Shown here: in pieces, positions 1 through 64,000 of the stretch | Numbering within the stretch: the first letter of the stretch is position 1 | Layout of the letters: the number at the start of each line of letters is the position of its first letter | Assembly: GCA_965218095.1 (NCBI GenBank) | Contig: OZ244587.1 | Location: 2,048,001 to 2,112,000, forward strand | DNA: 64,000 nucleotides | Source of the DNA: Candidatus Poribacteria bacterium | GTDB taxonomy: Bacteria > Poribacteria > WGA-4E > PCPOR2b | Reading direction: 5' to 3' | The notes under the pieces: generated by a model | Database searches by the model: none | What the model saw: only the letters and a program-made list of their open reading frames with translations | What the model was told of the DNA's origin: nothing | Made by a program: the position numbers and the translations under genes

Positions 1-279
1 ATGTTGGATAAGATTGAACTGGAATACGACAAGAAACTGTTCAGACAGAAGCAAGCCGCCGCAAAAGAACTGGAGACACTCTCCAAGCAGTTGCAAGCGG
101 TGGAGGAGAAGTATAAGAAACTCTTAGCAGCCAGGGCAGCCAAGAAGAAGCGCCTGACTGAGGAGTTTATCCGATTACTTCAGGCAGGAAAAACGGACGA
201 GGCGTTGCTGGTGGCGACGATGATCCCCGACATTGACGCGCAGGCCTTGAAGCTTTACCTTGACCTATTTCCGCATTAA
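1..279 (+). CDS. Hypothetical coiled-coil protein, possibly 5'-partial
   Basis: 92-aa K/E/A/L-rich ORF at the window edge; no family motif recognised. Confidence 0.5.
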   Translation: MLDKIELEYDKKLFRQKQAAAKELETLSKQLQAVEEKYKKLLAARAAKKKRLTEEFIRLLQAGKTDEALLVATMIPDIDAQALKLYLDLFPH

Positions 280-512
280 CTCCAACCCGCCGGTGGTTAA
301 ACTCCCTGAGAACCCCTTGAAACCCCCTGAGAAGGGGAGTTAACCTCGACCGCCGCTAGTTGGCAGCGCGTCAAGCGTCACTCCTCCGCAAGTTAGCCGA
401 GAAGCACAAGCAGGAGAAGATGCGAAAGCAGAAATAGGAAGGAAAGTCGAAATGAAATATCTGCTTGATATGCATGTCTTATCGTTGATTTCTCATAAAA
501 GGAGGCTGTTCG

Positions 513-1457
513 ATGACACCCGAAAAGATATTGTCTCACAAACCTGAGGTGCTTACACAGGAGCAACGTCAATTCTACTTTGATAACGGATACCTGCTCG
601 TTGAACACATTGTGCCGCAGGATTGGGTTGAGCGCCTGATCGACGTCACGAACGAAATGGTGCAGCGCAGCCGTTCCCTGAGCAAATCAGACATGGTGTT
701 CGATCTGGAGCCCGGTCACACGGCGGACAATCCGCGTCTTCGCCGGTTGACCAGCCCGGTCGAACATCACCCGACCTATTGGGAATTTGCTTCGCAGTCA
801 ATCATCGCCGACGTGGCGGCCGATCTGGTAGGACCAGACGTGAAATTCCATCACTCCAAATTGAATTTCAAATGGGCAACAGGCGGCGAGGAGGTTAAGT
901 GGCATCAGGACATTACCTACTGGCCACACACCAACTACAGTCCACTCACAATTGGTGTTTATCTTCATGATGTGGGCGATGATCAGGGGCCGCTCGGCGC
1001 TATCCCCGGCAGCCACAAGGGTGAACTCTTCAATCAATACAATACCAGCGATCAATGGGTCGGCTGTCTCAGCGACGAAGACGCCAAACGCATTGATACG
1101 GCGAAGGCCAAGTATGTGACGGGGCCGGCCGGATCCATCACGGTTCATAACTGTCGCGTGATTCATGGCTCGCGGCCAAACCTTTCCGACAGGGGGCGCC
1201 CCCTGCTGCTGAACGTCTATTCGTCAGCCGATGCCTTTACGTACATGGCCAATCCGCTGCCCAGTCGATATGAAGGCACCATTGTGCGGGGAAAACCGGC
1301 ACGCTGGGCGCACCACGATAACCGCCCATGCATGGTTCCCCCAGACTGGTCAGGGGGTTATACATCGCTGTACGCACTGCAGCAGCAAGAGGAGTGGGAT
1401 GAAGACCAGCTTGCAACGGTAGCCAAGCAGACAGCGCAGATTCGAGCAGAACAATGA
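513..1457 (+). CDS. Phytanoyl-CoA dioxygenase (PhyH) family Fe(II)/2OG dioxygenase
   Basis: WHQD (HxD) motif, IPGSH, distal His in VIHGS; GGAGG RBS upstream. Confidence 0.9.
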   Translation: MTPEKILSHKPEVLTQEQRQFYFDNGYLLVEHIVPQDWVERLIDVTNEMVQRSRSLSKSDMVFDLEPGHTADNPRLRRLTSPVEHHPTYWEFASQSIIADVAADLVGPDVKFHHSKLNFKWATGGEEVKWHQDITYWPHTNYSPLTIGVYLHDVGDDQGPLGAIPGSHKGELFNQYNTSDQWVGCLSDEDAKRIDTAKAKYVTGPAGSITVHNCRVIHGSRPNLSDRGRPLLLNVYSSADAFTYMANPLPSRYEGTIVRGKPARWAHHDNRPCMVPPDWSGGYTSLYALQQQEEWDEDQLATVAKQTAQIRAEQ

Positions 1458-1537
1458 TCATCGTGGTGAATGTTGATAGATGCCGCGCATCTCCACCCTA
1501 ACCGTAACCACCAGTTCCCCGGCGAAGGAGGATACTC

Positions 1538-3370
1538 ATGAAGGTTTATAATCCTATGGAAAAGACTGCCCAACGGATTCAACCCCTTCTCCCGCTCCTG
1601 CTAATCTGTCTGGTTGGCGAGGAATTCCTGCCTCAATATAGCCCCGCCCAAACCGACGCCCCCACCTTCGGCCTCAGTTGTCAGGGCGCCCGCTTACACG
1701 ACGTATTGAGCAACCTCGCCACCCAAAAGAGGGTCAATCTCGCGGGACTCGATGTCATCCCGCTGACCCTCACCCTCACAATCAACCTCAACGTGGTGCC
1801 CCTTGAGGCAGGACTATCCGCGCTGTTAGAGCCAAAGGGGTTCACCTTTGAAAAACGGGGCGAGATCTATTTCATTAAACAACCTCCGCCTGAAGATAGA
1901 CGCCTCTCGCTCAACATCTCCGATGGGAAACTCACCCTTGACGCGGACATGACCGACGTGAATCGGGTCATCCGGGCGTTAGCACAAGCCGGCATTAGCA
2001 TGACGAGCGCCGCCAACCTGACAGGTCAGGTCACTGCGCATCTCCAAGATCAACCGCTCGACAAAGCCCTGCCTGTCCTGTTCGTCGACTTCGCCCTACA
2101 GGTCTCGGACGGCATTTACCGGGTTGAACAGCGAGCACCCTTGCAGTACGGAGGCTCGACCTGCCTGATTGCCGACGGACGCTTCTCCGTAACAGCGTGG
2201 AACGCGAGTTTGACTCAACTGCTGGGGGAGTTAGCAGCGCGTGCACAAATCAACCTGTCGATAGTGGGGGATATTGAACGTCAAATCACACTGCGGCTCG
2301 ATAACCGAACCCTTTCGGAGATGCTAACCGATCTGGCGCAGATGACGGGACATACCTATCGCCAAATCAATGACCTCCACTTCTTTGGCAAGCCTGAGAT
2401 TAAAGTGGATGAAGTGAACCCCCTCATCGAACGCAAGACCATCTGGCTAAAACACCTGCAAGCAGAGACAGTGCTCAACCTGCTCCCGACCAACATCCCC
2501 AAGCAAAATATCACCGTCTCCCCGACGCACAATACGGTCACTATTGTCGACTCGCTGCATCTAATCCAAGAGACCGAACAGTTCCTTGCCGAACTGGATA
2601 TCGCCGACGATGCGATTCGGGGTCGCCAAGCGGGAGGGGCGATCGCCATTGATGTGGAGCGCGGCACATAACGGCTGACCGTTGACCTCTTAAACGCCCC
2701 CCGCTTCGATGTGATTCGCCAACTCTCCATCCAGACCGGAATCGATGTGGTTTTCTTAGGCGCGGGTGGAGTGGAGCCGAAGACGACAGCTTCCTCGCCA
2801 GCGGTAGCCCGTCGTCAAAACTCCCAGCCCCAGCCCAGCACATCCGCCGACACCGTGACCCTCCGACGGACCGACGCGACTCTGGAGACCGTTCTATCGG
2901 CACTCTTCTTGGGGTCAAGCTACACATACAGATGGGTCGAAACCGCCCTAGACGAAAAACCGATGCTGGTTATCGGCACGGATCAGGACGCGCCATTCGT
3001 GGAGGAGGAACTGATTGCGCTGAACTATCTGGAGGTGGCAAAAGTGATGGAGTTACTTCCTTCGTCCCTCAATGTGAAGGTCACCCCCCTCCCCGATCGG
3101 AGCGCCTTGCTAGTGGCGGGCACCACAGAGGAAATCGAGGTGTTTCGGGGTATCTCGGAGAGATTGATGTCCCCCAACCGCAGGCGATGATTCAACTCTA
3201 CCTGCTGGAGTTGACCCACGGCAGCCGTGACGAGTTAGGGCTGACCGTCAATGCCGCCGAAAATCGAACCACAATTCAGATAGAGGATGGGGGGGGGGGG
3301 TGAATTTCGACTCGCTGGCGAGTGTCCCCCAAGCGTTCAACGCGAAACTGTCCGCCTTAGTTGAGGAGAA
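1538..3370 (+). pseudogene. Secretin (GspD/PilQ-like, STN and secretin-N repeats), disrupted and truncated
   Basis: Repeated STN/N-domain-like segments (ITLRLDNRTL, IWLKHLQAE, IDVPQPQAMIQLYLLE); in-frame TAA at 2669-2671, frameshift near 3150, G12 tract at 3289-3300; C-terminal secretin barrel missing. Confidence 0.7.
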
Positions 3371-3625
3371 CTTGCGTTTGCATTACACATACCCAAGATC
3401 AGGAAGTTAAAGATCTTTTTGGAGATCTTTCCCCTCCCTGGAAAGCAACTTGGACGTATATCTCTCCAGATGCATGATTCTTGGATTTGCTGCTCCTGTT
3501 TGAATTCACGGGAAACGAGCCAGGCGGTTCCAGAATGAACCTTGCGAAGGTTTTCGTTGAGCTCTTAGAGGGTGTTTGAAAATTCCAGAAAAACCCTTCA
3601 CAAAGTTAACAAGGAGACATCCACA

Positions 3626-4384
3626 ATGAACATGAATCAAGCACTGCACGCGCTCGGCGTCCGGGACGACACGTTATCGGAGGAAGAGAAAAACTTCCTG
3701 GATGTAAACGGCTATCTCCCGCTTGGGACGATTCTAACCCAAGAACAGATCGCGCGTTTAATCTCTCGCTTGGACGAACTGGGGGTGTTGGAAGGAGAAG
3801 ACGCTGGCAAAGAACTCCATCAGGAAGAAGGGACGACGCGGGTGAGTAACCTCGTCAATAAAGATCTGATGTTTGAGATCGGCTTCACGCACCCGCGGGT
3901 GCTAGCCGCCATGAGGCATGTCTTGGGCAGCAGCTTCAAGCTGTCCTCTTTAGACTGTCGGATGGCATTACCCGGGCATGGCCGTCAAGCGTTTCATGCC
4001 GACTGGCGCTCGGGGGTGCAACCGGGCGATTACTACGTTTGCAACTCTATGTGGTTGCTGGATGATTTTACGGCGGAGAATGGCGCGACGCGCGTTGTGC
4101 CGGGGTCGCATCGTAGCAGAGAACACCCCAAAAATGCGATGGAGGACCCAGCGCAACCGCATCCAGAGGAAATTCAAGTAATAGCCCCTGCGGGGACTGT
4201 CGTTATCTTTAATTCGCACATCTGGCATGCTGGCGGGCTGAATCAGACGGACTCACCCCGGCACGGGATGCTTTCCTACTTCTGCCGTCGTGACCAAAAA
4301 CAGTTGACTGATCAGCGCAAATTTCTCCAGCCGGAAACATACGATCGGTTGAGTGAGGCGGCGCGGTTTATTCTGGGGGTTTGA
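3626..4384 (+). CDS. Phytanoyl-CoA dioxygenase (PhyH) family protein
   Basis: FHAD, DDFTAENGATRVVPGSH, WHAGG; ATG 3626 follows AAGGAG. Confidence 0.9.
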   Translation: MNMNQALHALGVRDDTLSEEEKNFLDVNGYLPLGTILTQEQIARLISRLDELGVLEGEDAGKELHQEEGTTRVSNLVNKDLMFEIGFTHPRVLAAMRHVLGSSFKLSSLDCRMALPGHGRQAFHADWRSGVQPGDYYVCNSMWLLDDFTAENGATRVVPGSHRSREHPKNAMEDPAQPHPEEIQVIAPAGTVVIFNSHIWHAGGLNQTDSPRHGMLSYFCRRDQKQLTDQRKFLQPETYDRLSEAARFILGV

Positions 4385-4501
4385 AGGTTCGGCAGCCTAT
4401 ATGCGCCGGAAGATAAGCTGGAGAACCGGAAAGTACGAACACGATCGGAGCTGTTGGGTAAAAACTGCTGATAAGGAATAAAGCAAAGAGAGGAAAAGCT
4501 G

Positions 4502-5395
4502 ATGAGTGTTATGATACAAGACAAGATCATTGATGCGCACATTCATGTTTGGACATCTGATTTTGAAAATTATCCACTGGCGCCCGGTTTCGATAAGAGT
4601 GACCTGTGGCTGCCATCCTTTACACCTGACGAATATCTTCAATACAGCCGATTAGTTAGAAATGTGCGGATAAATCTGGTGCAGATGACCTGGTACGGTC
4701 TCGACCACAGTTACATTCTAGATCTCATCGCGGCGGCCCCAGATACCTTTGTCGGAACAGGCATCGTACCAGCGGTGATAGATGTGTCGCTTGCCAGCCC
4801 GGATAAAACGATGATAGCGTTGTCTCGTCGGGGGGTGTATGCCTTCCGCGTGCGTGGGGGGCACGCACGTATGCCCATAGGCGATGTCGCGCGATGGCTC
4901 AACTATCCGGGGTACGAGAAAATGTTTGCAGCGGGCGCAGAACACAATCTCGCCCTGAGCTTTCTGATGGGCATTCACGATTTGCCGGATTTAGACCGAA
5001 TGTGTACCCGCTTTCCTGAAACACCAGTGATTCTCGATCATGTCTGCGGGGTCAGGATCAAAGATGGCGTCTTCCCTGAGGAAGCGCTTGAGACGCTCTG
5101 CCGGATGGCAAGGCATAAGCGCGTGATGGTGAAACTTGGCTCCTTTCATACTTTGGGGGACGGTAAGCCTCCCTATCTGGATCTGCTCCCGTTGATTCGG
5201 CGGGTGGTTGATGCCTTTGGTCCGGAGCGGTGCATGTGGGAAAGCGATAGCGGGGGACCCGTAACAATGAGCGACCCGCAGACTGACTATCCGGCGGCAA
5301 TTGCGCTTATCCGTGATCACGCTGACTTTTTAAGCGACTCGGAGGTGGAACAGATCCTCTTCAAGACCGCGGAAGATTTCTTCTTTAACCGATAA
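4502..5395 (+). CDS. Amidohydrolase_2 family protein
   Basis: IIDAHIHVW, VILDH, FGPERCMWESD motifs. Confidence 0.85.
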   Translation: MSVMIQDKIIDAHIHVWTSDFENYPLAPGFDKSDLWLPSFTPDEYLQYSRLVRNVRINLVQMTWYGLDHSYILDLIAAAPDTFVGTGIVPAVIDVSLASPDKTMIALSRRGVYAFRVRGGHARMPIGDVARWLNYPGYEKMFAAGAEHNLALSFLMGIHDLPDLDRMCTRFPETPVILDHVCGVRIKDGVFPEEALETLCRMARHKRVMVKLGSFHTLGDGKPPYLDLLPLIRRVVDAFGPERCMWESDSGGPVTMSDPQTDYPAAIALIRDHADFLSDSEVEQILFKTAEDFFFNR

Positions 5396-5738
5396 GGGGT
5401 CTGCAAGTCTCTTTACCGGAGCACTGACGCACGGAACCGCGGACTGGAAGGGAAAGCACAAGTAACGTTCACCGCTATATAAATATTGCCAGTCGCAGGT
5501 GGCGTGGTCCAGACGGCGGGTAAAACCTCCAACAACTGTTGAGTTGACGCCTCGCCAGAAGATTCTCTTTGAAGAACCCTCGAATCCAGGAAATTTCTTC
5601 CCTTCTCTTTTTGCCCCTGAGTTTGTGGGAAACAACTGATCCTAATTTGACAGGGCAACATTTCACGACGATCGAACGGCGGTTTGGAGCTTCCATTGAG
5701 GCGTATTCTGGTTAGATGGATGCAAAAAGGAGAAGTAT

Positions 5739-6642
5739 ATGGTCAATACAGGAAGCCAATACGTTAACCCCGACAGGGTGGTGCTGGGGGAATGCACCCG
5801 AAAGGAGATTCGGGAAGCATTGCAGCGTGGAAAATTGAAAGCCACCATTATCCCCATTGGCACCACCGAGCAGCATAATGAACACCTGCGCCCTGAACCT
5901 GGATATCGTCCTGTCCACGTTTATCTCTCAGCAGGCTGCGCTGCAACTCTACCCACAGGTCACTGTTGCCCCGCCCTATCCGGTAGACTACTCCCCCTAT
6001 CACATGGCGCGAAAGGGCACCCTGACGCTGCGTAAGGAAACGTTGCAGGCGTACATATTCGACGTAATGGAAAGCTTGAAGACCCACAGCATTCGCACCG
6101 TTTTGGTTGTGAACGGTCATGGCGGCAATCACGGATTGCTTCAGGACGTTCTGCCGGCGTAGCGGCGAGAACTGGGTGCCACCCTGGACGAGGATTCGTA
6201 CTGGATGGGACTCACGGACGAGGACCGGGAAACCATCCTCCAGGGCTACCGAGATCTCAAAGCCGGTAAGCTGGACACAGTAGCACGGCAAACTGCTTTG
6301 AACCATGCTTCAGAGGAGGAGACCTCCGTGATGTTGGCGGCTTTCCCACAGCGGGTACGCGCCTTTACCATGGAAGCGTATGACGCCGCCGGCTTGGACT
6401 ACGCACATAATCTATCACCTGAAGTTGAGGCCTATCTCGAACCTTTCTCGAAGGAGGGTTGGCCACAGGGGGGACCGAATCCGGAAAACCCTCGTGACCG
6501 TGCCCGTCAGGAAAACGCTTTGCTTACCACCGTAGAAAAAGGCGAAGCGCTAATCTCCATCTACACTCAATTCATAGCCGGCAAATTGCAGAAAATGATC
6601 GATGCAACAGAAAACGGACTTCTCTGGCCCCCGGCTGAGTAA
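5739..6642 (+). pseudogene. Creatininase family protein, disrupted
   Basis: IPIGTTEQHNEHL, VNGHGGN and HASEEETS are spread over three ORF pieces; frameshift near 5890 and TAG at 6160-6162. Confidence 0.8.
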
Positions 6643-6718
6643 GGAACCACCAATGAACGCGACTTTAATAGAAGTACGGCACGTCCAGCGTTGCACGAAA
6701 TCCTATAGGAGGTAAAAG

Positions 6719-7586
6719 ATGAAATACAGAATAATGGGAAGAGCCGGGGGGCAGGTTAGCGAAGTCAGTCTGGGCGGTGCCTACCTGATGGGGAGCGCCC
6801 CGGATCGCGCCCAGGAAAATGCCACTGAAGTCGTTCAGCGTGCGTTCGAACTGGGAATTAATTACATTGACACAGCCCCCCTGTATGGCAGGAGTGAAGA
6901 GCTGTTGGGCGGCACCCTTGAAAGCGTGGCTCAACACTTTATATGTCGCCACCAAAGTCGGCTATGATCCGGAGGACTTTGACTACCGTCGGGACAGCGT
7001 CCTCTGGAGTCTCGAACGAAGCCTGAAACGGCTGCGCGTTCCGAAGCTATCAATTGCGCAGATCCATGAGGTCAATATGGCAGGCTGGGAGCGTATCATG
7101 GAGCCGGGAGGTACGCTGGAAGGCTTGAGGGAAGCGCAGAAACAGGGGCTGTGCGAAAGAATCGGCGTTACGGGTCGGGCCATCCCGCTCCTGGCAAGAC
7201 TTGCAGGAACTGGTGAGTTCGACACAATGTTAGTTTACCACGACTATCACCCATACTCGCAAAAGGCAGCAGAAATGGTCATCCCGTCAGCCGCCGCGCA
7301 AAAGATGGGAATTGTTATCGCTACCGTATTGGCTGGCGGCCTGTTTGCCGACGCAACCCGGCGTGTGAAGGCATTGGCGGCAATATCAGATGACGATGAA
7401 CGAGAAAGCGCCCGTCGCATCATCGAACGGCTACAGGGTGAGCCCGGCACAGTGGCGCAAAATGCCTTCCGGTACGTCCTTGCCGATTCAAGGTCCACCA
7501 CGATTGTTAGCGGCGCGGCCAATGTCGCCGAGCTTGAAGATGTTGCTCAGGCGCCGGAAATGGGCTCGTTACACAGCTTCGCATAG
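6719..7586 (+). pseudogene. Aldo/keto reductase, frameshifted
   Basis: GINYIDTAPLYG in ORF 6719-6967; YVATKVG and SLERSLKRL in ORF 6819-7586; frameshift near 6935. Confidence 0.8.
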
Positions 7587-8434
7587 ATCCGAAAACGCGA
7601 ATCGGACAGAACCTGATATTTGTCCACAAAGAAGTCTGTCGAGTATTTACCAGGTGCATTTGGTCAGAGACCGTCTGCTCGACTTCATGCACGTCCACAT
7701 TTCTCAAATAGATGGTCTGCCCCCGGGGCGCAAGCTCGCGGCAAAGCATCCAACAGGGACAATCACATTTATAGCAATCCGCTGTACATTTTTCGGTCTT
7801 CAATGTTTCCTCGTTTCTGATTGATTCGTTCACGATGAATACCAAAAAAACACCTGCGAAGTTATTGTGGGTGTTTTTTCTTTTCCCTTCCTTTTATCTT
7901 CTTCGTGGGTTATAATTCCACTCACTAGTCCACCCAAACAGCGTCAAATGTTAAATTTGATCCCAAGCGCAGTAATTGTGTGAGAAATCGTCAAGCGACG
8001 TGTCCGCAAATAGGCACTATTCTACACACCAAGAGAAGAATACAGACATCGTAGGTTTCGCCTGTATTTACGGGCATATTGAGAACGTCCGTACGCGTCA
8101 AATCCTTCCCTCATATGACTCCTGACCAAACCCATGATTTTTGACGCTTACTCCTTGATTGGTAGCTCTGCACTTAAGTGTGGAGTTGTGGCATCCGCCT
8201 TCATCGCGGGCATTCGATTCAGACCACTGTCGGACACGAACTTGGTAAGCCCTTGTCATCACAGCATTTGTGTGTCCGACACTTGTCCGACAAAGGTGAA
8301 TTGATCCCCGCTTTTGGGTTGGATGACGGCCGCCACACTTTAATGTGGTGCTACCCCTTGATTTTCGTCCAGAGTTATCGGCTCTTTTTTCTGAACCTTT
8401 TCATCTTGAGATTCGCCTTTAGTTATTAAAGGGG

Positions 8435-9804
8435 GTGAATCCGTTGGTAGAATCCGATGATGTAATATTAGCTCGCCGCAGTGCGAAAGGCGATGAGCAA
8501 GCCTTTTCCCAACTCGTACGTCGTTACGAGCGTCAGTTGGTAACACTCATACGCTATCTTCTAGGTAACGCTGAACACGCGGAGGATGTTTTGCAAGAGA
8601 CGCTCGTGCAGGCGTGGATAGGTATCCATCGATTGCGCGAGCCAAGCCAATTCGGCGCATGGCTGTTACAGATAGCTCGAAATCGCTGCCGCGACTTCCA
8701 CAGAAGTGTCCAATGGCAAGGGGAACCTACAGAGTTAGGCGTATTAGAGGAGATGGTCAATCGATTCGGGTATCAGTCGATTGGTCAACGTCGAATTATA
8801 GCGCAGGTGACAGACGCCCTCGAAGAAGTACCGTCCACTGAACGTGAGGTAGCACGGCAATTCTACCTTGAAGGATTTACCATTGCCGAAATTGCCGCAC
8901 GCAATCGTCGTCCAGAAGGAACAGTCAAACGACAATTGTTTTTTGCTAGGAACCACTTGCGTCAAACACTTAGAATTGTACATAAGCAAAGGAGCAGTGA
9001 GATGATTACACGCAAACGAGGGTCGAAAAAGCAGCCATTCCCTATTCAACACCCAGAAATTGTCATCACGGAAATTGAGGCAGAGCCTTTTTCAGTGGAT
9101 TGTCCCGAACTTCGATGGTGGTTCATCGTGCCCAAAATCGGCGAGCGAGTGCTGTATGGGACCTATGACCCGACAGCTTGGAAACTCACCGAAGTCCATG
9201 AGATACAGGTGGTCAGACCCGGCCGCGTGCATGATTTGGACGGGGTTGAGATTGACATTCACACATGGAATCCCCAAACCGGCTGGCTACCGTCAGCGTG
9301 GCAGATATACGGCCGGTTGACCGAAGAGAAGGCGGAGTATTTGGCGGTGTCACAACTTCACGATGGCAAAAGTTTTTGTACACCTTCCTCGACAAAGACT
9401 TCGATTTCGACTGGGGGCAGATGCCTCGAAAGTTGGAAGACCAGGGGCGTTTCGTGCCCCAAGCGGATGGTTCGCTCAAGCAGGTACATAGTGTTGACAA
9501 CATGGAAGCCAGCGGAGCGGGTGTTTTCTCCGTCACGGTGGGTGAAAGGCACTTTACCTGCCTCCGCGTATTTGAGTTGAATGGACCTGCCACAGAACTT
9601 GATGCGCCAATCACTGAAAGCTACGTAACTGAGGCGGGGCGCACCGTGCTGGTCCGGCATTTCTGTCACCCGGAGAAGGCAATACGTGATGACCAGGGGA
9701 ACCGGGAAGGCGTCGTCGTTGATAAAGAGGTGCAAATTGTTATTGATGGTGTCACCTTTGTTCACTGGTATGATAGCTTTTCTAACTTGGCATTTGGATT
9801 TTAG
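8435..9804 (+). pseudogene. ECF sigma-70 factor with long C-terminal extension, frameshifted near 9370
   Basis: Sigma2 (AEDVLQETLVQAW, FGAWLLQIARN) and sigma4 (IAEIAA..PEGTVKRQLFFAR); extension continues in ORF 9265-9804. Confidence 0.8.
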
Positions 9805-10446
9805 CAAGGCGGGGCATGCCTCGCCTCTACTGGTACTTCTCCATATGGAGAGTCCGGATGGAGAGTCCGGCAGGACGCCCAAAGCCTGTCTTCAGTTTGA
9901 CAATGCCACTAATTCTGCGATCCATCCGCGTTAAGCACGTCGTAGCCGACACAACTAGCGTGGAAAATGACAATGCGTTGGGGGCATCGGAAACGGGTAA
10001 TTCGGCCTGTATGAGATCTGGCGGAAGTGGTACGTTTGGGGTAGCGATTTTCGGAGGGTTTAGTGGGATGCGTCTAGCGGGCGTGCAGAGATTCCTACTT
10101 GTGAGCTCAGGTGTGGCTTGAGGAGAGGATGTGAGCGTTCTATCGATTATGTTTATCGTTCTCGGCTGCACTTGGTCGCGCTCGATTGCGATATACCTGT
10201 CTGATGCAGGGCTTGGCCTAACGATATACCCCACGATCCTAGCGATCTCGCCCCTCATTCCGGGTCTGGGTGGTTTCTGCCAAGGAGCGAAGAATCTCCT
10301 CGTTAAGGTGCAAGAGATCCTTCACTTCGTTCAGGTTGACGGGAGAAGCGCGCGTTTTACTCGCTATAAGTTCAGTTGAGCGCCCGAAACGGTCAAGAGT
10401 TTCGGTTCAAATTGTACTTATTGGTGCAAGCAGGACATTGCCATTC

Positions 10447-11040
10447 CTACTTCCGATAAATCGTCACCTCCATCGCATCCCGTTTGACCCAGGGCAGATC
10501 TGTATCAAACCAGTGGGCCTGACTCTCGTAATGAGAACGTACATGATTGAGATAATCCGCCATCCCCGCTGCACCAATTCCCACGTTATCCGCAACAACA
10601 GTTGCCCCGTCAATGAAGCGCGATTCAATTGCTCGAAAGCAGGGAAAGTAGTTGCTGTAGTTATTGTCGAGCAGCAGGAAATCGATAGGCTCATCAATGG
10701 TTTTCAGTACTGCTGTGGCATCTCCGATTCGCGAATCGACCAGATCGCTGAAACCGGCGCGTGCAAAGTTTTCCTGCGCCTCACGGGCACGGTCAGCGTT
10801 AACCTCAATGGTGATTAACCTGCCTCTGCCGGCGGTTTTGAGTTTGGCAACCATCCAGAGCCCCGAATAGCCAATCGCAGTGCCACATTCAACAATCAAC
10901 GATGGCTGCGCTTTTCCGACAAAATTCGCGAGGAATTCTGCCTTTTCAGGTCCCAGCATCGGAATATGCTGTTCCCGGCAACGTTGATCTACTTCCTGTA
11001 ATACCTGATCAAATGGAGTCATTGGCGTTCCTTTCTTCAC
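10447..11040 (-). CDS. SAM-dependent O-methyltransferase (caffeoyl-CoA OMT-like)
   Basis: VECGTAIGYSG, IDFLLLD, VVADNV motifs. Confidence 0.85.
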   Translation of the reverse strand: MKKGTPMTPFDQVLQEVDQRCREQHIPMLGPEKAEFLANFVGKAQPSLIVECGTAIGYSGLWMVAKLKTAGRGRLITIEVNADRAREAQENFARAGFSDLVDSRIGDATAVLKTIDEPIDFLLLDNNYSNYFPCFRAIESRFIDGATVVADNVGIGAAGMADYLNHVRSHYESQAHWFDTDLPWVKRDAMEVTIYRK

Positions 11041-11055
11041 CTGAAAGAAGTGTCC

Positions 11056-12335
11056 CTAAAGGCGATCCACGGCGTAAGTATTTAGCAGTTTCTCGTCAAC
11101 CTCCACGCCGAATCCGGGTTTGTCGTCCAACGCAAAGAAGCCGTCGCGGGGGGTGGGACGCAAGCGGAGGTAAAGTTCATTCTCAGGGGCTTGGCGTGAG
11201 GGGCCGAAGGTTTCTGCCCGACACGGCATCGGTAGGCAGGCAATCAGGTGTAAACCCCAGGGCGTCCCACCCTGATGGGGCCAAGTCGGGATGCCTTGCG
11301 CTGCCGCTTCGTTGGCAATCTTGAGACACTCGCCGAAGCCACCCGCCCAACTGATGTCGGGTTGAATCATGTCAGCAACTTTCCAGCGCAGCAGTTCACA
11401 GAATCCGTAACGGGTAAATTCATGTTCGCCGGAAACGATCCAAGTGGAATGAATCTCCCGAACGAGTCTTCCCATGCCTTCATAGTCATCCAGAGCAATT
11501 GGTTCCTCGATCCACTTGAGATTGACATCGGCGGCAACTTCGGCGAAACGGAGCGTGTAATCCACGTCCCATCGAAGATAGATGTCCGTCATCAGTTCTA
11601 TATCAGATCCGACCGCCTGACGTGCTTTGTGTATGTTGTCGAGATTCTGTGCAAACCCTTCCTCGCCCTGGAGAGGTCCGTTTCGGAGGGGATGCTTACA
11701 GGCTGTAAATCCGTGGGTCACGTAATATTCCACATCTGCGCCGGTGGCATACGCTGGTATCTTGACCGTGGCTCATCCGTAATCAAGTTATAGGCTGGTG
11801 CGTCCAGAATCTTGCCACAGAGATCCCACAGGGCGAGGTCGATACCGCTTAACGCATAAATGACAATCCCCCGTCGTCCGTAAATCGACGTGATGTGATA
11901 GAGGCTGTCCCAGATCTCCTCCACATCAAGTGGGTCACGGTCCAGCACGAAATACTTGATATGGCGGTCAATGATGAGCGCCCCGGCAAGACCGCCACCG
12001 CCAAGTCCATAGCCCTTTAGTCCTTTGTCGGTTGTGATTTCTACCATAAGCGCCCCCGCTTGCGTGGCAAAGGGGCCACGCCAGTCAACGTGCGCCTTTT
12101 CTGGCATAGGCAGCGTCTGACGGTGTTTGTCTCCCTGGGAAAAGGCCATTGATACCATGGCGGCAGGATTCAGGTTGATATGCCAGGTCCGAATCCCCAC
12201 AATTTTGTGGCGTGTTTTCGCCCGATCCTTCCACTCAGCAGCACGAGACTGTACTTCTGCAATGAGATTAGCAGATTTGGCTGCGATGTTCGCTTCGCTC
12301 TCAGAGTCAGTGGGAAGTTGTTGTTTGTAGAACAT
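11056..12335 (-). pseudogene. Mandelate racemase/muconate lactonizing (enolase superfamily) sugar-acid dehydratase, frameshifted near 11730
   Basis: ALSGIDLALWDL in the N-terminal ORF; LMTD, WIEEP, SGEHE, IQPD in the C-terminal ORF. Confidence 0.8.
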
Positions 12336-12422
12336 AATGTAATTCTCCGTTTACCTTTTGAGCGGGAGGCATACAACCTTGCAAAAATTCCAAACCTTCG
12401 CAAGGGTTAAATTGGATTCTCC

Positions 12423-13304
12423 TCAAAACGATTCTCGCGCGGCACGCTGTTGAAAGAAACGGATCAACGGTTCAACGTAAGAACCATCCGTCCGAATTTC
12501 GATATTGTCAATCTTGTTTGACCGGAAGTGCTTTCTACGCGCTTCAATTGCGTTGAGGTTGAGTTGGCGATACATTTCTCGCGCCCTCGCATCCCGTGTG
12601 TCCAGGATAATTGCCTCGTCAGTTTCCGCATCCTCTAGTTCGATCAGTCCTACGTCAGACAATACTTCTTCCCGTGCATCCTGGAGGGTAATCGAGACCA
12701 GGTCATGTCGCTTGCTCGTGACCTGCAATCGCTGTTCGTAGCCCTGGTCTTTGAAGTCGGAAATCAGGAACACAACACTCCTGCGTCGGAGGACACGATC
12801 AACATACTCCAGTGCAGCGTTGATGTTCGTCCCCTGCTGTTGTGGCTCGAAGTAGAAGAGCTCCCGAACGACACGAAGGACATGCTTTTTGCCCTTGCGT
12901 GGCGGAACAAATAACTCCACTTCATTCGTGAAGCAGATCAGACCCACCTTATCATTATTCTTGATAGCGGAAAAGGCGAGAAGCGCGGAGATTTCCGCAG
13001 CGATTTCTGCTTTTGTCTGCTGGTGTGTACCAAAGTCAGCAGAGGCGCTAGTATCGACGAGCAGCATCATCACCAACTCGCGTTCCTCGACATATTTTTT
13101 GATATATGGCTGCCCCATCCGCGCAGTCACGTTCCAGTCAATCGTGCGGATCTCGTCACCGGGCTGGTATTCACGCACTTCGTCGAACTCCATGCCTCTG
13201 CCCTTGAACACGCTTTCGTATTCTCCTGCGAAGATGTTGTTGACAAGGCGACTCGTGGAGATCTCGATTCGGCGGATCTTTTTCAGAATCTTTTTCGTAT
13301 TCAT
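12423..13304 (-). CDS. DUF58 domain protein (MoxR-associated)
   Basis: GMEFDEVREYQPGDEIRTIDWNVTAR signature; vWA-like VDTSAS and ISDF. Confidence 0.9.
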   Translation of the reverse strand: MNTKKILKKIRRIEISTSRLVNNIFAGEYESVFKGRGMEFDEVREYQPGDEIRTIDWNVTARMGQPYIKKYVEERELVMMLLVDTSASADFGTHQQTKAEIAAEISALLAFSAIKNNDKVGLICFTNEVELFVPPRKGKKHVLRVVRELFYFEPQQQGTNINAALEYVDRVLRRRSVVFLISDFKDQGYEQRLQVTSKRHDLVSITLQDAREEVLSDVGLIELEDAETDEAIILDTRDARAREMYRQLNLNAIEARRKHFRSNKIDNIEIRTDGSYVEPLIRFFQQRAARESF

Positions 13305-13576
13305 AAAATTGTGCTGAATAAATTGGGCAGGTTGTCCGTCTAAAAGACAAGTGAAAGGTGAAATTAATGGGGTTCGCATCACGCATTACCTTATTATAAC
13401 ATAACGGAGGAATTTCGCAATGAAAATGAGATGGCTGTGTATCGCCTGTTTTGCAGGGCTGTTGGTAATCGTTCCCACTGGTATCGCACAAGACCGACCG
13501 GCGTCGCATCGTCGGATAGAGATAATGCGGAAAATCTTTAATCGCTTGAAATAGGGTGAAAAGATGGGAAAGAGTG

Positions 13577-14134
13577 ATGCTTCGACGAGATATAAAACTC
13601 AAAGTCGGGGACACCGCCCCTGATTTTACCCTGAAAACTTTAGATGAAAGAGGAACAGTCACGCTATCGGATTCCGAAGGGAAGAAGTCGGTTGTGCTGA
13701 TCTTCGGCAGCTACACGTGATCGCCGTTTCGTGCCCAGGCTGGGACGCTCGAAAAGATGTATCAACGGTATCGAGATGCTGCTGACTTCTACGTGGTTTA
13801 CATTCGCGAGGCACACCCAATTGATGGGTGGTGGATGGCAAGAAATGATAGAGAGGGTATCCTCATTGCACAGCCCAAAACAAAGACAGAATGCTTTGAG
13901 GTTGCACGGCTATCCGCCGAAGCGCTGGAACTTTCAATGCCGATGGTCGTCGATCGTATGGATGACCATGTAGAGAGACATTACGGTGGTTGGCCAGATC
14001 GATTGTATATCGTGGACCGAGACGGTAAGATTGCTTATAAAGGCGATAAAGGGTCAAGGGGATTCAAACCTGCTGAGATGGAAGTTACGCTTCAAAAGTC
14101 GCTCAGCATATCGGAGGACGAAATTCTGGAGTAG
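13577..14134 (+). CDS. Iodothyronine deiodinase-like thioredoxin-fold selenoprotein (UGA at 13718-13720 read as Sec)
   Basis: One frame: VGDTAPDFTL..VVLIFGSYT*SPFR..FYVVYIREAHPIDGW..YGGWPDRLY; the TGA sits at the Sec/Cys position of the deiodinase FGSxTUPPF motif; hairpin at 13727-13754. Confidence 0.8.
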
Positions 14135-14454
14135 ACTTTTTTAGTTGAGCAGGAGTTACGCAATTGAACACACGAAGGTTTGTAGTCAGGTGCTCGCATC
14201 CCGATCTATCGGGGCGATTTATCGGCGTCAAAACGAGCAACGTTTGCGCGAACCATGAACTCAGTCAAAATGCGCAATGCGCTACTACGAACCAGGTGTA
14301 TACCCCTAATTTGAGCCTAGCACCTAGGGGCACGGAGTAATGGGGTGAGGGGGCGAGGAGGCGAGTGTATTGAGTTCCCTCGCTCCCACGCTTCCCCGCT
14401 CCCACACATACTCGAAAGCCCAATTCCTTCCATAGGTTTAGAACCTTCGGAAGG

Positions 14455-15246
14455 TTAAATGCTCGGAGAATATACAGCCGTGCCAGGGGAATCGCGTCTT
14501 TCTGCCAGATCATCGCCGAGCGGTATGGCGCTGAATTGATGTTCGATCGTGCGATCCAGCACAGGGTCGTGCAGCCGGGCGAGAAACGTCTCGCCAACCC
14601 CCTTCGCCATTTCCTCCGGCAAGTCGTGTTGCTCCACTGTTTCGGCGACGGAATCCAGAAATGGCGCAGAACCACAATACAAGAACATCGGATCCGCCAA
14701 CAACTTGACCACCTCCATCGCCAGCAGGTATTCAAGATCGACCAGCGCAGACAACGGACAGTCCTGGAGGGATACAGTGTGTCCGCTGACTGTCACCTCG
14801 CTATAGATACGCAGGTTGTCCCAGTGGTCGTGCACCTCGTCGTAGGGCCAGGCGGTGGAAGCGATTGGATGCGGGCACATCTGCTTGGGCTTATCGGGAA
14901 ATAGGGGATCGAGCTCCCGGTCGCATTGGTCACTGCCAACGGAGATAAATATCTCCTCACCGACCCGAATCGCGACAGCCTCCGCCTCACCGCCGGTCAG
15001 CGGCCCTTGAACGTCAAACTCGGCGCTTTGCGTGAGCAGGTAGCGCCCAACGCGGAAAATGGACGGATTGGTTCGCGTCGCCATCGTAAAGTGTGCTTCG
15101 TGTTCCCGCATTTCGTCGAGTTGTTTGCGGGTCCCTTCAACATCACGTGAGGAAAACCGGGCGCCGGCGACAGAGCCGATAGGGAATGCTTGCTGCCCGG
15201 CGCCCGTTTTGCTTTGAATGGTCATATTGATTGGATGTATTTGCAT
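14455..15246 (-). CDS. DUF2848 family (FAH-like) protein
   Basis: VQGPLTGGEAE, VGSDQCDRELD, KPKQMCPHPIA, WPYDEVHDHWD. Confidence 0.7.
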   Translation of the reverse strand: MQIHPINMTIQSKTGAGQQAFPIGSVAGARFSSRDVEGTRKQLDEMREHEAHFTMATRTNPSIFRVGRYLLTQSAEFDVQGPLTGGEAEAVAIRVGEEIFISVGSDQCDRELDPLFPDKPKQMCPHPIASTAWPYDEVHDHWDNLRIYSEVTVSGHTVSLQDCPLSALVDLEYLLAMEVVKLLADPMFLYCGSAPFLDSVAETVEQHDLPEEMAKGVGETFLARLHDPVLDRTIEHQFSAIPLGDDLAERRDSPGTAVYSPSI

Positions 15247-15393
15247 GGCTTGAACTCCTTATAGCGATTTAGGATTGAAACTTCCCATCTGACACATCCC
15301 TTTCGCCCTCCTCTTGGTCTGCCTCCAACTTTGGGGGAGATACAGAGAGAGGCTTAAAACGTTCCAAACGGGAAAAACAAGCCTAATCCGGTA

Positions 15394-15795
15394 TTATAGC
15401 GGTGTGAATGCCAGGACAGTTTTCAGGTTTTCGCCCACACCTCGATGCAAAAACCTCATCTTCAACGGCGTTCCAATTTTTATATTTTCAGGGTTAAGCG
15501 CATCAACGCCTTCAATTCGTGCGACAACCCGGGGGCCCTCCGCCAACTCGATAACCCCCGAACAGTATGGATTGTTCCTGTCATATCCTTCTTCAATCAT
15601 AGAAGGCGGACCTATAGCTATGCAGGTGAAGGCAGCGAGTTTACCAATTCCCCGCATCTCTGCCCATTCCATTTCTGAGCGATAGCATGTGATACATACA
15701 GCGCGTGGCGGCACGAAAAGGGCACCACACGCGATGCACCTCGAACCCATCAGTTTTTCTTCATTGAGGAACTGTTCAAACTCGTAATCGCTCAT
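15394..15795 (-). CDS. DUF35 Zn-ribbon/OB-fold protein (thiolase partner)
   Basis: CIACG..PPRAVCITC, IELAEGPRV; directly downstream of the thiolase gene. Confidence 0.9.
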   Translation of the reverse strand: MSDYEFEQFLNEEKLMGSRCIACGALFVPPRAVCITCYRSEMEWAEMRGIGKLAAFTCIAIGPPSMIEEGYDRNNPYCSGVIELAEGPRVVARIEGVDALNPENIKIGTPLKMRFLHRGVGENLKTVLAFTPL

Positions 15796-15814
15796 TGGTC
15801 TTTCTTTCACGGGG

Positions 15815-17080
15815 CTATCTCCTTTCAAGAATGGTGAATGTGCAGGTGCCACCGGTACCTCCCAAATTGTGGGCGGCGCCAATGCGTAAATCCGCGATCG
15901 ATACACCCCTTTTGCCCGCCTTGTTTCGCAGTTGTTCCCATACCTCAATCAATTGTGCTGCGCCAGTCGCCCCCACCGGGTGACCTTTACACTTGAGTCC
16001 CCCGGATGTATTGATTGGCTTGGAACCCTCCAACCGGGTTAAACCCTCCCCTACTGCTTTGTATCCTTCGCCAGGCTTAAAAAAGCCGAGGTCTTCTATG
16101 TGAAGAATCTCCGCAATCGAGAAGCAATCATGCACCTCCGCAAATTGAATATCCTCAGGCGTAAACCCCGACATTTCGTAAGCCTCTTTGGCTGCGTATC
16201 TTGTAGCTTCAAAGTATGTCAAGTCATCGGCGGCATGGAGCCCTCGACCACTCGCCTGTCCAATTCCAGCGACATATAGCGGGTCGTCAGTAAAGTTTTT
16301 GGCGATCTTCTCCCCAACCAACAAGATGCAAGCAGCGCCGTCGCTGATCGGGCAGCAATCAAAAAGGTGTAGTGGCCAGGCGATAACGGGATTGGCTCGC
16401 GGATCATGAAGAAAATCCTTCTCATCGATCCAATCTGGAACCGCGCCCCCCTTGCTTTTTGCTCGTTTAATCTTCGACGCCATCATGTCCCGAATCGAGA
16501 CGTTATACTGGGCTTTCGGGTTCAAGGGTGCATTGTCATGGCTCTTTATGGTGACGTTCATCAGGTGCTCACGCGAGGCGCCATGTTTTTCAAAATAAGC
16601 GGTTGCTATAGCGCCAAACACCCCTGGAAAGGTAAATCCTGCTTTCCGCTCATAGGGGATTGCCGCCAAAGCCAATCCCTCCGCGACCTCCTCGGTGGAA
16701 CCCTTTGACATATCCTCGACCCCACCCACTAAGACCACGTCATAGAAACCCGATGCGATGGCAAAAACACCCTCCCGAAAGGCAAGCGCGCTTGAAGCGC
16801 AGGCACCTTCGGTCCGGGTTGCCGGTTTGGGGACAAGCCCGATTGAATCCGAAAGGATTGCGCCCCAATGCGACTGGTGGGTAAAAAAATCATTTGTGAA
16901 ATTGCCGAGGTACAGCGCATCAATGTCATTCGGATCGACCCCCTTATCGACGGAGGCGATCATTTCATTGAAGGCTTCAACAAACAGATCCTTAGAATCT
17001 CTATTGCTGAACATATCGAATTTCGACATGCCAGCGCCAACCATTGCGACGCCTCTTCCGAGCTTTCGTTTTTTATTCAT
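15815..17080 (-). CDS. SCP2-type/archaeal-type thiolase
   Basis: EGACASS, EVHDCFS, GHPVGATG, HNLGG motifs. Confidence 0.9.
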   Translation of the reverse strand: MNKKRKLGRGVAMVGAGMSKFDMFSNRDSKDLFVEAFNEMIASVDKGVDPNDIDALYLGNFTNDFFTHQSHWGAILSDSIGLVPKPATRTEGACASSALAFREGVFAIASGFYDVVLVGGVEDMSKGSTEEVAEGLALAAIPYERKAGFTFPGVFGAIATAYFEKHGASREHLMNVTIKSHDNAPLNPKAQYNVSIRDMMASKIKRAKSKGGAVPDWIDEKDFLHDPRANPVIAWPLHLFDCCPISDGAACILLVGEKIAKNFTDDPLYVAGIGQASGRGLHAADDLTYFEATRYAAKEAYEMSGFTPEDIQFAEVHDCFSIAEILHIEDLGFFKPGEGYKAVGEGLTRLEGSKPINTSGGLKCKGHPVGATGAAQLIEVWEQLRNKAGKRGVSIADLRIGAAHNLGGTGGTCTFTILERR

Positions 17081-17155
17081 TGGAATCTCCTAAATTGGGT
17101 AATGGTCAACGACACCTTAAATGATAAATTTGGGTAGAAATTAGACCTTGAGCAT

Positions 17156-18056
17156 ATGGGAACCGCCCGCGATGCGTTGGAGGATATAGTTGAAGAGCTC
17201 ACGCTGGGGAATAAGGACGTCCCGCCCTTACCGCCCGGCGAGCCGGATAGACGAGTCGTCGGCAAAGGCAAAGACATTTGCGGCGTTTTCCGATTCACTC
17301 GTATCCGGCACAGGCTTTCGGATTGGTGGGTGGATGCCTGCTCGCCAAATAGATCAACGAATGCACACAGATTAAGACGGATATGAACGTTGCAGACAGC
17401 GCACCAAGGTTGACGGACGCAAACCTCATGAAATCCCCGCTGCTCTTCAGGGACATGACCCCGCTCTCGTCACGACAAGGAGACTTCTGGGTTACGAATA
17501 TACGCCCGACAGCAAGCTGGATAACCAGTTTTCTGAAGCGGAGGTGGCTGCCTTACGAAAATACCTCGTCGAAAGAGGTGGTCTTCTTCTCTTTGACGAT
17601 TGTGGAGTGAATGCCCCCGTACAAGCAATGGTTCGCCTGTTCCTGGCTCAGATGCGGCGCGTGATGCCGGAAAATCAGATTGAGCGAATACCGAACAGCC
17701 ATGAGATTTACTATAACTTTTACGTGATGGGTGGTCCCCCGACGGGATTCGATGTTTATTGGTGGGGGACGCATCCACCGAAACGGAATTTTCTCGAAGG
17801 TATCTCCGTTGGTAACAAACTGTCTGTCCTCATCGTCCGTCGTGACTACCTATGTGCAATGAGAACTGTTGGCGTCCCCGGCTATCCTGTCCATTACTGC
17901 CCCGGCGTTTACCGCTTCATGACCAACGTCGCAATCTACGCCCTGACACACGGCGCAATCGCGGATTACTCCGGTTATATCCCTGATAATCGCTTGATAG
18001 ACCGTGGTCTTCCGGCGAGTGCTCCACAATCTGTGAAAATCAAGGCTGTTGAATAG
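17156..18056 (+). pseudogene. DUF4159-like protein, fragmented
   Basis: LRKYLVERGGLLLFDDCG, FMTNVAIYALTH; upstream part split over several frames. Confidence 0.6.
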
Positions 18057-18080
18057 CGTAATTTCACATCGGTGAGAGCC

Positions 18081-18785
18081 CTAGAACTTGGCTTTATGTG
18101 CGAGATAAGATGCTTCCATCTGGTTATTTGCTGTGAGCGTCTGCTCGATTTGTTCACTCAGGCTATTCAGACTTGAGCCCGGTATAGCGACGAGCATACG
18201 ATCTGCCGGGATTTCCGTGAACGTGCGCATCCCCATGCAGCCCAGCGACTGGCTTAACTCACCCCGTGCGACAGCCGAGGGAAGTACCCCACAGGCGGGT
18301 CTGCCGAACAGCGCATTCTGCGGACTGTCTTTCCAAGCTGTCGTGCCGGCGGCTTCTTGAAGCATCATCGCTTGGACGGCAGTTGTCCAGAGAATAGTGA
18401 CATCGGGCTCAAGTGGGAAACTGGCTAGAGGGCCATATACAACCCCTGGCGCCCGCCGATCAAATCTGGGAATATGAGACACTTCCTCCTCTCGGATATA
18501 CGCAATCTCACACATTTGACCGACCAAGCTCATCAACTCATCGTGCTTATCTTCGGTGAATTCAAAGCCCATGACCATTGCGCCGATTGGACAGTTTGTA
18601 TGTGCCTCGGCGCTGGCGTAGAACACCCCTTGTTCGGCACGGCGCCACAGGGCGCAGGCCGAAGGCACCTGCTCCTCCAGATGAGGAATGCCAGTCGGGG
18701 CTTTGTTTACCAAGGCAAGCGCCACAGGGGGCAGATCCAGCCCCAGGCGCTTCTGTAACATTGATGCGATTTGACTATATTTCAC
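18081..18785 (-). CDS. DUF169 family protein
   Basis: LDLPPVAL, NCPIGAMVMG, VVYGPL..PDV, SLGCMGMRTF. Confidence 0.8.
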   Translation of the reverse strand: MKYSQIASMLQKRLGLDLPPVALALVNKAPTGIPHLEEQVPSACALWRRAEQGVFYASAEAHTNCPIGAMVMGFEFTEDKHDELMSLVGQMCEIAYIREEEVSHIPRFDRRAPGVVYGPLASFPLEPDVTILWTTAVQAMMLQEAAGTTAWKDSPQNALFGRPACGVLPSAVARGELSQSLGCMGMRTFTEIPADRMLVAIPGSSLNSLSEQIEQTLTANNQMEASYLAHKAKF

Positions 18786-18840
18786 TGTATAATCCTCCTG
18801 TCTGTTACTTTCTGTGGTTCATGGCTAGACATAAATGGCT

Positions 18841-20130
18841 TTAATGGCTTCCCTTCTGAAGGTTACTAACCAGATCTGCTGTCTTCGCAACAATCAGATC
18901 CTCGATCTCCTTCGCAAACGGGGCGAGACGCAAGAAGTAGAAGTGTGAACCATCCACCTCGTATCCTCCTAAATCATAAGTCTTCTTGCTTGGCACATAA
19001 GCAATCAAGCCGTTGCTATACGCGACCGTAATCGTCGTCGCGGGCTGGAGCGCGTTTTTGATATGCATGCCGATCTCGGTCAAGACCTCGCCGCCGAGAA
19101 ATACCGCCCGCAGACCTTCATTAAATTGCACCATCTGAATCTCTTGTGGACAACTGCTGGGCAATCCGCCTACCTCAAATAGCTTGAGCATTTCTGATGC
19201 CCAATATTTGACGAGCGGATTGGTGTGGTTTTCTGCCTGATCACAGAGTGTAGCATCATCAGGCAGATCAGCATAAGGCAGATGATGAAACTCGCTTGTG
19301 ACACACAACTCCTCGGCATTAACTGGAATTGAATTCTGCTGAGATTGTATCACCTCGTTAGCTATTTTCCCCGATGCAGCTTCCAGTTCTTCGAGGGACG
19401 GCGTGTTGAAACCATTGTTTTCCCCTTTGAACCACGGACGAATGTTCCCTGCACAGCCGGTTGCGAAAAACGCCGGCGCTTCGGTCTGTGCACTTAATGC
19501 CCGGCATAGAAAGCTGGGGTAATCTCCACCGATCAGGTATCCGCCCCGGCTTGTTGGGTGACACCCGAAAATCGTCAGGCTGCCGATGGGTTGCCCTTCG
19601 GCATTTCTAAACCAGAGCGTGTCTAGATTTCGATCCATTGGTCCATCCGGATTCGGCGCAAATCGGACGCCACCCTCTCCATCAGGCAAACGGCGGTTGA
19701 CACCAAATTCAGATGTTCCCCGCGAAAACGCCACCTCCCCTTCGATCTGCCGATTTTTCGCTGAAACCGCAACTTGAACAAGCCGGTCTTCCAGAAATTC
19801 CGCATACCCCGCCTCGACCTCACCCGGCATCGCCATCGGATAGAAAAACGGAGCGCAATGCGTGTGTGTCGCCGTCAAAACGATCTGATGAGGTAGCAAC
19901 CCGGTGGATTCCGCAATTCGACTCTTTGCCGCCGCTGCGTAGGCGAGGTCGTAGCCGATGAGATCTGCGGTCAAGATTAATACCTCGTCTGCCCCATCGG
20001 CAATGGAAATCGCGCCCGTGGTGAGCAACTGGTAGACGCCTTCCGATTTGTGATCGCGAGAACCATAACCTGTTAACCAGACGGGTTCCTGGGGAGTTAT
20101 ATCAATGCTAGCAATACCAATCTTTGTCAT
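18841..20130 (-). CDS. Neutral/alkaline ceramidase-like hydrolase
   Basis: DITP..LTGYGSR, TATHTHCAP, VNRR, CHPT, GDYP, GGYEV. Confidence 0.8.
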   Translation of the reverse strand: MTKIGIASIDITPQEPVWLTGYGSRDHKSEGVYQLLTTGAISIADGADEVLILTADLIGYDLAYAAAAKSRIAESTGLLPHQIVLTATHTHCAPFFYPMAMPGEVEAGYAEFLEDRLVQVAVSAKNRQIEGEVAFSRGTSEFGVNRRLPDGEGGVRFAPNPDGPMDRNLDTLWFRNAEGQPIGSLTIFGCHPTSRGGYLIGGDYPSFLCRALSAQTEAPAFFATGCAGNIRPWFKGENNGFNTPSLEELEAASGKIANEVIQSQQNSIPVNAEELCVTSEFHHLPYADLPDDATLCDQAENHTNPLVKYWASEMLKLFEVGGLPSSCPQEIQMVQFNEGLRAVFLGGEVLTEIGMHIKNALQPATTITVAYSNGLIAYVPSKKTYDLGGYEVDGSHFYFLRLAPFAKEIEDLIVAKTADLVSNLQKGSH

Positions 20131-20502
20131 GGATTCCCTCGTTTTATTGAACTCCTAGTCCTATATTGTCGTGACATGTTGATTCCATTGAATACCAGTA
20201 TGCAAAACATACAGAATATAGTTGAATATCTTGTAGAAGGAGAGCTTTGGCTTTGGGCCTTTTGCTCATTTCTTTAAATGTGGCAAGATATAGCGGTTAA
20301 ACTTCTTAGGGGAAACCTGCTTGGGAATACTATTGTATCTCGGTTGTTTTTGATCTTCGTGTTCCGCACTCCTTTCATAAAGTGAAAGAGTATCCGAAAC
20401 GGAAATTTGGGGACATAAATTATTTCCCCTCCTTTCTCTATTTTACCACACCTTTATATTTTACTCAATATGACTTCTATGATTAACCTACGCCATTTAC
20501 TA

Positions 20503-21354
20503 GGTTCTGTTGACATTTGAGTATAAGGTTGTGGCATAATAGAAGAATGACGCCAATAACCTTACCTGATGAACAATGGAATAAGATATACCGGTTTCTT
20601 CTAAGCTGTCCCACCATCTATGTTGGCGACGAAGCTGCTACACGCCGCTTCGTCGAAGCCGTCCTGTGGGTGACTCGTAGCAGCGCTCAATGGAGACTTC
20701 TACCAGACACCTATGGCAAATCGAACACCCGCTACAAGCGGTTTGCTCGATGGTGCGACAAAGGTATCTTCACACAGATGCACCACCACTTCGCCTCTGA
20801 CCCCGATATCGAGTCGCTTATTGTGGACAGTACCATCTGCCGCGCTCACCCGTCTGCGGCGGGCGCCTTAAAAAGCTGGCGCCTTAAAAAAAACGGTGGC
20901 ACTGAAAACCAAGCATTAGGTCGCTCTCGGGGCGGTTTCAGTACAAAAATTCACATCACCGTTGACGGACTAGGCAATTCCCTAAGAATTCATCTGACAC
21001 CCGGTCAGAGACATGACATAACTGAGGCGGAAGGGTTGATAATCGGATATAACAGTGAATATGTGATTGGAGACAAGGGGTACGATTCGGACGCTTTTAT
21101 CGCCGTTATTGAGGCGAATGGAGCGATTGCGGTGATACCGCCCAAAAGTCATCGTGTTGACCAAAGAACGTATGACAAACACTTATACAAAGAGAGGCAT
21201 CTACAAAGAGAGACATCGGGTTGAATGTTTCATTAACAAGATAAAATGGTATCGTCGTATCTTCTCTCGGTTTGAGAAGCTAGCTGTCCGTTATTTTGGA
21301 TTTCTCAGCTTTGTCGCCACTCTTATATGGCTCCGTTGAAATGTCAACAGAACC
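20503..21354 (+). mobile_element. IS5-family (IS427-group-like) insertion sequence, copy 1
   Basis: 16-bp perfect TIR GGTTCTGTTGACATTT/AAATGTCAACAGAACC flanked by TA on both sides; transposase motifs VDST, GRSRGGFSTKIH, GDKGYD, YKERHRVECFINKIK; two 16-nt internal duplications. Confidence 0.95.
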
Positions 21355-21737
21355 TAGCGTGAAAAGTTTCAACCGGTTCTATAAGTGATTTCTGGCAGAT
21401 TCTGTCGCGCTATCATTTGGCCAGATCTGTCGAATTTGGAAATTCGTTTACTCATTTTACCATAATCGACAACATCGGACAAGCACGAAACACACATTGG
21501 ATATTGGACAGAAGACGGAAAATCGGGTATACTAAATGGGGTGAAAATTCAGACAAATTTTGCAAGCTATTGAGGATGTATTGATTAAGATGATGGTTTA
21601 CAGTTGAAAAAGTATGAAAAAGGAAACAGAGGCGGCCGGATCGCCCGTCGTTATTCGGCGCGACCCCTGTGTTTTATGCATCTCTGTGATGAAAGAAGTG
21701 TAAACTATTTTGCTCACTAATACATGAGGAGAAATAG

Positions 21738-23141
21738 ATGAACTCAAAAACAATGTTTGAAAAAATTTGGGACGCGCATGTTATCCACGAGGCACCGGGT
21801 CAAACGACGATTCTTTATATCAACGCGCATCTCGTTCACGAGATTACTTCTGCACAAGCCTTTGAGGGACTACGCCTTGCTAGACAACAGGTGCGCCGTC
21901 CGGATCTGACGTTTGCCACCATGGACCACAACGTTCCAACAACGGATCGGTCGCTCCCAATTAAAGATCAGATCGCCGCAAAGCAGATGGAGATGTTAGC
22001 CAGCAATTGCGCTGAGTTTGGCATCACACTGTATGATCTGCACAGCCCCAATCAGGGCATTGTCCATGTGATTGGACCGGAGTTGGGCATCACCCAACCG
22101 GGGCGGACGATTGTGTGCGGCGATAGCCACACTTCGACGCATGGCGCGCTCGGGGCACTTGCCATCGGTATCGGGACGAGTGAAGTCGAACATGTGCTGG
22201 CGACGCAGTGTCTCTTGCAGCAACGTCCCCGAACTTTTCAGATTCAGATCGATGGACAACTGGAGCGTGGCGTCACAGCAAAAGACATCATTCTGGGGAT
22301 TATCGGCAGAATCGGGATAGCTGGCGGGACCGGAACGGTGGTTGAATACACAGGCTCAACCATTCGAGCGTTGAGTGTTGAAGAGCGAATGACGGTCTGC
22401 AATATGTCCATTGAAGGGGGTGCCCGCGCTGGCATGATTGCCCCCGACGACAAGACTTACGAATACTTGGCAGGACGTGAATTCAGCCCACAAGGTAAGG
22501 CGTTTGATCTTGCTGTGGAGCGATGGAAAAAACTGCCGACGGACGAGGGCGCAGAATACGACAAATCGATTTCCATTGACGCCCTAACGCTCGCGCCGCA
22601 GGTGACATGGGGAACGAATCCGGGGATGGTGGATGATGTGACAGGCAGTGTGCCTGATCCGGAGAAAATGCCCACGCAGAATCAGAAAGAGGCAACTAAA
22701 CGGGCGTTAGAATATATGGCGCTGAAACCCGGAACACGGATAGAAGATATTCAGATTGATAAAGTGTTCATTGGTAGTTGCACCAACTCTCGCATCGACG
22801 ATCTCCGCAGCGCCGCCGAAGTCGCTAGAGGACGCAGGGTTGACCCAACGGTTAATGCGCTTGTCGTGCCGGGGTCGCAGGCGGTTAAGCGGCAGGCGGA
22901 AGCCGAAGGCTTAGATGAAATTTTCCGTTCCGCCGGCTTTGAATGGCGAGAAGCAGGCTGTAGTATGTGCCTCGGCATGAATCCAGATATTCTGATGCCC
23001 GGCCAACGATGCGCAAGCACATCAAACCGAAACTTTGAGGGCAGGCAGGGCAAAGGTGGGCGGACGCATCTCGTGAGCCCGCAGATGGCTGCGGCGGCTG
23101 CAATCGCAGGGCATTTCGTGGACATCCGGACGTGGGAATAA
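21738..23141 (+). CDS. leuC: 3-isopropylmalate dehydratase large subunit
   Basis: [43 protein letters not shown]. Confidence 0.98.
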
Positions 23142-23543
23142 AACGTGAATGCGTAAAAGACGAAACTACGGCGAGTATGCTTATCTCCCAAAAGGAGACC
23201 ACCCATGGGTATCTGGGCAGGTTATTTCGGTCTCGGCGTCCATCATACCAAAGGGGAACCGGCGACGCAGAGTAACGGTCAGCGCCGGCTTTGACGAAGA
23301 GGCAGGTTCTTCAGCGTCAATCAATCCCTCTGGATAGACGCTGACCTCGATCCCTGATTCATTTGGGTTCCACGGAGCATATACGGCGCAAGTCGGGGAA
23401 ATTTTGTGGTGTGCCTCAGATCCGCGTATGTTGATTCAACTTCCCGGTGTCTCTAACCAGTTAGATCCTGCGGCGCCGCACGGTTATCTTTTCAGGCATA
23501 AAATCTACCATTTCACATCGCATACACAAAGGAGAAAAAAATT

Positions 23544-24134
23544 ATGGAAGCATTCAAAGAGCACGTAGGACTTGCAGTGCCGCTTAATCGGATTAATGTG
23601 GACACCGATCAGATTATACCCAAACAGTTCCTCAAACGGATCGAACGCACCGGTTTTGGAGCGTTCCTTTTCTACGATTGGCGTCTGCTGGATAATGGCG
23701 AGCCCAATCCAGACTTTGTTCTGAATGAACCGCGTTATCAGGAAGCAAGCATCCTTGTTGCGGGGATGAACTTCGGATGTGGAAGCTCTCGCGAACACGC
23801 CCCTTGGGCACTGCAAGATTACGGTTTCAAGGCGATTATCGCTCCATCGTTCGCAGATATCTTCCGCAATAACTGTTATAAGAATGGCATCCTGCCGGTC
23901 ATTTTACCCGAAGGTGTCGTGGCAGACTTATTCAAGCAAATTGAATCACAGGAGGAATACAGGTTGATGATCGATCTGGAAGCACAGCAGGTGATTCAAC
24001 CTGATGGCACATCGCATTCGTTCGAGATTGGCGATTTTGAGAAACAGTGTCTGTTGAATGGGCTGGATGAGATTGGTTGGACGTTGCAGTTTGAAGCGCA
24101 AATTGCGGCGTATGAAAGCCGGATGGGAGGGTAA
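23544..24134 (+). CDS. leuD: 3-isopropylmalate dehydratase small subunit
   Basis: [34 protein letters not shown]. Confidence 0.98.
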
Positions 24135-24203
24135 ATTTTTCAATGAAGACCTACCAGACTTCAAAAACCTGTCAGGCCTACTATAGACTTTACAGGTCAC
24201 GTC

Positions 24204-24569
24204 TCACGCTTCATTTTGATCTGGGAATAAGTGAAAATCAAATTCCTTTCGTTGACTGCTCTGCACCAACTCCAACATCTGCTGACACCGACGCATCTGT
24301 CCAAGGAGTGATTTGAGATTGACCCCCAAATGCCGCTCTCCGAAGCCCTCCAGCTTTTCGCAGCCCTTCTTCCATTGGCTCTCCGTGCCCAGATGATTTC
24401 TGTTCAGAAGATGAAAGCATCCGACGCTCAGTTGGAGAAGCCCCTGATAAAAGGGACGGTCCGGACCGACCTCGAATAGCCACACATCTTCTAAAGTTTC
24501 GTGGCACTCGAAATAATCACCATCATTGAATTCTTGAACCTCCTTTTTGAGGGTTGCTTGTTTGTCCAT
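24204..24569 (-). CDS. DUF309 family protein
   Basis: FNDGDYFECHETLEDVW..FYQGLLQLSVG signature. Confidence 0.85.
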   Translation of the reverse strand: MDKQATLKKEVQEFNDGDYFECHETLEDVWLFEVGPDRPFYQGLLQLSVGCFHLLNRNHLGTESQWKKGCEKLEGFGERHLGVNLKSLLGQMRRCQQMLELVQSSQRKEFDFHLFPDQNEA

Positions 24570-24685
24570 CGTTGTTTAAGTAACGCATGTCTCCGACTTG
24601 AGCCTGATCCGATCACAAGTCAGGTGCTACTGAGCCTTCGTCTGAAATTCGCCAAAGTCAATCTAAAAGGCCGCGGAAAGATTCC

Positions 24686-26008
24686 CTAAGCCTGTTGGGT
24701 GAATTCCTCCTCATGATACACATCCTGTAATCGTGTTGCCGTCAAGAATGCAAAGAACCCCACGCCTATGGCAATCGCGAAAGTACCTTCGTAGTCAATC
24801 CACCCGACAAGTTGACCAGCGACCAGCGGCATAAAACCGAAGGGAAATACGATCGTGTTCAGGAAGCCGAGATAAGTCGGACGATTCAGGGGCGGTGCGA
24901 TGTTGATCATATACGTCACAAAGCCGATCATCATCCCGCTCATTGATGCACCGCCGAAGGCAAAAGTCAGGAAATACCACGGCACCTGCCACACCGTTGG
25001 TAAGTATCGGACAGAAATTGCAATCATCGGCGCCGTACAAGCCAGTAATGATGTGCAAATCAGTATCCATCGAATGCCATATCGCTCTCCTATGTAGCCC
25101 CATAAAACGTTTGAGATAACACCGCTGACTGCAACAACTTGAAGGAACGCCCCAATGGTCTCATCTGGAACTTTTAATTTATCCAGTGCGTAAGGCGTGT
25201 AGAAAGGTACACACATCCTTGAGACATTTACGAAGATTCGGTACAGGATGAACCATCGATAATTTCGGTCTGTCCGAAGGAAGTGTGGTCCCTGTTTGAC
25301 GTGGCGCCAAAACGTTTTGCGCCTAGTTTGGACTGGGCGAATGGGTTCACGGATTTTTAGAAAAACAACGAATGAAATCACAATTGTGAGGACAACACTT
25401 CCGAATAGAAGCGCATAATTATCAGGAAATGCTAATCCGGATTCATCGCTCAAGACATAGGTGACGAAAAAGCCGATGAGTATGGTAAAAACCCCGCCGA
25501 TGAAATTGCCCAGGCTGAAAAATCGAGCTCTTCTCTGCGGTTCAATCGTTTTGGAAATAATATCCATGTACGGCACTGATGCAGCACCCATTGATGAAGT
25601 CCCGACGAAATACAAACAGATAAAACTCACAGCAAGTAAACTATAATTACGGGAGCCGATCAGAACCGTGCACAGGGTGACCGCCAGCCACACTGCGGTG
25701 TGGAAGAGCATGCCAATTATATAGAAAGGCATCTTACGGGAACGGTGTTCCAGCAAATTTGAGATAAACAGTTGGGGCCACATCCAACCAACCGACATAA
25801 AGGAGCCGGTCAAGCCGACAAGGGTGTTTGAGGAAGTAAGCTTATAAATAAAGGCGGAAAGAAGTGTTCTGGGATCCGTTAAGGCAAAGGACATCCGCAT
25901 AAATGTGCCTTGAAGTACAGCGATACGAAAGTTACGGTTTTGTTCACGCGCTTCGCCTTCTTTCTGTTGAGGCTGTGGCTCTGATATGTCCGTCGAAGCA
26001 ATTTTCAT
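24686..26008 (-). CDS. MFS transporter
   Basis: About 12 hydrophobic segments; paralog of the upstream gene with the same MKIASTD N-terminus. Confidence 0.85.
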   Translation of the reverse strand: MKIASTDISEPQPQQKEGEAREQNRNFRIAVLQGTFMRMSFALTDPRTLLSAFIYKLTSSNTLVGLTGSFMSVGWMWPQLFISNLLEHRSRKMPFYIIGMLFHTAVWLAVTLCTVLIGSRNYSLLAVSFICLYFVGTSSMGAASVPYMDIISKTIEPQRRARFFSLGNFIGGVFTILIGFFVTYVLSDESGLAFPDNYALLFGSVVLTIVISFVVFLKIREPIRPVQTRRKTFWRHVKQGPHFLRTDRNYRWFILYRIFVNVSRMCVPFYTPYALDKLKVPDETIGAFLQVVAVSGVISNVLWGYIGERYGIRWILICTSLLACTAPMIAISVRYLPTVWQVPWYFLTFAFGGASMSGMMIGFVTYMINIAPPLNRPTYLGFLNTIVFPFGFMPLVAGQLVGWIDYEGTFAIAIGVGFFAFLTATRLQDVYHEEEFTQQA

Positions 26009-26025
26009 AGGGGGTTGGGCTTTCC

Positions 26026-27341
26026 TTATTGAGAGATTTCCTCCTCGTGATACACATCTTCTAGCCGTGTTGCGATTAAGAATCCAAAGAACCCTATCCC
26101 CACGGCGATTGCGAATACACCTTCATAGCCAAGTAATCCAACAAGTTTACCAGCAATCACTGGCATAAGACCGCAGGGGAATAGTATTGTATTCATGAAA
26201 CCGATATAGGTCGGACGGATTCGGGGCAGTGCGATATTGATCATATACGTCATAAACCCGACCATCATGCCGCTCATTGATCCACCATTGAGGGCAAAAA
26301 TCAGGAGATAGAATGGTACCTGCCAAGACATCGGTAAGTAGCGAACAGAAACAACAACCAGCGGCGCCATACAAGCCATTGCCAATGTGAAAATCAAGAT
26401 CCATCGCACGCCATATTTCTCTCCGACATAGATCCATAAAGTGTTGGAGATAACCCCGCTGAACGCGCCAGTCGCAATGAACAATCCAACAGTCGATTCT
26501 GGAATTTCTAATTTGTCCAGTGCATAGGGAACATAGAAAGGTACGCACATCCCCGCAACATGGGTACAGATTCGAAAGAAGAGGAATAATCGATAATTTC
26601 GGTCTGTCCGCAGAAAGTGCGGTCCCTGCTTCAGATGGCGCCCAAGTGTTCGGCGCTCGGTTTGGACCGGGTGAAGGGGTTCGCGAATATTAAGAAAAGT
26701 AACTAACGCAGTCCCAACGGCGACAGTAACACATCCAAACAGGAGCGCATAATTAGCAGGAAATGTTAATCCCGATTTATCACTCAAGACATACCGGACG
26801 AAAAAGCCGATGAATATCGTGAAAATGCCCCCCGTGATATTGCGCAAGCTGAAAAATCGAGACCGTTTCTGTAGTTCAATTGTCTTGGAGATAATATCCA
26901 TGTACGGAAGTGTTGAGACGCCCATTGACGAAGCATCGATGAAATATAAACACAGAAAGCTTACAGCGAGTAAACTATAGCTCCGAGAACCGATCAGGAG
27001 TGTACACAGAAAAATCGCGAACCACGTTAAAGTGGGAGACTCATGCCGAGTGCGTAGAAAGGCATCTTACGGGAACGGTGCTCCAGCAGATTTGAAATCA
27101 GCAGTTGGGGCCACATCCAGCCGGCTGATATAATTGAACCGGTCAAACCGACGAAGGTGTTTGAGGCGGTGAGCTTATAAACAAAAGCGGAAAGAACAGT
27201 TGTCGAATCAGCAAAGGCGAAAGAGATCCGCATGAATGTGCCTTGCAGCACAGCAATCCAAAAATTGCGTTTTTGTTCACGCGCTTTCTCTTTTCTCTGC
27301 GGAGACGCTTGCTCTAATGTGTCCGTCGAAGCAATTTTCAT
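26026..27341 (-). pseudogene. MFS transporter paralog, frameshifted near 27030
   Basis: ORFs 27027-27341 and 26026-26925 together are colinear with 24686-26008. Confidence 0.8.
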
Positions 27342-27968
27342 GGGCGCCTAGTTGTCCTTAACCTCCAGGTACTGGAAAGGGTGTGTGATTCAAATGAAAC
27401 AGGGGGGATACATCCATAACGACATTGTTTGACTGTATTTTCGTCTTTTGGGTTAATCAAAAATGAATGCCCACCGGCCCCCAATTCCCTGATGCTTCGC
27501 ATCGTGGATTCTCGGTATGGAGCACCGGGACTTCGGGAGTTTTTGCGATTCTCCCCTTCCCCCCAACTTTGGGAGAATTGAGGGGGGCGGGAGCCAATGA
27601 TCTCTTTTAATCTCAGGACTTACGCAATTGCATAATACGCAATTGCATAAGTTGATTAACCCACAACCTGTTGTTATCCCTGTATCTTGAATCTTGCATC
27701 AGATTCAGGAGTCATGATTCAAGATACTATGAAACTACATGTTCTGCATATTGGCTGCGTAAGTCCTAAATCTAACAAAGTCAAGATAAGTCTTGCACAC
27801 CAAATAAATTCAGATCATAAAATTGACCACCAAAAGCCATCAACGCAATCAATGAAAATTGTTATCGTCATCAGTGGACGATCTATAATAGTATTATACA
27901 CTATGTTTCACCTTTCACGCATCATGAATCACCGTCATATTTCACAAAACTCATGAAAGGAAGCAATA

Positions 27969-28916
27969 ATGTCTAAACCGAAAGTTTTGATTGCAAGTCG
28001 TCCGGGGGCAGAAGTTGAAGGCATGCTCCAGGGTGCCCCACCGGAGGTCGAGATCCAATTCTTACCCGAAGGAGAGAAACTTGGTGATCACGTCTCAGAT
28101 GTCGAGGTTCTCTACGGTACTATCGGCGAAGAAGATTTCCCCAAGGCGAAAGTGCTGCGTTGGGTGCAACAGTCCTTCGTCGGCGTCGAATGGGCGAGGT
28201 ATCCCGCTTTCAGAGAGAGCGATGTGATACTGGTCAATAGCCGGGTGCTGTTTGGCCCCCAGATTGCTGAACACGCCTTTGCGCTCTTGCTCTCACTGAC
28301 GCGCCGCATCACAACGCAACTGGATTTCATGAGACGAAAACACTGGGGCGGAGCGCCGTGCATCGAATTGGCGGGAATGACAATGGGGATTCTCGGACTT
28401 GGCGGCATCGGTCGCGCAATCGCTGTGCGAGCAAAGGCGTTCGATTTCAAAGTGATTGCCGTCGATAAAGAGCCTATGGAAAAGCAGGATACAGTTGATG
28501 CACTCGGTCAACTCGACTGGCTACCGGAATTTCTCTCCAAATCAAATGTCTTGATGGTCTGCTGTCCAATTACGCCGGAGACCCATAAGTTCCTATCGCA
28601 CGCGCAGTTTAATCTTTTGCCGGGTGGCAGTTACCTCATCAATGTCAGCCGCGGGAAAGTGGTCGACGAGGACGCCTTAATCGCCGCGCTGGATAGCGGC
28701 AAGCTGGCGGGTGCGGGGTTGGATGTAACTTATACCGAACCGTGTCCACCACAGAGCCCATTATGGACGAAACCGAATGTGATCTTAACCTCCCATACCG
28801 CGGGGTTATCTCAGAACATCTCCAAGCGCGCCATGGGTCTATTTATCAATAACTTGCATCGCTATGTCAGAGGCGAACCGCTGGTCAACGCTGTGGACAA
28901 GCAGAAGGGGTATTGA
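27969..28916 (+). CDS. D-2-hydroxyacid dehydrogenase family protein
   Basis: GILGLGGIG, LINVSRG, AGLDV..EP, TSHTAG. Confidence 0.92.
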   Translation: MSKPKVLIASRPGAEVEGMLQGAPPEVEIQFLPEGEKLGDHVSDVEVLYGTIGEEDFPKAKVLRWVQQSFVGVEWARYPAFRESDVILVNSRVLFGPQIAEHAFALLLSLTRRITTQLDFMRRKHWGGAPCIELAGMTMGILGLGGIGRAIAVRAKAFDFKVIAVDKEPMEKQDTVDALGQLDWLPEFLSKSNVLMVCCPITPETHKFLSHAQFNLLPGGSYLINVSRGKVVDEDALIAALDSGKLAGAGLDVTYTEPCPPQSPLWTKPNVILTSHTAGLSQNISKRAMGLFINNLHRYVRGEPLVNAVDKQKGY

Positions 28917-29030
28917 AGGAAAGACAAAGGAAAATAAGTATGCAGGTTCATTTACCTTTACCTTCATTGCCATATATTACATCACATATCACGCATCACG
29001 TTTCACGAACATGTCTGGAGGAGGTTTACG

Positions 29031-29804
29031 ATGGTATTAAAGGATCGAATCGCTATTGTAACGGGCGGCGGTTCAGGAATTGGGCGGGGGATTGCCATCG
29101 AACTCGCCCATGAAGGAGCTGGTGTCGCTGTCGCCGACATTCAGGAAGCCCCGCGTCGTGGCAAATACCACGAACAGGATACGAGGACGCCAACCGTCGA
29201 AGAGATTGAGAAACTGGGAGCGCAGGGGATATTCATCCAGACCGATGTGGCAGATGACTCACAAGTTAATCGACTCATTCAGCAAACAGTGAAACACTTC
29301 GGCGGACTGGATATCCTCGTCAACAATGCCGGCATCTACATTCCCGGCGCCAGCCAGGAAATCACAATTGCCGATTGGGACAAGGTGGTTAGTATAAACC
29401 TGCGCGGCGTCTTTGTCGTGACGAAATTTGCGATTCCGTACTTGACAAAATCTCAATATGGGCGTATCATCCAAATTGCTTCTGTTCACGCTTACGGCGG
29501 CGGCGGCGGTCCAGCCTACGCTTCTGCAAAAGCGGCGCTCATCAACATGGTGCGTGACACCGCGCTGGAGATTGGGCAATACAGTGTCACGGTCAACGCG
29601 ATCTGCCCCGGCTATATTGAGACAGCGATTCAGGACTACCTGATCCCGGAACAGATCGAAGAAGCGAAGCAAAGAACCGTGTTGCCGCGTTTTGGTTTAC
29701 CGCGAGACATTGGCCGGGCGTCGGTTTTCCTGGCATCGGATGATGCAGAGTGGATCACTGGCGCCTCGCTGGTTGTCGATGGGGGATACATTGCCGCTGT
29801 TTAA
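29031..29804 (+). CDS. SDR family oxidoreductase
   Basis: TGGGSGIG, NNAG, YASAK. Confidence 0.93.
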   Translation: MVLKDRIAIVTGGGSGIGRGIAIELAHEGAGVAVADIQEAPRRGKYHEQDTRTPTVEEIEKLGAQGIFIQTDVADDSQVNRLIQQTVKHFGGLDILVNNAGIYIPGASQEITIADWDKVVSINLRGVFVVTKFAIPYLTKSQYGRIIQIASVHAYGGGGGPAYASAKAALINMVRDTALEIGQYSVTVNAICPGYIETAIQDYLIPEQIEEAKQRTVLPRFGLPRDIGRASVFLASDDAEWITGASLVVDGGYIAAV

Positions 29805-29831
29805 CATTCAGTATCAGGTGGGTTTATACTA

Positions 29832-30667
29832 GGTTCTGTTGACATTTCAAGGGAGCCATATAAGAAGGGGGCCATATAAGAGTGGAGACAAAGCTGAGAA
29901 ATCCAAAATAACGGATAGCTAACTTCTCGAACCGAGAGAAGATGCGGCGATACCATTTTATCTTGTTAATGAAACATTCAACCCGATGTCTCTCTTTGTA
30001 CAGATGTTTGTCGTAATCTCTTTGATCCACACGATGACTTTTGGGCGGTATCACCGCAATCGCTCCATTCGCCTCAATAACCGCGATAAAATTGTCGGAG
30101 TCATATCCCTTGTCTCCAATCACATACTCGCTTTTATATCCAAGTATCAACCCTTCTGCTTCCGCTATGTCGTTTCTTTGACCGGGCGTCAGATGTATTC
30201 TTAGGGGATTACCCAGGCCGTCAACTGTGATGTGAATTTTTGTACTGAATCCCCCGCGAGAGCAGCCTAACGCTTGGTTTTCAGTGCCACCCTTTTTTTT
30301 TCGGCACCCGCCGCACACGGGTGCGCGCGAATGATTGTACTGTCCACAATAAGCGACTCGATATCGGGGTCAGAGGCGAAGTGGTGGTGCATCTGTGTGA
30401 AGATACCTTTGTCGCACCACCGAGCAAAACGCTTATAGAGGGTGTTCGATTTACCATAGGTGTCTGGCAGAAGTCCCCATTGAGCACCGCTACGGGTCGC
30501 CCAGAGAATAGCTTCGATAAAGCGGCGTGTTGTCGCTTCGTTGCCAACATAGATGTTGGGACAAGTTAGAAGAAACGAGTATATCTTATTCCATTGGTCA
30601 TCGGGTAAGGTTATTGGCATCATTCTTCTATTATGCCACAACCTTATACTCAAATGTCAACAGAACC
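29832..30667 (-). mobile_element. IS5-family (IS427-group-like) insertion sequence, copy 2; carries the exact protospacer of CRISPR spacer 1
   Basis: Same 16-bp TIRs and TA flanks as copy 1; orfA/orfB overlap at an A9 slippery run (30293-30301); one 16-nt duplication near the 3' end. Confidence 0.95.
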
Positions 30668-30874
30668 TAATTTGCAATGGATTTGGTAAGGTAGCGTATG
30701 TCTTCCGACTTGCGCCGTTGCGGATCACAAGTCAGGAAACTCCAATTGCATCGTGGGCAGGCTATGTGCTACGAATATTACTGGTTGGAACGCAAATTGG
30801 TATTAGGCCTTACAATCTACGCAATACGTGCCACACATCTCACACTATAGATCAAAATGGAAAAGGAGATTTTC

Positions 30875-31948
30875 ATGAGTCAGAAAACTTATCGTGCTGC
30901 TGCCATTGGGTATACCGGCGCAGGAAATTATGGACACGGACTTCACCTCCCTTTCAAAGAGTTGGAAAACGTCGAATTCGCTGCGGTTGCCGATCCGGAT
31001 GAAGTTGGACGAAAAGCGACGATGGAGGAAACGGGGGCATTACGCGGTTATGCCGATTACCATGAAATGCTCGACAAGGAAGAACTGGACATCGTCAGCG
31101 TCGGCCCACGCTGGACTACCGAGCGCCTTGATATGGTGCTGGCGTGCATCGAAGCGGACTGCCATATCTACTGCGAGAAGCCGATGACCGCCACCCTTGC
31201 TGATGGTGATCGGATTGTCAACGCAGCCGGGCAGAAAGGGTTGAAAGTTGCAGTCGCACATCAAGGGGTGTATCTCCTGGCGATTCAAGGTGTCAAGAAG
31301 ATACTGAACGATGGTAGGATTGGCACAGTCCAAGCGATTCACGCGCACGGCAAGCAAGACCGGCGGGGCGGCGGCGAAGACATGATCGTTCTTGGCACAC
31401 ATCTGTTCAACACAATGCGCTACTTTGTCGGAGATGTCAAATGGATGCACGCCCATGTCACGGAAAATGGGAAGGAGGTTACCCGCGCTGATGCACGCGA
31501 CGCCACCGAGCCTGTTGGTCCCGTCGCTGGTGATTGCATCAATAGCTACTTTGCGTTTGAAAGCGGCGTTTCTGGATTTTTCGATTCGCGGAAAGATCAG
31601 GTAGGCAGTAATCACTACAGCATGGAGCTCATCGGCAGCGAAGGCAGGTTATCGCTCCACGGGGGTGGTGGAGATGGGTTGGTAATCTATCCCTATTCGT
31701 GCTGGACGCCAGCCGATGCTTCTCAGAAATGGGAGCCCGTGCAGTTCGACGACATGCCTTTTTCTAGCGGCAATAACCTTGCGATCCTCGACCTGATTGA
31801 CGCAATCGAAAATGACCGGAAGCCAACTTCCAGCGCAGAGGATGCAGTTGCGGCGTTGGAGATGATCCTCGGCACCTATGAATCACAACTCACAGGGAAA
31901 CGTGTTCCTTTCCCTATTGAAAATCGTGAGCATCCGCTGCAAAGGTAA
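30875..31948 (+). CDS. Gfo/Idh/MocA family oxidoreductase
   Basis: N-terminal Rossmann fold, YCEKP, GTHLFN. Confidence 0.9.
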   Translation: MSQKTYRAAAIGYTGAGNYGHGLHLPFKELENVEFAAVADPDEVGRKATMEETGALRGYADYHEMLDKEELDIVSVGPRWTTERLDMVLACIEADCHIYCEKPMTATLADGDRIVNAAGQKGLKVAVAHQGVYLLAIQGVKKILNDGRIGTVQAIHAHGKQDRRGGGEDMIVLGTHLFNTMRYFVGDVKWMHAHVTENGKEVTRADARDATEPVGPVAGDCINSYFAFESGVSGFFDSRKDQVGSNHYSMELIGSEGRLSLHGGGGDGLVIYPYSCWTPADASQKWEPVQFDDMPFSSGNNLAILDLIDAIENDRKPTSSAEDAVAALEMILGTYESQLTGKRVPFPIENREHPLQR

Positions 31949-32069
31949 ATGTCGAATGAACTACTAAGACACGAAGACACAAAGATTTCCCCCTCATTTC
32001 CAGTTCCTTCGTGCCATGGTGTCTTTGTGGTTAAGGAATTAAATCTCCCTTGCTGAGAAACGTTTGATA

Positions 32070-32098
32070 TTGACGTTACTCCTTTTTCGTGTTAGAAT
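32070..32098 (+). promoter_or_regulatory. Putative sigma70 promoter of the nfeD-floA operon
   Basis: TTGACG-17 nt-TAGAAT with an extended -10 TG. Confidence 0.55.
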
Positions 32099-32213
32099 GA
32101 AGGAACAAGGTTGCCCCTTTCTCTCAAGAGCATACATCGCCGTACAAGATTTGTGCACCTTGTCGAACGATCCGGAATTTTCAGCGTTTACTTCAAAGGG
32201 GGAGGGCACTTCC

Positions 32214-33743
32214 ATGAAAAGCAAAAGAGGTATTTTCAGCGGTATATTGATACTACTTGGCAGCTTGTTATCAATTTCCTGGCTGGCAGCCTTATCGGAT
32301 GATGCGCTCGTGTATGTTATCAATATACGGAATGAGATCGGGAATGGGCTCCGCGTGTATATTGATAACGGGATTCGGCAGGCGGAGGAAACGGACGCAG
32401 ACGCGATGATTTTTGACGTTCATACGCCCGGAGGCGCTGTCGGAGCGGCACGGGATATTATTGACGCGATTCAACGCACAGACATCCCCACGATTGCTTA
32501 CGTCAACACAGAGGCAATCTCTGCCGGCGCGATGATTTCCCTATCTTGTGATCAGATTGTCATGAGACACGGTGGCACGATCGGTGATTCCGCGCCAGTC
32601 ACGATTCAGGGCGACGAACTCAATGAGAAAGCCGTTTCCTACATTCGCGGAAAGATTCGCGCTACGGCAGAACGACAGGGCAGAAACCCTGCCATTGCTG
32701 CCGCAATGGTGGATAAACGCCTCTATCTCGTCAGGTTGGCGGAGGGCGAAATTATCACGCTCAGACATGAACAATATAACGAGAGGAAAGAGGCCGGCGA
32801 AGAGATGGAGATCATCGCGTCCGGAGGCCCTGAGGGTGAACTGCTGACTTTAACGACTGAAGAAGCCTTGCGGTATAACCTAGCGGATGGGGAGGCAGAT
32901 ACTATCGAAGATCTGTTGGCGATGTACCAGATTGTCGAAGTCGATGGGGAACGCAAAGCCTTAACGATGGAAACAGTTGTGGAGAAACAAGCGGAGTTGG
33001 GTGATGATAGTGTAAAAACAATTAAGTCCCTGGAAAATGCAACGATTCAGGAAGTCATACTGACGTTGATGGATCGCTTTGTTCTTTTCATCACCAGCCC
33101 AGTGATCAGTGCAATGCTCTTAGCTTTCGGAGGAATTGGACTATGGGTGGAGATTCAGACGCCCGGTTTCGGTTTCCCTGGTATTGCTGGGCTCATCTGT
33201 CTGGCACTGGTGTTTGGGGGACACCGCCTGCTTAATATTGGCGTGGATTATGCGATACTGGCATTCATCGTTGGTGTTGCTTTACTTCTGCTAGAGTTCT
33301 TTGTCATACCGGGATTTGGCATTGCGGGCATCTTTGGCATTGTGCTGATGTTGGGCAGCGTCTTTTTTGTCTTCAAAAACGCCTACGCACTCAGCACCGC
33401 AATCACGTCGCTTTCTATCTCGATCCTCACCATGTTCCTCGTTGGAATTGTTCTCGCTTATATCTTGCCCAAAACCCGTACATGGAGCAACTTCATTTTG
33501 GACACAGCGATGGACTCAGCAATGGGTTATCATTCTGCGGGGGAAGAAGATTTCCAGAGCTATCTAGGCAAAACCGGCGTCGCCATTACACCGCTGCGAC
33601 CGGCCGGTACGGTTCGTGTCGGAGATAAGCGACTCGATGTCGTCACTGTCGGCGATTTTATCGCATCGGAAACATCTGTTAAAATCGTAAATGTCGAAGG
33701 ATCTAAAATCTTCGTCGAAGCGATTGATGAAACGGCTTCTTAG
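32214..33743 (+). CDS. nfeD: Long NfeD family protein (ClpP-like serine protease, TM region, OB fold; YqeZ-like)
   Basis: HTPGG, AISAGAMI, EKAVSY, ELLTLT, EIQTPGFG, TPLRPAG. Confidence 0.9.
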   Translation: MKSKRGIFSGILILLGSLLSISWLAALSDDALVYVINIRNEIGNGLRVYIDNGIRQAEETDADAMIFDVHTPGGAVGAARDIIDAIQRTDIPTIAYVNTEAISAGAMISLSCDQIVMRHGGTIGDSAPVTIQGDELNEKAVSYIRGKIRATAERQGRNPAIAAAMVDKRLYLVRLAEGEIITLRHEQYNERKEAGEEMEIIASGGPEGELLTLTTEEALRYNLADGEADTIEDLLAMYQIVEVDGERKALTMETVVEKQAELGDDSVKTIKSLENATIQEVILTLMDRFVLFITSPVISAMLLAFGGIGLWVEIQTPGFGFPGIAGLICLALVFGGHRLLNIGVDYAILAFIVGVALLLLEFFVIPGFGIAGIFGIVLMLGSVFFVFKNAYALSTAITSLSISILTMFLVGIVLAYILPKTRTWSNFILDTAMDSAMGYHSAGEEDFQSYLGKTGVAITPLRPAGTVRVGDKRLDVVTVGDFIASETSVKIVNVEGSKIFVEAIDETAS

Positions 33744-33817
33744 GTATTCGGGCTTGAGCGTTCACGTTTCATACCTGATGCCTCATCCCCATCATGCCTT
33801 ACGCATTACGAGATCCT

Positions 33818-34300
33818 ATGTCATGGCTTTCGATTTTCCTCATCGGTTTGGGCGTCTTATTATTATTCATTGAAATTGTCTTACTCCCCGGCTTTGGGGC
33901 GGCCGGGGTTCCGGCAATTGTGTTGATGGTCGTCGGTATAGTGCTTGTGTGGTCAGAGTTTGGATTGGAAACCGCCCTGATTTATGTCGGCTCGACAGTG
34001 GTATTCACCATCCCAGTTGCAATACTGGGATTGTGGCTTGCCCCTCACACAAGATTTGTAAAATCGCTCATACTTGATACGGCTGAGAATCGCGCAGACG
34101 GATTTCAAGCACCCCCGCAAGATTTGGTCAACCTGGTTGGCAAATCGGGCAGGTCGATTACCCCTTTACGCCCTGCTGGTACTGTATCAATCAATGGTCA
34201 CCGTGTTGATGTCGTTTCGCAAGGAGAATTTATTGAAGCGAAAACAGAGGTCGAAGTTATCTTCGTAGAAGGAAGTCGTGTCGTTGTCAGAAGTTTGTGA
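33818..34300 (+). CDS. Short NfeD family protein
   Basis: EIVLLPGFG, TPLRPAG, RVDVVSQGEFI, VEGSRVVV. Confidence 0.85.
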   Translation: MSWLSIFLIGLGVLLLFIEIVLLPGFGAAGVPAIVLMVVGIVLVWSEFGLETALIYVGSTVVFTIPVAILGLWLAPHTRFVKSLILDTAENRADGFQAPPQDLVNLVGKSGRSITPLRPAGTVSINGHRVDVVSQGEFIEAKTEVEVIFVEGSRVVVRSL

Positions 34301-34341
34301 ACGCAAATAGTTAAAGTCACCTTATATTCAAGGAGAGTTAT

Positions 34342-35244
34342 ATGCCTGCAGAATGGTTGTCGATAGTGCCTATTCTTGTGATAATTGTCTTACTATTGTT
34401 ACTCTTTTGGGCAGTGCCAGTTGGGCTTTGGATTGCAGCCCGTTTTGCCGGCGTACGCGTCCGTCTCATCGGAGACCTGCTTTTTATGCGCTTGCGTCGC
34501 GTCAATCCTCCTGTGATTGTGAATGCCCAGATTAATGCGACGAAAGCTGGGCTCCAGATTAACATAGCAGATCTCGAAGCCCACTACCTAGCGGGTGGCA
34601 CTGTCCCGCGTGTCGTCAACGCCTTAATTGCTGCTGACAAAGCGAAGATTGAACTTCCTCTTCAGCAAGCAACCGCAATCGATTTAGCCGGACGAGACGT
34701 ACTTGATGCTGTGCAGGTAAGTGTGAATCCACGAGTTATTACAACACCACGAATCACCGCCGTTGCCCTCGATGGGGTTCAACTCATCGCTACAGTGCGC
34801 ATTACTGTTAGAGCAAATATCAACCGGCTGGTTGGAGGGGCGGGCGAAGAAACAATAATCGCCCGGGTTGGTGAAGGAATCGTCAGTGCGATTGGCGCCT
34901 CAGAAACTTATGAGGATGTTCTGGAAAACCCCGACATTATCTCCAGAACAGTGTTAGATCGCGGGCTGGATTCAGGAACAGCTTACGATATTCTCTCAAT
35001 TGATATTGCTGATATAAATGTCGGAAAAAACATTGGCGCTGAATTGCAAGCCGAACAAGCAGAAGCAGATCTTGTCGTCGCTCAAGCAAAGGCTGAGGAA
35101 AGACGGGCGATGGCAGTCGCCCGTAAACAAGAAATGACCGCGAAAGTTCAGGAAATGCGCGCAAAATATGTTGAAGCCGAAGCTGGCGTTCCTCGCGCCA
35201 TCGCCGGCGCATTCCGAGCCGGAAATCTTATAAGCCAAGTTTAG
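34342..35244 (+). CDS. floA: Flotillin-like protein FloA (YqfA) paralog 1
   Basis: [44 protein letters not shown]. Confidence 0.92.
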
Positions 35245-35257
35245 AAGGAGGTTTCAG

Positions 35258-36283
35258 ATGACCGTTCCTGTTTCAGTTCTAGCGATTGCAGTTGTTGCTG
35301 GTATTTTGTTGTTGTCCTGGCTTGTTCCACTAAGACTCTGGATTGCTGCCCGCGCATCAAACGTGAAGGTCCGAATCTTCCAAGATCTCGTTGCCATGCG
35401 CTTACGTCGTGTGCCTCCGAAGGCAATCGTGGAACCGCAGATTGAAGCGACAAAAGCTGGACTTAATCTCAGACTTGACAACCTCGAAGCGCACTATCTC
35501 GCCGGGGGCAGCGTGGGAAACGTTGTCTCTGCACTCATCGTTGCGGATAAAGCAAGGATCCAGCTGGACTTCACGCAAGCCGCAGCCATAGATCTCGCCG
35601 GGAGAGATGTGTTAGAAGCCGTGCGGATGAGCGTCAATCCAAAGATTATTGATGTCCCACCCAAGGGTGAAAACAGCCCCGGCATTACTGCGGTCGCCCG
35701 TGACGGCATCCAACTGATTGCGCGCGCTCGGGTTACTGTGAGAGCCAATATTAATCGGCTTGTCGGTGGTGCAGGAGAAGCAACAATCATCGCCAGAGTG
35801 GGAGAGGGTATTATCACGACGATTGGTTCTGCCGTAAGCCATAAAGCGGTCCTGGAAAATCCAGCGCAGATCTCGAAGGTTGTCCTTGAAAAGGGCCTGG
35901 CAGCCGGTACAGCTTTTGAGATCCTGTCCATTGATATTGCAGATATCAACATCGGTGCCAATGTCGGCGCAAAACTGCAAACGGATCAAGCGGAAGCCGA
36001 GTTGAAAATTGCTCGCGCCAAAGCGGAAGAAAGACGGGCGCTGGCGCAAGCGCAAGAAGAGGAAAACAAAGCCTTCGTCGAGGAAATGACTGTCACTCTC
36101 GTTGAAGCAGAAGCGGAAGTGCCTCGCGCCATTGCAGATTCTTTCTCGTCAGGCAGCATGAGTGTTATGGATTACTACAATCTGCGCAACGTCATCGCGG
36201 ACACGGAGATGCGTCAATCGATCGCAACGACTAACGGTGACAGAGACACGACCCGTTCATCTCATGCGTTGGGACTTTCGTAA
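35258..36283 (+). CDS. floA: Flotillin-like protein FloA (YqfA) paralog 2
   Basis: Same FloA motifs plus C-terminal [17 protein letters not shown]. Confidence 0.92.
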
Positions 36284-36639
36284 GAAATTTGGGCTCAGGT
36301 TATTAGGCATTAGGCTATTAACTAATGGTGCTAGTTTGAAACCAAAGATCCAGTCATAGCAACGATCGATTCTTTGCGAGGTCAAATATGTAAGCTCTAC
36401 ACCTCTTGTGGGGACTACATCCTCACCAAACTACAGATGGTATTATTGTGATGGAGAATTTCCGCTTCTTCCTTTTTTCGGAAATTCCGCTAAACCTCAC
36501 CTGATCTGACTTTGAGGCCTTATGGCGTCTTATCGCAGCTTCGCTCCCGTTACCCCTACAATCGGCGATCAGAATTATTTCGTGGAAAGGTATAGAAGAA
36601 AAACCCAGCAATTTCTTGTTCCGCAACCGGCAGATAATC

Positions 36640-37132
36640 ATGAATGAAAAAGAGAGTACAACCCACAACCTGCTTGGCTTACATGCACGCTTCGCCCAAA
36701 TGCTCTCCGAAGCTGCGAATCAATTCTCTTCCAACATCTACATCCAAGAAGGGCAGATGAAAGTAAGCGCAAAAAATGTTATGGGAATCATGATCTCATC
36801 TTTCGCATCATCCGGATCAAATTTTCTTAATTTCGGAGGACAAACCCGCATGTCGCGCGGATCCGATAATTGACCGTTTCGATTATCAAGACCGGGTTGA
36901 GGCGGCAATGTGTCAATCATCGGAGCGGGATGTTGAGAAGCCTTGCAAAGACTGGATCCAAAAATTAAGAAAACCACTCAAAAATGATGCGAAAGGTAAG
37001 ATGATGTTAGCCGCTAGAAAAGACATCCAACTTACCATTACCGCAGAAGGCCCAGGCGAAGAAGAAGTCATCGGAGTATTGTCGAAATTGGTTGAAAGTG
37101 GCTTCGATGAGGTAATTCACTTTCGTGTTTAA
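36640..37132 (+). pseudogene. ptsH: HPr family phosphocarrier protein interrupted by a MITE
   Basis: GLHAR..AKNVMGIM before the insert and MLAA..TITAEGPGEEE..L..LVESGFDE after it; removing the insert restores one frame. Confidence 0.85.
36795..37000. mobile_element. 206-bp MITE
   Basis: TIRs CTCATCTTTCGCATCAT/ATGATGCGAAAGGTAAG (15/17); subterminal IR TTTTCTTAATTT/AAATTAAGAAAA; 5-bp TSD ATGAT at 36790-36794 and 37001-37005. Confidence 0.88.
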
Positions 37133-37176
37133 CTGTAAATGACTCCGACGGGAACATGAGGTGACCCTCTAAATCT

Positions 37177-37704
37177 GTGCACTTATTTTATGAACAGCCT
37201 GGAATAGCATTGATTAAGTATCGTCGCTATCAGATAAAAGAGAGGTGCAAATTGGGAAATGAAATTATCTACAAGACACATCTTGAGGACATCAACTGGA
37301 AAGAGATGAAAGAGACATTGGCAATGGATAAGTTTGACAATGGACGCACGCCAGAGCAGCTTGCAAGTTCTTTCCGAAACAGCTATGCGACGGTAATTGC
37401 CTACATTAATAATCAGATTGTTGGCACGGCGCGTGCGCTTTCTGATGGTGTCTGCAATGCCTACATAGTTGATGTCTGGACACTTACGAAGTATCGCAGA
37501 CGTGGCATCGCAAGCAGAATGATGGGAATTCTTTCTCATCAATTGCAAGGACAGCAGGTATATCTGTTTACAGAAGATGCGACTGCCTTTTACGAAACAC
37601 TTGGATTTAAGGCGCAGTCGGTGGGAATGGGAAAAGTGGTTGGGGAGTGGCTGAAGCCTAAAAGCACCGCGTATAATGTGCCCAGAAAACGTGTACAATA
37701 CTAA
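37177..37704 (+). CDS. GNAT family N-acetyltransferase (true start probably downstream)
   Basis: VGTARALSDG, YIVDVWT..YRRRGIAS, FYETLGF. Confidence 0.85.
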   Translation: MHLFYEQPGIALIKYRRYQIKERCKLGNEIIYKTHLEDINWKEMKETLAMDKFDNGRTPEQLASSFRNSYATVIAYINNQIVGTARALSDGVCNAYIVDVWTLTKYRRRGIASRMMGILSHQLQGQQVYLFTEDATAFYETLGFKAQSVGMGKVVGEWLKPKSTAYNVPRKRVQY

Positions 37705-37727
37705 AAAACTTGATGAGGTCAGAAAAG

Positions 37728-37943
37728 ATGAAAGCTTTAATCATCGCTGCCGGAAGAGGCAGTAGACTGGCAGGTCTAACCCAGGATAAGCCAAAGCCCC
37801 TGATTCAACTTTTAGGTTTATCTTTAATCGAAAGGGTGATATTAACGGCTAAACAGGCAGGTGTTGATGACTTTTTATACTACTTGGACTTCCAGATGCG
37901 ACTATTCCGTAATAACCTGAAGGTGGTATTCCGCCCTGTTTGA
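37728..37943 (+). pseudogene. Nucleotidyltransferase (NTP_transf_3, IPCT/LicC-like) N-terminal fragment
   Basis: MKALIIAAGRGSRL..DKPKPL; similarity ends after about 50 aa. Confidence 0.75.
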
Positions 37944-38011
37944 CTCCCCACAAATAGTCGCATTTGAATCTGCAAACGGTATAATGCCTACTATCAAAAA
38001 AGGAGATACCG

Positions 38012-38428
38012 ATGGACGAATTCATTCAAGTGATTGCTTTTATTGTTTTTGGAATTGTGGCATTGCTGGGCAGGCTCCTCAGTCGGAAAGAGCCTAGCGT
38101 CGTACTGGAGGAAGAAGAGGTGACTTTGCCGCCGTGGGGTAACTTGCCAATGAAGGAGGAAGCCCCAGCCCCCCAAACCGTCGAACCTGAAACGATGCCC
38201 ATTCAACCTCCAGCACTTCACCCATATTCAGCACATCTCGTGAACAAAGAAACACCTGTCAAGCCGGAGTTGAAACCTGTCCCTGCTCCCAAAAGCCATA
38301 CCGATTCGCCTCCACCTAAGTCGCCGGAAATTGCAGGAATTCCTCTGTCCCCCCAGACTTTTCGTCAAGGGATTATCCTCGCTGAGATTCTTGGACGCCC
38401 AAAATCTCTTCGCCGTCCCCGTCAGTAG
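38012..38428 (+). CDS. YqfB-like proline-rich membrane-anchored protein
   Basis: N-terminal TM helix; C-terminal RQGIILAEILGRPKSLR, typical of the gene that follows floA. Confidence 0.7.
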   Translation: MDEFIQVIAFIVFGIVALLGRLLSRKEPSVVLEEEEVTLPPWGNLPMKEEAPAPQTVEPETMPIQPPALHPYSAHLVNKETPVKPELKPVPAPKSHTDSPPPKSPEIAGIPLSPQTFRQGIILAEILGRPKSLRRPRQ

Positions 38429-38464
38429 AACTGCTAAAATCTCTACATTGTTCAGCACATTCCG

Positions 38465-39229
38465 TTATAGTTCTCCACACAAAGCTTCCCACAAGGCACG
38501 ATAGTAGTTCATCACACGAAGGGGATCGGAACTCCCCGGAATTTCGGCTAAGGTGTAACCGTTATATCCGGCCGCCTTCAACAGAGCGAAGAGTTCTGGC
38601 CAGGGGTATTCCCGCCGATGGAGTTCGTTGATGTGAACCAACTGTATCCAATCCTTGACCAGATCGAAGTTGTTTTTAGTAGAGCCGTTTTCGACTTCCC
38701 CTTGATTGGAATTCCAGCAGACAAACACGTTATCGTGATCGGCAACTTCCATGATTGTTCGGATATGTGGGACATGCGATGTTCCCCTGCCGTGCACCTC
38801 AAGGCGGATCTGAACGCCGAGATTTTTGGTAAACTCCCCACACTCCCGCAAGGATACTCCAATCTGTTCCAGCGTTTTTCCCTCCGGAACGCCCTCGGGA
38901 AGACCGTTCGGCCGGACTTTCACCCCAGGGGCTCCGACATCTGCTGCAAGCTGTGCATATGCCTTCGTTCCCTCAATATTCTCCCGCACTTCATCCGCAT
39001 CCGTTGAGTGATACTCGAATGCACTTCCCAATCCAGCCAGTTCAACCGGCGAGTCCTCAAACCGTTTTCGCACTGCCTGGCGTTCGTTTGCGGAAAGATT
39101 GACCTCAACCCCATGGGCATGGGTGGTGCGCAGTTCGACACCCTGAAAACCGGTTGCTGCGCAGTGTTCGATAATCGTTAGAACGTCCCAATCCTTCGCC
39201 ATATTATACGTCACAAGACCAAGTTTCAT
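38465..39229 (-). CDS. Sugar phosphate isomerase/epimerase (xylose isomerase-like TIM barrel)
   Basis: GFQGVELR, RLEVHG, LVHINE, GYNGYTLAE. Confidence 0.85.
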   Translation of the reverse strand: MKLGLVTYNMAKDWDVLTIIEHCAATGFQGVELRTTHAHGVEVNLSANERQAVRKRFEDSPVELAGLGSAFEYHSTDADEVRENIEGTKAYAQLAADVGAPGVKVRPNGLPEGVPEGKTLEQIGVSLRECGEFTKNLGVQIRLEVHGRGTSHVPHIRTIMEVADHDNVFVCWNSNQGEVENGSTKNNFDLVKDWIQLVHINELHRREYPWPELFALLKAAGYNGYTLAEIPGSSDPLRVMNYYRALWEALCGEL

Positions 39230-39404
39230 CGTATTTCTCCTCTGTAATGGGTGCTTTTGCCGCCGTAAAGTTGCTAACTCTCCAACCATTGTATCACAAT
39301 CCGCTTAACCCATCTAGCTGAAATTTACTGCTTATTTCTATTGCAAACCCTTGCGCCTTGTGCTATGCTATGGTTTCCAATCCTACATTCAAATGAGGAG
39401 TCAG

Positions 39405-40449
39405 ATGAGTCAAGCAGAGATCAAAGTTGGAATTATCGGTGCGGGTGATATTGTGTGCAACCGTCATTTACCCAATCTGCGAAAAATTGAAGGAGTTGAA
39501 ATTGTTGCCGTCTGTAACCGTACCTCTGAAAGCGCGGAAAGGGTCGCAGCGGATTATGATATTCCGAGGATTTACAAAAACTGGCGAGATCTGATTCGAC
39601 AAAAGGACGTTGATGCGGTGTTCATCGGAACGCCCCCCTTACCTTCATTACGCCGCGACCCTGGCAGCGCTGGATGCGGGAAAACATGTATTCTGCCAAG
39701 CGCGTATGGCGATGAACTATCAGGAGGCGAAGCAGATGTACGAAGCTTCGCAGAAAACAGCTCTGAAGACAATGCTGTGTCCTGTCCCCGTTGGGATTCG
39801 AGGGGGTGCGATGATGAAAAAGCTGATTGACTCAGGTTATGTTGGATAGGTCTACAACATTCAGATGCCCGGCTTTTCGTCACAATATGCGGATGCAAGT
39901 CGCTCACTGCACTGGCGTCAGATGCCAGATATATCAGGGTTAAACACGCTGACGCTGGGGATGTGGGCAGAAGTCTTACATCGATGATTCGGTTATGCGC
40001 GTCGGGTTACGGCACAAACGAAGATCCACATTCCGCAACGCCGCCTGCCAAATTCAGATGATTGGACGAAAGTGGAGATTCCCGATGGAATTGGCATCGT
40101 CGCTGAGATGATGAATGGCACCTTAATGGTGATGCACTTCAGCGGCGTGGCTCGATTCGCAGGTGATAATCGCTGCGAAATCTACGGGAGTGATGGGACG
40201 ATTATGTACAATCTCGACACGGATCAAATTCATGGGGCGCAAGTAGGCGATGACGGGTTAAAACCCATCTCGATTCCTGAACCGCTTCAGCGTGAATGGA
40301 TGGTCGAGGAGGATTTTATCTCGGCGATCCGGAATGACGCCCCCGTGTTACCGAGTTTCTACGCCGGATTGAAGTATATGGAATTCACCGAAGCCGTGAT
40401 GCGATCTGCCCACGAAGGCCGGATCGTTGAACTTCCTTTCAGTAGCTGA
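39405..40449 (+). pseudogene. Gfo/Idh/MocA oxidoreductase, disrupted
   Basis: VGIIGAG, GKHVFCQARMA; frameshift near 39635 and internal stops near 39847 and 39985. Confidence 0.8.
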
Positions 40450-40598
40450 TTGACATGGGTATGGCCTACTATCACTAAATCCGTGGTTCCAGTTGGAATG
40501 TCGAGAAGACGACCAGGGATTTGAGTTCAAGCGTTCAATGAACCCATGAACTGATGAATTCATGAACCTCTGCACAGAGACAAACTGAGTGGTTACAG

Positions 40599-41936
40599 TT
40601 AGCCCAGTCTCACGCATAGAAATGGAATCAGCATTTCATCAGGGGTTAAGCCGCCGTGTCTTCCGCCAGTCGCATACGGCTTATCCGTCACCGGGGCGTA
40701 AAAAGCGTTGTTATCGCGCATAACAACGAGCAAATCGCCCATTCTGTCGCAGACATGCTCACTGAGATCGCCATGTCCCCACAGCCCAAGATTTAACGCT
40801 TTTTGCGAATCAATCACGATCAGTTGATCCGAAAATCGGTCTCTCAAGTAAGTCTGTAGCCGATCCAATTTTCCCTGTTTGACGTGGAGATACGCAGCGC
40901 GATAGTCTCCTGTTGGCAAGAATAACAGGTGATCCTTGATAGCAGGGAAGCGATCGACTCGGATGTGCCTGTCTTTCGGAACGGTGATCTGGCCATGGTC
41001 GGCGGTTAGAATGAGAAGCGTGGTTCCTGAGATCTGGGAATCGACATGCTGAATGAGCTCTCGTTCTAGCGAATATGACAAGTTGCATACCTCCGCGACA
41101 AACTCCTCGCTGTTGGCACCATAAAGATGAGCAATTGAGTCAATCGCATCCCAGTAGACAAAGATGCAGGCACGTTCATCAGGCTTTTCTTTAATAAGCC
41201 GCCGCAACGTAACGAACATATCCGACGCATTCACAAAACCGTGAACTCTGGTTGCTCCCAGGTGAAACATCTGGGATAGAGGACTTCCCCTGTATTCGTT
41301 TCTGATCAGGACATGCGAAGCAACCCGTGCGTTGGCGAGGCGTTGGTGAAGCGTTTTGACACCGAGTAACCGTTGGGGGTCAAGCCCCATCTGAAGTAGA
41401 CGACCATCCGCCGATTCGTAGATGGATGAGAAGCCAATCATGTTCGCGATGGTCGCATATTCTTTGAGGAAAAGGCGGTAGCCGAGTATACCGTGTTCTT
41501 GGGGGGTCACGCCCGTGTAAAAACTGGTCAGGGCAGCAACCGTTGTTGATGGGAAAATCGAAGTGAGTGGGACGAATCGACCGCGACGGATTAATTCATT
41601 CAGAATCAGATCTGGCTGTGATTCAAGGACTGGCGTCAGTTGATTATATCCGAGGGCATCCACGAGAAATAGGATGACCTTCCGAATCCCTTCCGTTTGC
41701 CCCTCAACCAGTTCATCAGGTAACGCAGGGTGCCCAGGGATGTGGATGCCAAACAGCTTCAGTAATGTTGCGGAAATATTGATCAGTGAAAGGTCTTTAT
41801 AGGCGGGATATATGAATTCGCCGGGTTGAACATATTGATTTATCTGTTTGATGGACTGACGCCGGATATGTGCTTCAATTTTATCGGCAGGTGGTTGATG
41901 CGCCGTTTTATAATCCAACTTGTATGTTCCAGACAT
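40599..41936 (-). CDS. Alkaline phosphatase superfamily (nucleotide pyrophosphatase-like) protein
   Basis: LVDALG, SIFPSTT, DSIAH, TADHG, GRHGG. Confidence 0.85.
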   Translation of the reverse strand: MSGTYKLDYKTAHQPPADKIEAHIRRQSIKQINQYVQPGEFIYPAYKDLSLINISATLLKLFGIHIPGHPALPDELVEGQTEGIRKVILFLVDALGYNQLTPVLESQPDLILNELIRRGRFVPLTSIFPSTTVAALTSFYTGVTPQEHGILGYRLFLKEYATIANMIGFSSIYESADGRLLQMGLDPQRLLGVKTLHQRLANARVASHVLIRNEYRGSPLSQMFHLGATRVHGFVNASDMFVTLRRLIKEKPDERACIFVYWDAIDSIAHLYGANSEEFVAEVCNLSYSLERELIQHVDSQISGTTLLILTADHGQITVPKDRHIRVDRFPAIKDHLLFLPTGDYRAAYLHVKQGKLDRLQTYLRDRFSDQLIVIDSQKALNLGLWGHGDLSEHVCDRMGDLLVVMRDNNAFYAPVTDKPYATGGRHGGLTPDEMLIPFLCVRLG

Positions 41937-42031
41937 GCATTATCCTAACTATTGGAAAAAAGTGCATCAAAATAAGCTGTAGGGCACGCAATACGCATCA
42001 CGTTTTTACGTTTCACGCATGGCGTGCGTAC

Positions 42032-42526
42032 CTATATGCAGATGCCAACAATTAACACAGCAGTTGGCATTGATGTTTCTTGAGCCCTCCGGAAGGCATC
42101 GCTGATATACGGAATGTCATCATCAGTTTCGATCTTGTTGTATGGAAACCCCCACGCCTTGAGCGTCGGTTCAAGGAAGGTCGCGGCGGTGTCTATACGA
42201 GGGGCATCGGGTTTCATAGTCTGATACCCACGATAACCGACCAGCGATACCAAGGGGATTTCCATATTAAAGGCTGTGCCTCGGATGGCATCTCCAGATT
42301 CCAGAAAACCGGTATTCTGGATAATGACCACAGGGTGTTTTCCGCCAACGTATAGTCCTGATGCGATGGCGAATGCTTCACCTTCACGGCTAACGGTGAT
42401 GACATCGATTTCGGGGTCTGCATGGAGTCGCTTAAAGATTTGCGCTGTCCCGTTGTCGGGCAAGCCAATCGCATGGCTCACGTTCCATTTTTTCAACTCG
42501 TCTACAATTTTTTGTGCGGATACCAA
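42032..42526 (-). CDS. Sulfopyruvate/phosphonopyruvate decarboxylase alpha-subunit-like protein
   Basis: GLPD, SREGEAFAIASG, IQNTG, YRG (ThDP enzyme PYR domain). Confidence 0.75.
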   Translation of the reverse strand: MVSAQKIVDELKKWNVSHAIGLPDNGTAQIFKRLHADPEIDVITVSREGEAFAIASGLYVGGKHPVVIIQNTGFLESGDAIRGTAFNMEIPLVSLVGYRGYQTMKPDAPRIDTAATFLEPTLKAWGFPYNKIETDDDIPYISDAFRRAQETSMPTAVLIVGICI

Positions 42527-42563
42527 ATCGTGTTCCTCCTCAATGAATCAATAACCTTTCTTG

Positions 42564-44507
42564 CTACTTTCGCCCTTCGACGAGTGAATCGACAACTGCT
42601 GGTTCAGCAAGCGTTGAGGTGTCTCCGAGATCGTCAAGTTCTCCTTCAGCGATTTTCCGAAGGATACGCCGCATAATTTTGCCGGAGCGGGTTTTGGGGA
42701 GTGCAGGCGCGAACTGAATCTTGTCCGGCGTCGCATGGGGACCGATATGCTGACGCACCACACCCTTGATGCCGGTTTCGATGTCATCTGAAGGCGACAC
42801 ACCACTCATCAGTGTGACATAGGCGTAGATACCCTGTCCCTTAATCTCGTGTGGGTAGCCGACAACGGCTGCTTCAGCGACCGTTTCATGCTGCCCGATG
42901 GCTCCCTCGACTTCGGCTGTACCCAGGCGGTGTCCAGAGATATTCAGCACATCATCAACACGCCCGGTAATCCAGTAGTAGCCATCTTCGTCGCGCAACG
43001 TGCCATCGCCGGTCATGTAGTAGCCGGGGAAGCGATCGAAATAGGTTTCGCGGAAGCGTTCGTGGTTGCCGTAAACGGTTCGCATTACGCCGGGCCAAGC
43101 AGTCTTGATACATAGGTATCCGCGTGCCGGGTTGCCCTCCACCTCTTTTCCTTCTTCGTCTAGAATAACAGGTTCTATTCCAAAGAAGGGGAGTGTTGCG
43201 GAACCGGGTTTCAGTGGCGTTGCTCCCGGTAACGGCGTCATCAAAATGCCGCCGGTCTCTGTTTGCCACCATGTATCAACAATTGGGCATCGTCCATCTC
43301 CCACGATGTTATAGTACCAGAGCCATTCGGGTTCTTTGATCGGTTCACCGACGGTGCCGAGCAGTCTCAGGGTGGATCGGCTATGTTTCGTGACCCAATC
43401 ATTTCCTTCCTTCATCAAGGCACGTAAGGCGGTTGGCGCGGTATAGAAGAGATTGACTTGGTGCTTGTCGATTACCTGCCAGTAACGCCCAAAATCAGGA
43501 TATGTTGGGATGCTTTCAAACATGAGAGTAATCGCGCGGTTTGAAAGGGGGCCGTACACAATATAAGAATGTCCGGTGATCCAACCGATGTCAGCCGCAC
43601 AGAAGTAAACATCCCCTTCATGATAGTCAAAAATCATCTCGTGGGTGAACGATGTATAAACGAGATAGCCGCCGGTTGTGTGAAGCACCCCTTTGGGTTG
43701 CCCCGTTGAGCCGGAAGTATAAAGGATAAACAGCGGATCTTCGGCATCCATCTCCTCCGGCGGGCACTCATCGTCGGCGGTTGCCATCGCTTCATGCCAC
43801 CACACATCGCGTGAGGGATCGAAATCAACAGGATCGCCGGTGCGACGAACAACGATGACACCTTCAATTGAGGGGCATTCGACCACCGCTGCGTCGCCGT
43901 TGGCTTTCATAGGGATGCCGCTGCGGTCTCCACGAAATGCGGTGTCTTGCGTGATCAACAACTTGCACTCAGAATCGTTGATGCGATCGCGCAGAGAATC
44001 GGCTGAAAATGCGCCGAATACAACGGAATGGACGGCACCGATACGTGCACATGCCAACATGGCAATCGTCAACTCTGGGACCATCTGCAGATAGATACAG
44101 ACACGGTCGCCTTTACGGACGCCTTGCGCCTTGAGGACGTTGGCAAAGCGTTTGACCTGCTCCAACAACTCGCTGTAAGTGAAGGTCTTATCCTCGTCGG
44201 GACTGTTGCCCTCCCAAATGATTGCGGTCACATCGCCGTGTCTCGCTTCCACATGTCGGTCAAGACAATTATAGCAGGCGTTCAACTTTCCGCCATCAAA
44301 CCATTTGATGTTGGCGTTCACAAAGTCATACTCTCGGACGGTGTCCCACTTCTTATACCATGTAATGCGTTCAGCGACATTTGACCAGAAACTTTCTGGA
44401 TCTGCCACTGATTCATCGTACATTTTTTGATATTGCTCCATGCTGCTTATATGTGCAGCGGAGATTGGGTAATTTGTATTTTCTGGTGGAAATATCTTGG
44501 CTGCCAT
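42564..44507 (-). CDS. acs: Acetyl-CoA synthetase
   Basis: [33 protein letters not shown]. Confidence 0.97.
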
Positions 44508-44580
44508 AAAATTCTCCTTAGAAGTTTGCAATCAAGCAGATGCGCTGACAGAAGTTTTGAAATGTTTGCGAATTTCCTTT

Positions 44581-44608
44581 ATTATAAACAAAAATATGAT
44601 GTTGTCAA
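44581..44608 (-). promoter_or_regulatory. Putative sigma70 promoter of acs
   Basis: TTGACA-16 nt-TATAAT on the minus strand. Confidence 0.5.
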
Positions 44609-44910
44609 TCAAAAACAAGTGATGTTACTCGTAGACCTCTCTTCAATGTCCAACGGCAAGGATATGATAATTGTGACATAGATCGGAATTTGATATTTCA
44701 TAGCAGTGGGAATCACCTTTCTTATCGGACATTATTCTGCCATTCAACAACCAGATGCCAAACCGAGGATAACCAGTAACAATAAAATAATAAAAACAAT
44801 CAAACAACCTGTCCTGTCCGCTTCACATGCTTGATAGGCATCCCATGAACCGTGCCGAGCGATGATCCGTTCATACTCACCATAAGTTACACCAAACCTT
44901 TGTAAGTAGC

Positions 44911-46017
44911 TGAGGGGTGCTCATAAGTAGACTTGAGTCAGGATAACGGTTATAATCTAATCTAACGTGCAAGAAAGAGAGGATTATAACATGGGTTATC
45001 CTGACAGTACGTATTATATCACATTTTTGTTTGAACAACTTGACCATTTCAACGCTTCCAGCCATGCACCGCCACCTGAGAGCCATGGACGTCCGAAATC
45101 GTATACAGACGACTGCTTGATTGTCCTTTTTGCCATCTTAACGCTCAAAGGCCTCCATCGCTTTAAGGCACAACACAGATGGCTCAAGCTACACCCGCAG
45201 TGGCTGTGTCGTCTTAAACTGGCATGTGTTCCGTCTCGGGCAACCCTTTGCCGACGCTACAAACAACTCGCTTACCAGCTAGAGGCGTTCATCGGGTATC
45301 TCGGTGATGTGGGAATGACTTTGATACCTGACTCACCTCCAGAGGTGGTTTACCAAGACAAAAGTCTGTTTAAGGCAAAAGGAAGCGTCTGGCATCAGAA
45401 GGATAGAAATGCCAATCGCATCCCAACTGGCATCCGTGCCATTGACACAGACGCCAGTTGGTCAAAGAGTCACTATCACGGTTGGGTTTACGGCTATGGG
45501 CTTCATCTGACCGTCTCTATAGAGGGATTGCCTCGTATGAGTGCCATTGACACCGCGTGTGTGAGTGAAAAAGCCGTCCTTGACCGACAACTCGACACAC
45601 TGCTTGAACAGAACATCGGGTATTTAGTCGCTGATGCCGGCTATACCGACTTGAAACGTACCCAACACTTGGCGAACCAGGGACTGTTGCTAATCACTCC
45701 CGTCAGAGGCGCAAAGAGTCAGCGGGCACGGCGTTATGTTGAAGCGGTGAATCAATCGGCGCAGTTGCAGACCTATCAACACAAGCGCAAGGTTGCTATT
45801 GAACCTATCTTTGGATTGTTGAGCCAATTACTATCGACCCATACCAATCATAAGCAATTGCCGGTGAGTCGAAAAGCGAATGTCTCTACCTTTTTGATGC
45901 TGGGGGTGGTTTTACTGCAACTGGCTATGTTAGTCAATTCTATTTGGGGAAGACCCCTGAGAAATGTAACACATCTGATTACACTCTTTCGATAAGGGGA
46001 CTTATGAGCACCCCTCA
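44911..46017 (+). mobile_element. DDE insertion sequence (DDE_Tnp_1 type; IS5/IS4/IS982-like, family not resolved), transposase 44991-45995
   Basis: Perfect 18-bp TIR TGAGGGGTGCTCATAAGT/ACTTATGAGCACCCCTCA; motifs DTDASW, YGYGLH, VADAGY, RKVAIEPIFG; no TSD seen. Confidence 0.9.
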
Positions 46018-46022
46018 CTTAA

Positions 46023-46643
46023 CTAAGCGAGTTCCGCGAGATGAAACGCCAAAGTGAACGGCTCGTCTTCTAAAGTTTGAGGAATTTTCTGCAATTCGGG
46101 GGCGTGTTTGATGAAATAGATCCACTTCTCTGTATCGGTTTCGAGCCCATCTACCGTCAGGGTGAATTTGGGCAACTCCACATAGACGAAGGTCAGTTTT
46201 TCTGTAAAGACTTTGTGTTTCTGACAATCCATCAGTTGGATGCGACGGAGATATTGGTCATCCTCGTCGAAAGTGAAGTTCAGAATCCCAACGCAGTAGA
46301 CAGCGTTTAATTGATAATTCCAATCCCCTTGCTCTGCTTGCTGGAAGATGGGGAACGTGGAGTAAAATAACGCCTAATCTTTAAAGTAACGCTGTCTAGT
46401 TTTTTGCATCTCGATGATGAACCACCACCCACTTTCATCGACACAATAGACATCGAAAATCCCCTTTCGCTCTTGCGGTGAGCGGAGACGTTGTTCGGTG
46501 GAAAGGAAGGTAAGTTCAACAATCGGGAAAGGGAGTTCTAAAAGGTCAAAGAGAAAGTGCTTGAGAACCGGTTTGCTTTCCTCCTCCCCGAAGAGTTTCT
46601 TGAACCCAAAATCGGTTGTCGGATCGATGTATTTCGTGAACAT
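46023..46643 (-). pseudogene. Rpn family (PD-(D/E)XK recombination-promoting nuclease), disrupted
   Basis: DFGFKKLFG, FDVYC, IIEMQ, YVELPKF, WIYFIK; in-frame stop at 46374-46376; 3' end cut at the IS. Confidence 0.85.
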
Positions 46644-46925
46644 CTCAAATCCTCCTGATATTTCGTCATCGAAGGGTTCCATATTGTCATTCTGTGTGCA
46701 GCGAAGAATCTCAGCAGGCACGATGAAATCCTTCGCAACGCTCAAGATAACGTACTTTAGGGGTATTTTAGCCACAATCCCAGCGAACGCCGGTTGAGTG
46801 GCCGAAGGCATATCGAAACCAATTGGGTGGCGAGACGCTTGGTCTTGATACACTTCACTACTGGACCGGCGCTCCCAGGATCAGATCTAAAAAGCGCGAG
46901 AAATTTACTCATAATTACTTACGTT

Positions 46926-47657
46926 TCACCCGATCATCTCTCGCATCCTGTCTGCGACCCAATTGACAGCGACATCAATCATTACCTGTCCCTTTTCCGC
47001 TGTCGCCAACTTCGCGTCATGATGATAGATGCGATCGCTTTCAGCCTGGTTCGGATCAGAGATCGTCAACCTGGCGCTATCATAGTCCACGCCCTCCCAA
47101 TCGACATTTTGAGGAAAAGCCGCCAGCGCAAACGCAGTCTCAAATTCTGCCGCGTGACCGGGGCATATGCTAGTCTCCATTTGCTCCTTGACAAGTTCCG
47201 GGGAGTAGGCCTCCCAATATGAGTGAAAATCAAGATTGATGCCGAGTCGTTCGCGGAAACCGTTCAACCGTTCATGAACGGGTCCGGCGTTACCGGCATG
47301 TCCATTGATAACCAGCACGTTTTCAACTCCGTGACGACGCAGGCTTTCCGCAACATCGTAAAGTACCTCTCCGAACACCTCAGCGCGGATGGTCAACGTT
47401 CCCTTGTGATCCATCCAGTGTTCCGAGACGCCAATCGCCAGTGGCGTGGTGACAATCACCTGCGGGAACAACTTTTGCGCAGCCAGCTTTGAGACGTGCA
47501 GTGTGCTCGCCGTATCGTGAATCATCGCCAGATGTTCGTTATGTTGCTCGGTACTGCCCGTTGGAATAATTGCGCCCTTGAGCGTTCCTGCATCAATGGC
47601 TTCGCGGACATATCGCCGTTGATTTTCCCATAACAGGACTGATTTGATTTGAGACAT
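46926..47657 (-). CDS. Creatininase family protein
   Basis: PTGSTEQHNEHL, GVSEH, NGHAGN, GHAAEFETA. Confidence 0.9.
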   Translation of the reverse strand: MSQIKSVLLWENQRRYVREAIDAGTLKGAIIPTGSTEQHNEHLAMIHDTASTLHVSKLAAQKLFPQVIVTTPLAIGVSEHWMDHKGTLTIRAEVFGEVLYDVAESLRRHGVENVLVINGHAGNAGPVHERLNGFRERLGINLDFHSYWEAYSPELVKEQMETSICPGHAAEFETAFALAAFPQNVDWEGVDYDSARLTISDPNQAESDRIYHHDAKLATAEKGQVMIDVAVNWVADRMREMIG

Positions 47658-48337
47658 TTTGGAACCTCCTGTTTAACTTGAATTTGTTCAAGCGGTTGAG
47701 TTATCAAAACAATAGAGCATACAACTTAGTAAGTCATGGGTAACACATGATGCGTAAGAAATATGCTGTGAGTGTTTGATCTGCCCCCGATAAATCGGGA
47801 TCGACCGACCTGACATTGACTTCCTAGATTCCGGACTGTGCATGCGGTTTCGCGCGGAGGTTTTCAGGCAGAATCTCATTCAGATCATAGGCAATTTGCG
47901 CAGCCCAAGCATTGTGGAAGGATTGAAACTCTACAAGATCTGTGATTTCTTGGCTGAGATGATCAAGAATTGGCATAGTATCTCCTAAAATTCTACTTTT
48001 CCTTCTCCAACACGCAACAAGAATAAGATGTGACGTACTTACTGCTCATTATAACCTGAATGAAATATAAATGCAACAGCCAACCAAACTGAAATCCGAA
48101 GGAAGTGAAGGGAATGTAAGGGATGGGTTTACAAGTTAATGAACTTGCGTATCGCGTTTTTGGGAAATTCCGTTGCGTCTTTCTGTCCATTTGTGCTATA
48201 CTATACGAGTTTAACCGATGTCAAAAGTGTTGACCTTAATATGGGATACGAATAGCGAGATTGAAAAAAGGAGGAACTGGTGAGTCAAATCTATCAAATC
48301 TAATGCGGTCATGTGGTTTTGAATAGAGCCAGTCACA

Positions 48338-50431
48338 TTGATGAACGAGGATGCAAAAAACGGACAAGAAACAACAGATCACCCGGCTGTCGAAGTTGAA
48401 ATTACCAACACGGTTGAAGCTGAGGAGAAATTAGGATCTTCCACAGCGAACCGAGATGAAAACGGATCGGAAGAACCCGTCCCGGTTTCTGATCAGGACA
48501 CTCGGAACGGAGTGGATGAAGAGCATCGCTCACAAGATGCGGAACAGGATGTGCAGGCAATCGAAGAAGAAGCAGTAGAGGAAAATGGGGAGGAAGTTAC
48601 CACACCGGGGATAGTTGAATCCGATGAAGCCCCGTCAACCGATGAAGCCGCTCCTGCTGATGAGCCCGTAGCGGCAGAGGCATCTACAGATGTAGCTGCG
48701 ACAACATCGGAGCTTGCGGAGATCGAATCCCTCGAAGAAGCCTATGACAATTCTCTCAGAGCTTTTGCGGAAGGGGAAATTGTTAAAGGAACCGTTATCA
48801 GTATCGACCGTGACGAAGTTATGGTTGATATTGGGTTCAAGTCGGAGGGTTATATTCCGGTCTCAGAATTTGAGGTTGACGAAAATGGGATGCCTTCTGT
48901 AAATGTCAGTGATAAGATCGACGTGTACATCGTCCGCAGAGAAGATGCTGAGGAACAGCTGATTTTATCCAAAGAGATCGCCGACCAGAAGCTCGTTTGG
49001 GACGAGATCGCCAGGGCTTACGAAGGAGACCAAATCGTTGAAGGGCAAATTATCCATCGTATCAAGGGCGGGCTTCAGGTGGATATTGGAAAATTACGTG
49101 CGTTCCTCCCTGCTTCTCAGATCGAGTTACGTCCCGTACAAAACTTCGATCAATATATTGGTCAGACGCTTGAGATGAAAGTTGTCAAACTCAGTAAGCG
49201 TCGCCGCAATATCGTTCTTTCACGTCGTGTAATTCTTGAAGAAGAGTTGGCCGCTCAAAAAATGGCGCTTCTTGAGACGCTTGAAGTCAGACAAGTTCGA
49301 TCTGGGGTCGTGAAAAGTATTACGACCTTTGGTGCATTTGTCGACCTTGGCGGTATTGATGGATTGCTCCACAAAACGGATATGTCGTGGAGCAGAATTA
49401 ATCATCCCTCCGAAGTTGTTGCTATTGGAGATCAAGTGGAGGTGATGGTTGTCGCCATCGACCGTGAAAACGAAAAAGTCTCTTTGGGCTTAAAACAGAA
49501 GACTCCCGATCCGTGGGAAACGGTTGAGGAGAAGTACTCTATTGGGTCCACCGTTAAAGGGAAAGTGGTCGGCATTGTCAACTACGGGGCATTTCTTGAA
49601 CTCGAAGAGGGGGTTGAGGGGCTCATCCATATATCAGAGATGTCTTGGACACGGCGAAATGTCGCACCGTCGAAGGCCGTCACGAAGGATGAAATCATCG
49701 AGGCAGTTGTTCTCGATATCGACAAGAAAAACCAGAAGCTCTCTCTTGGACTGAAGCAACTGCATCCGAATCCATGGGAGCTCTTGGAGACGAAATATCC
49801 TATTGGCACAAAAATCGTTGGTCGCGTGCGTAACCTCACGCATTTTGGCGCCTTCGTCGAGATTGAAGAGGGAATCGATGGCTTGATTCATGTCTCTGAT
49901 CTCTCTTGGCTCAAGCGAGTTGTTGATCCGCGTGAGGTCCTCAAAGAAGGCGATGAAGTCGAAGTCATGGTTTTAAGCATTGATCCAACGAAGCAGAAGA
50001 TTTCATTAGGACTCAAACAGATCGAACCGGATCCATGGATACAGGTTCCCAACAAGTACAAGATTGGATCCATCGTCCGTGGGAAAATCATGAACCTGAC
50101 GAGTTTCGGCGTATTCGCACAACTCGAAGATGAAATTGAAGGGTTAATCCATATTTCCGAACTTGCTGAACGCCGCATTGAAAAGGCGGAAGAAATTGTT
50201 TCGATTGGCGATGAATTGGATCTGAAAGTGATTCACCTGGATCCAACTGAACGTCGAATCGGTCTGAGCTTAAAAGCGGCGCAGGCTGAACAAGAACGTG
50301 CCACCGCCACTCAGTATCAACAAAAACAACAGGATCGCTTCCAGCGTCAACGTGAAGAACAGGAGGAATTGACAGCGTTTGGAGGATTGCTAAAGGAAGA
50401 ACTTAATAAGTCGAATTCGGAAGAAAGCTGA
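48338..50431 (+). CDS. rpsA: 30S ribosomal protein S1 with long acidic N-terminal extension
   Basis: Six S1 repeats (VDIGFKSEG, FGAFVDLGGIDGLLH, GLIHISE and others). Confidence 0.97.
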   Translation: MMNEDAKNGQETTDHPAVEVEITNTVEAEEKLGSSTANRDENGSEEPVPVSDQDTRNGVDEEHRSQDAEQDVQAIEEEAVEENGEEVTTPGIVESDEAPSTDEAAPADEPVAAEASTDVAATTSELAEIESLEEAYDNSLRAFAEGEIVKGTVISIDRDEVMVDIGFKSEGYIPVSEFEVDENGMPSVNVSDKIDVYIVRREDAEEQLILSKEIADQKLVWDEIARAYEGDQIVEGQIIHRIKGGLQVDIGKLRAFLPASQIELRPVQNFDQYIGQTLEMKVVKLSKRRRNIVLSRRVILEEELAAQKMALLETLEVRQVRSGVVKSITTFGAFVDLGGIDGLLHKTDMSWSRINHPSEVVAIGDQVEVMVVAIDRENEKVSLGLKQKTPDPWETVEEKYSIGSTVKGKVVGIVNYGAFLELEEGVEGLIHISEMSWTRRNVAPSKAVTKDEIIEAVVLDIDKKNQKLSLGLKQLHPNPWELLETKYPIGTKIVGRVRNLTHFGAFVEIEEGIDGLIHVSDLSWLKRVVDPREVLKEGDEVEVMVLSIDPTKQKISLGLKQIEPDPWIQVPNKYKIGSIVRGKIMNLTSFGVFAQLEDEIEGLIHISELAERRIEKAEEIVSIGDELDLKVIHLDPTERRIGLSLKAAQAEQERATATQYQQKQQDRFQRQREEQEELTAFGGLLKEELNKSNSEES

Positions 50432-50444
50432 AACTTGACCCTGG

Positions 50445-50481
50445 AATTGTCTCCTCTCTCGATAGAGGGGGCAATTATTTT
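50445..50481 (+). terminator. Probable intrinsic terminator after rpsA
   Basis: AATTGTCTCCTCT..AGAGGGGGCAATT stem followed by ATTTT. Confidence 0.6.
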
Positions 50482-51076
50482 CACATTTTGGTTGCAAAGT
50501 TTTCCATTCGTTCTATTGTCTTATGGACTGTTTCTCAACATGTGGTTTCACAGGAGCCGGTACTTAGCAGAGATGTGATATGTGAGTGGTAATTGGTGAG
50601 TGGTGACCACTCACCACTTTACCATTCGCGGATTCTTGATGTCTTCGCGTTTTTGGGAGGCATGCTGCATTCTTAAATAAACTGTTGAGAATACACTTGC
50701 GAGAAACTGTACAGTCCCGCCCCCGATAAATCGGGACGAAAGCTTGAGCCATTGCGGAGTGTCATTCCTGAATCCGTTTGTATCTTTCCAGATTATATCT
50801 TACCTCTATCCTTTCCTGTTGCTTTAATCTTTTCGCAAAATCCCGAATTTGTTTACAAGGAATCGCATTGTAGAAGTTGTCACATGTATGTGCAATGAAA
50901 AGGCAGTTTTTTTGTGCTCAACATCATGAACGACTTTTTACGTGCCCCGATAAGATCGGGATTGAAACTTCTTTAGAGCGCGTGTGAGAAATCCTGCGCA
51001 GAGAACCATTTTTCACACACCCTCTTAGTCCCGATGCGCAAAAATTTATCTATAACTGAATATCAGGAGAAATCAA

Positions 51077-52225
51077 TTGGCTAGAAACTTTGTATTCACA
51101 TCTGAATCCGTAACTGAAGGACACCCCGATAAACTTGCAGATCAGATCTCTGATGCTGTGCTTGATGCTATCATGGCGGAAGATCCAATGGGTCGCGTCG
51201 CTTGCGAAACGTTAGTGACAACGGGGCTTGCACTCATCACAGGTGAAGTCACGACCCACGCAAATTTCATCGATATTCCCGGGCTTGTACGTAACACTAT
51301 CCGACAGGTTGGCTACACCGATGCCTCCTATGGGTTTGACTATGAGCATTGCGCTCTGCTAACTGCAATCGATGAGCAATCCCCGGATATTGCGATGGGT
51401 GTTGATCGGCTTGGCGCCGGTGATCAAGGTATGATGTTCGGCTATGCCTGCCGCGAAACGCCGGAGCTGATGCCGATGCCGATTATGTTGGCGCATAAAC
51501 TGACGCACCGTCTCGCCCAATTGCGGAAAGAAGGGGTATTAGACTTCCTTCGCCCTGATGGCAAATCGCAGGTCACGGTTGAGTACGTCGATGGACAACC
51601 TGAGAATGTCACGACCGTTGTTATCTCGACCCAACACGACCCAGACGTTACCAATGAAGAACTGAGAGAAGCTGTGATCGAGGAGATTATCAAATTCGTG
51701 ATCCCTGATGAGTTGCGCCACCCGGATATCATATACCATGTCAACCCGACAGGACGATTTGTTGTTGGTGGGCCACAAGGAGACGCGGGTTTAACTGGCA
51801 GAAAGATCATCGCTGATACTTACGGTGGCATGGGCAGACACGGTGGCGGTGCATTCTCTGGCAAAGATCCGACGAAAGTGGATCGGAGCGCGGCGTATGC
51901 AGCAAGGCACGTTGCGAAAAACATCGTTGCTGCTGGTTTGGCGGATCGATGTGAAGTCCAACTCTCTTATGCCATCGGTCTCGCTAAACCGATCTCAATC
52001 ATGCTGGAGACTTTCGGTACAGGTGTGATCCTTGATGAAAAACTGGCGCAGCTTGTGGACAAGCTTTTCGATCTGGAACCAGCTAGGATTATCGAACGCC
52101 TTGAGCTCCGGAAGCCGATTTACTCAGCAACAGCGGCTTATGGGCATTTCGGACGTGAGGAGCCGGGTTTCACATGGGAATTGACAGATTATGCAGACTT
52201 GCTGAAATCAGAAGTCGGTGTGTAG
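51077..52225 (+). CDS. metK: S-adenosylmethionine synthetase
   Basis: [34 protein letters not shown]. Confidence 0.98.
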
Positions 52226-52253
52226 CACGATACGCGCTAACAAAGGAGAATTG

Positions 52254-53516
52254 ATGAACCACGACATTAAAAACCGAGAGCTCGCAGAAGATGGAAAGCG
52301 GCGAATTGATTGGGCGGATCGCTTTATGCCTGTCCTCCGTCTGATTCGCCAGCGGTTTGAGCAGGAACGTCCACTCAATGGCGTGCGGCTGTCCGCGTGT
52401 TTGCATGTCACGACAGAAACGGCGAACCTGGTGCGTGCCTTGAAGGCAGGCGGTGCAGAAGTTGTTTTGTGTGCTTCCAATCCGTTGAGCACCCAGGACG
52501 ACGTTGCGGCGTCTCTTGTCATGCATGAGGGAATCCCCATTTTCGCAATCAAGGGCGAGGACACTGAAACCTACTACCAACATCTCGATGAAGCGGTCAA
52601 TTTTCAACCGATGATGACGATGGATGATGGGGCGGATCTGGTCTCTCGGCTCCACTCTGAAGAGGCGAACCCTGCCTTTGTCGAAAACGTGCTTGCAGGT
52701 ACGGAGGAGACAACAACGGGGGTTATCCGACTCAAGAGTATGGCAGCCGAAGGGGTGCTTCGGTATCCAATCATTGCCGTAAACGACGCCAAGACCAAGC
52801 ACTTCTTTGATAATCGCTACGGTACGGGTCAAAGTACGCTAGACGGTATCATTCGCGCGACCAATTTGTTGATCGCCGGGACGACTATCGCCGTCGCGGG
52901 CTACGGGTGGTGTGGACGCGGTTTTGCCAGTCGGGCGCGGGGGTTGGGGGCGAATGTCATTGTCACGGAAGTCGATCCGTTGAGCGCGTTGGAAGCAGTG
53001 ATGGACGGCTTCCGCGTCTTGCCGATGATTAAAGCTGTCGCCGAAGCCGATCTCGTCGTTACGCTGACGGGCGATATTCATGTGTTGCGCCGCGAGCACT
53101 TTGAAGCGATGAAGGATGGCGCGATTATTTGTAATTCGGGGCATTTCAATGTCGAAATTAACATCCCCGATCTCAAAGATTTAAGCACCGAGGTGAGAAC
53201 CACGCGAGAGTTTGTCGAGGAATATTCCCTCAAGGATGGGCGCAAGCTCTACCTGCTCGGCGAAGGAAGGCTGATAAATCTCGTTTCGGCGGAGGGGCAC
53301 CCCGCTAGTGTCATGGATATGAGTTTCGCTAATCAGGCGCTGTCTGCGGAGTACGTTGTTAAAAACCATCAACAGATGGAAAATCGTGTTTATGACGTGC
53401 CGGAAGAACTGGATGCCTCTATTGCAAAACTCAAATTGCAATCCATCGGCGTTGAAATTGATGAACTGACGGAAGAACAGCGGACTTATCTCAGTTCTTG
53501 GACGATGGGAACATAG
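52254..53516 (+). CDS. ahcY: Adenosylhomocysteinase
   Basis: [39 protein letters not shown]. Confidence 0.98.
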
Positions 53517-53537
53517 CGTAAAACGTAAGATGCCACC

Positions 53538-53726
53538 GTTTCAATCTTATAAGGGTTTGGTTCGGCGTTGCAACTTACCCAGGCCGTCAACTGTGATGTG
53601 AATTTTTGTACTGGTTTCAATCTTATAAGGGTTTGGTTCGGCGTTGCAACCCCGGCAGTTCTAATGACCGTGCGAACAAACTTGTTACCGTTTCAATCTT
53701 ATAAGGGTTTGGTTCGGCGTTGCAAC
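53538..53726 (+). CRISPR. CRISPR mini-array: 3 identical 37-bp repeats and 2 spacers of 39 bp
   Basis: Repeat GTTTCAATCTTATAAGGGTTTGGTTCGGCGTTGCAAC at 53538-53574, 53614-53650, 53690-53726; spacers at 53575-53613 and 53651-53689; strand inferred from the downstream anti-repeat, omegaRNA and iscB. Confidence 0.95.
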
Positions 53727-53833
53727 CCCGGCGCCTCTGGGAGCCTTGACGTTGTTGGGGTTTTCAACTCTTTTTCTGTCAGCCCCTCCCCAATCGGGGA
53801 GGAGGACACGGTTTGGGGGGATAAGGTAAGTCG

Positions 53834-54217
53834 GTGACAACGCCGAAACCCTTATAGGTGTTGCAAAGCCGGGCTTTCCTGTCAGTCTGCGGGGTTTTTA
53901 TTAGCCCTAGGGTTGGCAGGATTAAATCCTTATAAGGTATCCCTTTAAGTGGTAGATTCTAATTACACTCACACCTAGAAACAGCCTTAGCCCGTGAGTT
54001 GAAAGGAATCTGGGCTACGTTGGTATGATTAGCATACCCTGGGGTGCTCCACCAGCCCCAGGCACTATGGCGGCTCTTTAAGAAGGACTTGGGGAGGTTC
54101 GGTCAACCGCATTTCGCACTCACTTTGAGTGAAAGTCACACCAACATTGGCGGGGTGGATCATACCTATTACCCCCCTATCTCCCTCCCGCAAGCGGGGA
54201 GGGGGAAGGGAGGTAAT
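53834..54217 (+). ncRNA. tracrRNA-like anti-repeat joined to an omegaRNA/HEARO-like scaffold (boundaries approximate)
   Basis: CAACGCCG-AAACCCTTATA (53838-53856) is complementary to the repeat with a 4-nt bulge; HEARO-like CTACGTT, stem CCTGGGGTGCTCCACCAGCCCCAGG (54038-54062), AACATTGGCG; pseudoknot pair TCCACC 54048-54053/GGTGGA 54154-54159; terminal hairpin 54168-54217. Confidence 0.85.
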
Positions 54218-54227
54218 GGAGGTCAAT

Positions 54228-55769
54228 ATGTTTGTTCATGTTTTATCAAAATCAGGTCAGCCGTTGATGCCCACGCATCCGGCAAACGCACGTAAACTGC
54301 TTAGAGACGAAAAAGCCCAAGTTGCGAAAACTAAAACGGGCGTGTTTACGATTCAACTCAATTATGAATCTCTAACATATACGCAACCGATAACCGTTGG
54401 AATTGACACCGGCTCAAAATCTGTGCCGATCGCCGCAGAGGGCAACGGCAAAATTTACTACGCCAAGGAGAAACTATTACGGACGGATGTTAAGAATCGA
54501 CTTTCCGATCGGCGTCAACAGAGGAGAATCCGAAGACACCGTAAAACCCGGTATCGGAAACCTCGTTTTTTGAACCGCACCAAAACGAAATGCAGCCGTT
54601 GCGGTGTCAATAATGTGCCGTGTTTATGGACTCTCAAAAAGCGCGAAGAGGGGCAGACAAAGAAGTGGGTTAAGGGTCGGAGAAAATCTTTATGCAGACC
54701 TTGTAAAGGGCATAAAGGAGAGCATAAGCAACCGACTGTGTTAGCCCCTTCAATTAAGAACCGTGCGGAGAGTATTCTAAATGATGTAGAGAGACTGCGG
54801 AAAACCCTGCCCATCTCTAAGGTGGTCGTAGAAACGGCGTCATTCGATACTCAGAAGATGGCAGATCCGAAAATTAAAGGCGTCGAATACCAGCAGGGAA
54901 CCCTCGCCGGGTACGAGTTGAAAGAGTATCTGCTGATAGTGAACAAGCATACATGCGCCTATTGTGGTAAAAAGGATGTCCCCCTTGAAAGGGAACATAT
55001 TTTGCCCAAAGCCAAGGGAGGCAGCGATCGCATTGATAACGCGACGGTCGCTTGTGTGTCTTGCAATGCCGAAAAAGGCGCGAGGACATTAGATCAGTGG
55101 GAAGAGTCACTGCCAGAGGCGGACGCTCGTAGGCAGGGGATACAGCGGGTTCGGAAAAATGCGAATGTCAAAAAAGAATTCCAGTATTCGGCATTGACCC
55201 AATCCTATAAGAATTATTTGATGAAGTCATTGCGCGAACAGTTCCCTGTAATTGAGGAGACTTACGGTTACATGACGAAGTTCTACCGGATTCGACGGAA
55301 GCTTGACAAAACCCAGATAAACGATGCTATGGTGATTGCATCAGAAGGGGAGCCGTTCCAACTACCGGATCGATTTCTTATAGAGAAGCAGATCAAGAAA
55401 CGGCATCCATATCATTCTATCTCGGACCGACATGGTTATAAAATCGTCAAGTATAAGCGCGATCCTGAAAAATATGGTTTCCGCCTATGGGATCGAGTGA
55501 GTTTCAATCATAAGGAATTCGGAGAAGTGGTTGCTTATATCTCTGCGCTGAAAGAGGATGGCTATTTTGAAATGCGCGATATTGAAGGAGGGAAAATTAA
55601 GGGAAAGCGTCCGACCTGTTCACATAAAAAGTTAAAATTGATAGAACCCGCGAGAACAAACTACATAAGGGAATGGCGCGTAACGCGGACTTCGACGAGC
55701 TCAGACTTCGTCGATCCATTGTTAGCCGGTCCTGCCGAACAACTTCACCTGTTCTCGCTTATGTCATAG
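54228..55769 (+). CDS. iscB: CRISPR-associated IscB RNA-guided endonuclease (513 aa)
   Basis: GQPLMPT (PLMP), RuvC-I GIDTG (D60), Arg-rich bridge helix RRQQRRIRRHRKTRYRKPRFLNR, RuvC-II VVETASFD (E202), HNH CAYC..EHILPKAKGGSD..N..ACVSCN, RuvC-III KTQINDA; GGAGGT RBS before ATG 54228. Confidence 0.95.
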   Translation: MFVHVLSKSGQPLMPTHPANARKLLRDEKAQVAKTKTGVFTIQLNYESLTYTQPITVGIDTGSKSVPIAAEGNGKIYYAKEKLLRTDVKNRLSDRRQQRRIRRHRKTRYRKPRFLNRTKTKCSRCGVNNVPCLWTLKKREEGQTKKWVKGRRKSLCRPCKGHKGEHKQPTVLAPSIKNRAESILNDVERLRKTLPISKVVVETASFDTQKMADPKIKGVEYQQGTLAGYELKEYLLIVNKHTCAYCGKKDVPLEREHILPKAKGGSDRIDNATVACVSCNAEKGARTLDQWEESLPEADARRQGIQRVRKNANVKKEFQYSALTQSYKNYLMKSLREQFPVIEETYGYMTKFYRIRRKLDKTQINDAMVIASEGEPFQLPDRFLIEKQIKKRHPYHSISDRHGYKIVKYKRDPEKYGFRLWDRVSFNHKEFGEVVAYISALKEDGYFEMRDIEGGKIKGKRPTCSHKKLKLIEPARTNYIREWRVTRTSTSSDFVDPLLAGPAEQLHLFSLMS

Positions 55770-55831
55770 AGGTATTGCTGGGAAATATTCACATTAAAAC
55801 TATCGGCTCTTAGAGTAAAGGGGCCTGACTT

Positions 55832-56068
55832 ATGAAAAAATCAGATCTCTGGGAAAATATCATTTTGCTTCTGTCGGCGATTTTACTTGTGCCGATCTGG
55901 ATGTTCAAATCCAATCTATCACAGTTATCCGGCGGCATGTTCCAACTGTACCAGATACTACAAGTCGTTTTAGTGATTGTTCTCGTCGTTATGCTGGTTC
56001 GTCGTGTTCGGCGCGTTATGGCTGCGTTGCGCGGGAACAAAAACCGTCAGGGGCCCTTTCTGTTCTAA
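55832..56068 (+). CDS. Small two-TM membrane protein
   Basis: Two hydrophobic helices and a basic tail; co-oriented with its neighbours. Confidence 0.7.
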   Translation: MKKSDLWENIILLLSAILLVPIWMFKSNLSQLSGGMFQLYQILQVVLVIVLVVMLVRRVRRVMAALRGNKNRQGPFLF

Positions 56069-56123
56069 ATCAACGTTCACATTTTAGCCAGATCCATATT
56101 GAGATCTAGTTTGAGGTTGATTC

Positions 56124-57029
56124 ATGAGCATTTTAGTCGTCGGATCTGTGGGGTTAGACTCCGTTGAAACCCCTGCGGGTAAAGTTGAAAACGCACTCGG
56201 TGGGTCGGCTATCTATTTTTCGACTGCGACGAGTTTCTTCTATAAGCCGATCCGGTTGGTGGCTGTGATTGGCGATGATTTTCCCCAAGAGCATCTCGAT
56301 TTCCTTCAAACACGAGGGGTCGAGCTCAAAGGTCTGGAACGGATCCGAGGCGACAAAACCTTCCGTTGGGGCGGGGACTATACCGGCGATCTCAACGCTG
56401 CGACGACGCTCTTTACAGATCTGAATGTTTACGGCGACTTTGATCCGAAATTGCCAGAAACGTATAAAAACACGCCTTACGTTTTCTTAGCCAATATCAA
56501 CCCTGAATTGCAACTGAGCGTGCTTCGGCAAATGGCAGCCCCCAAATTAGTCGTGTGCGATACGATGAATCTCTGGATTAATAACAGCCTCGCCGCGCTG
56601 ATGCAGACTTTGGTCGAAGTGGACATCCTGATCTTGAATGACGGTGAAGCTCGCCTATTAACGGGTGAAAGCAACCTCATTCGCGCCGGAAAGAAAATTC
56701 TCACTTATGGGCCAAATCGGGTTGTCATCAAGAAAGGGGAGCATGGGGCAATTACCTTGACCGATTCCACGTTCTTCGCTACGCCTGCTTATCCACTGGA
56801 AGCGGTAGCCGATCCGACTGGAGCCGGCGATAGCTTTGCCGGCGGATTCCTGGGGTATATCGCCTCTGTTGGAGACATCTCAGAAGCGTCCATCCGTAAA
56901 GCGATTATCTACGGGACAGTCATCGCCTCCTTCAATGTCGAGGATTTCAGCCTGAATCGTCAGCGACGATTAGCCCAATCGGAAATTGATCAACGCTATC
57001 GTCAATTACAAGAGGCGGTGCTGTTCTGA
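56124..57029 (+). CDS. PfkB family kinase (probably nucleoside/adenosine kinase)
   Basis: GSVGLD, LGGSA, DPTGAGDSFAGG; located after metK-ahcY. Confidence 0.9.
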   Translation: MSILVVGSVGLDSVETPAGKVENALGGSAIYFSTATSFFYKPIRLVAVIGDDFPQEHLDFLQTRGVELKGLERIRGDKTFRWGGDYTGDLNAATTLFTDLNVYGDFDPKLPETYKNTPYVFLANINPELQLSVLRQMAAPKLVVCDTMNLWINNSLAALMQTLVEVDILILNDGEARLLTGESNLIRAGKKILTYGPNRVVIKKGEHGAITLTDSTFFATPAYPLEAVADPTGAGDSFAGGFLGYIASVGDISEASIRKAIIYGTVIASFNVEDFSLNRQRRLAQSEIDQRYRQLQEAVLF

Positions 57030-57110
57030 ATCAGGCAATAAGCGAATCAGAAAAAAGAAACCGGGAATTTAGGGAATTGGAAAATCACGTTTTACGTTTC
57101 ACGCACCACA

Positions 57111-58190
57111 TTGAAGAGAGTTCCAAATTTGCCAGAAGCTGCTTTACCCTCCCAACACTACGAATATAAAGGCACTATCCACCTCCATTCGCGCTACTCC
57201 GATGGGAACGGAACCGTCCCGAAGATTATACAGAAAGCCGTCAATGCAGGGCTGGATTTTGTGATGCTTGCTGATCACGATAGCATCAATGCTTTATACG
57301 ATGGGTATGAAGGATGGCACGATGGGGTCTGGCTGCTTGTAGGACAAGAGATTTCACCGCTGACCCACCACTATCTGGCGTTCAATCTCAACAGAGAGAT
57401 TCAGGGCAGGCGCCGAACTGACTATCAAAACATCGTAAATGAAGTTGCACATGCGGGGGGATTGGGCTTTATTGCCCACCCCTACGGCGGAAGAAAGCCT
57501 CCACTGTTTCAGGCGAAAGCTCACGCATGGACGGATTGGAGTATTACAGGCTACACAGGGCTCGAAATCTGGTCTTACATGATCGATTGGATCGATAGCG
57601 TCAATATATTGACGTTTATGTACTACTATTTTTACCCAGAAAAAGCAATCACTGGCCCACGCCCTGAAGCTTTGCGCAAATGGGATGAAGTTGCACAGCG
57701 CCGCCATGTTGTTGGCATTGGGTCCACCGACGCTCATGCAAAGCCACTCCCAATTTTTCGTTTCATCAAGTTTTTTCCCTACGAGTTTCTCTTCCGAACC
57801 ATTCGGACACACCTCCTACTCGACACCCCTTTACCCACACAATCCCTTCCTGAAAGCAAACGGCTGATTTATGACGCCCTTAGAGCGGGACACTGTTTTA
57901 TCGCTTACGATCTCCTTGCCGATTCGATGGGATTCACATTTACGGCGGAGATGAAAGGCGTGCCTCTGCTGATGGGCGATGAAGCTATCTTTGATGGAGC
58001 AGCGGATCTCCGGATCGCTGCCCCCCAACCTGCAAACATTCGACTCATTCGAGATGGACGCCCCATCCACAACGCCAACGGCAAATCCTTACGCTTCCCC
58101 ATCGATCAAGCGGGTGTCTATCGCGTCGAGGTTTACTATAAAGGTCAGCCTTGGATCTTTTCCAACCCCATCTTTCTGCGTGAAGCGTAA
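57111..58190 (+). CDS. PHP-like CehA/McbA family metallohydrolase
   Basis: HLHSRYSDG, ADHD, AHP, GSTDAH, WIFSNPI. Confidence 0.85.
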   Translation: MKRVPNLPEAALPSQHYEYKGTIHLHSRYSDGNGTVPKIIQKAVNAGLDFVMLADHDSINALYDGYEGWHDGVWLLVGQEISPLTHHYLAFNLNREIQGRRRTDYQNIVNEVAHAGGLGFIAHPYGGRKPPLFQAKAHAWTDWSITGYTGLEIWSYMIDWIDSVNILTFMYYYFYPEKAITGPRPEALRKWDEVAQRRHVVGIGSTDAHAKPLPIFRFIKFFPYEFLFRTIRTHLLLDTPLPTQSLPESKRLIYDALRAGHCFIAYDLLADSMGFTFTAEMKGVPLLMGDEAIFDGAADLRIAAPQPANIRLIRDGRPIHNANGKSLRFPIDQAGVYRVEVYYKGQPWIFSNPIFLREA

Positions 58191-58300
58191 AATGTAACAG
58201 ATCTTTCCATTGCATTTCCTTATTCCCACGGGGTCATTTAGTTTTCAGCCTTTGAGCGTGACCGAACAATTAAATGCTCCTATTAATCCCACTCTGAACC

Positions 58301-58329
58301 TTGACAGGATGTAATCTCTGCGCTATCAT
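58301..58329 (+). promoter_or_regulatory. Putative sigma70 promoter of tmk-holB
   Basis: TTGACA-17 nt-TATCAT. Confidence 0.6.
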
Positions 58330-58355
58330 ATAAGTCAACAAATTAGGGGAAAACT

Positions 58356-58997
58356 ATGGCGCAACGCGGACTTTTTATCACCTTTGAAGGGACAGACGGT
58401 TCAGGGAAAACGATACAGATCCAACGGCTATCGGCAGATCTGATACGAGCCGGCCATGCGGTGTGCGTAACACGCGAACCGGGCGGTACGCCGATCTCCG
58501 AGCAGATTCGTGAGATGGTGCTGAATCCGAATCATCGTGAGATTGCATCGACAACGGAGTTGTTGTTGTACGCCGCAGCGCGGGCACAGAATGTATCGGA
58601 GGTCATCCGACCTGCGCTGGAAGCCGTGAAGATTGTCATCTCCTCTCGGTTTACAGATGCAACGGTTGGCTATCAAGGCTATGGACGTGGATTAGACCTT
58701 GAGATGATACGCTACCTGAATCGGATCGCGACAAGCGGCTTGGCGCCGGATTTGACCCTTCTGTTGGATCTGCCGGTGGAGATCGGATTGCAACGTGCCC
58801 AGCAAAGCCGGGGGACAATGGATCGCTTGGAGTTGGAAGACATTGAATTTCACCAACGGGTCCGGCAGGGCTACCTCGCTATCGCAGGTCAAGAACCCGA
58901 CCGCGTCAAGATTATCGATGCGCAAACAAACCCTGATTGTGTGTATGAGCAGATAAAGGCGGAGGTCGATCGTAAATTCAAGGCCATGAATTCATGA
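58356..58997 (+). CDS. tmk: Thymidylate kinase
   Basis: FITFEGTDGSGKT, TREPGGT, YQGYGRG. Confidence 0.96.
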   Translation: MAQRGLFITFEGTDGSGKTIQIQRLSADLIRAGHAVCVTREPGGTPISEQIREMVLNPNHREIASTTELLLYAAARAQNVSEVIRPALEAVKIVISSRFTDATVGYQGYGRGLDLEMIRYLNRIATSGLAPDLTLLLDLPVEIGLQRAQQSRGTMDRLELEDIEFHQRVRQGYLAIAGQEPDRVKIIDAQTNPDCVYEQIKAEVDRKFKAMNS

Positions 58998-59042
58998 GTT
59001 CGTTTTTTGAACTCACGTTTCACGTTTTACGCATTACGCTCT

Positions 59043-59996
59043 ATGAAACAGCCTATCATCGGACATCAGCAGATCATTGAACAGTTTCACTACGCGATTG
59101 CATCGAATCGCGTGGCGGGCGCCTACCTATTCGCTGGAATAGCCAATGTTGGAAAAGAGACTGTCGCCCTCCACTTCGCAAAATCGATCAATTGCTTAAC
59201 GCCAAACGAGGGGGCATGCGGTGCCTGCTTATCCTGCCGTAAAGCCGACGATGGGAATCACCCTGACCTTCAGATTATCCGTCCGTCAGGGGCTTGGACC
59301 AAGATTGATCAGATCCGCGAATTGCAAAAACGGATTATTTACCGACCGCTTGAAGGGGTACAAAAAGTCTACATCTTGACCGAAGCAGAGCGGATGAATC
59401 TCGAAGCCGCAAACTGTTTACTCAAAACCCTTGAAGAACCGCCCGCCAAATCGGTTTTAATCCTCCTGACCACAAATCTTGATGCGCTGCTACCCACAAT
59501 CCGGTCCCGTTGCCAAATCATCACGTTTCACCCGCTGCCGATTCCTGAACTCGCTGGGTATTTGATGAAGAGGTTCGACATTGAGGAAACTCAGGCGTTT
59601 TCAATTTCTACATTAGCCGGTGGCGCCGTTGGCAAAGCACTGTCGCTGCTTCAAGAGGGAGCGAGTTTCGATGAAGAGATCCCAGAGATTATCACTGCCG
59701 GCGATCGGTTAGATGCCTTTCGGATTGCAGAAAAATGGAATCAGCAACCGGAAGCACTCGACCACCTCGTGACATGGTATCGCGATCTAATGCTGCTGCA
59801 TCAAGGAGCCCCCGCAGATCTGCTTACTCATGTCCATCATGTGGAACAACTCAAACAGCTGACAGCGCGTTACTCACGGCTACAATTGCAGTCGGCGATC
59901 AAGGCGATTTTTGAAACGAAAGTTTTGCTTCAACGCAACGTCAACGCGACATTGGCTCTGGAGGTTTTGGCTTTGAAATTGTTGCGTAAACCGTAG
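59043..59996 (+). CDS. holB: DNA polymerase III subunit delta'
   Basis: CGACLSC..NHPD, AANCLLKTLEEP, LLPTIRSRC; follows tmk. Confidence 0.95.
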   Translation: MKQPIIGHQQIIEQFHYAIASNRVAGAYLFAGIANVGKETVALHFAKSINCLTPNEGACGACLSCRKADDGNHPDLQIIRPSGAWTKIDQIRELQKRIIYRPLEGVQKVYILTEAERMNLEAANCLLKTLEEPPAKSVLILLTTNLDALLPTIRSRCQIITFHPLPIPELAGYLMKRFDIEETQAFSISTLAGGAVGKALSLLQEGASFDEEIPEIITAGDRLDAFRIAEKWNQQPEALDHLVTWYRDLMLLHQGAPADLLTHVHHVEQLKQLTARYSRLQLQSAIKAIFETKVLLQRNVNATLALEVLALKLLRKP

Positions 59997-60205
59997 TTAG
60001 TTGTTTAAGAGAAGTTGCACACTTGAACTTAATGCCTTGTAGTTCGGCGATTCATCGCCGATGAACACCATTTCCAATGCCCGATGAATCGGGCAACTAC
60101 AGCAGAGGCTCCATCAGAGAATCCGTAGGGAACAACGATCGCCGTTCCCTGCGGAAGGGCGTAGCTCTTATGGGTGCTAAAGTTCACGGATAGGAGGAGT
60201 TAGTC

Positions 60206-61156
60206 ATGGCGTTGGGTAACTTACAAAGTACTATTGAGAAACTACGGAAAACGATTGAGGCACATCGTGGATATTTGGCTGGAAATGAAACCCGCACTCG
60301 GCAGGTGCTAATCGATCCGTTGCTGCGAAGGTTGGGTTGGGATGTGTCAAATCCGAATATAGTTCAACTTGAATATAGAGTGAAGGAGCAATGGGCGGAT
60401 TATGTACTTATGTCAAAGGGTAAACCGGTTGCTGTTATTGAAGCAAAGCCGCTGGGAAGCAATTTAAAAATTAAGGTGATAGGGCAAGCTATCGCTTATG
60501 CGAAGTTGGCTGTTATTGATTACACGGTTGTTACTGATGGTGATAGATGGGAGATGTACGATGTCTTCAAGAAAGCCACATTGGAAGAGACTCTGTTAAT
60601 GGAGTTGGAATTGTCTCAACAGCCGGCTGATAAGAATGCGAAGCAGGCGTTGGCAATGAGGAAGCTAAATCTCACCTCTAAGAAACCAGTCTTTGTGCGA
60701 CCAAAGCCTCCACGGGATAAACCGCGAGTACAGCCGCCTATCGACCCACCAAAAGATACCGACAACTGGTGTTCCTTTGAAGATAAAATGTACCCGCCGG
60801 ACGCTGATCCAGCCAAATTGAAAATAGGTAATAGCCCCGCAGTGACTGTTAAGAGTAAGAAATGGACGGAGGCTATTCATAAAGTTGTTGCTTGGCTCGC
60901 TGATGAGGAAATACTAAGTGCCAATGACTGTCCAATCGGCACAGCGACGTATACTTTCATCGGTCACAAATCGGTGAACCCTGATGGCACACCGTTCAAA
61001 AACCCACAAGAACTGTCGAACGGCCTTATTTTGCAGGGTGGCTATTTAAACACCCAAGCACGATGGAGTAAATTAAGGCAGTTGCTAGAGGACCTTGATG
61101 TGAATAGAAACACGATTCGAGTGTCCTATAGATCGTCAAGACAAGCCAATCGCTAA
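60206..61156 (+). CDS. HSDR_N-like PD-(D/E)XK restriction-endonuclease-domain protein
   Basis: NETRTRQVLIDPLLRRLGWD, ADYVL..VIEAK, QAIAYA, VTDGDRW. Confidence 0.8.
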   Translation: MALGNLQSTIEKLRKTIEAHRGYLAGNETRTRQVLIDPLLRRLGWDVSNPNIVQLEYRVKEQWADYVLMSKGKPVAVIEAKPLGSNLKIKVIGQAIAYAKLAVIDYTVVTDGDRWEMYDVFKKATLEETLLMELELSQQPADKNAKQALAMRKLNLTSKKPVFVRPKPPRDKPRVQPPIDPPKDTDNWCSFEDKMYPPDADPAKLKIGNSPAVTVKSKKWTEAIHKVVAWLADEEILSANDCPIGTATYTFIGHKSVNPDGTPFKNPQELSNGLILQGGYLNTQARWSKLRQLLEDLDVNRNTIRVSYRSSRQANR

Positions 61157-61258
61157 ATGAAGTCAATGCGTCCAATTTGGGTTGAGCGGATGCAGGGAAC
61201 GCAGATCTGCGTTCCCTACGAAGATACAATACGCAGTAAGTCAAAAAGGAATACAATC

Positions 61259-63169
61259 ATGAGTACATTCTACATTACAACACCGATATACTATACCAAC
61301 GCCGAGCCGCACGCCGGACACGCGTATACAACAATCGCCGCCGACGTGCTCGCAAGATACCATCGTCTCAAAGGGGACGACGTTTTTTTTCTGACCGGCG
61401 TGGATGAACATGGGGAAAATATCCAAAAAATTGCTGACCAGAAAAACATCTCTCCACAGGCTTACTGCGATCAGATTGCTCCAACGTTCACGACGCTTTG
61501 GGAAAGGTTAAATGTATCTTACGACATCTTCCTGCGCACAACGAGCGAATTGCACAAAAACGGCGTCAGAAAACTCTTGAACACGCTTTATGAAACAGGG
61601 GACATATACAAAGGCAAATACAAGGGATACTATTGTCGTCCGTGCGAACGCTTTTTCACCGAAAAGGAGCAGGGCAAGGATAGAATCTGTCCAATCCACA
61701 ATTTACCCTTGGAATGGGTCGAGGAAGATAACTACTTCTTCGCGCTTTCAAAATATCAAGACCCACTGATTGAACACATTCACAAAAATCCTGAATTTAT
61801 TCAACCCGATAGCCGTCGTAACGAGATGTTGAACGTACTAGAGTCAGGATTGGAGGATGTGAGCATCTCACGGTCTTCCGTATCTTGGGGGATTCCTTTG
61901 CCGTTCGATACAGAGCACATCTCTTATGTCTGGATTGAAGCCTTGAGCAACTATGTCACCGCACTCGATTATGCCCAAGATGGGGAAAGGTTTCGCAAAT
62001 TCTGGCCCGCCAACGTTCACTTGATGGCGAAGGACATAGCACGCTTTCACGCTATTATATGGCCAGCCATGTTAATGGCGGTCAAATTGCCAGTTCCCAA
62101 AAAAGTCGTCGCACACGGCTTCCTGACAAAAGATGGCGAAGCCTTGAGCAAAACGCTCGGTATCTTCATTGATATGGATACCGACATCGGGACGTATGGG
62201 TTGGATGCGTTCCGCTACTACCTGTTGCGCGAGTTCAGCTTCGGAAACGATGGCGATTACCGGCCGAGCCGCCTCGACGCCCGCTACAATGCCGACCTCG
62301 CAAACGATCTCGGAAACCTGCTTAACCGCACACTAGGGCTTGTATCCAAAAACTTCGGTGGTATCCCTGAACCGACGACATCGGGGGAATTTGATGACGA
62401 GATTCAACAGATGGCGCGTGAAACGGTTGAGAAGGTCGATGCCCTGATGGACCAACTCGTTTTCGATATGGTGTTGGAAACGATCTGGGAGTTTGTGCGG
62501 CGAATTAACCGCTATATCCAGCAAACACAGGTTTGGACGTTGGCAAAGTCGGAAGAAACAAAAGGGCGTATGGGAACAATCCTCTATAACAGTATGGAAG
62601 CCCTGCGGGTTGTTGCCGTCCTGATTTCTCCCTTCATGCCCGATACCGCCAATCGCATCCGTCAACAGCTTGGACTCGATGAGAACTTCAACGACCAAGG
62701 ATTGGATACGGTCGCTGAGTGGGGAGGTTTGCCTTCGGGACTGGCGGTTGGAAAACCCGAACCCATTTTTCCTCGAAAGGATACCAAGAAGCCGAAGCGG
62801 GAGAGCAAAGGGACACCTGCCCAAGCGGAGAAGCCCACAGATGATAATCTGATCTCGATGGATCAGTTTCAGGAACTGGATCTGCGTGTCGCTGAAGTGA
62901 TCGCTGCCGAGCGTGTCCCCAACGCAGATCGTCTCCTGAAATTACAAGTCGATCTCGGGAGTGAGAAGCGTCAAGTTGTTGCCGGCATTGCAGCGCATTA
63001 CGCGCCCGAAGAGCTCATCGGGAAACAGATTATTCTAGTCGCCAATTTGCAGCCTGCCAAGATACGCGGTATCGAATCGCAGGGGATGTTGCTCGCGGCT
63101 GCGGATAAGAAAACCCTTGCCGTGGCGACGTTTGAGAAGACGATGCCCCCCGGCGCACAGATCCGTTGA
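61259..63169 (+). CDS. metG: Methionine-tRNA ligase with C-terminal tRNA-binding domain
   Basis: YITTPIYY..PHAGH, ALSKT, LANDLGNL, DLRVAEV..ESQGM. Confidence 0.97.
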   Translation: MSTFYITTPIYYTNAEPHAGHAYTTIAADVLARYHRLKGDDVFFLTGVDEHGENIQKIADQKNISPQAYCDQIAPTFTTLWERLNVSYDIFLRTTSELHKNGVRKLLNTLYETGDIYKGKYKGYYCRPCERFFTEKEQGKDRICPIHNLPLEWVEEDNYFFALSKYQDPLIEHIHKNPEFIQPDSRRNEMLNVLESGLEDVSISRSSVSWGIPLPFDTEHISYVWIEALSNYVTALDYAQDGERFRKFWPANVHLMAKDIARFHAIIWPAMLMAVKLPVPKKVVAHGFLTKDGEALSKTLGIFIDMDTDIGTYGLDAFRYYLLREFSFGNDGDYRPSRLDARYNADLANDLGNLLNRTLGLVSKNFGGIPEPTTSGEFDDEIQQMARETVEKVDALMDQLVFDMVLETIWEFVRRINRYIQQTQVWTLAKSEETKGRMGTILYNSMEALRVVAVLISPFMPDTANRIRQQLGLDENFNDQGLDTVAEWGGLPSGLAVGKPEPIFPRKDTKKPKRESKGTPAQAEKPTDDNLISMDQFQELDLRVAEVIAAERVPNADRLLKLQVDLGSEKRQVVAGIAAHYAPEELIGKQIILVANLQPAKIRGIESQGMLLAAADKKTLAVATFEKTMPPGAQIR

Positions 63170-63210
63170 GTCCACGAATCGGTGAAGCAATATAGTGTTC
63201 TGTCAGGTTT

Positions 63211-63243
63211 AACCTTGCGAAGGTTTCAAACCTTCGCAAGGTT
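63211..63243. repeat. REP-like palindrome (related copies at 3538-3553, 12375-12408 and about 14427-14457)
   Basis: AACCTTGCGAAGGTTT-C-AAACCTTCGCAAGGTT perfect inverted repeat after metG. Confidence 0.7.
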
Positions 63244-63479
63244 TGAGTCCATCAATGGGAGAAATGTCGATGAAGTTCATCTCATTAAATCCGCTGAGGA
63301 AACGAATTCTGAAATTGCTTAAACCCTCGTTTGGACCTGAAGACAAGGTGCACAGCTCATTCTAAATCTGGCAACAACTCAGAAAGAAGTGACAGAGGTC
63401 TCCACTAATCTGCGAGCGGAGGCTTCGAGCGACTGACTCGTGATTCATCTGGGCCCTATTACGTTTCACGTTTTACGCC

Positions 63480-64000
63480 ATGGAAACCATTCTTACCAAC
63501 GGACAAGTCCCACTCCCAATCGACAAAGAGATCTGTGCCCGCCTTGAAAACGGTCGTGCGGATACATTCCTGCTGATCGTCCCAACTGCCCATGCCCGCC
63601 TCAAGTGGCAACGCGAATGCCTGGACTATGCCCCAAACCGAGCCGCTGCGGGCTTACACATCCACACACTCGAAGACCTCGTGCAACGCTTTTACAGACG
63701 TATTGGCGCCGGGCGAAGACAGATCTCCGTGGGTTTACAGACAATATGGATGCGCCAGATCCTAGATCGGGGTGAACTCCCGTTTTTGAAACCGCATCCA
63801 GAAATTCCCGTCCCCCAAGGAACGGTAACACGATTGACAAGTGCGATTAACCAACTCAAGGGGAGTGGCATAGATCCGTCTCAGTTGCAGGGCGATCTGA
63901 TCCAAAGTGAGGAGGTAGAACGCGGTAAACTGACGGATCTCACCGCGCTTTATGAAGCGTATGAGGGATGCCTCAGCAATCAATGGGCGGATCGTGCAGG
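63480..64000 (+). CDS. 3'-partial protein, possibly AddB/RexB-like
   Basis: Open from ATG 63480 to the window end: METILTNGQ..FLLIVPTAHAR..HIHTLEDLVQRF; absent from the ORF track because it has no stop codon in the window. Confidence 0.55.
   Translation, partial: METILTNGQVPLPIDKEICARLENGRADTFLLIVPTAHARLKWQRECLDYAPNRAAAGLHIHTLEDLVQRFYRRIGAGRRQISVGLQTIWMRQILDRGELPFLKPHPEIPVPQGTVTRLTSAINQLKGSGIDPSQLQGDLIQSEEVERGKLTDLTALYEAYEGCLSNQWADRA

Follow-up and report, generated by a model that had tools for sequence, protein, structure and literature searches.

A probable CRISPR-associated IscB locus with a split guide RNA and a self-matching spacer in a Candidatus Poribacteria bacterium

The question raised by this locus is whether three short repeats in front of an iscB gene belong to the guide RNA of the nuclease and, if so, how they came to hold spacers. 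Within the window, the 64-kb stretch of a Candidatus Poribacteria genome that was analysed here, a 2.3-kb unit comprises an array (53538-53726), a gap, an anti-repeat (53834-53870), an omegaRNA scaffold (53897-54165) and the iscB gene (54228-55769). An initial annotation, made from the sequence alone, had proposed that array, anti-repeat, scaffold and full IscB form one compact unit, and all of these parts were confirmed. Very probably the locus is an OMEGA-type IscB element whose guide RNA is split as in the CRISPR-associated IscBs, with the mechanism and history proposed below. This kind of IscB has already been published; the locus is a further member, in a different IscB clade.

The unit is single-copy, since the whole genome (6,350,489 bp) holds one RRXRR gene and one HEARO match. 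It sits between ahcY and a small ORF, and its neighbours among the ORFs scanned from 48.3 to 61.2 kb are housekeeping genes, with no tnpA or cas gene beside iscB. The annotated absence of tnpA and cas1 from the vicinity also holds at a larger scale: the nearest of four Y1_Tnp matches in the genome is 1.32 Mb off (C1:3422249), and both Cas1 loci lie more than 1.3 Mb from iscB. Having no TnpA beside the nuclease and one copy only, the locus falls outside the IS200/IS605 OMEGA transposons. It was not classed as a Cas9 either, because the protein has no REC lobe (513 aa) and the nearest cas1 is so remote.

The gene had been read as a full PLMP-RuvC-bridge helix-HNH IscB, and this reading stands. 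The intact plus-strand ORF (ATG at 54228, TAG at 55769) encodes 513 aa, within the range of about 400-550 aa that is usual for IscBs, carries the PLMP motif at aa 12-15 (QPLMPT, aa 11-16) and matches the Pfam families RRXRR (PF14239, 1.3e-51), HNH_5 (PF14279, 2.1e-12) and PF01844 (5.2e-10), the HNH domain lying at aa 243-291. IscB structures in the PDB match at E 1e-28 to 6e-49. The RuvC residues are D60, E202, Q363 and D366 and the HNH residues H257, N271 and N280; in a 50-sequence alignment M14 and P15 of the PLMP motif are invariant, as are D60, E202, D366 and H257. The catalytic RuvC residues of OgeuIscB are D61, E193, H340 and D343 according to the available part of its description (PMC9640706). 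Alignments place D60, E202 and D366 in this D-E-H-D set, with Gln363 at the His position. In a regex search of 121 stored proteins this position held Gln in 69, His in 15, Pro in 2 and Arg in 1, with no match in 34. Because the His is replaced, double-strand cutting is not assured. Moreover, a Zn-ribbon insert of about 40 aa (CxxC...CxxC, C122-C159) lies between the bridge helix and RuvC-II. A hairpin with a ribosome-binding site precedes the gene (54167-54218, plus strand).

The array lies on the same strand as the omegaRNA, 502 nt upstream of the iscB start codon. It is preceded by 21 nt of host intergenic flank (CGTAAAACGTAAGATGCCACC, 53517-53537, plus strand) that directly follow the ahcY stop codon; the full 21-mer is unique in the genome, and its first 17 nt have a homologue in genome G007 (16 of 17 identical) at the same place, directly after the ahcY stop. 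The three annotated repeats (GTTTCAATCTTATAAGGGTTTGGTTCGGCGTTGCAAC; 53538-53574, 53614-53650 and 53690-53726) are indeed 100% identical over 37 nt, with a period of 76 nt, and they enclose two 39-nt spacers (spacer 1, 53575-53613; spacer 2, 53651-53689). Copies 2 and 3 also have the following 6 nt (CCCGGC) in common. Spacer 1 is identical to part of an IS5-family transposase gene. Elsewhere in the genome, spacer 2 is matched over 14 nt at best; phages and plasmids gave no match, and viral_contigs hold no exact copy of its last 24 nt.

Between the array and the anti-repeat lies a gap of 107 nt (53727-53833, plus strand), estimated before at about 110 bp, that includes a G+C-rich hairpin at about 53781-53805. 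The motif of this hairpin, CTCCC..GGGGAG, occurs 28 times genome-wide, twice within the iscB locus. A degenerate fourth repeat in the gap was considered and rejected, as its best local alignment score of 16 was equalled by 181 of 500 shuffles. Scans of 53400-54300 for expression signals were uninformative: no sigma-70-like promoter (shuffle mean 1.1) and three terminator-like sites (shuffle mean 1.4).

The annotated anti-repeat was recovered on the plus strand, where RNAduplex gives -35.1 kcal/mol for the pairing of repeat nt 1-36 with 53834-53870. Mononucleotide-shuffled repeats against the same 502 nt gave a mean of -25.4 kcal/mol (sd 2.9; best -37.6), so that the observed energy lies about 3 sd from the shuffles, one of which was stronger. 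The site is the best plus-strand duplex site in the 64-kb window, with positions 40034 (-34.0) and 2291 (-33.8) near to it. With near-equal sites elsewhere and a distance of about 3 sd, the energy alone is therefore only moderately unusual. The call of a putative anti-repeat draws instead on its position and on two colinear exact complements to the repeat, of 10 nt (CAACGCCGAA) and 9 nt (ACCCTTATA).

Downstream of the anti-repeat, cmscan places a HEARO/omegaRNA scaffold (Rfam RF02033) at 53897-54165 on the plus strand, the only such match in the genome. The search with the HEARO model, which the initial annotation had suggested as a check, thus returned the full model (1-211) at E 1.3e-14 and 75.3 bits, which is below the gathering score of 83. 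The pseudoknot that had been annotated has a 3-bp core, GCC at 53984-53986 with GGC at 54149-54151, and this core is kept in 15 of 15 loci with compensatory changes.

The start of the repeat may also pair with this scaffold. Aligned as in the unsplit omegaRNAs, nt 1-8 of the repeat can pair with the 3' strand of the closing stem (53975-53982) at 6 of 8 positions in the window, five of them consecutive, and at 6-7 of 8 in the related loci L009, L012 and L019. Compared with the relatives, the window is changed on both strands of this pairing (GTTTC:GAAAC, against GTCAA:TTGAC in the relatives). The first 5 nt of the repeat have two candidate partners, the stem at 53978-53982 or the anti-repeat at 53862-53870. 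When the 320-nt RNA was folded by MFE, both by itself and together with a crRNA, the whole-repeat duplex came out, the pseudoknot being outside the model.

High-depth RNA-library contigs cover the proposed tracr-omegaRNA (53836-54155, plus strand). One contig spans 53836-54155 at a depth of 60.3 (X10) and another 53837-54149 at 54.1 (X11); both come from ordinary RNA-seq libraries (metatranscriptomes) of one study, available as contigs only, which are a weak hint of RNA ends and cannot prove ends, strand or level. The iscB ORF has a depth of 0-4 in such contigs, against about 55-60x on the scaffold stretch, and DNA contigs continue beyond both ends of that stretch. Moreover, an RNA-library contig of a variant strain spans 53698-53855, from repeat 3 to the anti-repeat, at a depth of 7.7. 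X11 has no cover over 53648-53821 and X10 has little, and most of the ORF is not covered, holes in contigs proving nothing.

These data bear on the possibility that the locus makes an ordinary omegaRNA from about 53894 with a fixed upstream guide, and that the repeats are an inert by-product of duplication or recombination that never enters the RNP. A cis 5' strand of the scaffold itself (53894-53901) pairs with the 3' strand of the closing stem at 7 of 8 positions, against 6 of 8 for the repeat, and therefore the scaffold could fold without array RNA. Likewise, cmscan aligned the full-length HEARO without the repeat, and no crRNA was seen in the RNA-library contigs of the one ordinary RNA-seq study. 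However, these contigs start 58 nt upstream of such a scaffold, exactly at the anti-repeat, and the 24 nt in guide position have no other genome match longer than 13 nt. Perfectly identical repeats with spacers of equal length are a signature of integrase-type insertion, one spacer corresponds exactly to 39 nt from inside an IS, and the anti-repeats of array-bearing relatives change along with their repeats. We therefore regard inert repeats as quite unlikely, and a guide RNA split between repeat and anti-repeat, as first annotated, agrees with an anti-repeat that opens the high-depth stretch and with homologous loci that carry arrays.

Such loci were found by alignment-based scans, while a scan with the single protein returned nothing. 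The initial annotation would have been refuted by homologous iscB loci that never carry the array; in fact, arrays lie upstream of iscB on the same strand in 4 of 14 HEARO-positive homologous loci. Their repeats are 30 nt long, against 37 nt in the window. At the scaffold start, the repeat finder detected anti-repeats in L009 (20-22 nt, 100%) and L019 (19 nt, 89%); in L012 and L027 imperfect anti-repeats are visible by eye only, the repeat finder (seed 8, minimum 14) returning none. The array-bearing L009, L012 and L019 have intact ORFs of 489-500 aa, and the array-less L007, L014, L022, L023 and L029 have broken ORFs with a stop after 40-281 aa. A comparison with 60 genomes from the same family and order gave 41% identity (G019) for the best match other than itself; there is therefore no vertical conservation and no near neighbour for covariation.

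Alleles of the site itself provide insights into its history. Empty sites were found in contigs from four runs of three studies, which join 53512 to 55826, 55832 or 55844, and in genomes G009 and G011, where ahcY is followed by 17 nt and then the small ORF. A sister strain about 98% identical carries a one-repeat allele with no spacer, in which the repeat comes directly after the host flank DNA. The contig that shows it (X7, 5,971 nt) joins 53534 to 53687 and so skips exactly two repeat-spacer units. In this single-repeat allele, the flank at 53517-53537 would be the equivalent of a guide. Depth arithmetic that suggested a library (X4) largely without spacer 2 was not usable, as holes in contigs prove nothing.

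Where, then, did the two spacers come from? The initial annotation had supposed that adaptation is borrowed in trans. Two type I-D systems occur in the genome, with Cas2 and with Cas1 and Cas4, separate or as a Cas4-Cas1 fusion, and the repeats of both host arrays, A and B, are also 37 nt long; a length of 39 nt is found for 10 of the 62 spacers of array B and for 2 of the 115 of array A. Together with the alleles of zero and two spacers, this makes adaptation in trans by the host I-D modules plausible but unproven. In 16 comparisons of the array flanks with the I-D leaders and trailers, no likeness was convincing; the reverse complement of the gap scored 24 against leader B (shuffle maximum 22) through about 12 nt (CTGACAGAAA), which is too weak.

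A different origin, also put forward in the initial annotation, is the capture of a foreign class 1 array: an I-D-like repeat-spacer unit would have recombined in front of the omegaRNA, and the anti-repeat would have evolved later. Besides its length of 37 nt, which is that of both host I-D arrays and not the 30 nt of the relatives, the repeat has its first 7 nt in common with array A and, on the minus strand, its last 10 nt (AGATTGAAAC) with array B. However, the overall alignment of the repeat with A or B scores no more than about 3 sd above shuffles and draws on these termini, whose likeness might also have arisen through selection that lets the host integrase recognise them. A genome-wide search for the same repeat next to cas1, which had been recommended, found the repeat nowhere else (up to 3 mismatches; 3 forward matches, which are the array, and 0 reverse; control pattern 0). 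Furthermore, the sister strain has a single repeat without spacer directly after host flank DNA, and the start of the repeat pairs with the scaffold in the register of the unsplit relatives. Capture is thus unlikely, and we did not retain this part of the annotation.

Spacer 1 points to the genome itself. The matching IS5-family element is the most abundant IS of the host genome, with about 130 copies; one of them lies in the window on the minus strand (29832-30670), with the protospacer at 30209-30247. Among 132 blastn-short matches of at least 25 nt, array itself included, spacer 1 has 18 other genome sites at 39/39 and 22 with one mismatch, and its last 16 nt have 70 other exact matches with two flank types, AATCC and AAACC. 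The spacer is antisense to the transposase mRNA and has no match in phages or plasmids. None of the 177 spacers in the host I-D arrays matches the genome beyond 17 nt. The motif of type I-D systems is GTN. The 3 nt beside the spacer-1 protospacer are GGA on one side and, on the complementary strand, ATT on the other side; neither fits this motif, a point against the explanation proposed below.

If the nuclease were active and the TAM permissive, these 70 perfect 16-nt self-targets would kill the cell. Their toleration may equally mean that the system does not work, and the whole unit could be a decaying relic that has merely not been lost yet. The single copy, the missing transposase, the tolerated self-targeting spacer and the broken ORFs of several array-less relatives (L007, L014, L022, L023 and L029) all fit decay, which nevertheless appears very unlikely given an intact 513-aa ORF with conserved catalytic residues, the high RNA-library depth of the scaffold stretch and the intact ORFs of the array-bearing relatives.

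Alternatively, spacer 1 may have been kept because IscB binding or nicking at the roughly 130 copies, or an antisense crRNA, restrains transposition. One of two spacers is directed at the transposase gene of the most abundant IS, compared with 0 of 177 in the I-D arrays, and its antisense orientation would suit such control. Gln in place of the RuvC His throughout the clade might point to nicking instead of cutting, and the available portion of one report offers a precedent in TnpB-derived factors, domesticated transposon nucleases that act as RNA-guided repressors (10.1101/2023.11.30.569447). However, there is a single spacer of this kind, the sister strain is without it, and with D60, E202, D366 and H257 invariant there is no obvious sign of a dead nuclease. 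The same facts are accounted for more simply by a neutral self-spacer that lacks a TAM, and we consider IS control an improbable explanation. To the best of our search, no IscB array with a self-targeting or IS-derived spacer was found in the literature, among the matches listed.

We propose the following mechanism for the split-guide IscB. The locus would produce an RNA of about 315 nt (roughly 53836-54150) that opens with a 35-nt anti-repeat and continues into the omegaRNA scaffold. Transcripts of the mini-array, each consisting of a spacer and the 37-nt repeat, would pair with the anti-repeat, by which the guide-adaptor stem is rebuilt, and we infer that such crRNAs are loaded onto IscB. 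The last 16-20 nt or so of the spacer would then guide the nuclease to DNA beside a TAM. The last spacer could also guide in cis, through a hairpin of repeat, gap and anti-repeat.

As to its history, the ancestral state may have been one repeat with host flank DNA before it, which is the arrangement of a normal omegaRNA. Two 39-nt spacers would then have been added, most likely by a host I-D Cas1-Cas2(-Cas4) module acting in trans, with spacer 1 derived from the genome's own IS5-family element. This spacer presumably persists as it is harmless at the self-sites, most simply because AATCC and AAACC are not a permissive TAM. It is tempting, though tentative, to read the locus as a CRISPR array caught at birth, in which the 5' strand of the stem became a lone repeat, I-D Cas1-Cas2 extended it in trans and the leader-side spacer aims IscB at a 130-copy IS. 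If true, this would be the first natural IscB array used against a resident transposon or restraining it or, alternatively, a tolerated autoimmune spacer from a borrowed adaptation that is blind to the TAM.

CRISPR-associated IscBs were reportedly described by Altae-Tran et al. in Science in 2021 (374:57). For one of them, DelIscB, the native ncRNA has a layout of spacer, repeat, loop, anti-repeat and scaffold, as given in the accessible text of PMC12660989. According to the same portion of that paper, DelIscB and the window have in common an array upstream of iscB on the same strand, an anti-repeat fused to the omegaRNA scaffold about 100 nt after the last repeat, and no cas1, cas2 or cas4 adjacent. 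The proteins, however, belong to different clades. DelIscB has 457 aa, against 513 aa in the window, and its printed sequence, judged by eye, has PLAP instead of PLMP, no CxxC...CxxC insert and a His in KTH..DA, whereas the window protein has the Zn-ribbon insert and the Gln. Only the window has a complete cis closing strand, a self-targeting spacer and an allele without spacer.

The best match among solved structures is TbaIscB (PDB 9K30; E 6.4e-49, 170 bits, aa 2-372), in which, as in the window protein, RFxNR and L(A/P)PS motifs flank a Cys-containing insert located between the bridge helix and RuvC-II. The similarity is only moderate, and TbaIscB has a His at the Gln363 position and a shorter insert. 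The initial annotation had inferred an intermediate between IscB and Cas9; as a statement of descent this is no more than a possibility. A published paper calls TbaIscB the founding IscB of the Cas9 lineage. However, independent origins of CRISPR association are reported for several branches of IscB (PMC10734277). With type II-D Cas9 (Cas9d) the window protein shares a RuvC with inserted HNH and Zn-ribbon motifs near RuvC-II, and the locus shares a CRISPR array with tracrRNA and adaptation genes that are often missing, as far as the available text of PMC9755519 goes. Cas9d differs by its REC domain and its length of about 740 aa. In sequence it resembles the window protein only weakly (E about 4e-17, aa 162-430), and the window protein keeps the PLMP domain and goes with a large HEARO-type scaffold. 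OgeuIscB, of the IS200/IS605 IscB-omegaRNA type (PDB 7XHT/7UTN), has the same domain order and, in the text available from PMC9640706, a guide 5' of the guide-adaptor hairpin and a nexus pseudoknot, as here. The window differs in a stem split between repeat and anti-repeat, two acquired spacers, the lack of tnpA and the single copy. The one-repeat allele, with host flank DNA in the guide position, resembles the canonical IscB-omegaRNA.

To our knowledge, little is known of how the arrays of CRISPR-associated IscBs gain spacers. Whether the DelIscB ncRNA is processed into two RNAs is likewise not known, as its authors state in the excerpted text (PMC12660989). New in the present locus are the RNA-library cover, the empty sites, the one-repeat allele, the self-matching spacer and the arrays in homologous loci.

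Overall, the locus offers a natural test bed: a complete genome with two full I-D adaptation modules, alleles of zero and two spacers in near-identical strains, empty sites in relatives and a high RNA depth of the scaffold in metatranscriptomes. Since the targets of spacer 1 are already in the cell, at 70 sites with two flank types, the rules of the TAM, self-tolerance and adaptation in trans are directly testable. The compact protein with its Zn-ribbon insert and His-to-Gln change may also interest builders of nickases. More broadly, CRISPR-associated IscBs are a living analogue of the step that led from a transposon nuclease with a fixed guide to a Cas9 with an updatable array.

The unit is a CRISPR-associated IscB, an already published kind of system. 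The association of IscB with CRISPR has been described as arising independently in several small branches (PMC10734277), and DelIscB, one such protein, has been characterised and engineered (PMC12660989). All parts listed by the initial annotation were confirmed, namely a mini-array, an anti-repeat, a HEARO scaffold and a complete IscB with neither cas1 nor tnpA adjacent. On the + strand, the mini-array (53538-53726) consists of three 37-nt repeats, identical and with a period of 76 nt, and two spacers of 39 nt each. A gap of 107 nt (+) separates it from the anti-repeat (53834-53870, +), the pairing partner of repeat nt 1-36. The HEARO search proposed by the initial annotation gave a match to the full Rfam model at 53897-54165 (E 1.3e-14; 75.3 bits, below the cut-off of 83), the sole HEARO match in the genome.

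The anti-repeat/repeat duplex reaches -35.1 kcal/mol (RNAduplex), shuffles having a mean of -25.4 (sd 2.9) and a best value of -37.6. Within the window, 53834-53870 is the top + strand pairing site for the repeat, and two unrelated sites reach -34. Given this shuffle spread and these near-equal sites, the duplex energy by itself is modest evidence; the case for the anti-repeat rests on its position and on two exactly complementary, colinear runs of 10 and 9 nt. It is likely that the window IscB uses a split guide, in which a spacer-repeat RNA from the array would pair with the anti-repeat of the scaffold RNA and so rebuild the guide-adaptor stem.

The iscB gene (54228-55769, +) encodes 513 aa with PLMP, RRXRR (1.3e-51) and HNH (2.1e-12) and is the only RRXRR gene in the genome. 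It matches IscBs with solved structures at E 1e-28 to 6e-49, and an alignment of 50 sequences shows no variation at D60, E202, D366 or H257. Gln363 of the window protein (P0001; window 55314-55316) stands where TbaIscB has His and OgeuIscB has the RuvC-III residue H340, which we used for comparison (PMC9640706). Of 121 stored proteins scanned with a regular expression, 69 have Gln at this position, 15 have His and 34 gave no match; among the rows inspected, proteins with Gln are the more closely related ones, and those with His belong to an outgroup of ~35% identity. From sequence, Gln363-type enzymes may be natural nickases, or their RuvC domain may tolerate the change from His to Gln. A CxxC...CxxC insert (C122-C159) between the bridge helix and RuvC-II is conserved within the clade in the 50-sequence alignment and resembles the Zn ribbons described for Cas9d (PMC9755519). 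Unlike the window IscB, DelIscB is without this insert and retains the His, as judged by eye from the sequence printed in its supplement.

Beyond a 99% twin, the closest proteins are 50-57% identical and metagenomic, and a survey of 60 genomes from the family and order of the host gave nothing above 41% identity to the window protein. HEARO matched 14 of 25 homologous loci at E <=0.001, with L016/L020 and L007/L014 being near-duplicates. That homologous iscB loci never carry an array, which the initial annotation had named as grounds for rejection, proved wrong: four of the 14 HEARO-positive loci (L009, L012, L019, L027) have arrays of 30-nt repeats upstream of iscB and in its orientation. A repeat finder placed an anti-repeat at the extreme scaffold start in L009 (100% over 20-22 nt) and L019 (89% over 19 nt); those of L012 and L027 are imperfect and were seen by eye only. 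In eight unsplit relatives, omegaRNA nt 1-8 pair at 7-8 of 8 positions with the 8 nt just before the pseudoknot, and in the array-bearing relatives repeat nt 1-8 pair with the 8 nt before the pseudoknot at 6-7 of 8 positions, in the same register. In the window the pairing is GTTTC:GAAAC (GAAAC at 53978-53982), changed on both strands versus GTCAA:TTGAC. Since a cis strand of the window scaffold (53894-53901) pairs 7/8 with the same partner as the repeat start, pairing does not fix the docking site of the repeat. The 3-bp pseudoknot core is present in all 15 loci (GCC:GGC 7, GCT:GGC 3, GAC:GTC 2, GCT:AGC 2, GAT:GTC 1).

In a midpoint-rooted tree of 31 proteins, with array state known only for rows with locus DNA, the window protein and the long-branched P0056 are sister to the other 12 rows of the starred 14-row clade, and L019, L009 and L012 diverge ahead of the starred array-less subclade. 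The tree fails to separate one early array gain with later loss from several independent gains. The iscB ORF is intact in array-bearing L009, L012 and L019; in array-less L007, L014, L022, L023 and L029 the frame ends after 40-281 aa while similarity runs on, so that these look like decaying copies. In the array-bearing relatives, the stretch from array to anti-repeat also contains a conserved hairpin (GTCGTCGAyCyCC ... GGGGATCGACGA; L009 468-515, L012 1245-1290, L019 475-525, L027 168-200), whose 3' arm GATCGACGA is repeated directly ahead of the anti-repeat. This hairpin may serve as a terminator or a processing site, or may be what is left of an element end.

Assembled contigs from two metatranscriptome runs of one study cover the scaffold: one of 351 nt lies on 53836-54155 (depth 60.3, 1 differing letter) and one of 313 nt on 53837-54149 (depth 54.1, none differing), with the iscB ORF at depth 0-4. 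DNA contigs from other runs read through both ends of 53836-54155. The contig limits (53836/53837 and 54155/54149) are a weak hint of RNA ends, but they do put the anti-repeat at the beginning of a highly represented RNA, 58-60 nt upstream of the scaffold. One contig of a variant strain (depth 7.7) bridges repeat 3 and the anti-repeat. Two similar G+C-rich hairpins, 53781-53805 (CTCCCCAATCGGGGAG) and 54167-54218 (CTCCCGCAAGCGGGGAG), flank the high-depth stretch; their motif has 28 matches genome-wide versus 5 in a reversed-sequence control.

A 5,971-nt DNA contig from run X7 has 49 differences from the window over 2,214 nt and joins 53534 to 53687. Exactly 152 nt, two repeat-spacer units, are missing; this strain has a single repeat and zero spacers. 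Moreover, 24 of its 38 listed differences fall within 55511-55634 (124 nt; iscB codons ~428-470), which we take to be the C-terminal TAM-interacting region and expected seat of TAM specificity. Run X4 contains both versions on separate 184-nt contigs, at depth 25.1 (1 difference) and 8.6 (24). This segment may have been swapped or be evolving fast.

The unit lies between housekeeping genes (S1, metK, ahcY) upstream and a 78-aa ORF, a pfkB-type kinase, PHP, tmk and holB downstream. In contigs of related organisms (ahcY ~87% identical; four runs, three studies), 53512 is followed, after 15-33 other letters, by 55826, 55832 or 55844, and genomes G009 and G011 have ahcY, 17 nt and the small ORF, with the unit absent. 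The 2.3-kb unit is thus an insertion. Directly after the ahcY stop, genome G007 reads CGTAAAACGTGAGATGC, identical at 16 of 17 positions to the first 17 of the 21 nt preceding repeat 1, so at least those 17 nt of flank are host DNA. The first 12-15 nt past the stop (53517-53531, CGTAAAACGTAAGAT) recur genome-wide. There are 372 matches in all: two additional sites share 15 nt, 12 share 14 nt and many others share 12-13 nt, and some lie 7 nt apart like heptamer tandem repeats.

No Cas1 is encoded beside the unit, the genome's Cas1 loci lying at 3.42 and 4.78 Mb only, and no Y1 transposase, whose matches are solely elsewhere. The host's two large type I-D arrays comprise 116 and 63 repeats, each 37 nt long, and sit beside genes for Csc3, Csc2, Csc1, Cas6, Cas3', Cas1, Cas4, a Cas4-Cas1 fusion and Cas2. 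An IS200/IS605-type Y1_Tnp match (C1:3422249-3422581, outside the window) sits between cas1 and cas4 of the locus adjoining the 116-repeat array. The mini-array repeat was not found beside cas1, where it had been thought worth seeking; throughout the 6.35-Mb genome it is confined to the array in front of iscB (<=3 mismatches; 3 forward and 0 reverse matches, control pattern 0). Capture of a foreign array, as initially proposed, is not supported. The 37-nt length and the termini common with the I-D repeats would fit a repeat shaped for the host integrase, and the chances that a host I-D module adds spacers in trans are about even.

Spacer 1 recurs in the genome with 39/39 identity at 18 sites and 38/39 at 22, and has 132 matches of at least 25 nt, counting the array itself. 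The final 16 nt of this spacer, as long as a typical IscB guide (PMC9640706), have 70 exact matches elsewhere in the genome, with 3' flanks AATCCCCC (39), AAACCGCC (27), AATCCCCT (2), GAACCGCC (1) and AAGCCACC (1). All these other genomic sites lie inside an ~835-bp element of ~130 copies, which its terminal inverted repeats (GGTTCTGTTGACATTT / AAATGTCAACAGAACC) and two ORFs overlapping at an A-run (DUF4096, 9e-19; DDE_Tnp_1, 5e-13) identify as an IS4/IS5-family IS. Its copies, 95-100% identical and one of them in the window (29832-30670), make up ~1.7% of the genome; of 30 relatives searched, 14 have related copies of <=81% identity. For spacer 2, searches of the genome and of phages, plasmids and viral contigs gave no target.

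None of the 177 I-D spacers matched the genome over >17 nt. Self-matching spacers thus number 1 of 2 in the mini-array versus 0 of 177, which suggests that they are purged from the I-D arrays yet tolerated in the mini-array. Most simply, spacer 1 is a TAM-less, tolerated self-spacer. It is antisense to codons 24-37 of the DDE ORF, and RNA-guided restraint of the IS would be a bolder, improbable alternative to such toleration. Overall, its alleles, empty sites, RNA cover and in-cell targets make the window locus an unusually testable CRISPR-associated IscB.

Follow-up and report, generated by a model that had tools for sequence, protein, structure and literature searches.

CRISPR-associated IscBs are treated as intermediates between the nucleases of transposons and Cas9, and IscB relatives within IS200/IS605 elements act, by means of guides, on the sites at which they are themselves inserted. 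Among the described CRISPR-associated forms is DelIscB (Altae-Tran et al. 2021, cited in Zhang et al. 2025, PMC12660989), which, as presented there, has upstream repeats, spacers and an anti-repeat, lacks adjacent cas1/cas2 genes, and reads its guide from the repeat-proximal end. The same account puts its target-adjacent motif (TAM) at NAC and the effective length of its guide at about 16 nt, and describes a CRISPR-associated IscB as a strong nuclease in E. coli (PMC12660989).

The locus considered here lies in a 64,000-nt stretch of chromosome (the window) and shares with DelIscB the layout of repeats, spacers and anti-repeat upstream of the gene, the lack of adjacent cas1/cas2 and a guide predicted to be read from the repeat-proximal end. 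The two proteins, likened by description only, differ in length (513 aa here, 457 aa for DelIscB; PMC12660989). Unlike DelIscB, for which the description in that source mentions no natural targets, the locus in the window carries a spacer that matches an insertion sequence (IS) of its own host. The genome, a single 6.35-Mb contig, is probably that of a poribacterial sponge symbiont.

Organization of the array, the omega RNA and iscB

The array (53538-53726, plus strand) consists of three identical 37-nt direct repeats, R1 (53538-53574), R2 (53614-53650) and R3 (53690-53726), which recur with a period of 76 nt and enclose two spacers, S1 (53575-53613) and S2 (53651-53689). The spacers are both 39 nt long and unrelated in sequence. 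S1 is identical to part of an IS subfamily (A, described below); no match to S2 was found in the genome, the INPHARED phages, the PLSDB plasmids or IMG/VR. The genome has no second site for the end of S2, or for the 20 nt that precede R1, which could be an ancestral guide derived from the flank. The repeat itself was found nowhere else in the 6.35-Mb genome.

Downstream of the array, on the same strand, a pattern match gives a terminator-like hairpin with a T tract (53738-53776). The anti-repeat (about 53833-53858), a tracr-like 5' part of the omega RNA, begins 105 nt after R3; it is seen as 15-nt inverted repeats (I1/I2, 87%) and extends to about 26 nt in the predicted fold. When 53651-53900 is folded, R3 pairs in cis with the anti-repeat in a long duplex (-99 kcal/mol, z -2.8). 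The HEARO/omega-RNA scaffold follows at 53897-54165, where the full length of Rfam model RF02033 (positions 1-211) is matched with 75.3 bits (E 4e-15), a score below the model's gathering score of 83. This scaffold lies directly upstream of iscB (P0001, 54228-55769, plus strand). The plus-strand order of array, anti-repeat, omega RNA and iscB marks the locus, on its sequence, as a CRISPR-associated IscB of a known, published kind. An earlier note, made from the letters of the window, had likewise proposed a CRISPR-type array serving an IscB, and array, HEARO match, protein domains and repeat:anti-repeat fold all agree with it.

Two further details of the locus were seen. The hexamer CCCGGC occurs after R2 (53651-53656) and again after R3 (53727-53732), so that a repeat finder calls copies 2 and 3 as 43 nt; this may be a 1-in-4096 coincidence, or a first integration may have duplicated 43 nt with a 33-nt spacer. 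In the fold, the hexamer pairs with GCCGGG at 53869-53874. A strong, G+C-rich hairpin (54167-54218), which surfaced only through weak, chance-level matches to microRNA models, separates the HEARO match from the start of iscB and stands beside a GGAGG that precedes the ATG. It might gate the translation of iscB or end the omega RNA.

The 513-aa protein has the architecture of an IscB: an N-terminal PLMP motif (GQPLMPTHP) and RRXRR domain (PF14239, 1.3e-51), a split RuvC, and an inserted HNH (PF14279/PF01844, 2e-12). In alignments with IscBs of solved structure, residues D60, E202, H257 and D366 fall on the GIDPG, E, H and D motifs, and GIDTG, ETASFD, EREHILP and INDAMVIA on the RuvC I/II/III and HNH motifs. 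All 61 residues that are invariant among 35 homologues are kept. The best relatives in the PDB are TbaIscB (6e-49) and OgeuIscB (1e-28); entries named Cas9 reach at best an E value of 5e-17. The predicted function is RNA-guided, TAM-dependent cleavage of DNA.

The IscB locus is an insertion of ~2.3 kb, flanked by ahcY and a gene for a small membrane protein. Its limits are given by contigs from two public runs, X5 and X9, which join 53512 to 55832 through 21 other letters and so represent an empty site; the element is delimited to ~2.3 kb (53513-55831), between ahcY and the membrane-protein open reading frame (ORF) at 55832-56068. These contigs have a depth of 45 in X5 and 2.7 in X9. Because their 38-nt sides are 90% alike, the empty site probably belongs to a related, more abundant organism and not to the same species. 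Besides iscB and its overlaps, no ORF of at least 80 aa was found between ahcY and pfkB, and none of the size of tnpA. The genome contains one iscB, neither inside nor beside any IS. Judged by the ORFs of the locus and this genome-wide count, the element has neither the tnpA nor the several copies of an autonomous IS200/IS605 element. Nor does it have the Cas9-sized effector and adjacent cas1-cas2 of a type II system, the protein being 513 aa; the genome has its cas1/cas2 pairs at 3.42 and 4.78 Mb, 1.3 and 2.7 Mb away from iscB, and each pair belongs to a type I-D locus that also contains cas4.

Spacer S1 and its chromosomal targets

The 39 nt of S1 occur perfectly twice in the window, in the array and at 30209-30247 (0 occurrences expected from 100 shuffles). 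The second site lies in an IS4/IS5-family element of subfamily A (copy 2, 29832-30667, minus strand). A related protospacer at 20939-20977, in an element of subfamily B (copy 1, 20503-21355, plus strand), matches S1 on the minus strand with four mismatches, at spacer positions 3, 6, 9 and 18. The earlier note had reported both matches, as 39/39 and, on the opposite strand, 35/39, and its account of them holds in detail. The four mismatches (ACA/ACC, GGC/GGA, CTG/CTA, GGT/GGC) are synonymous, all falling at third positions in the frame FSTKIHITVDGLGN, and they leave the 21 repeat-proximal nt identical in copy 1. The 3' flanks are AATCC at copy 2 and AAACC at copy 1. A plus-strand crRNA is antisense to the transposase mRNA, since the reverse complement of S1 is the coding sense. 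The identity between S1 and the IS reaches the borders of the repeats and goes no further, not a single flanking base being common to array and IS. S1 is therefore a true spacer-sized insert, with the trace that spacer integration leaves, rather than recombination or an assembly slip.

The target IS is ~0.84 kb long, has 16-nt terminal inverted repeats, and contains two overlapping frames, orfA and orfB, joined at a run of A, an arrangement that presumably places it in the IS427-like subgroup. Its DDE transposase (DUF4096, 8e-19; DDE_Tnp_1, 7e-13), terminal inverted repeats and many copies identify it as a member of the IS4/IS5 family. The chromosome carries 128 copies of at least 700 nt: 49 of subfamily A, which are at least 89% identical to copy 2, and 79 of subfamily B. 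By a crude open-frame test, orfA and orfB are both open in 83 of the 128. The source of S1 is a variant of subfamily A. Diversity within each of the two subfamilies is ~5%. In relatives of the same family and the same order the IS is at most 81% identical, and the expansion is therefore lineage-specific; the sequences point to an old expansion within this lineage and not to a recent burst.

When the whole chromosome is searched, S1 is matched perfectly over its 39 nt at 18 sites, all with the 3' flank AATCCC. Over its last 20 nt, 69 sites are perfect (flanks AATCCC at 41, AAACCG at 27, GAACCG at 1), and over its last 16 nt, 70 sites, which add one flank, AAGCCA. Allowing up to six mismatches over 39 nt gives 131 sites; the same search gives none for S2. 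With perfect matches in the chromosome outside the array, S1 is a self-targeting spacer, and the claim that it is a real one, directed against the genome's own IS4/IS5-family transposase, is borne out by the 18 perfect sites. The original observation was in this respect an understatement, having noted two targets where there are far more genome-wide.

The traces that efficient interference should leave were looked for at these targets and not found. The transposase frames are open in 14 of the 18 perfectly matched copies, again by the crude open-frame test, and no partial or truncated IS copies ending at the predicted cut site were found. In subfamily A, diversity over the flank plus 20 nt is 0.025, compared with a mean of 0.053 (13th percentile); no escape variation was seen in the target region, which varies less than the whole element does. 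The flanks also differ from two published IscB TAMs. None of the 70 sites that are perfect over 16 nt is flanked by NAC, and the IS flanks, from which the earlier note drew a candidate TAM AAWCC, fit neither NAC nor NWRRNA, which are TAMs of other, possibly distant, IscBs. The targets in the two IS subfamilies have the flank AA-CC in common, and it may be a true TAM of the IscB in the window. It is very unlikely that some 70 chromosomal sites are cut efficiently, and a mismatch between flank and TAM would be the simplest reason for a lack of interference.

Strain alleles, related loci and host adaptation genes

The population evidence consists of assembled contigs from public runs. One 5,971-nt contig of X3, from a different study, is ~98% identical to the window and skips from 53534 to 53687. 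The gap is 152 nt, exactly two repeat-spacer units, and its 40 ambiguous letters equal one repeat plus 3 nt. The X3 strain, known here from this one de Bruijn contig, has a locus with one repeat and neither spacer. Confirmation of the array itself, which the earlier note had called for, succeeded in part. An independent 106-nt contig of X5 spans R2-S2-R3 with zero differences, and a contig of X1 breaks off where R1 ends, which is what a branching repeat would cause. The R1-S1-R2 junction was not re-confirmed from public contigs, because S1 exceeds the assemblers' word and recurs in the IS.

Among 21 listed differences between the iscB genes of the window and X3, a subset beyond which there are 53 more differences, 8 are synonymous and 13 non-synonymous. 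Codon 151 (54678) encodes Arg in the window; Gly is found in 33 of 33 homologues and in X3. The X3 protein has non-consensus changes of its own (P169L, D250N, G264E), so that both alleles carry such residues. The counted subset points to relaxed constraint on iscB.

Contigs of X9, a sponge metatranscriptome, cover 53698-54360, which includes the anti-repeat, the omega RNA and the start of iscB. This is compatible with transcription of the omega-RNA region, in a library that may contain DNA and with contigs that give neither strand nor ends. No X9 contigs were seen over 54398-55788 (the body of iscB) or 53221-53434, an absence of cover that is uninformative; since such gaps prove nothing, expression of the omega RNA above iscB is not claimed.

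Homologues of the protein at 50-57% identity are almost all metagenomic. Among close loci with at least 500 nt of upstream DNA, 4 of 19 have an array upstream of iscB (L033, L035, L036 and L050), as does 1 (L023) of the 18 more distant loci for which enough DNA upstream was available. A further array lies upstream of iscB at L008, in a complete genome of the same family (G019). In all five related array loci that were scanned, a HEARO match lies between array and gene. In a quick tree (4 of 43 rows dropped as duplicates, alignments of <300 aa left out), the IscB of the window is the first branch of a 14-row clade with support 98. The next branches are the array-bearing L035, L033 and L036, with 3-11 repeats, and the clade also contains a nested group of 10 rows without arrays; of the rows labelled as having no array, L037, L038, L045, L020, L066 and L068 have little or no upstream DNA. 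Since early branches carry arrays, the association of CRISPR arrays with IscB is, as read from this tree, old in the lineage, and the one-repeat allele of X3 is more simply explained by spacer loss.

The spacers of related arrays do not repeat the behavior of S1. The possibility, raised earlier, that homologous arrays also match self or IS found no support: 0 of 8 IscB-array spacers match their own genome in G019, and 0 of 3 in the L023 metagenome-assembled genome (MAG; G041), which may lack IS copies. Both genomes have cas1 elsewhere. Six 24-nt spacer ends, taken from the 17 spacers of L033, L035 and L036, have no match in IMG/VR.

Two of the related loci have features of their own. At L008 (3031-3595), a 30-nt repeat ends in the same 10 nt as the 37-nt repeat of the window. 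The two IscBs sit in different main branches of the tree, and the shared repeat end may be an adaptation to a similar host Cas1-Cas2. At L023 (3622-3690), in a poribacterial MAG, the last, partial repeat runs straight into the anti-repeat, where the HEARO match starts; the arrangement is that of a natural single-guide RNA with a 19-nt guide. Immediately upstream of this mini-array lies an array with 37-nt repeats of the host type.

The two type I-D arrays of the host, A and B, have 121 and 63 repeats. None of 178 type I-D spacers matches the genome beyond 17 nt; S1 is therefore an outlier, and not the product of a general habit of self-sampling. The repeats of the IscB array and of arrays A and B are all 37 nt long. 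The IscB repeat has 10 of its first 11 nt in common with array A, and the last 10 nt of its reverse complement in common with array B; the 39-nt IscB spacers fall within the host's type I-D range of 33-43 nt. Type I-D Cas1-2 is described as integrating at a leaderless repeat at a low rate (PMC6607411), and in Pyrococcus furiosus active transposase genes are described as hotspots for the uptake of self-spacers (Shiimori et al. 2017, PMC5737086). From the shared repeat length and motifs, the leaderless integration and the uptake hotspots, we infer that S1 was probably captured in trans, by one of the two type I-D Cas1-Cas2(-Cas4) modules of the host, from abundant IS DNA. No similarity between the leader of the IscB array and those of the type I-D arrays was seen by eye. 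The type I-D PAM is GTN, and this motif is absent at the S1 protospacer in both orientations.

The type I-D loci have two peculiarities. In the second, four tandem units of ~100 nt lie between a cas4-cas1 fusion gene and cas2 (G000:C1:4783418-4783719), and each unit opens with the last 11 nt of that array's repeat. In the first, an ORF resembling a REP-associated tyrosine transposase lies between cas1 and cas4 (L085:18025-18789, G000:C1 about 3422024-3422788).

Competing explanations and comparison with known systems

On balance, S1 is probably a recent, strain-variable and tolerated self-targeting spacer drawn from abundant IS DNA, and not a conserved anti-IS device. In such a scheme, one of the two type I-D Cas1-Cas2-Cas4 modules of the host would capture DNA of IS subfamily A in trans, the IS being an abundant and favoured substrate for acquisition. 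A crRNA made of spacer and downstream repeat would pair with the anti-repeat and point IscB at the 18 perfect and ~70 seed-perfect sites. The persistence of these sites, mostly intact and unusually conserved, suggests that interference would be ineffective, most likely because AATCC/AAACC is not the TAM of this enzyme. IscB may also be weak or poorly expressed here, although all of its catalytic motifs are intact.

The earlier note had instead read the locus as an RNA-guided system that represses or damages the IS or uses its copies for homing. Control of the IS by S1, in which the crRNA and IscB bind, nick or cut the element, or the crRNA acts as antisense, and transposition of the 128 copies is lowered, has several points in its favour. 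S1 corresponds to the best-conserved part of the transposase, and one guide therefore covers both subfamilies over its last 16-20 nt (69-70 sites), AA-CC is present in the flanks of both, the sense of the crRNA is antisense to the mRNA, the catalytic motifs are retained, contigs of an RNA library lie over the anti-repeat and omega-RNA region, and copy-number control of transposons by self-targeting has been proposed (as outlined in PMC5737086). However, the ~98%-identical sister strain lacks the spacer, the related arrays lack self-matches, the targets show no escape, truncation or loss, 83 of 128 IS copies still have open frames, iscB has many non-synonymous differences, and efficient cutting would mean double-strand breaks at ~70 sites, which would be hard to survive. 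We consider such control unlikely. A system built for the purpose of repressing the IS or of homing, as first proposed, is a little harder still to accept: S1 is not fixed, related arrays do not share its habit, the targets bear no signature of escape or damage, and iscB looks to be under relaxed constraint, so that neither conservation nor target footprints support it, and the anti-IS reading as a whole is weakly supported. None of the footprints examined would be expected if IscB bound the IS and left it uncut, or if the crRNA acted as antisense. The particular case in which the S1 crRNA, with IscB or alone as antisense, forms a natural RNA-guided transposon brake, with AA-CC as a weak or binding-only and hence non-lethal TAM, is distinctly doubtful; if true, it would be a brake on a transposon built from a transposon-derived nuclease. 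Homing, with IS copies as landing or recombination sites for the IscB element, recalls the way in which IS200/IS605 relatives use their guides, but is very improbable for a single genomic iscB that is neither in nor next to an IS, has no tnpA-sized ORF between ahcY and pfkB, and occupies a position that is an empty site in a related organism.

The remaining explanations concern the array itself. An array newly born from a single omega-RNA 'repeat', as in X3, into which Cas1-Cas2 ectopically integrated S2 and S1, would account for the one-repeat allele of the ~98%-identical strain, the perfect identity of the three repeats and the lack of leader-like sequence, and would draw on leaderless type I-D integration (described in PMC6607411); the last repeat of L023, fused in cis to the anti-repeat, offers a parallel. 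Yet the basal neighbours L035, L033 and L036 all carry arrays, which speaks for an old association, and the X3 allele is accounted for more simply if its repeats recombined and the spacers were lost. With the array of L008/G019 and the tree of relatives taken into account, a newly born array seems improbable. An artefact, in which misassembly of the array produced the identity between S1 and the IS, is favoured by the fact that the R1-S1-R2 junction is beyond the reach of contigs built at k=31. It is hardly to be believed, however, given that S1 fills, to the base, the interval between two perfect 37-nt repeats and keeps to the 76-nt period seen at S2, that the X1 contig ends at R1 as a branching repeat predicts, that an independent contig confirms R2-S2-R3, and that the genome is one 6.35-Mb contig.

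A tolerated, recently acquired self-spacer, the preferred reading, gives the locus a wider interest. A literature search found nothing on natural spacer targets of CRISPR-associated IscBs, and the locus offers a natural IscB spacer whose target is identified, alleles that differ between strains in having or lacking the spacers, and a natural experiment in tolerance at ~70 seed-perfect chromosomal sites, in a host whose only adaptation genes are type I-D, with the same repeat length as the IscB array. Should the flank prove to be a TAM that the enzyme can use, the locus would be one of few in which a guide-RNA nuclease is directed at a transposon living in the same genome. Should it not, the locus would be a clean example of a TAM/PAM mismatch that lets self-spacers persist, and of spacers supplied in trans to an effector without adaptation genes of its own.

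Compared with IscBs of the OgeuIscB type, which are transposon-borne and have a single omega RNA, the locus has the same PLMP/RRXRR, split RuvC and HNH, and a HEARO RNA upstream. It differs in that its guide comes from a repeat-spacer array and an anti-repeat and not from one flank, in that the element is single-copy with no tnpA-sized ORF, and in the weakness of its similarity to solved IscBs (E 1e-28 to 6e-49). RuvC and HNH domains are common to it and type II CRISPR-Cas9, as is a guide in which a spacer-repeat crRNA pairs with an anti-repeat leading into the scaffold; unlike type II, it has a protein of 513 aa, short of the size that goes with a REC lobe, and no cas1, cas2, csn2 or cas4 adjoins it. 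Like self-targeting spacers already known, as these are presented in PMC5737086 and in a review (PMC8616872), S1 perfectly matches its own chromosome and comes from a transposable element. It is set apart from those cases by an effector that is an IscB and not a Cas complex, and by an unusually high number of targets, 18 perfect and ~70 seed-perfect.

Follow-up and report, generated by a model that had tools for sequence, protein, structure and literature searches.

The locus described here raises the question of how an IscB nuclease obtains its guide when a small CRISPR array lies directly upstream of its gene. It was found in a 64,000-nt stretch (called the window below) of the chromosome of a Candidatus Poribacteria bacterium (contig OZ244587.1, positions 2,048,001 to 2,112,000), and positions without further label refer to this window. 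We think it likely that the locus is a horizontally acquired, single-copy CRISPR-associated IscB module, in which an array-derived RNA pairs with an anti-repeat joined to an omegaRNA-type scaffold.

The cassette and its surroundings

The whole cassette, made up of array, scaffold RNA and iscB, occupies 53513–55831 on the plus strand, between ahcY and a small ORF in the gene row metK-ahcY-...-pfkB (neighbours assigned by Pfam, pfkB being a kinase gene). Its borders come from contigs of runs X2 and X9, in which position 53512 is joined to 55832, so that 2319 nt are missing and 21 other letters stand there instead. As the flanks of these contigs are about 92% like the window, array, scaffold and iscB are absent as one 2319-nt unit in a ~92%-similar population. 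In run X2, contig depth is higher for the empty site than for the filled one. The 6.35-Mb genome contains one iscB and one HEARO element, and its four Y1-transposase matches are all located away from the cassette. Mobile IscBs of the IS200/IS605 type are recognized by occurring in several copies, together with a TnpA and with a guide drawn from the DNA at their flank, and these features were not found for this locus. Among 60 relatives searched there is no orthologue of the cassette, the best IscB match there being 41% identical. Just 3' of the ahcY stop, CGTAAAACGTAAG (53516–53528) is one of a family of runs of ACGTRAW heptamers that are spread over the genome and often stand between genes as inverted pairs; the exact 13-mer is present 22 times, and partial forms are numerous. 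Runs of this kind are also seen upstream in two related loci, L009 and L001.

The iscB gene is an intact ORF of 513 aa (54228–55769, plus strand) preceded by GGAGG, and its product matches NCBIfam guided_IscB and Pfam RRXRR plus HNH. The score is 300.9 bits against the NCBIfam IscB equivalog NF040563 (cut-off 175) and 175.4 bits against PF14239 (RRXRR), in addition to matches with HNH families. The protein has the PLMP/RRXRR N-terminus, split RuvC and HNH of the IscB family, and D60, E202, H257, N280 and D366 fall in columns that are invariant across 36 aligned relatives. Its best match among solved structures is TbaIscB (E 6e-49, 170 bits), with 103 bits for OgeuIscB. Residues 122–159 of this protein (P0001) form a Cys-rich insert (CxxC ... 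CxxC) past the bridge helix, whose four Cys are invariant or nearly so in the 36 relatives. By the PDB alignment TbaIscB has part of this insert, which probably forms a zinc ribbon at the place of the REC linker.

Directly adjacent to iscB and in the same orientation is a mini CRISPR array (53538–53726, plus strand) of three identical 37-nt repeats (53538–53574, 53614–53650 and 53690–53726), which is the minimum array size. The period of 76 nt leaves two 39-nt spacers, spacer 1 at 53575–53613 and spacer 2 at 53651–53689, both read on the plus strand. No other copies of the repeat were found in the genome with up to 8 substitutions allowed. Two palindromes, CTTATAAG and GTTGCAAC, are contained in the repeat, and several pairing registers are therefore possible. 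CCCGGC opens both spacer 2 (53651–53656) and the sequence past the last repeat (53727–53732), from which the older repeat unit may have been 43 nt long, and a 37-nt ruler may have set the later addition of spacer 1. After the array come a terminator-like hairpin with a T-run (53738–53775, plus strand; 13 pairs, then ACTCTTTTTC) and the GC-rich hairpin CCTCCCC-AATC-GGGGAGG (53785–53802, plus strand), which separates array and anti-repeat as the first-pass annotation of this DNA had described. We asked whether a REP element spread over the genome accounts for the two GC-rich hairpins and rejected this, with four such hairpins in 6.35 Mb; the post-array segment has no second match in the own genome.

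Spacer 2 has no match in viral contigs (its 3' 23 nt searched), phages, plasmids or the own genome. Spacer 1 is identical in all its letters to a stretch inside the transposase gene of an IS4/5-family element, the most abundant mobile element of the host, and this copying of the host's own IS is particular to the window locus. Besides the array, it has 18 perfect sites in the genome (39/39) and 49 with at most 2 mismatches; its last 16 nt, taken as the guide length, occur at 70 chromosomal sites, of which 39 have AATCCCCC and 27 have AAACCGCC as flank, and the flanks of spacer 1 and of the IS copies diverge exactly at the spacer borders. The targeted IS, an element of 835 bp, has 124 genomic copies longer than 700 nt. 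One copy is located in the window (29835–30670, minus strand), with the protospacer at 30209–30247 on the plus strand. DUF4096 and DDE_Tnp_1 are encoded by two frames of the element that overlap; the target falls within the DDE region, and the sense strand of spacer 1 is antisense to the transposase gene. Escape mutations of the IS in the protospacer, the seed or on the TAM side were looked for and rejected as an explanation of its variation, which falls on every third base as elsewhere in the IS, with a diversity of 0.055 in the protospacer vs 0.059 overall. A self-matching spacer tolerated at 70 sites in a living cell, together with an IS that shows no escape pattern, fits a system that is not cutting these sites.

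The anti-repeat and the scaffold RNA

It had been proposed from the letters that 53838–53856 pairs with the repeat in 8 bp plus 11 bp around a 4-nt bulge, and the reverse complement of the repeat does align there with 8 + 11 matches around a 4-nt gap. The contiguous anti-repeat, named A, spans 53834–53870 (plus strand) and pairs with repeat nt 1–36, leaving a 4-nt bulge in the repeat. With RNAduplex the pair forms 31 bp at -35.1 kcal/mol, a value reached by none of 1000 mononucleotide shuffles of the anti-repeat target. Among 15,922 segments of 48 nt on both strands of the 64 kb, array antisense excluded, A gives the best duplex by a narrow margin (next segments -34.0 and -33.8 kcal/mol; mean -16.6, sd 3.6). 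Genome-wide blastn with the repeat returns 27 matches of equal or better score, and from the 16 of them that are antisense about 4e-4 would be expected in the 170 nt between array and scaffold. An anti-repeat complementary to the cognate repeat is thus located between array and scaffold, which is one of the marks of a CRISPR-associated IscB.

A split anti-repeat, B (53860–53981, plus strand), is predicted as an alternative, with the hairpin 53878–53920 looped out. In this register 53860–53876 would pair with repeat nt 22–37, 53922–53937 with nt 7–21, and GAAAC at 53977–53981 with nt 1–5. AAATCCTTATAAG at 53924–53936 agrees with the reverse complement of the repeat in 12 of 13 positions, and GTTGCAAAGCCG at 53860–53871 in 11 of 12. 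RNA cofolding, a check suggested by the first-pass annotation, gives a minimum-energy structure that uses split B at -73.4 kcal/mol, with contiguous A at -70.8, and the predicted ensemble pairing probabilities are about 0.51–0.54 for B and 0.45–0.49 for A. On these predictions B would be about as stable as A, and folding makes no choice of register. The same annotation had noted about 130 nt between anti-repeat and core that hold a repeat-like element. The element, CCTTATAAGG at 53928–53937, is present and forms part of the second candidate anti-repeat; the stretch around it is not additional sequence, because most of it is covered by positions 1–55 of the HEARO model and so belongs to the ordinary guide-adaptor part.

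The scaffold matches Rfam HEARO (RF02033) at 53897–54165 on the plus strand, over the full model (1–211), with 75.3 bits and E 4.2e-15. This score falls short of the gathering threshold of 83, as do 10 of the 12 HEARO matches in the loci of 14 relatives. The pairings that had been read from the letters downstream of the anti-repeat were found again: AGCCC/GGGCT (53989–53993 with 54012–54016), GTTGGT/ACCAAC (54019–54024 with 54140–54145), the CCTGGGG/CCCCAGG stem (54038–54044 with 54056–54062) and the pseudoknot TCCACC/GGTGGA (54048–54053 with 54154–54159, plus strand). The terminal hairpin (54166–54219, plus strand; fold -39 kcal/mol) abuts the RBS GGAGG (54219–54223), close to the ATG at 54228. 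Covariation was also checked as suggested, in an alignment of the window with 11 related loci (12 sequences), and both the scaffold helices and the pseudoknot covary. In the scaffold alignment 80% of cells are paired (69.2% for shuffles), both partners vary in 21 of 37 pairs, the score is reached by 0 of 500 shuffles, and slid controls fall as low as 34–50% paired, with the tested structure favoured in covariation control (b) by being derived from the window's own sequence. In the pseudoknot, 92.4% of cells are paired, and two of the six pairs vary in both partners.

In order to see which part of this region appears in RNA libraries, contigs from two RNA-library runs of one study and from two other runs were compared over 52200–56000. 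Two RNA-library contigs start at 53836 and 53843, at the anti-repeat, and reach 54155 and 54360, and separate ones cover 53698–53855; DNA-run contigs cross 53836/53843 without a break. Since contigs show no ends, strand or level, come from one study for RNA, and may derive from DNA within RNA libraries, these starts give a weak hint that an RNA begins at the anti-repeat. The RNA-library contigs leave gaps over parts of ahcY and over most of the interior of iscB, and such holes prove nothing. A terminator-like hairpin with a U-run (53877–53903) is contained in the 5' part of the scaffold, and RNA-library contigs run through it. No sigma-70 consensus promoter was found in 53350–54300. As for processing, which the first-pass annotation thought might yield more than one RNA and might depend on RNase III, searches of the own genome for the RNase III catalytic domain gave no match to PF14622 or PF00636, two motif scans were empty, and the sole match to TIGR02191 was a protein of about 195 aa with an N-terminal dsRBD (30.5 bits; L183 1150–1737, minus strand). 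With these queries, 0 of 31 genomes of the order (the own and 30 relatives) had an RNase III over the cut-off.

Pairing in vivo, RNA ends, guide length, TAM and cleavage are what we infer from these parts, as follows. The array would be transcribed on the plus strand, probably with the metK-ahcY operon, to yield a spacer-repeat RNA, and a long scaffold RNA would run from at or near the anti-repeat through the HEARO-type core (nexus stem, pseudoknot and terminal hairpin) to iscB. The repeat would then find the anti-repeat in trans, or fold back on it as a hairpin within a single read-through transcript, and rebuild the guide-adaptor helix that ordinary omegaRNAs make alone. This would place the 3' end of the spacer where IscB expects its guide, and IscB would cut matching DNA beside a TAM via its RuvC and HNH sites.

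Related loci and competing readings

The closest proteins to the window IscB are one at 99% identity and then many at about 50–57%. A single-protein scan of genome contigs with the window IscB found no relative; scans with an alignment query gave 160 related loci. Eight of these were flagged by a k-mer array detector. Two flagged loci, L072 and L074, were rejected as CRISPR arrays, being coding tandem repeats, and in L062, L101 and L112 the flags lie away from the 5' side of iscB and stand outside the array count. In L003, L005 and L012, which are 50–54% identical, arrays of 6, 10–11 and 3 repeats are located directly upstream of iscB; with little upstream DNA in many of the 160 loci, arrays may have been missed.

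When the repeats of the four array-bearing loci were paired with each array-to-ATG region (a 4 x 4 matrix), the own region was the best partner in four of four cases, at -44.5, -29.1, -41.4 and -35.1 kcal/mol, with -17.8 to -33.4 for non-cognate pairs and -15.8 to -29.5 for the repeats against four array-less relatives. In the RNAduplex structures of L003, L005 and L012, the 3' part of the repeat pairs with the anti-repeat, a small hairpin being looped out, and the first HEARO stem offers its 3' strand as partner to the 5' end of the repeat; by this pattern the repeat would take the place of the guide-adaptor region in its 5' half. By sequence, the window repeat is not clearly homologous to the repeats of these three loci. 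A hairpin of the GTCGTCGAC...GATCGACGATC type between array and anti-repeat is kept in all three (L003 440–510, L005 1245–1300, L012 475–530), as is a second copy of GATCGACGA just 5' of the anti-repeat.

Array-less canonical omegaRNAs occur in nine close loci (L001, L002, L004, L007, L009, L011, L013, L014 and L081), where they begin with GTCAAYA right behind host genes. In a quick ML tree of the IscB clade, the canonical members group in a tight clade, and the lineages with arrays branch off below it as a basal grade; a single origin of the arrays would be compatible with this tree, which says no more on the point. Three of the canonical loci, L007, L011 and L013, have broken iscB frames (stops after 40, 319 and 281 codons), and their omegaRNAs look intact. 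In L001, about 380 nt (2118–2500) separate omegaRNA and iscB start and contain a 20-nt tandem repeat of GATTGCTTCGCAAAGCTCGT-like units.

The host has two large CRISPR arrays, at 3424073–3432786 and 4784269–4788893, with 116 and 62 repeats of 37 nt, and a Cas1 gene beside each (at 3.42 and 4.78 Mb); none is present in the 64-kb window. A Y1-transposase-like match directly follows the first cas1 (3422249–3422581). None of the about 175 spacers in these arrays matches elsewhere in the genome. Because the mini-array repeat has the same 37 nt and similar ends, a supply of spacers in trans is conceivable.

We favour the module reading on the protein score, the HEARO match, covariation, the placement of the anti-repeat, the array-bearing relatives, cognate pairing, the repeat-to-scaffold pairing pattern of those relatives, inheritance as a unit and the literature, with the RNA-library contigs as a weak hint. 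What we counted against it are the narrow duplex margin, the multiple registers, the sub-threshold HEARO score, RNA contigs from one study, and the lack of a sigma-70 promoter in the region searched, and further that no RNase III was found, that there are only two spacers, that the self-spacer is tolerated, and that 60 relatives hold no orthologue. Several of these points also speak for a relic, in which IscB is an ordinary omegaRNA enzyme or inactive, the scaffold retains a guide-adaptor region of its own, and the array and the partial repeat in inverse orientation, playing no part in guide loading, remain from a duplication or from a hybrid in decay. The HEARO alignment takes in the whole model, positions 1–55 among them, so the cis 5' region is still present; the array has three repeats only; the self-matching spacer is tolerated while the IS bears no escape signature; and the 60 relatives offer no orthologous locus that could reveal selection. 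The three repeats are nevertheless identical, the anti-repeat has the position and orientation known from L003, L005 and L012, and in all four loci the cognate pairing is the best, the first cis stem of the scaffold is weak and absent from the RNAfold prediction, and the 37 nt just upstream of the scaffold have no second match in the genome for a fixed guide to serve. We regard a relic as unlikely.

Another reading makes the mini-array an orphan of the host's class 1 CRISPR, processed and read by its Cas6 and effectors, maybe from the other strand, with iscB a mere neighbour. Its repeat has the length of those in both host arrays, its first 12 nt agree in 10 of 12 positions both with array A of the host and with array B read as reverse complement, and its own reverse complement ends in ATTGAAAC, as array B does; the Cas1 genes adjoin both host arrays, and 39-nt spacers are within their length ranges. 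Set against this, array and iscB are present or absent as one 2.3-kb unit, a significant anti-repeat lies on the iscB strand, close IscB relatives have arrays of their own, and the repeat occurs in no other array of the genome, which makes such an orphan less probable still than a relic. The host-array and IscB readings are compatible, as host Cas1-Cas2 could feed an array that IscB reads. The least probable account, and to us a very improbable one, is chance complementarity, by which a palindrome-rich repeat finds a partner in a GC-balanced leader: other segments do reach -34.0 and -33.8 kcal/mol and 27 genome-wide matches align as well or better, yet only about 4e-4 are expected in the relevant 170 nt and orientation, and three relatives show this arrangement again in other sequences.

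An extended form of the module reading, in which host Cas1-Cas2 extends the array, the IS-derived spacer brakes the 124-copy IS, and maturation proceeds free of RNase III via a bistable double anti-repeat, seems to us about as doubtful as the relic. If such a brake were true, it might act via IscB, or via the crRNA as antisense to transposase mRNA.

Comparison with known systems

CRISPR-associated IscBs were published in 2021 (Altae-Tran et al.) and engineered in 2025, with few loci known, and guide- and TAM-dependent DNA cleavage was demonstrated for K. racemifer IscB-1 and DelIscB, according to the parts of the papers available to us (PMC11610941, PMC10734277, PMC12660989). The available text of one of them gives the processing of their RNA into crRNA and tracrRNA as still open in 2025 (PMC12660989), and the accessible part of another source treats the guide-adaptor hairpin of IscB as equivalent to the repeat:anti-repeat duplex of Cas9 (PMC9640706). 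The first-pass annotation had called the locus a snapshot of tracrRNA origin. What holds is that an anti-repeat is joined to an omegaRNA scaffold upstream of iscB; a place on the Cas9 lineage does not follow from it. In the available parts of these papers CRISPR-associated IscBs are said to have several independent origins, separate from Cas9 (PMC10734277, PMC11610941, PMC12660989). It is reasonable to say that the locus illustrates a route to tracrRNA, an evolutionary reading that is not new and not provable from one locus.

CRISPR-associated IscBs are the clearest living models of the step from the fixed guide RNA of a transposon to the exchangeable crRNA:tracrRNA of Cas9. The present locus is part of a closed bacterial genome, and its IscB clade shows both the canonical omegaRNA and the state with a repeat-replaced guide-adaptor. 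With Cas1-bearing host arrays that could supply spacers, a host in which RNase III was not detected, and one spacer aimed at the own IS, it opens to experiment the questions of where the spacers of such an array come from, what cuts the RNA and against which targets these systems are directed.

With canonical OMEGA IscB (OgeuIscB, PDB 7XHT/7UTN; HEARO), the locus shares the nexus stem, central stem, pseudoknot and terminal hairpin, an RNA directly 5' of the gene, and the protein family. In canonical OMEGA, however, the guide is directly 5' of a cis guide-adaptor hairpin and there is no array, whereas in the window a separate RNA segment that carries a repeat must supply the guide. TbaIscB has the Cys-rich insert past the bridge helix in common with the window IscB (printed alignment); it is described with an omegaRNA, and the accessible part of its description mentions no array. 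Like type II Cas9, the locus combines a spacer-repeat RNA with a 5' anti-repeat of a scaffold RNA. It differs from type II in that its IscB has no REC lobe (TIGR01865, 18.8 bits vs a cut-off of 100; Cas9d model, 61.2 bits vs 375), no cas1/cas2 is located at the locus, no RNase III was found in the host, and the scaffold is about 330 nt long vs about 75 nt in type II Cas9.

The closest likeness in layout is with K. racemifer IscB-1 and DelIscB, as far as the accessible descriptions go: a small IscB without cas genes at the locus, upstream non-coding repeats and spacers, an anti-repeat and an omegaRNA-like scaffold. As this layout is already published, the locus adds a member to the CRISPR-associated IscBs and is not a separate system. 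The published loci were compared by the accessible parts of their descriptions, not by sequence, and on that basis the window locus differs in the length of its IscB (513 aa, vs 457 aa in DelIscB), in a 37-nt repeat with class-1-like ends, in two alternative anti-repeat registers, and in keeping the HEARO 5' region between anti-repeat and core. It is further set apart from these descriptions as a chromosomal, single-copy locus in a genome with two Cas1-bearing arrays, and by its IS-copying spacer.

What the first reader, a model, noticed from the sequence alone, without database searches (positions are those of the whole stretch)
55308..55328. RuvC-III His replaced by Gln: natural nickase that could explain tolerated self-targeting
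Seen: KTQINDA (CAG at 55314-55316, Q363) where IscB and Cas9 normally have K(S/T)HxxDA. RuvC D60, E202, D366 and the HNH His (H257) are retained. Established: mutating the equivalent His of SpCas9 (H983) impairs RuvC cleavage. Inference: HNH-only nicking or attenuated cutting would let the cell survive a perfect chromosomal target. The codon is one base from His, so a recent escape mutation is also possible.
Basis: partly seen in the sequence, partly recalled or inferred. Interest (0 to 1): 0.7.

Follow-up and report, generated by a model that had tools for sequence, protein, structure and literature searches.

The report
Ancient Gln variant in IscB nuclease
The glutamine that replaces a catalytic histidine in this small RNA-guided nuclease is real, but it is an old, conserved trait of a whole branch of the family rather than a recent rescue mutation, so it does not by itself explain why the cell survives a guide aimed at its own DNA.

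Summary
ORF 54228-55769(+) is an IscB with KTQINDA at 55308-55328, and Q363 (CAG) sits where TbaIscB and OgeuIscB have the RuvC-III His.

The "recent escape mutation" reading is refuted. Gln is the state of a well-supported clade: 75 Q, 3 H and 1 R among 79 rows, while all 60 rows outside have His. Both CAA and CAG encode it. D60, E202, D366 and the HNH His stay conserved in the clade, and Q-type gene pairs give dN/dS of 0.07-0.18.

Gln co-varies with a Gly-to-Pro change seven residues after D60. The three nested His rows all carry Gly again.

Q-type IscBs occur with ωRNAs, as diverged copies in one genome, and once beside an 11-repeat CRISPR array.

Published Cas9 work shows His-to-Asn or Asp can keep RuvC cutting, while His-to-Ala does not.

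My best reading is an alternative metal-ligand configuration, possibly slower or Mn-preferring. A clade-wide nickase is not excluded.

The self-targeting is real and large: the 16 spacer-1 bases next to the repeat match 70 IS sites exactly. It is better explained by a missing TAM or recent acquisition.

The parts
54228..55769 (+). IscB gene (513 aa plus stop), carrying the PLMP/RRXRR N-terminus, an Arg-rich bridge helix, a Cys4 insert, RuvC I/II/III and an inserted HNH
   Evidence: Pfam RRXRR 1.6e-51 and HNH_5 2.5e-12. Foldseek top hits are IscB structures 8csz, 9liq, 9nvu and 9k30. phmmer against the PDB gives TbaIscB at E 6.4e-49. It is the only copy in the genome.
55308..55328 (+). RuvC-III motif KTQINDA. 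Q363 (CAG, 55314-55316) stands at the metal-ligand His position, followed by D366.
   Evidence: The column reads Q in 87 of 121 nearest sequences and H in 116 of 125 non-gap wider representatives.
54405..54428 (+). RuvC-I motif GIDTGSKSVP with D60 and P67. Pro replaces the Gly that 99% of His-type IscBs have at D+7.
   Evidence: Pair counts are (H,G) 141, (Q,P) 72, (Q,S) 2, (H,W) 1 and (H,A) 1.
54591..54704 (+). Clade-specific Cys4 (CxxC...CxxC) insert between the bridge helix and RuvC-II (C122, C125, C156, C159)
   Evidence: These columns are at least 96% conserved in the Q set and 93-97% gap in the His set.
54951..55070 (+). HNH core (C243, C246, H257, N271, C276, C279, N280), intact
   Evidence: These columns are invariant in alignments A1 and A2. 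Pfam HNH hits.
53833..54165 (+). tracr-like ωRNA: an anti-repeat (about 53833-53865) followed by the HEARO/ωRNA scaffold (53897-54165)
   Evidence: Rfam RF02033 scores 75.3 bits, E 2.3e-14, below the gathering score of 83. The repeat:anti-repeat duplex is -35.1 kcal/mol against -19.8 +/- 3.4 for shuffles. RNA-library contigs cover 53837-54149 and 53836-54155 at depth 54-60.
53538..53726 (+). Mini CRISPR array: three identical 37-nt repeats (starting at 53538, 53614, 53690) and two 39-nt spacers (sp1 53575-53613, sp2 53651-53689)
   Evidence: The repeat occurs nowhere else in the genome. A related strain's contig has a single repeat, skipping 152 nt.
29865..30669 (-). In-window copy of the 805-bp IS5-family insertion sequence that carries the sp1 protospacer (30209-30247, on the + strand, inside the DDE ORF)
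   Evidence: Pfam DUF4096 and DDE_Tnp_1. There are 120 full-length copies in the genome.

Best explanation
Gln363 is the inherited state of a distinct IscB clade, not a lesion of this gene. In that clade the RuvC site was remodelled as a pair. The metal-ligand His of RuvC-III became Gln, and the Gly seven residues after the RuvC-I Asp became Pro. The three carboxylates (D60, E202, D366) and the HNH site stayed fixed.

I infer that the Gln amide oxygen takes over the metal-A ligand role of the His, so the RuvC site still binds metal and most likely still cuts the non-target strand. It may do so more slowly or with a shifted metal preference, as seen for the engineered Cas9 His-to-Asn variants.

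The residue therefore does not specifically explain why this cell tolerates spacer 1. That tolerance more likely comes from an unsuitable target-adjacent motif at the IS sites, because the spacer was probably taken up by an adaptation module that does not select for this IscB's TAM. Low effector level and the recency of the spacer may add to it.

What is shown: clade-wide conservation, co-variation, context and expression of the ωRNA. What is inferred: metal ligation by Gln, retained cleavage, and the TAM explanation.
For: 1. Phylogeny. In a FastTree of 139 full-length rows, one clade (support 100) holds 75 Q, 3 H and 1 R, and all 60 rows outside hold H. An IQ-TREE mixture model on 47 rows gives the same clade, with 31 Q, 3 H and 1 R.

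2. Selection on the amino acid. Six of 11 Q-type loci use CAA and 5 use CAG. Q-type pairs have dN/dS of 0.07-0.18.

3. The rest of the site is kept. In 75 full-length Q rows, D60 is present in 71 of 73 non-gap rows, E202 in 75/75, H257 in 75/75, K361 in 74/75 and D366 in 75/75.

4. Coupled change. Pairs at positions 363 and 67 are (H,G) 141, (Q,P) 72, (Q,S) 2, (H,W) 1 and (H,A) 1. The three His rows nested in the clade all have Gly67. The AU test rejects placing them outside the clade (p 0.0006).

5. Context of Q-type genes. A HEARO/ωRNA hit lies upstream in 6 of 6 loci tested. Two copies in one MAG share a 1,943-nt element that begins at the ωRNA. One locus has an 11-repeat array with an anti-repeat.

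6. Published enzymology. SpCas9 H983D behaves like wild type, H983N similarly (data not shown in that paper), and H983A is sharply reduced (PMC8112549, section 6 read). AceCas9 H750N is near wild type in vitro with Mn2+ (PMC10861241, section 7 read).

7. Timing. A related strain has the same IscB but a single repeat and no spacers, so Gln long predates the self-target.
Against: No Q-type IscB has been assayed in anything I could search.

Gln is not Asn or Asp, and AceCas9 H750N failed the in-cell survival assay unless an enhancing mutation was added, while H750D was strongly reduced. In a His-type CRISPR-associated IscB (DelIscB), H324A gives a nickase, so the position matters in IscB too.

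Two rows of one sub-clade have lost D60 (P0121 D-to-G; P0074 D-to-L with R at 363). This hints that RuvC is dispensable at least there.

The co-variation rests on only 4 switches (2 on well-supported branches) and is not statistically significant. The AU group was named after the tree was seen.

Within this lineage, the listed differences from another strain give dN/dS of about 0.47 (13.5 synonymous, 22.5 non-synonymous, from a partial list), which suggests relaxed constraint here.

I had no model coordinates, so the proximity of P67 to Q363 and to a metal is not measured. The TAM of this enzyme is unknown, so the TAM explanation is untested.
Confidence: 0.58

Rival explanations
1. Clade-wide natural nickase or strongly attenuated cutter. 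Gln cannot replace the His in catalysis, so Q-type IscBs cut only the target strand with HNH. This is the mirror image of IsrB. On this view the D/E/D residues are kept for metal or DNA binding rather than for cleavage. In this genome that would blunt the damage from spacer 1.
For: His-to-Ala at this position makes nickases of SpCas9 and DelIscB. AceCas9 H750N gave no growth in the cell assay without an enhancer mutation. Two clade members have lost D60 while keeping HNH. An IscB with inactivated RuvC and active HNH has already been proposed as a nickase in another system (PMC10910872, passage read). The cell carries 70 exact 16-nt matches to the guide end of spacer 1 and is alive.
Against: D60, E202 and D366 are retained in essentially all Q rows over more than one substitution per site of divergence. 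Gln itself is held through synonymous turnover. The paired G67P change and its joint reversal argue that site geometry is under selection. SpCas9 H983N and H983D remain active in vitro. Nicks at dozens of chromosomal sites would still be hazardous at replication (inference).
Confidence: 0.25
2. Recent escape mutation. A His codon in this genome mutated to CAG after the self-targeting spacer was acquired.
For: CAG is one base from a His codon. The self-target is real.
Against: Gln is found in 87 of 121 nearest sequences, down to about 37% identity, and is ancestral on both trees. The 99%-identical P0001 has it. Contigs of two other strains cover the codon with no difference listed there, including the strain that lacks the spacers, although 18 rows of that table were not shown.
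Confidence: 0.01
3. The locus is simply idle or decaying in this lineage. Spacer 1 is an accidental self-derived spacer, and the effector is too weakly expressed or too relaxed in function to harm the cell, whatever residue 363 is.
For: RNA-library contigs over the ORF have depth 2-4, against 54-60 for the ωRNA. dN/dS against another strain is about 0.47. The array is tiny, and a sister strain has no spacers. There are no cas1/cas2 genes at the locus; Cas1 genes lie at 3.42 and 4.78 Mb. IS diversity shows no sign of escape in the protospacer plus flank (72nd percentile).
Against: The ORF is full length with every catalytic residue apart from the clade-wide Gln. The ωRNA is abundant in two RNA libraries. 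Contig depths are a poor measure of expression, and the dN/dS value comes from a partial list with few changes.
Confidence: 0.3

Closest known systems
TbaIscB (PDB 9k30), the closest solved relative
   Same: Best PDB sequence match (E 6.4e-49 over residues 2-372). It shares the PLMP start, the Arg-rich bridge helix, a Cys-containing insert before RuvC-II, the HNH domain and the motif K-T-x-x-N-D-A.
   Different: TbaIscB has His in the motif and Gly at D+7, as read from the alignment. It is described as the founding IscB of the Cas9 lineage and as active in human cells (PMC13180657, passages read).
DelIscB, an engineered CRISPR-associated IscB (PMC12660989)
   Same: An IscB guided by an upstream ncRNA with a CRISPR array and repeat/anti-repeat pairing (passages read), as found here.
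   Different: DelIscB has His (H324), and H324A turns it into a nickase. I could not align its sequence to the window protein.
OgeuIscB-ωRNA (PDB 7utn, 7xht, 8csz)
   Same: Same fold and domain order, with an ωRNA of the HEARO family upstream.
   Different: It has His at RuvC-III and no Cys4 insert, and it uses a single ωRNA with a built-in guide rather than a crRNA plus anti-repeat.
Engineered Cas9 metal-ligand variants: SpCas9 H983N/H983D and AceCas9 H750N/H750D
   Same: They carry an amide or carboxylate side chain at the same RuvC-III position. The His is described as the metal-A ligand.
   Different: These are laboratory point mutants with Asn or Asp, not Gln, and without the compensating Gly-to-Pro change. 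Their activity ranges from wild-type-like to strongly reduced, depending on the enzyme and the metal.
IsrB (PDB 8dmb) and the RuvC-inactivated IscB linked to Cas12 (PMC10910872)
   Same: Both are natural relatives thought to nick rather than cut both strands (the IsrB nickase property is recalled from the literature, not read here).
   Different: IsrB lacks HNH altogether, whereas the window protein has an intact HNH and an intact D/E/D. I do not know which RuvC residues are lost in the Cas12-linked IscB.

Membership tests
IscB (OMEGA RNA-guided endonuclease) | N-terminal PLMP/RRXRR region with an Arg-rich bridge helix | tested here: met
   Pfam PF14239 RRXRR, E 1.6e-51, 175 bits against a cut-off of 25. 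The sequence GQPLMPTHP is present.
IscB (OMEGA RNA-guided endonuclease) | HNH domain inserted in a split RuvC domain | tested here: met
   HNH_5 and HNH hits at residues 276-324 of the long ORF. C243, C246, H257, N271, C276, C279 and N280 are invariant. The fold matches IscB structures.
IscB (OMEGA RNA-guided endonuclease) | RuvC catalytic set D...E...H..D | tested here: not met
   D60, E202 and D366 are present, but the His position holds Gln. This is a clade-wide variant, so I file the protein as a variant IscB and not as a non-member.
IscB (OMEGA RNA-guided endonuclease) | Structured ωRNA (HEARO) encoded directly upstream | tested here: met
   RF02033 at 53897-54165, 75.3 bits, E 2.3e-14, covering the full model but below the gathering score of 83. 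RNA-library contigs at depth 54-60 cover it.
IscB (OMEGA RNA-guided endonuclease) | RNA-guided, TAM-dependent double-strand DNA cleavage | not testable with these tools
   This needs biochemistry. The TAM is unknown.
CRISPR-associated IscB (CasIscB) | CRISPR array beside the gene, with an anti-repeat in the upstream ncRNA | tested here: met
   Three identical 37-nt repeats and two 39-nt spacers. The repeat:anti-repeat duplex is -35.1 kcal/mol against -19.8 +/- 3.4 for shuffles.
CRISPR-associated IscB (CasIscB) | Adaptation genes (cas1/cas2) at the locus | tested here: not met
   No Cas1 lies at the locus. The two Cas1 genes in the genome sit at 3.42 and 4.78 Mb, beside other arrays with different repeats. 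I do not know whether this feature is required of CasIscB loci.
Cas9 (type II effector) | REC lobe and a size of about 700-1400 aa | tested here: not met
   The protein is 513 aa. Cas9 chains align only over the RuvC/HNH parts, with TM-scores of 0.37 or less.
IsrB-type natural nickase | Absence of the HNH domain | tested here: not met
   HNH is present and intact.

The most novel reading that the evidence does not exclude
The Gln/Pro clade is a natural class of IscB whose RuvC site is switched down, acting either as an HNH-only nickase or as a Mn-dependent slow cutter. Lineages toggle between this state and the His/Gly full-nuclease state. In this cyanobacterium-like genome the switched-down enzyme has been coupled to a CRISPR array whose newest spacer is antisense to the transposase of a 120-copy IS. 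It therefore acts as a non-lethal, RNA-guided brake (binding or nicking) on that IS rather than as a suicidal nuclease.
Probability: 0.15. Interest if true: 0.8.

Novelty: new variant of a known kind. Interest (0 to 1): 0.5.

Why it matters
IscB is the compact ancestor of Cas9 and is being engineered heavily as a nuclease and as a nickase for base editing.

A natural, long-lived clade has exchanged the metal-ligand His for Gln together with a second active-site residue, and has switched back at least twice. This is a ready-made experiment on how the RuvC site tolerates ligand changes. It could yield enzymes with different metal dependence, slower non-target-strand cutting or native nickase behaviour.

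One paper states that the catalytic residues are universally conserved in all known Cas9s (PMC10861241, passage read), so a conserved exception in the sister family deserves a bench test.

For this genome, the result removes an attractive but wrong story, the escape mutation. It redirects the question of tolerated self-targeting (70 exact guide-end matches) to TAM compatibility, expression and spacer age.

Tried and rejected
Leads that gave nothing or could not be followed:
- I looked for a close orthologue to date the change. None was found in 60 related genomes (best 41% identity), and the single-protein scan of genome contigs found nothing. Only the 99%-identical P0001 and run contigs were available.
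- I looked for targets of spacer 2 to infer a TAM. There was no match in phages, plasmids or viral contigs and none in the own genome. The TAM stays unknown.
- I tested for escape selection in the IS. Diversity of the protospacer plus 10-nt flank is at the 72nd percentile of 49-nt windows, which is unremarkable.
- The promoter scan of 53400-54300 found 0 sigma-70-like sites, which is uninformative for this organism. It found three terminator-like sites against 1.4 expected.
- The co-variation statistics gave only 2 (starred) to 4 independent pairs, so no significance is possible.
- Parts of the stretch without RNA contigs (for example 54692-55213) are no evidence of silence.
- I could not measure distances in the AF2 model, because coordinates are not exposed to scripts.
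- Literature searches for a Gln at this position in IscB found no paper describing it. The 'glutamine' hits were single occurrences that I did not open, apart from the papers read.
The ortholog lists of PMC13180657, PMC11666462 and PMC12660989 may include Q-type enzymes that I could not see.

I considered and rejected three ideas:
- Misalignment of the column: rejected by three independent alignments.
- RNA editing of the codon: an RNA contig over 55270-55484 has no difference.
- A second IscB copy supplying a His-type enzyme: there is only one copy.
Full report
**1. The observation**

The stretch 55308-55328 translates to KTQINDA, with CAG at 55314-55316. The surrounding ORF (54129-55769) is best started at the ATG of 54228, which gives MFVHVLSKSGQPLMP. 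That matches the consensus N-terminus of the homologues and gives a 513-aa protein.

Pfam finds RRXRR (E 1.6e-51) and HNH domains. An AlphaFold2 model built from 61 aligned sequences has a mean pLDDT of 83.3. Its best PDB matches are IscB-ωRNA complexes: 8csz, 9liq, OrufIscB 9nvu and TbaIscB 9k30. In sequence searches of the PDB the best match is TbaIscB (E 6.4e-49). Q363 aligns with the His of 'pktHmnda' in TbaIscB and of 'pkdHylda' in OgeuIscB-type chains. So the protein is an IscB, and Gln does occupy the RuvC-III His position.

**2. How common is Gln?**

I aligned the 120 best hits of the 5.8-billion-protein search with the window protein. The column reads Q in 87, H in 29, R in 1 and gap in 4.

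In the separate search of 50%-identity representatives, the 146 new sequences read H in 116, gap in 21, Q in 1 (P0121, the same clade) and other, mostly misaligned, residues in 8. His is therefore the family norm, and Gln is concentrated around the window protein.

A FastTree of 139 full-length rows places the Gln rows in one clade with support 100 and a stem of 0.41. That clade has 75 Q, 3 H (P0034, P0055, P0059) and 1 R (P0074). All 60 rows outside it have His. An IQ-TREE mixture-model tree of 47 rows recovers the same clade with 31 Q, 3 H and 1 R.

The window protein and its 99%-identical twin P0001 sit on a long branch inside it, more than one substitution per site from the next members. 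The Gln is therefore old. The 'recent escape mutation' option is refuted.

**3. Is the RuvC site still under selection?**

Within the 75 full-length Gln rows, conservation is as follows:

| Residue | Conserved |
|---|---|
| D60 | 71 of 73 non-gap rows |
| E202 | 75/75 |
| H257 (HNH) | 75/75 |
| K361 | 74/75 |
| D366 | 75/75 |

Among 11 fetched Q-type loci the Gln codon is CAA in 6 and CAG in 5, so the amino acid is held through synonymous change. Pairs of Q-type genes give dN/dS of 0.07-0.18.

A clade signature accompanies the Gln:
- Pro at position 67, where 99% of His-type sequences have Gly. This is the Gly seven residues after the RuvC-I Asp.
- A Cys4 insert (C122, C125, C156, C159).
- A changed helix at 321-327.

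The 363/67 pairs are (H,G) 141, (Q,P) 72, (Q,S) 2, (H,W) 1 and (H,A) 1. The three His rows nested inside the clade all carry Gly67. An AU test rejects a tree that keeps all Gln/Arg rows together without them (ΔlnL 81, p 0.0006), with the caveat that the group was named after the tree was seen. So the two residues appear to have switched together at least two or three times. The number of independent switches (2 on well-supported branches, 4 in all) is too small for a significance test.

Against this picture, two rows of one sub-clade have lost D60: P0121 (D to G) and P0074 (D to L, with Arg at 363).

**4. Context of Q-type genes**

All 6 Q-type loci I tested have a HEARO/ωRNA match directly upstream of the gene, at 40-79 bits, all below the Rfam gathering score of 83.

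One Spirochaetia MAG holds three copies (L004, L005, L068). L004 and L005 share 1,943 nt at 88.6% identity, and the shared stretch begins exactly where the ωRNA match begins. That is what is expected of a mobile IscB element whose guide lies outside it.

Of the 8 Q-type loci whose upstream 1.4-1.7 kb I searched, L085 alone has a CRISPR array: 11 repeats with a period of 65-66. It also has an anti-repeat at the start of its ωRNA. Q-type IscBs thus sit in the ordinary working contexts of the family.

**5. What is known about this position**

- In SpCas9 the His (H983) is described as the ligand of metal A. H983D cleaves like wild type, H983N likewise (data not shown in that paper), and H983A is sharply reduced (PMC8112549, section 6 read).
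- In AceCas9, H750N prefers Mn2+ and is near wild type in vitro with Mn2+. It gives no growth in a cell-survival assay unless an enhancing mutation is added. H750D is strongly reduced (PMC10861241, section 7 read).
- In the CRISPR-associated DelIscB, H324A gives a nickase (PMC12660989, passages read).
- The same Cas9 paper states that the catalytic residues are universally conserved in known Cas9s.
- A natural IscB with inactivated RuvC and active HNH has already been proposed as a nickase, in a Cas12-linked system (PMC10910872, passage read).
- My searches found no paper that describes Gln at this position in IscB. Supplementary tables that might list tested Q-type orthologs are closed.

The published data therefore show that removing the side chain kills RuvC. 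An oxygen ligand of another kind can sustain it, at a cost that depends on the enzyme and the metal.

**6. The locus around the gene**

Upstream lie three identical 37-nt repeats (53538, 53614, 53690) with two 39-nt spacers. Next comes an anti-repeat at about 53833-53865, which pairs with the repeat at -35.1 kcal/mol (shuffles give -19.8 ± 3.4). After that comes the HEARO scaffold at 53897-54165. This is a CRISPR-associated IscB.

The repeat occurs nowhere else in the 6.35-Mb genome, and the IscB is single-copy. Two Cas1 genes lie far away, beside large arrays with different repeats but a similar period of 73-76.

**7. The self-target**

Spacer 1 matches 18 other sites perfectly over 39 nt. 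Its repeat-proximal 16 nt matches 70 sites exactly, with flanks AATCCCCC (39 sites), AAACCGCC (27) or variants.

The target lies inside an 805-bp IS5-family element (DUF4096 plus DDE_Tnp_1) that has 120 full-length copies. The protospacer sits in the DDE ORF, and the crRNA would be complementary to the transposase coding strand.

Sequence diversity of the IS copies in the protospacer plus flank is unremarkable, at the 72nd percentile. Spacer 2 matches nothing.

**8. Expression and strain variation**

All runs were laid as Logan contigs, which show presence, not ends or levels.

- In two metatranscriptome runs of one study, contigs cover 53837-54149 and 53836-54155 at depth 54 and 60. This is the anti-repeat plus ωRNA.
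- Pieces of the IscB ORF appear at depth 2-4. One spans the Gln codon without any difference.
- A DNA run of a related strain (49 differences in 2,214 nt) joins 53534 to 53687, skipping 152 nt, which is two repeat-spacer units. That strain therefore has one repeat and no spacers, yet the same IscB.
- No difference is listed at the Gln codon for that strain or for a second strain, though 18 rows of the table were not shown.
- The listed differences from that strain fall in 31 codons of the ORF, 11 synonymous and 20 not. This gives dN/dS of about 0.47, with a cluster at 55511-55613 in the C-terminal domain.

The array is thus variable between strains, and the Gln predates the spacer.

**9. Reading**

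The simplest account is that Gln363 is an inherited, selected alternative to the His as metal-A ligand, paired with Pro67, in a clade of otherwise ordinary IscBs. I rate retained RuvC cleavage, perhaps slower or with a shifted metal preference, at about 0.55-0.6, and a clade-wide nickase or strongly attenuated enzyme at about 0.25.

Either way, the residue is not a response to spacer 1. Tolerance of 70 potential sites is more economically explained as follows.
- The TAM may not fit. If a foreign adaptation module supplied the spacer, there would be no selection for this IscB's TAM. For TAMs of the published complexity (NAC for DelIscB and NWRRNA for OgeuIscB), only a few percent of random flanks would fit. 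This step is inference.
- Effector level may be low.
- The spacer may be recent.

None of these could be tested here.

**10. Verdict**

What is new is the clade-wide Gln/Pro configuration and its apparent toggling with His/Gly, which I did not find in print. I score it as a new variant of a known kind, with interest 0.5.

Noticed in passing
window 53538-54165: The IscB is CRISPR-associated. A 3-repeat, 2-spacer mini-array lies upstream, followed by an anti-repeat fused to a HEARO-type ωRNA. RNA-library contigs at depth 54-60 start at 53836/53837, at the anti-repeat, and end at 54149/54155.
   Followed up: yes
window 53575-53613; the in-window target at 30209-30247: Spacer 1 matches 18 other genomic sites perfectly, and its last 16 nt match 70 sites. 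All lie in an 805-bp IS5-family element with 120 full-length copies in two subfamilies. The crRNA would be antisense to the transposase mRNA in the DDE region.
   Followed up: yes
window 53534-53687: A contig of a related strain (run X7) skips 152 nt here. It has a single repeat and no spacers but keeps the IscB and ωRNA, so the array is gained or lost between close strains.
   Followed up: partly
window 55511-55613: A dense cluster of differences between strains (16 of the 36 listed ORF changes, 8 residue changes at E433-P462) falls in the C-terminal domain, the part expected to read the TAM. It could reflect recombination or diversifying selection.
   Followed up: partly
own genome C1:3424072-3432518 and C1:4784269-4788695: Two large CRISPR arrays (roughly 110 and 55 repeats, period 73-76) lie next to Cas1 genes. 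One repeat begins GTTTCAAC, like the IscB array's GTTTCAAT, so it is a possible source of spacer uptake in trans.
   Followed up: partly
L085:487-3027: A second Q-type IscB (50% identical) has an 11-repeat array with a quite different ~30-nt repeat and its own anti-repeat at 1386-1398. CRISPR association therefore arose, or diversified, more than once in this clade.
   Followed up: partly
L004:1290-3227 and L005:3641-5577: Two Q-type IscB copies in one Spirochaetia MAG share a 1.94-kb unit (ωRNA plus gene) at 88.6% identity with unrelated flanks. A third, more diverged copy is L068.
   Followed up: partly
proteins P0074 and P0121: Two members of one Q sub-clade have lost the RuvC-I Asp (to Leu and to Gly) while keeping E202, D366 and the HNH His. 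They are candidates for truly RuvC-dead natural nickases.
   Followed up: no
window 54591-54704 (residues 122-159): A CxxC...CxxC insert between the bridge helix and RuvC-II is specific to this clade and is partly shared with TbaIscB. It may be a small zinc ribbon in the place where Cas9 has its REC lobe.
   Followed up: no
own genome C1:628054-628614, 1673966-1674303 and 5598699-5598994: These are short tandem arrays with a 66-nt period and shared units. My k-mer scan picked them up, but they do not look like CRISPR arrays.
   Followed up: no
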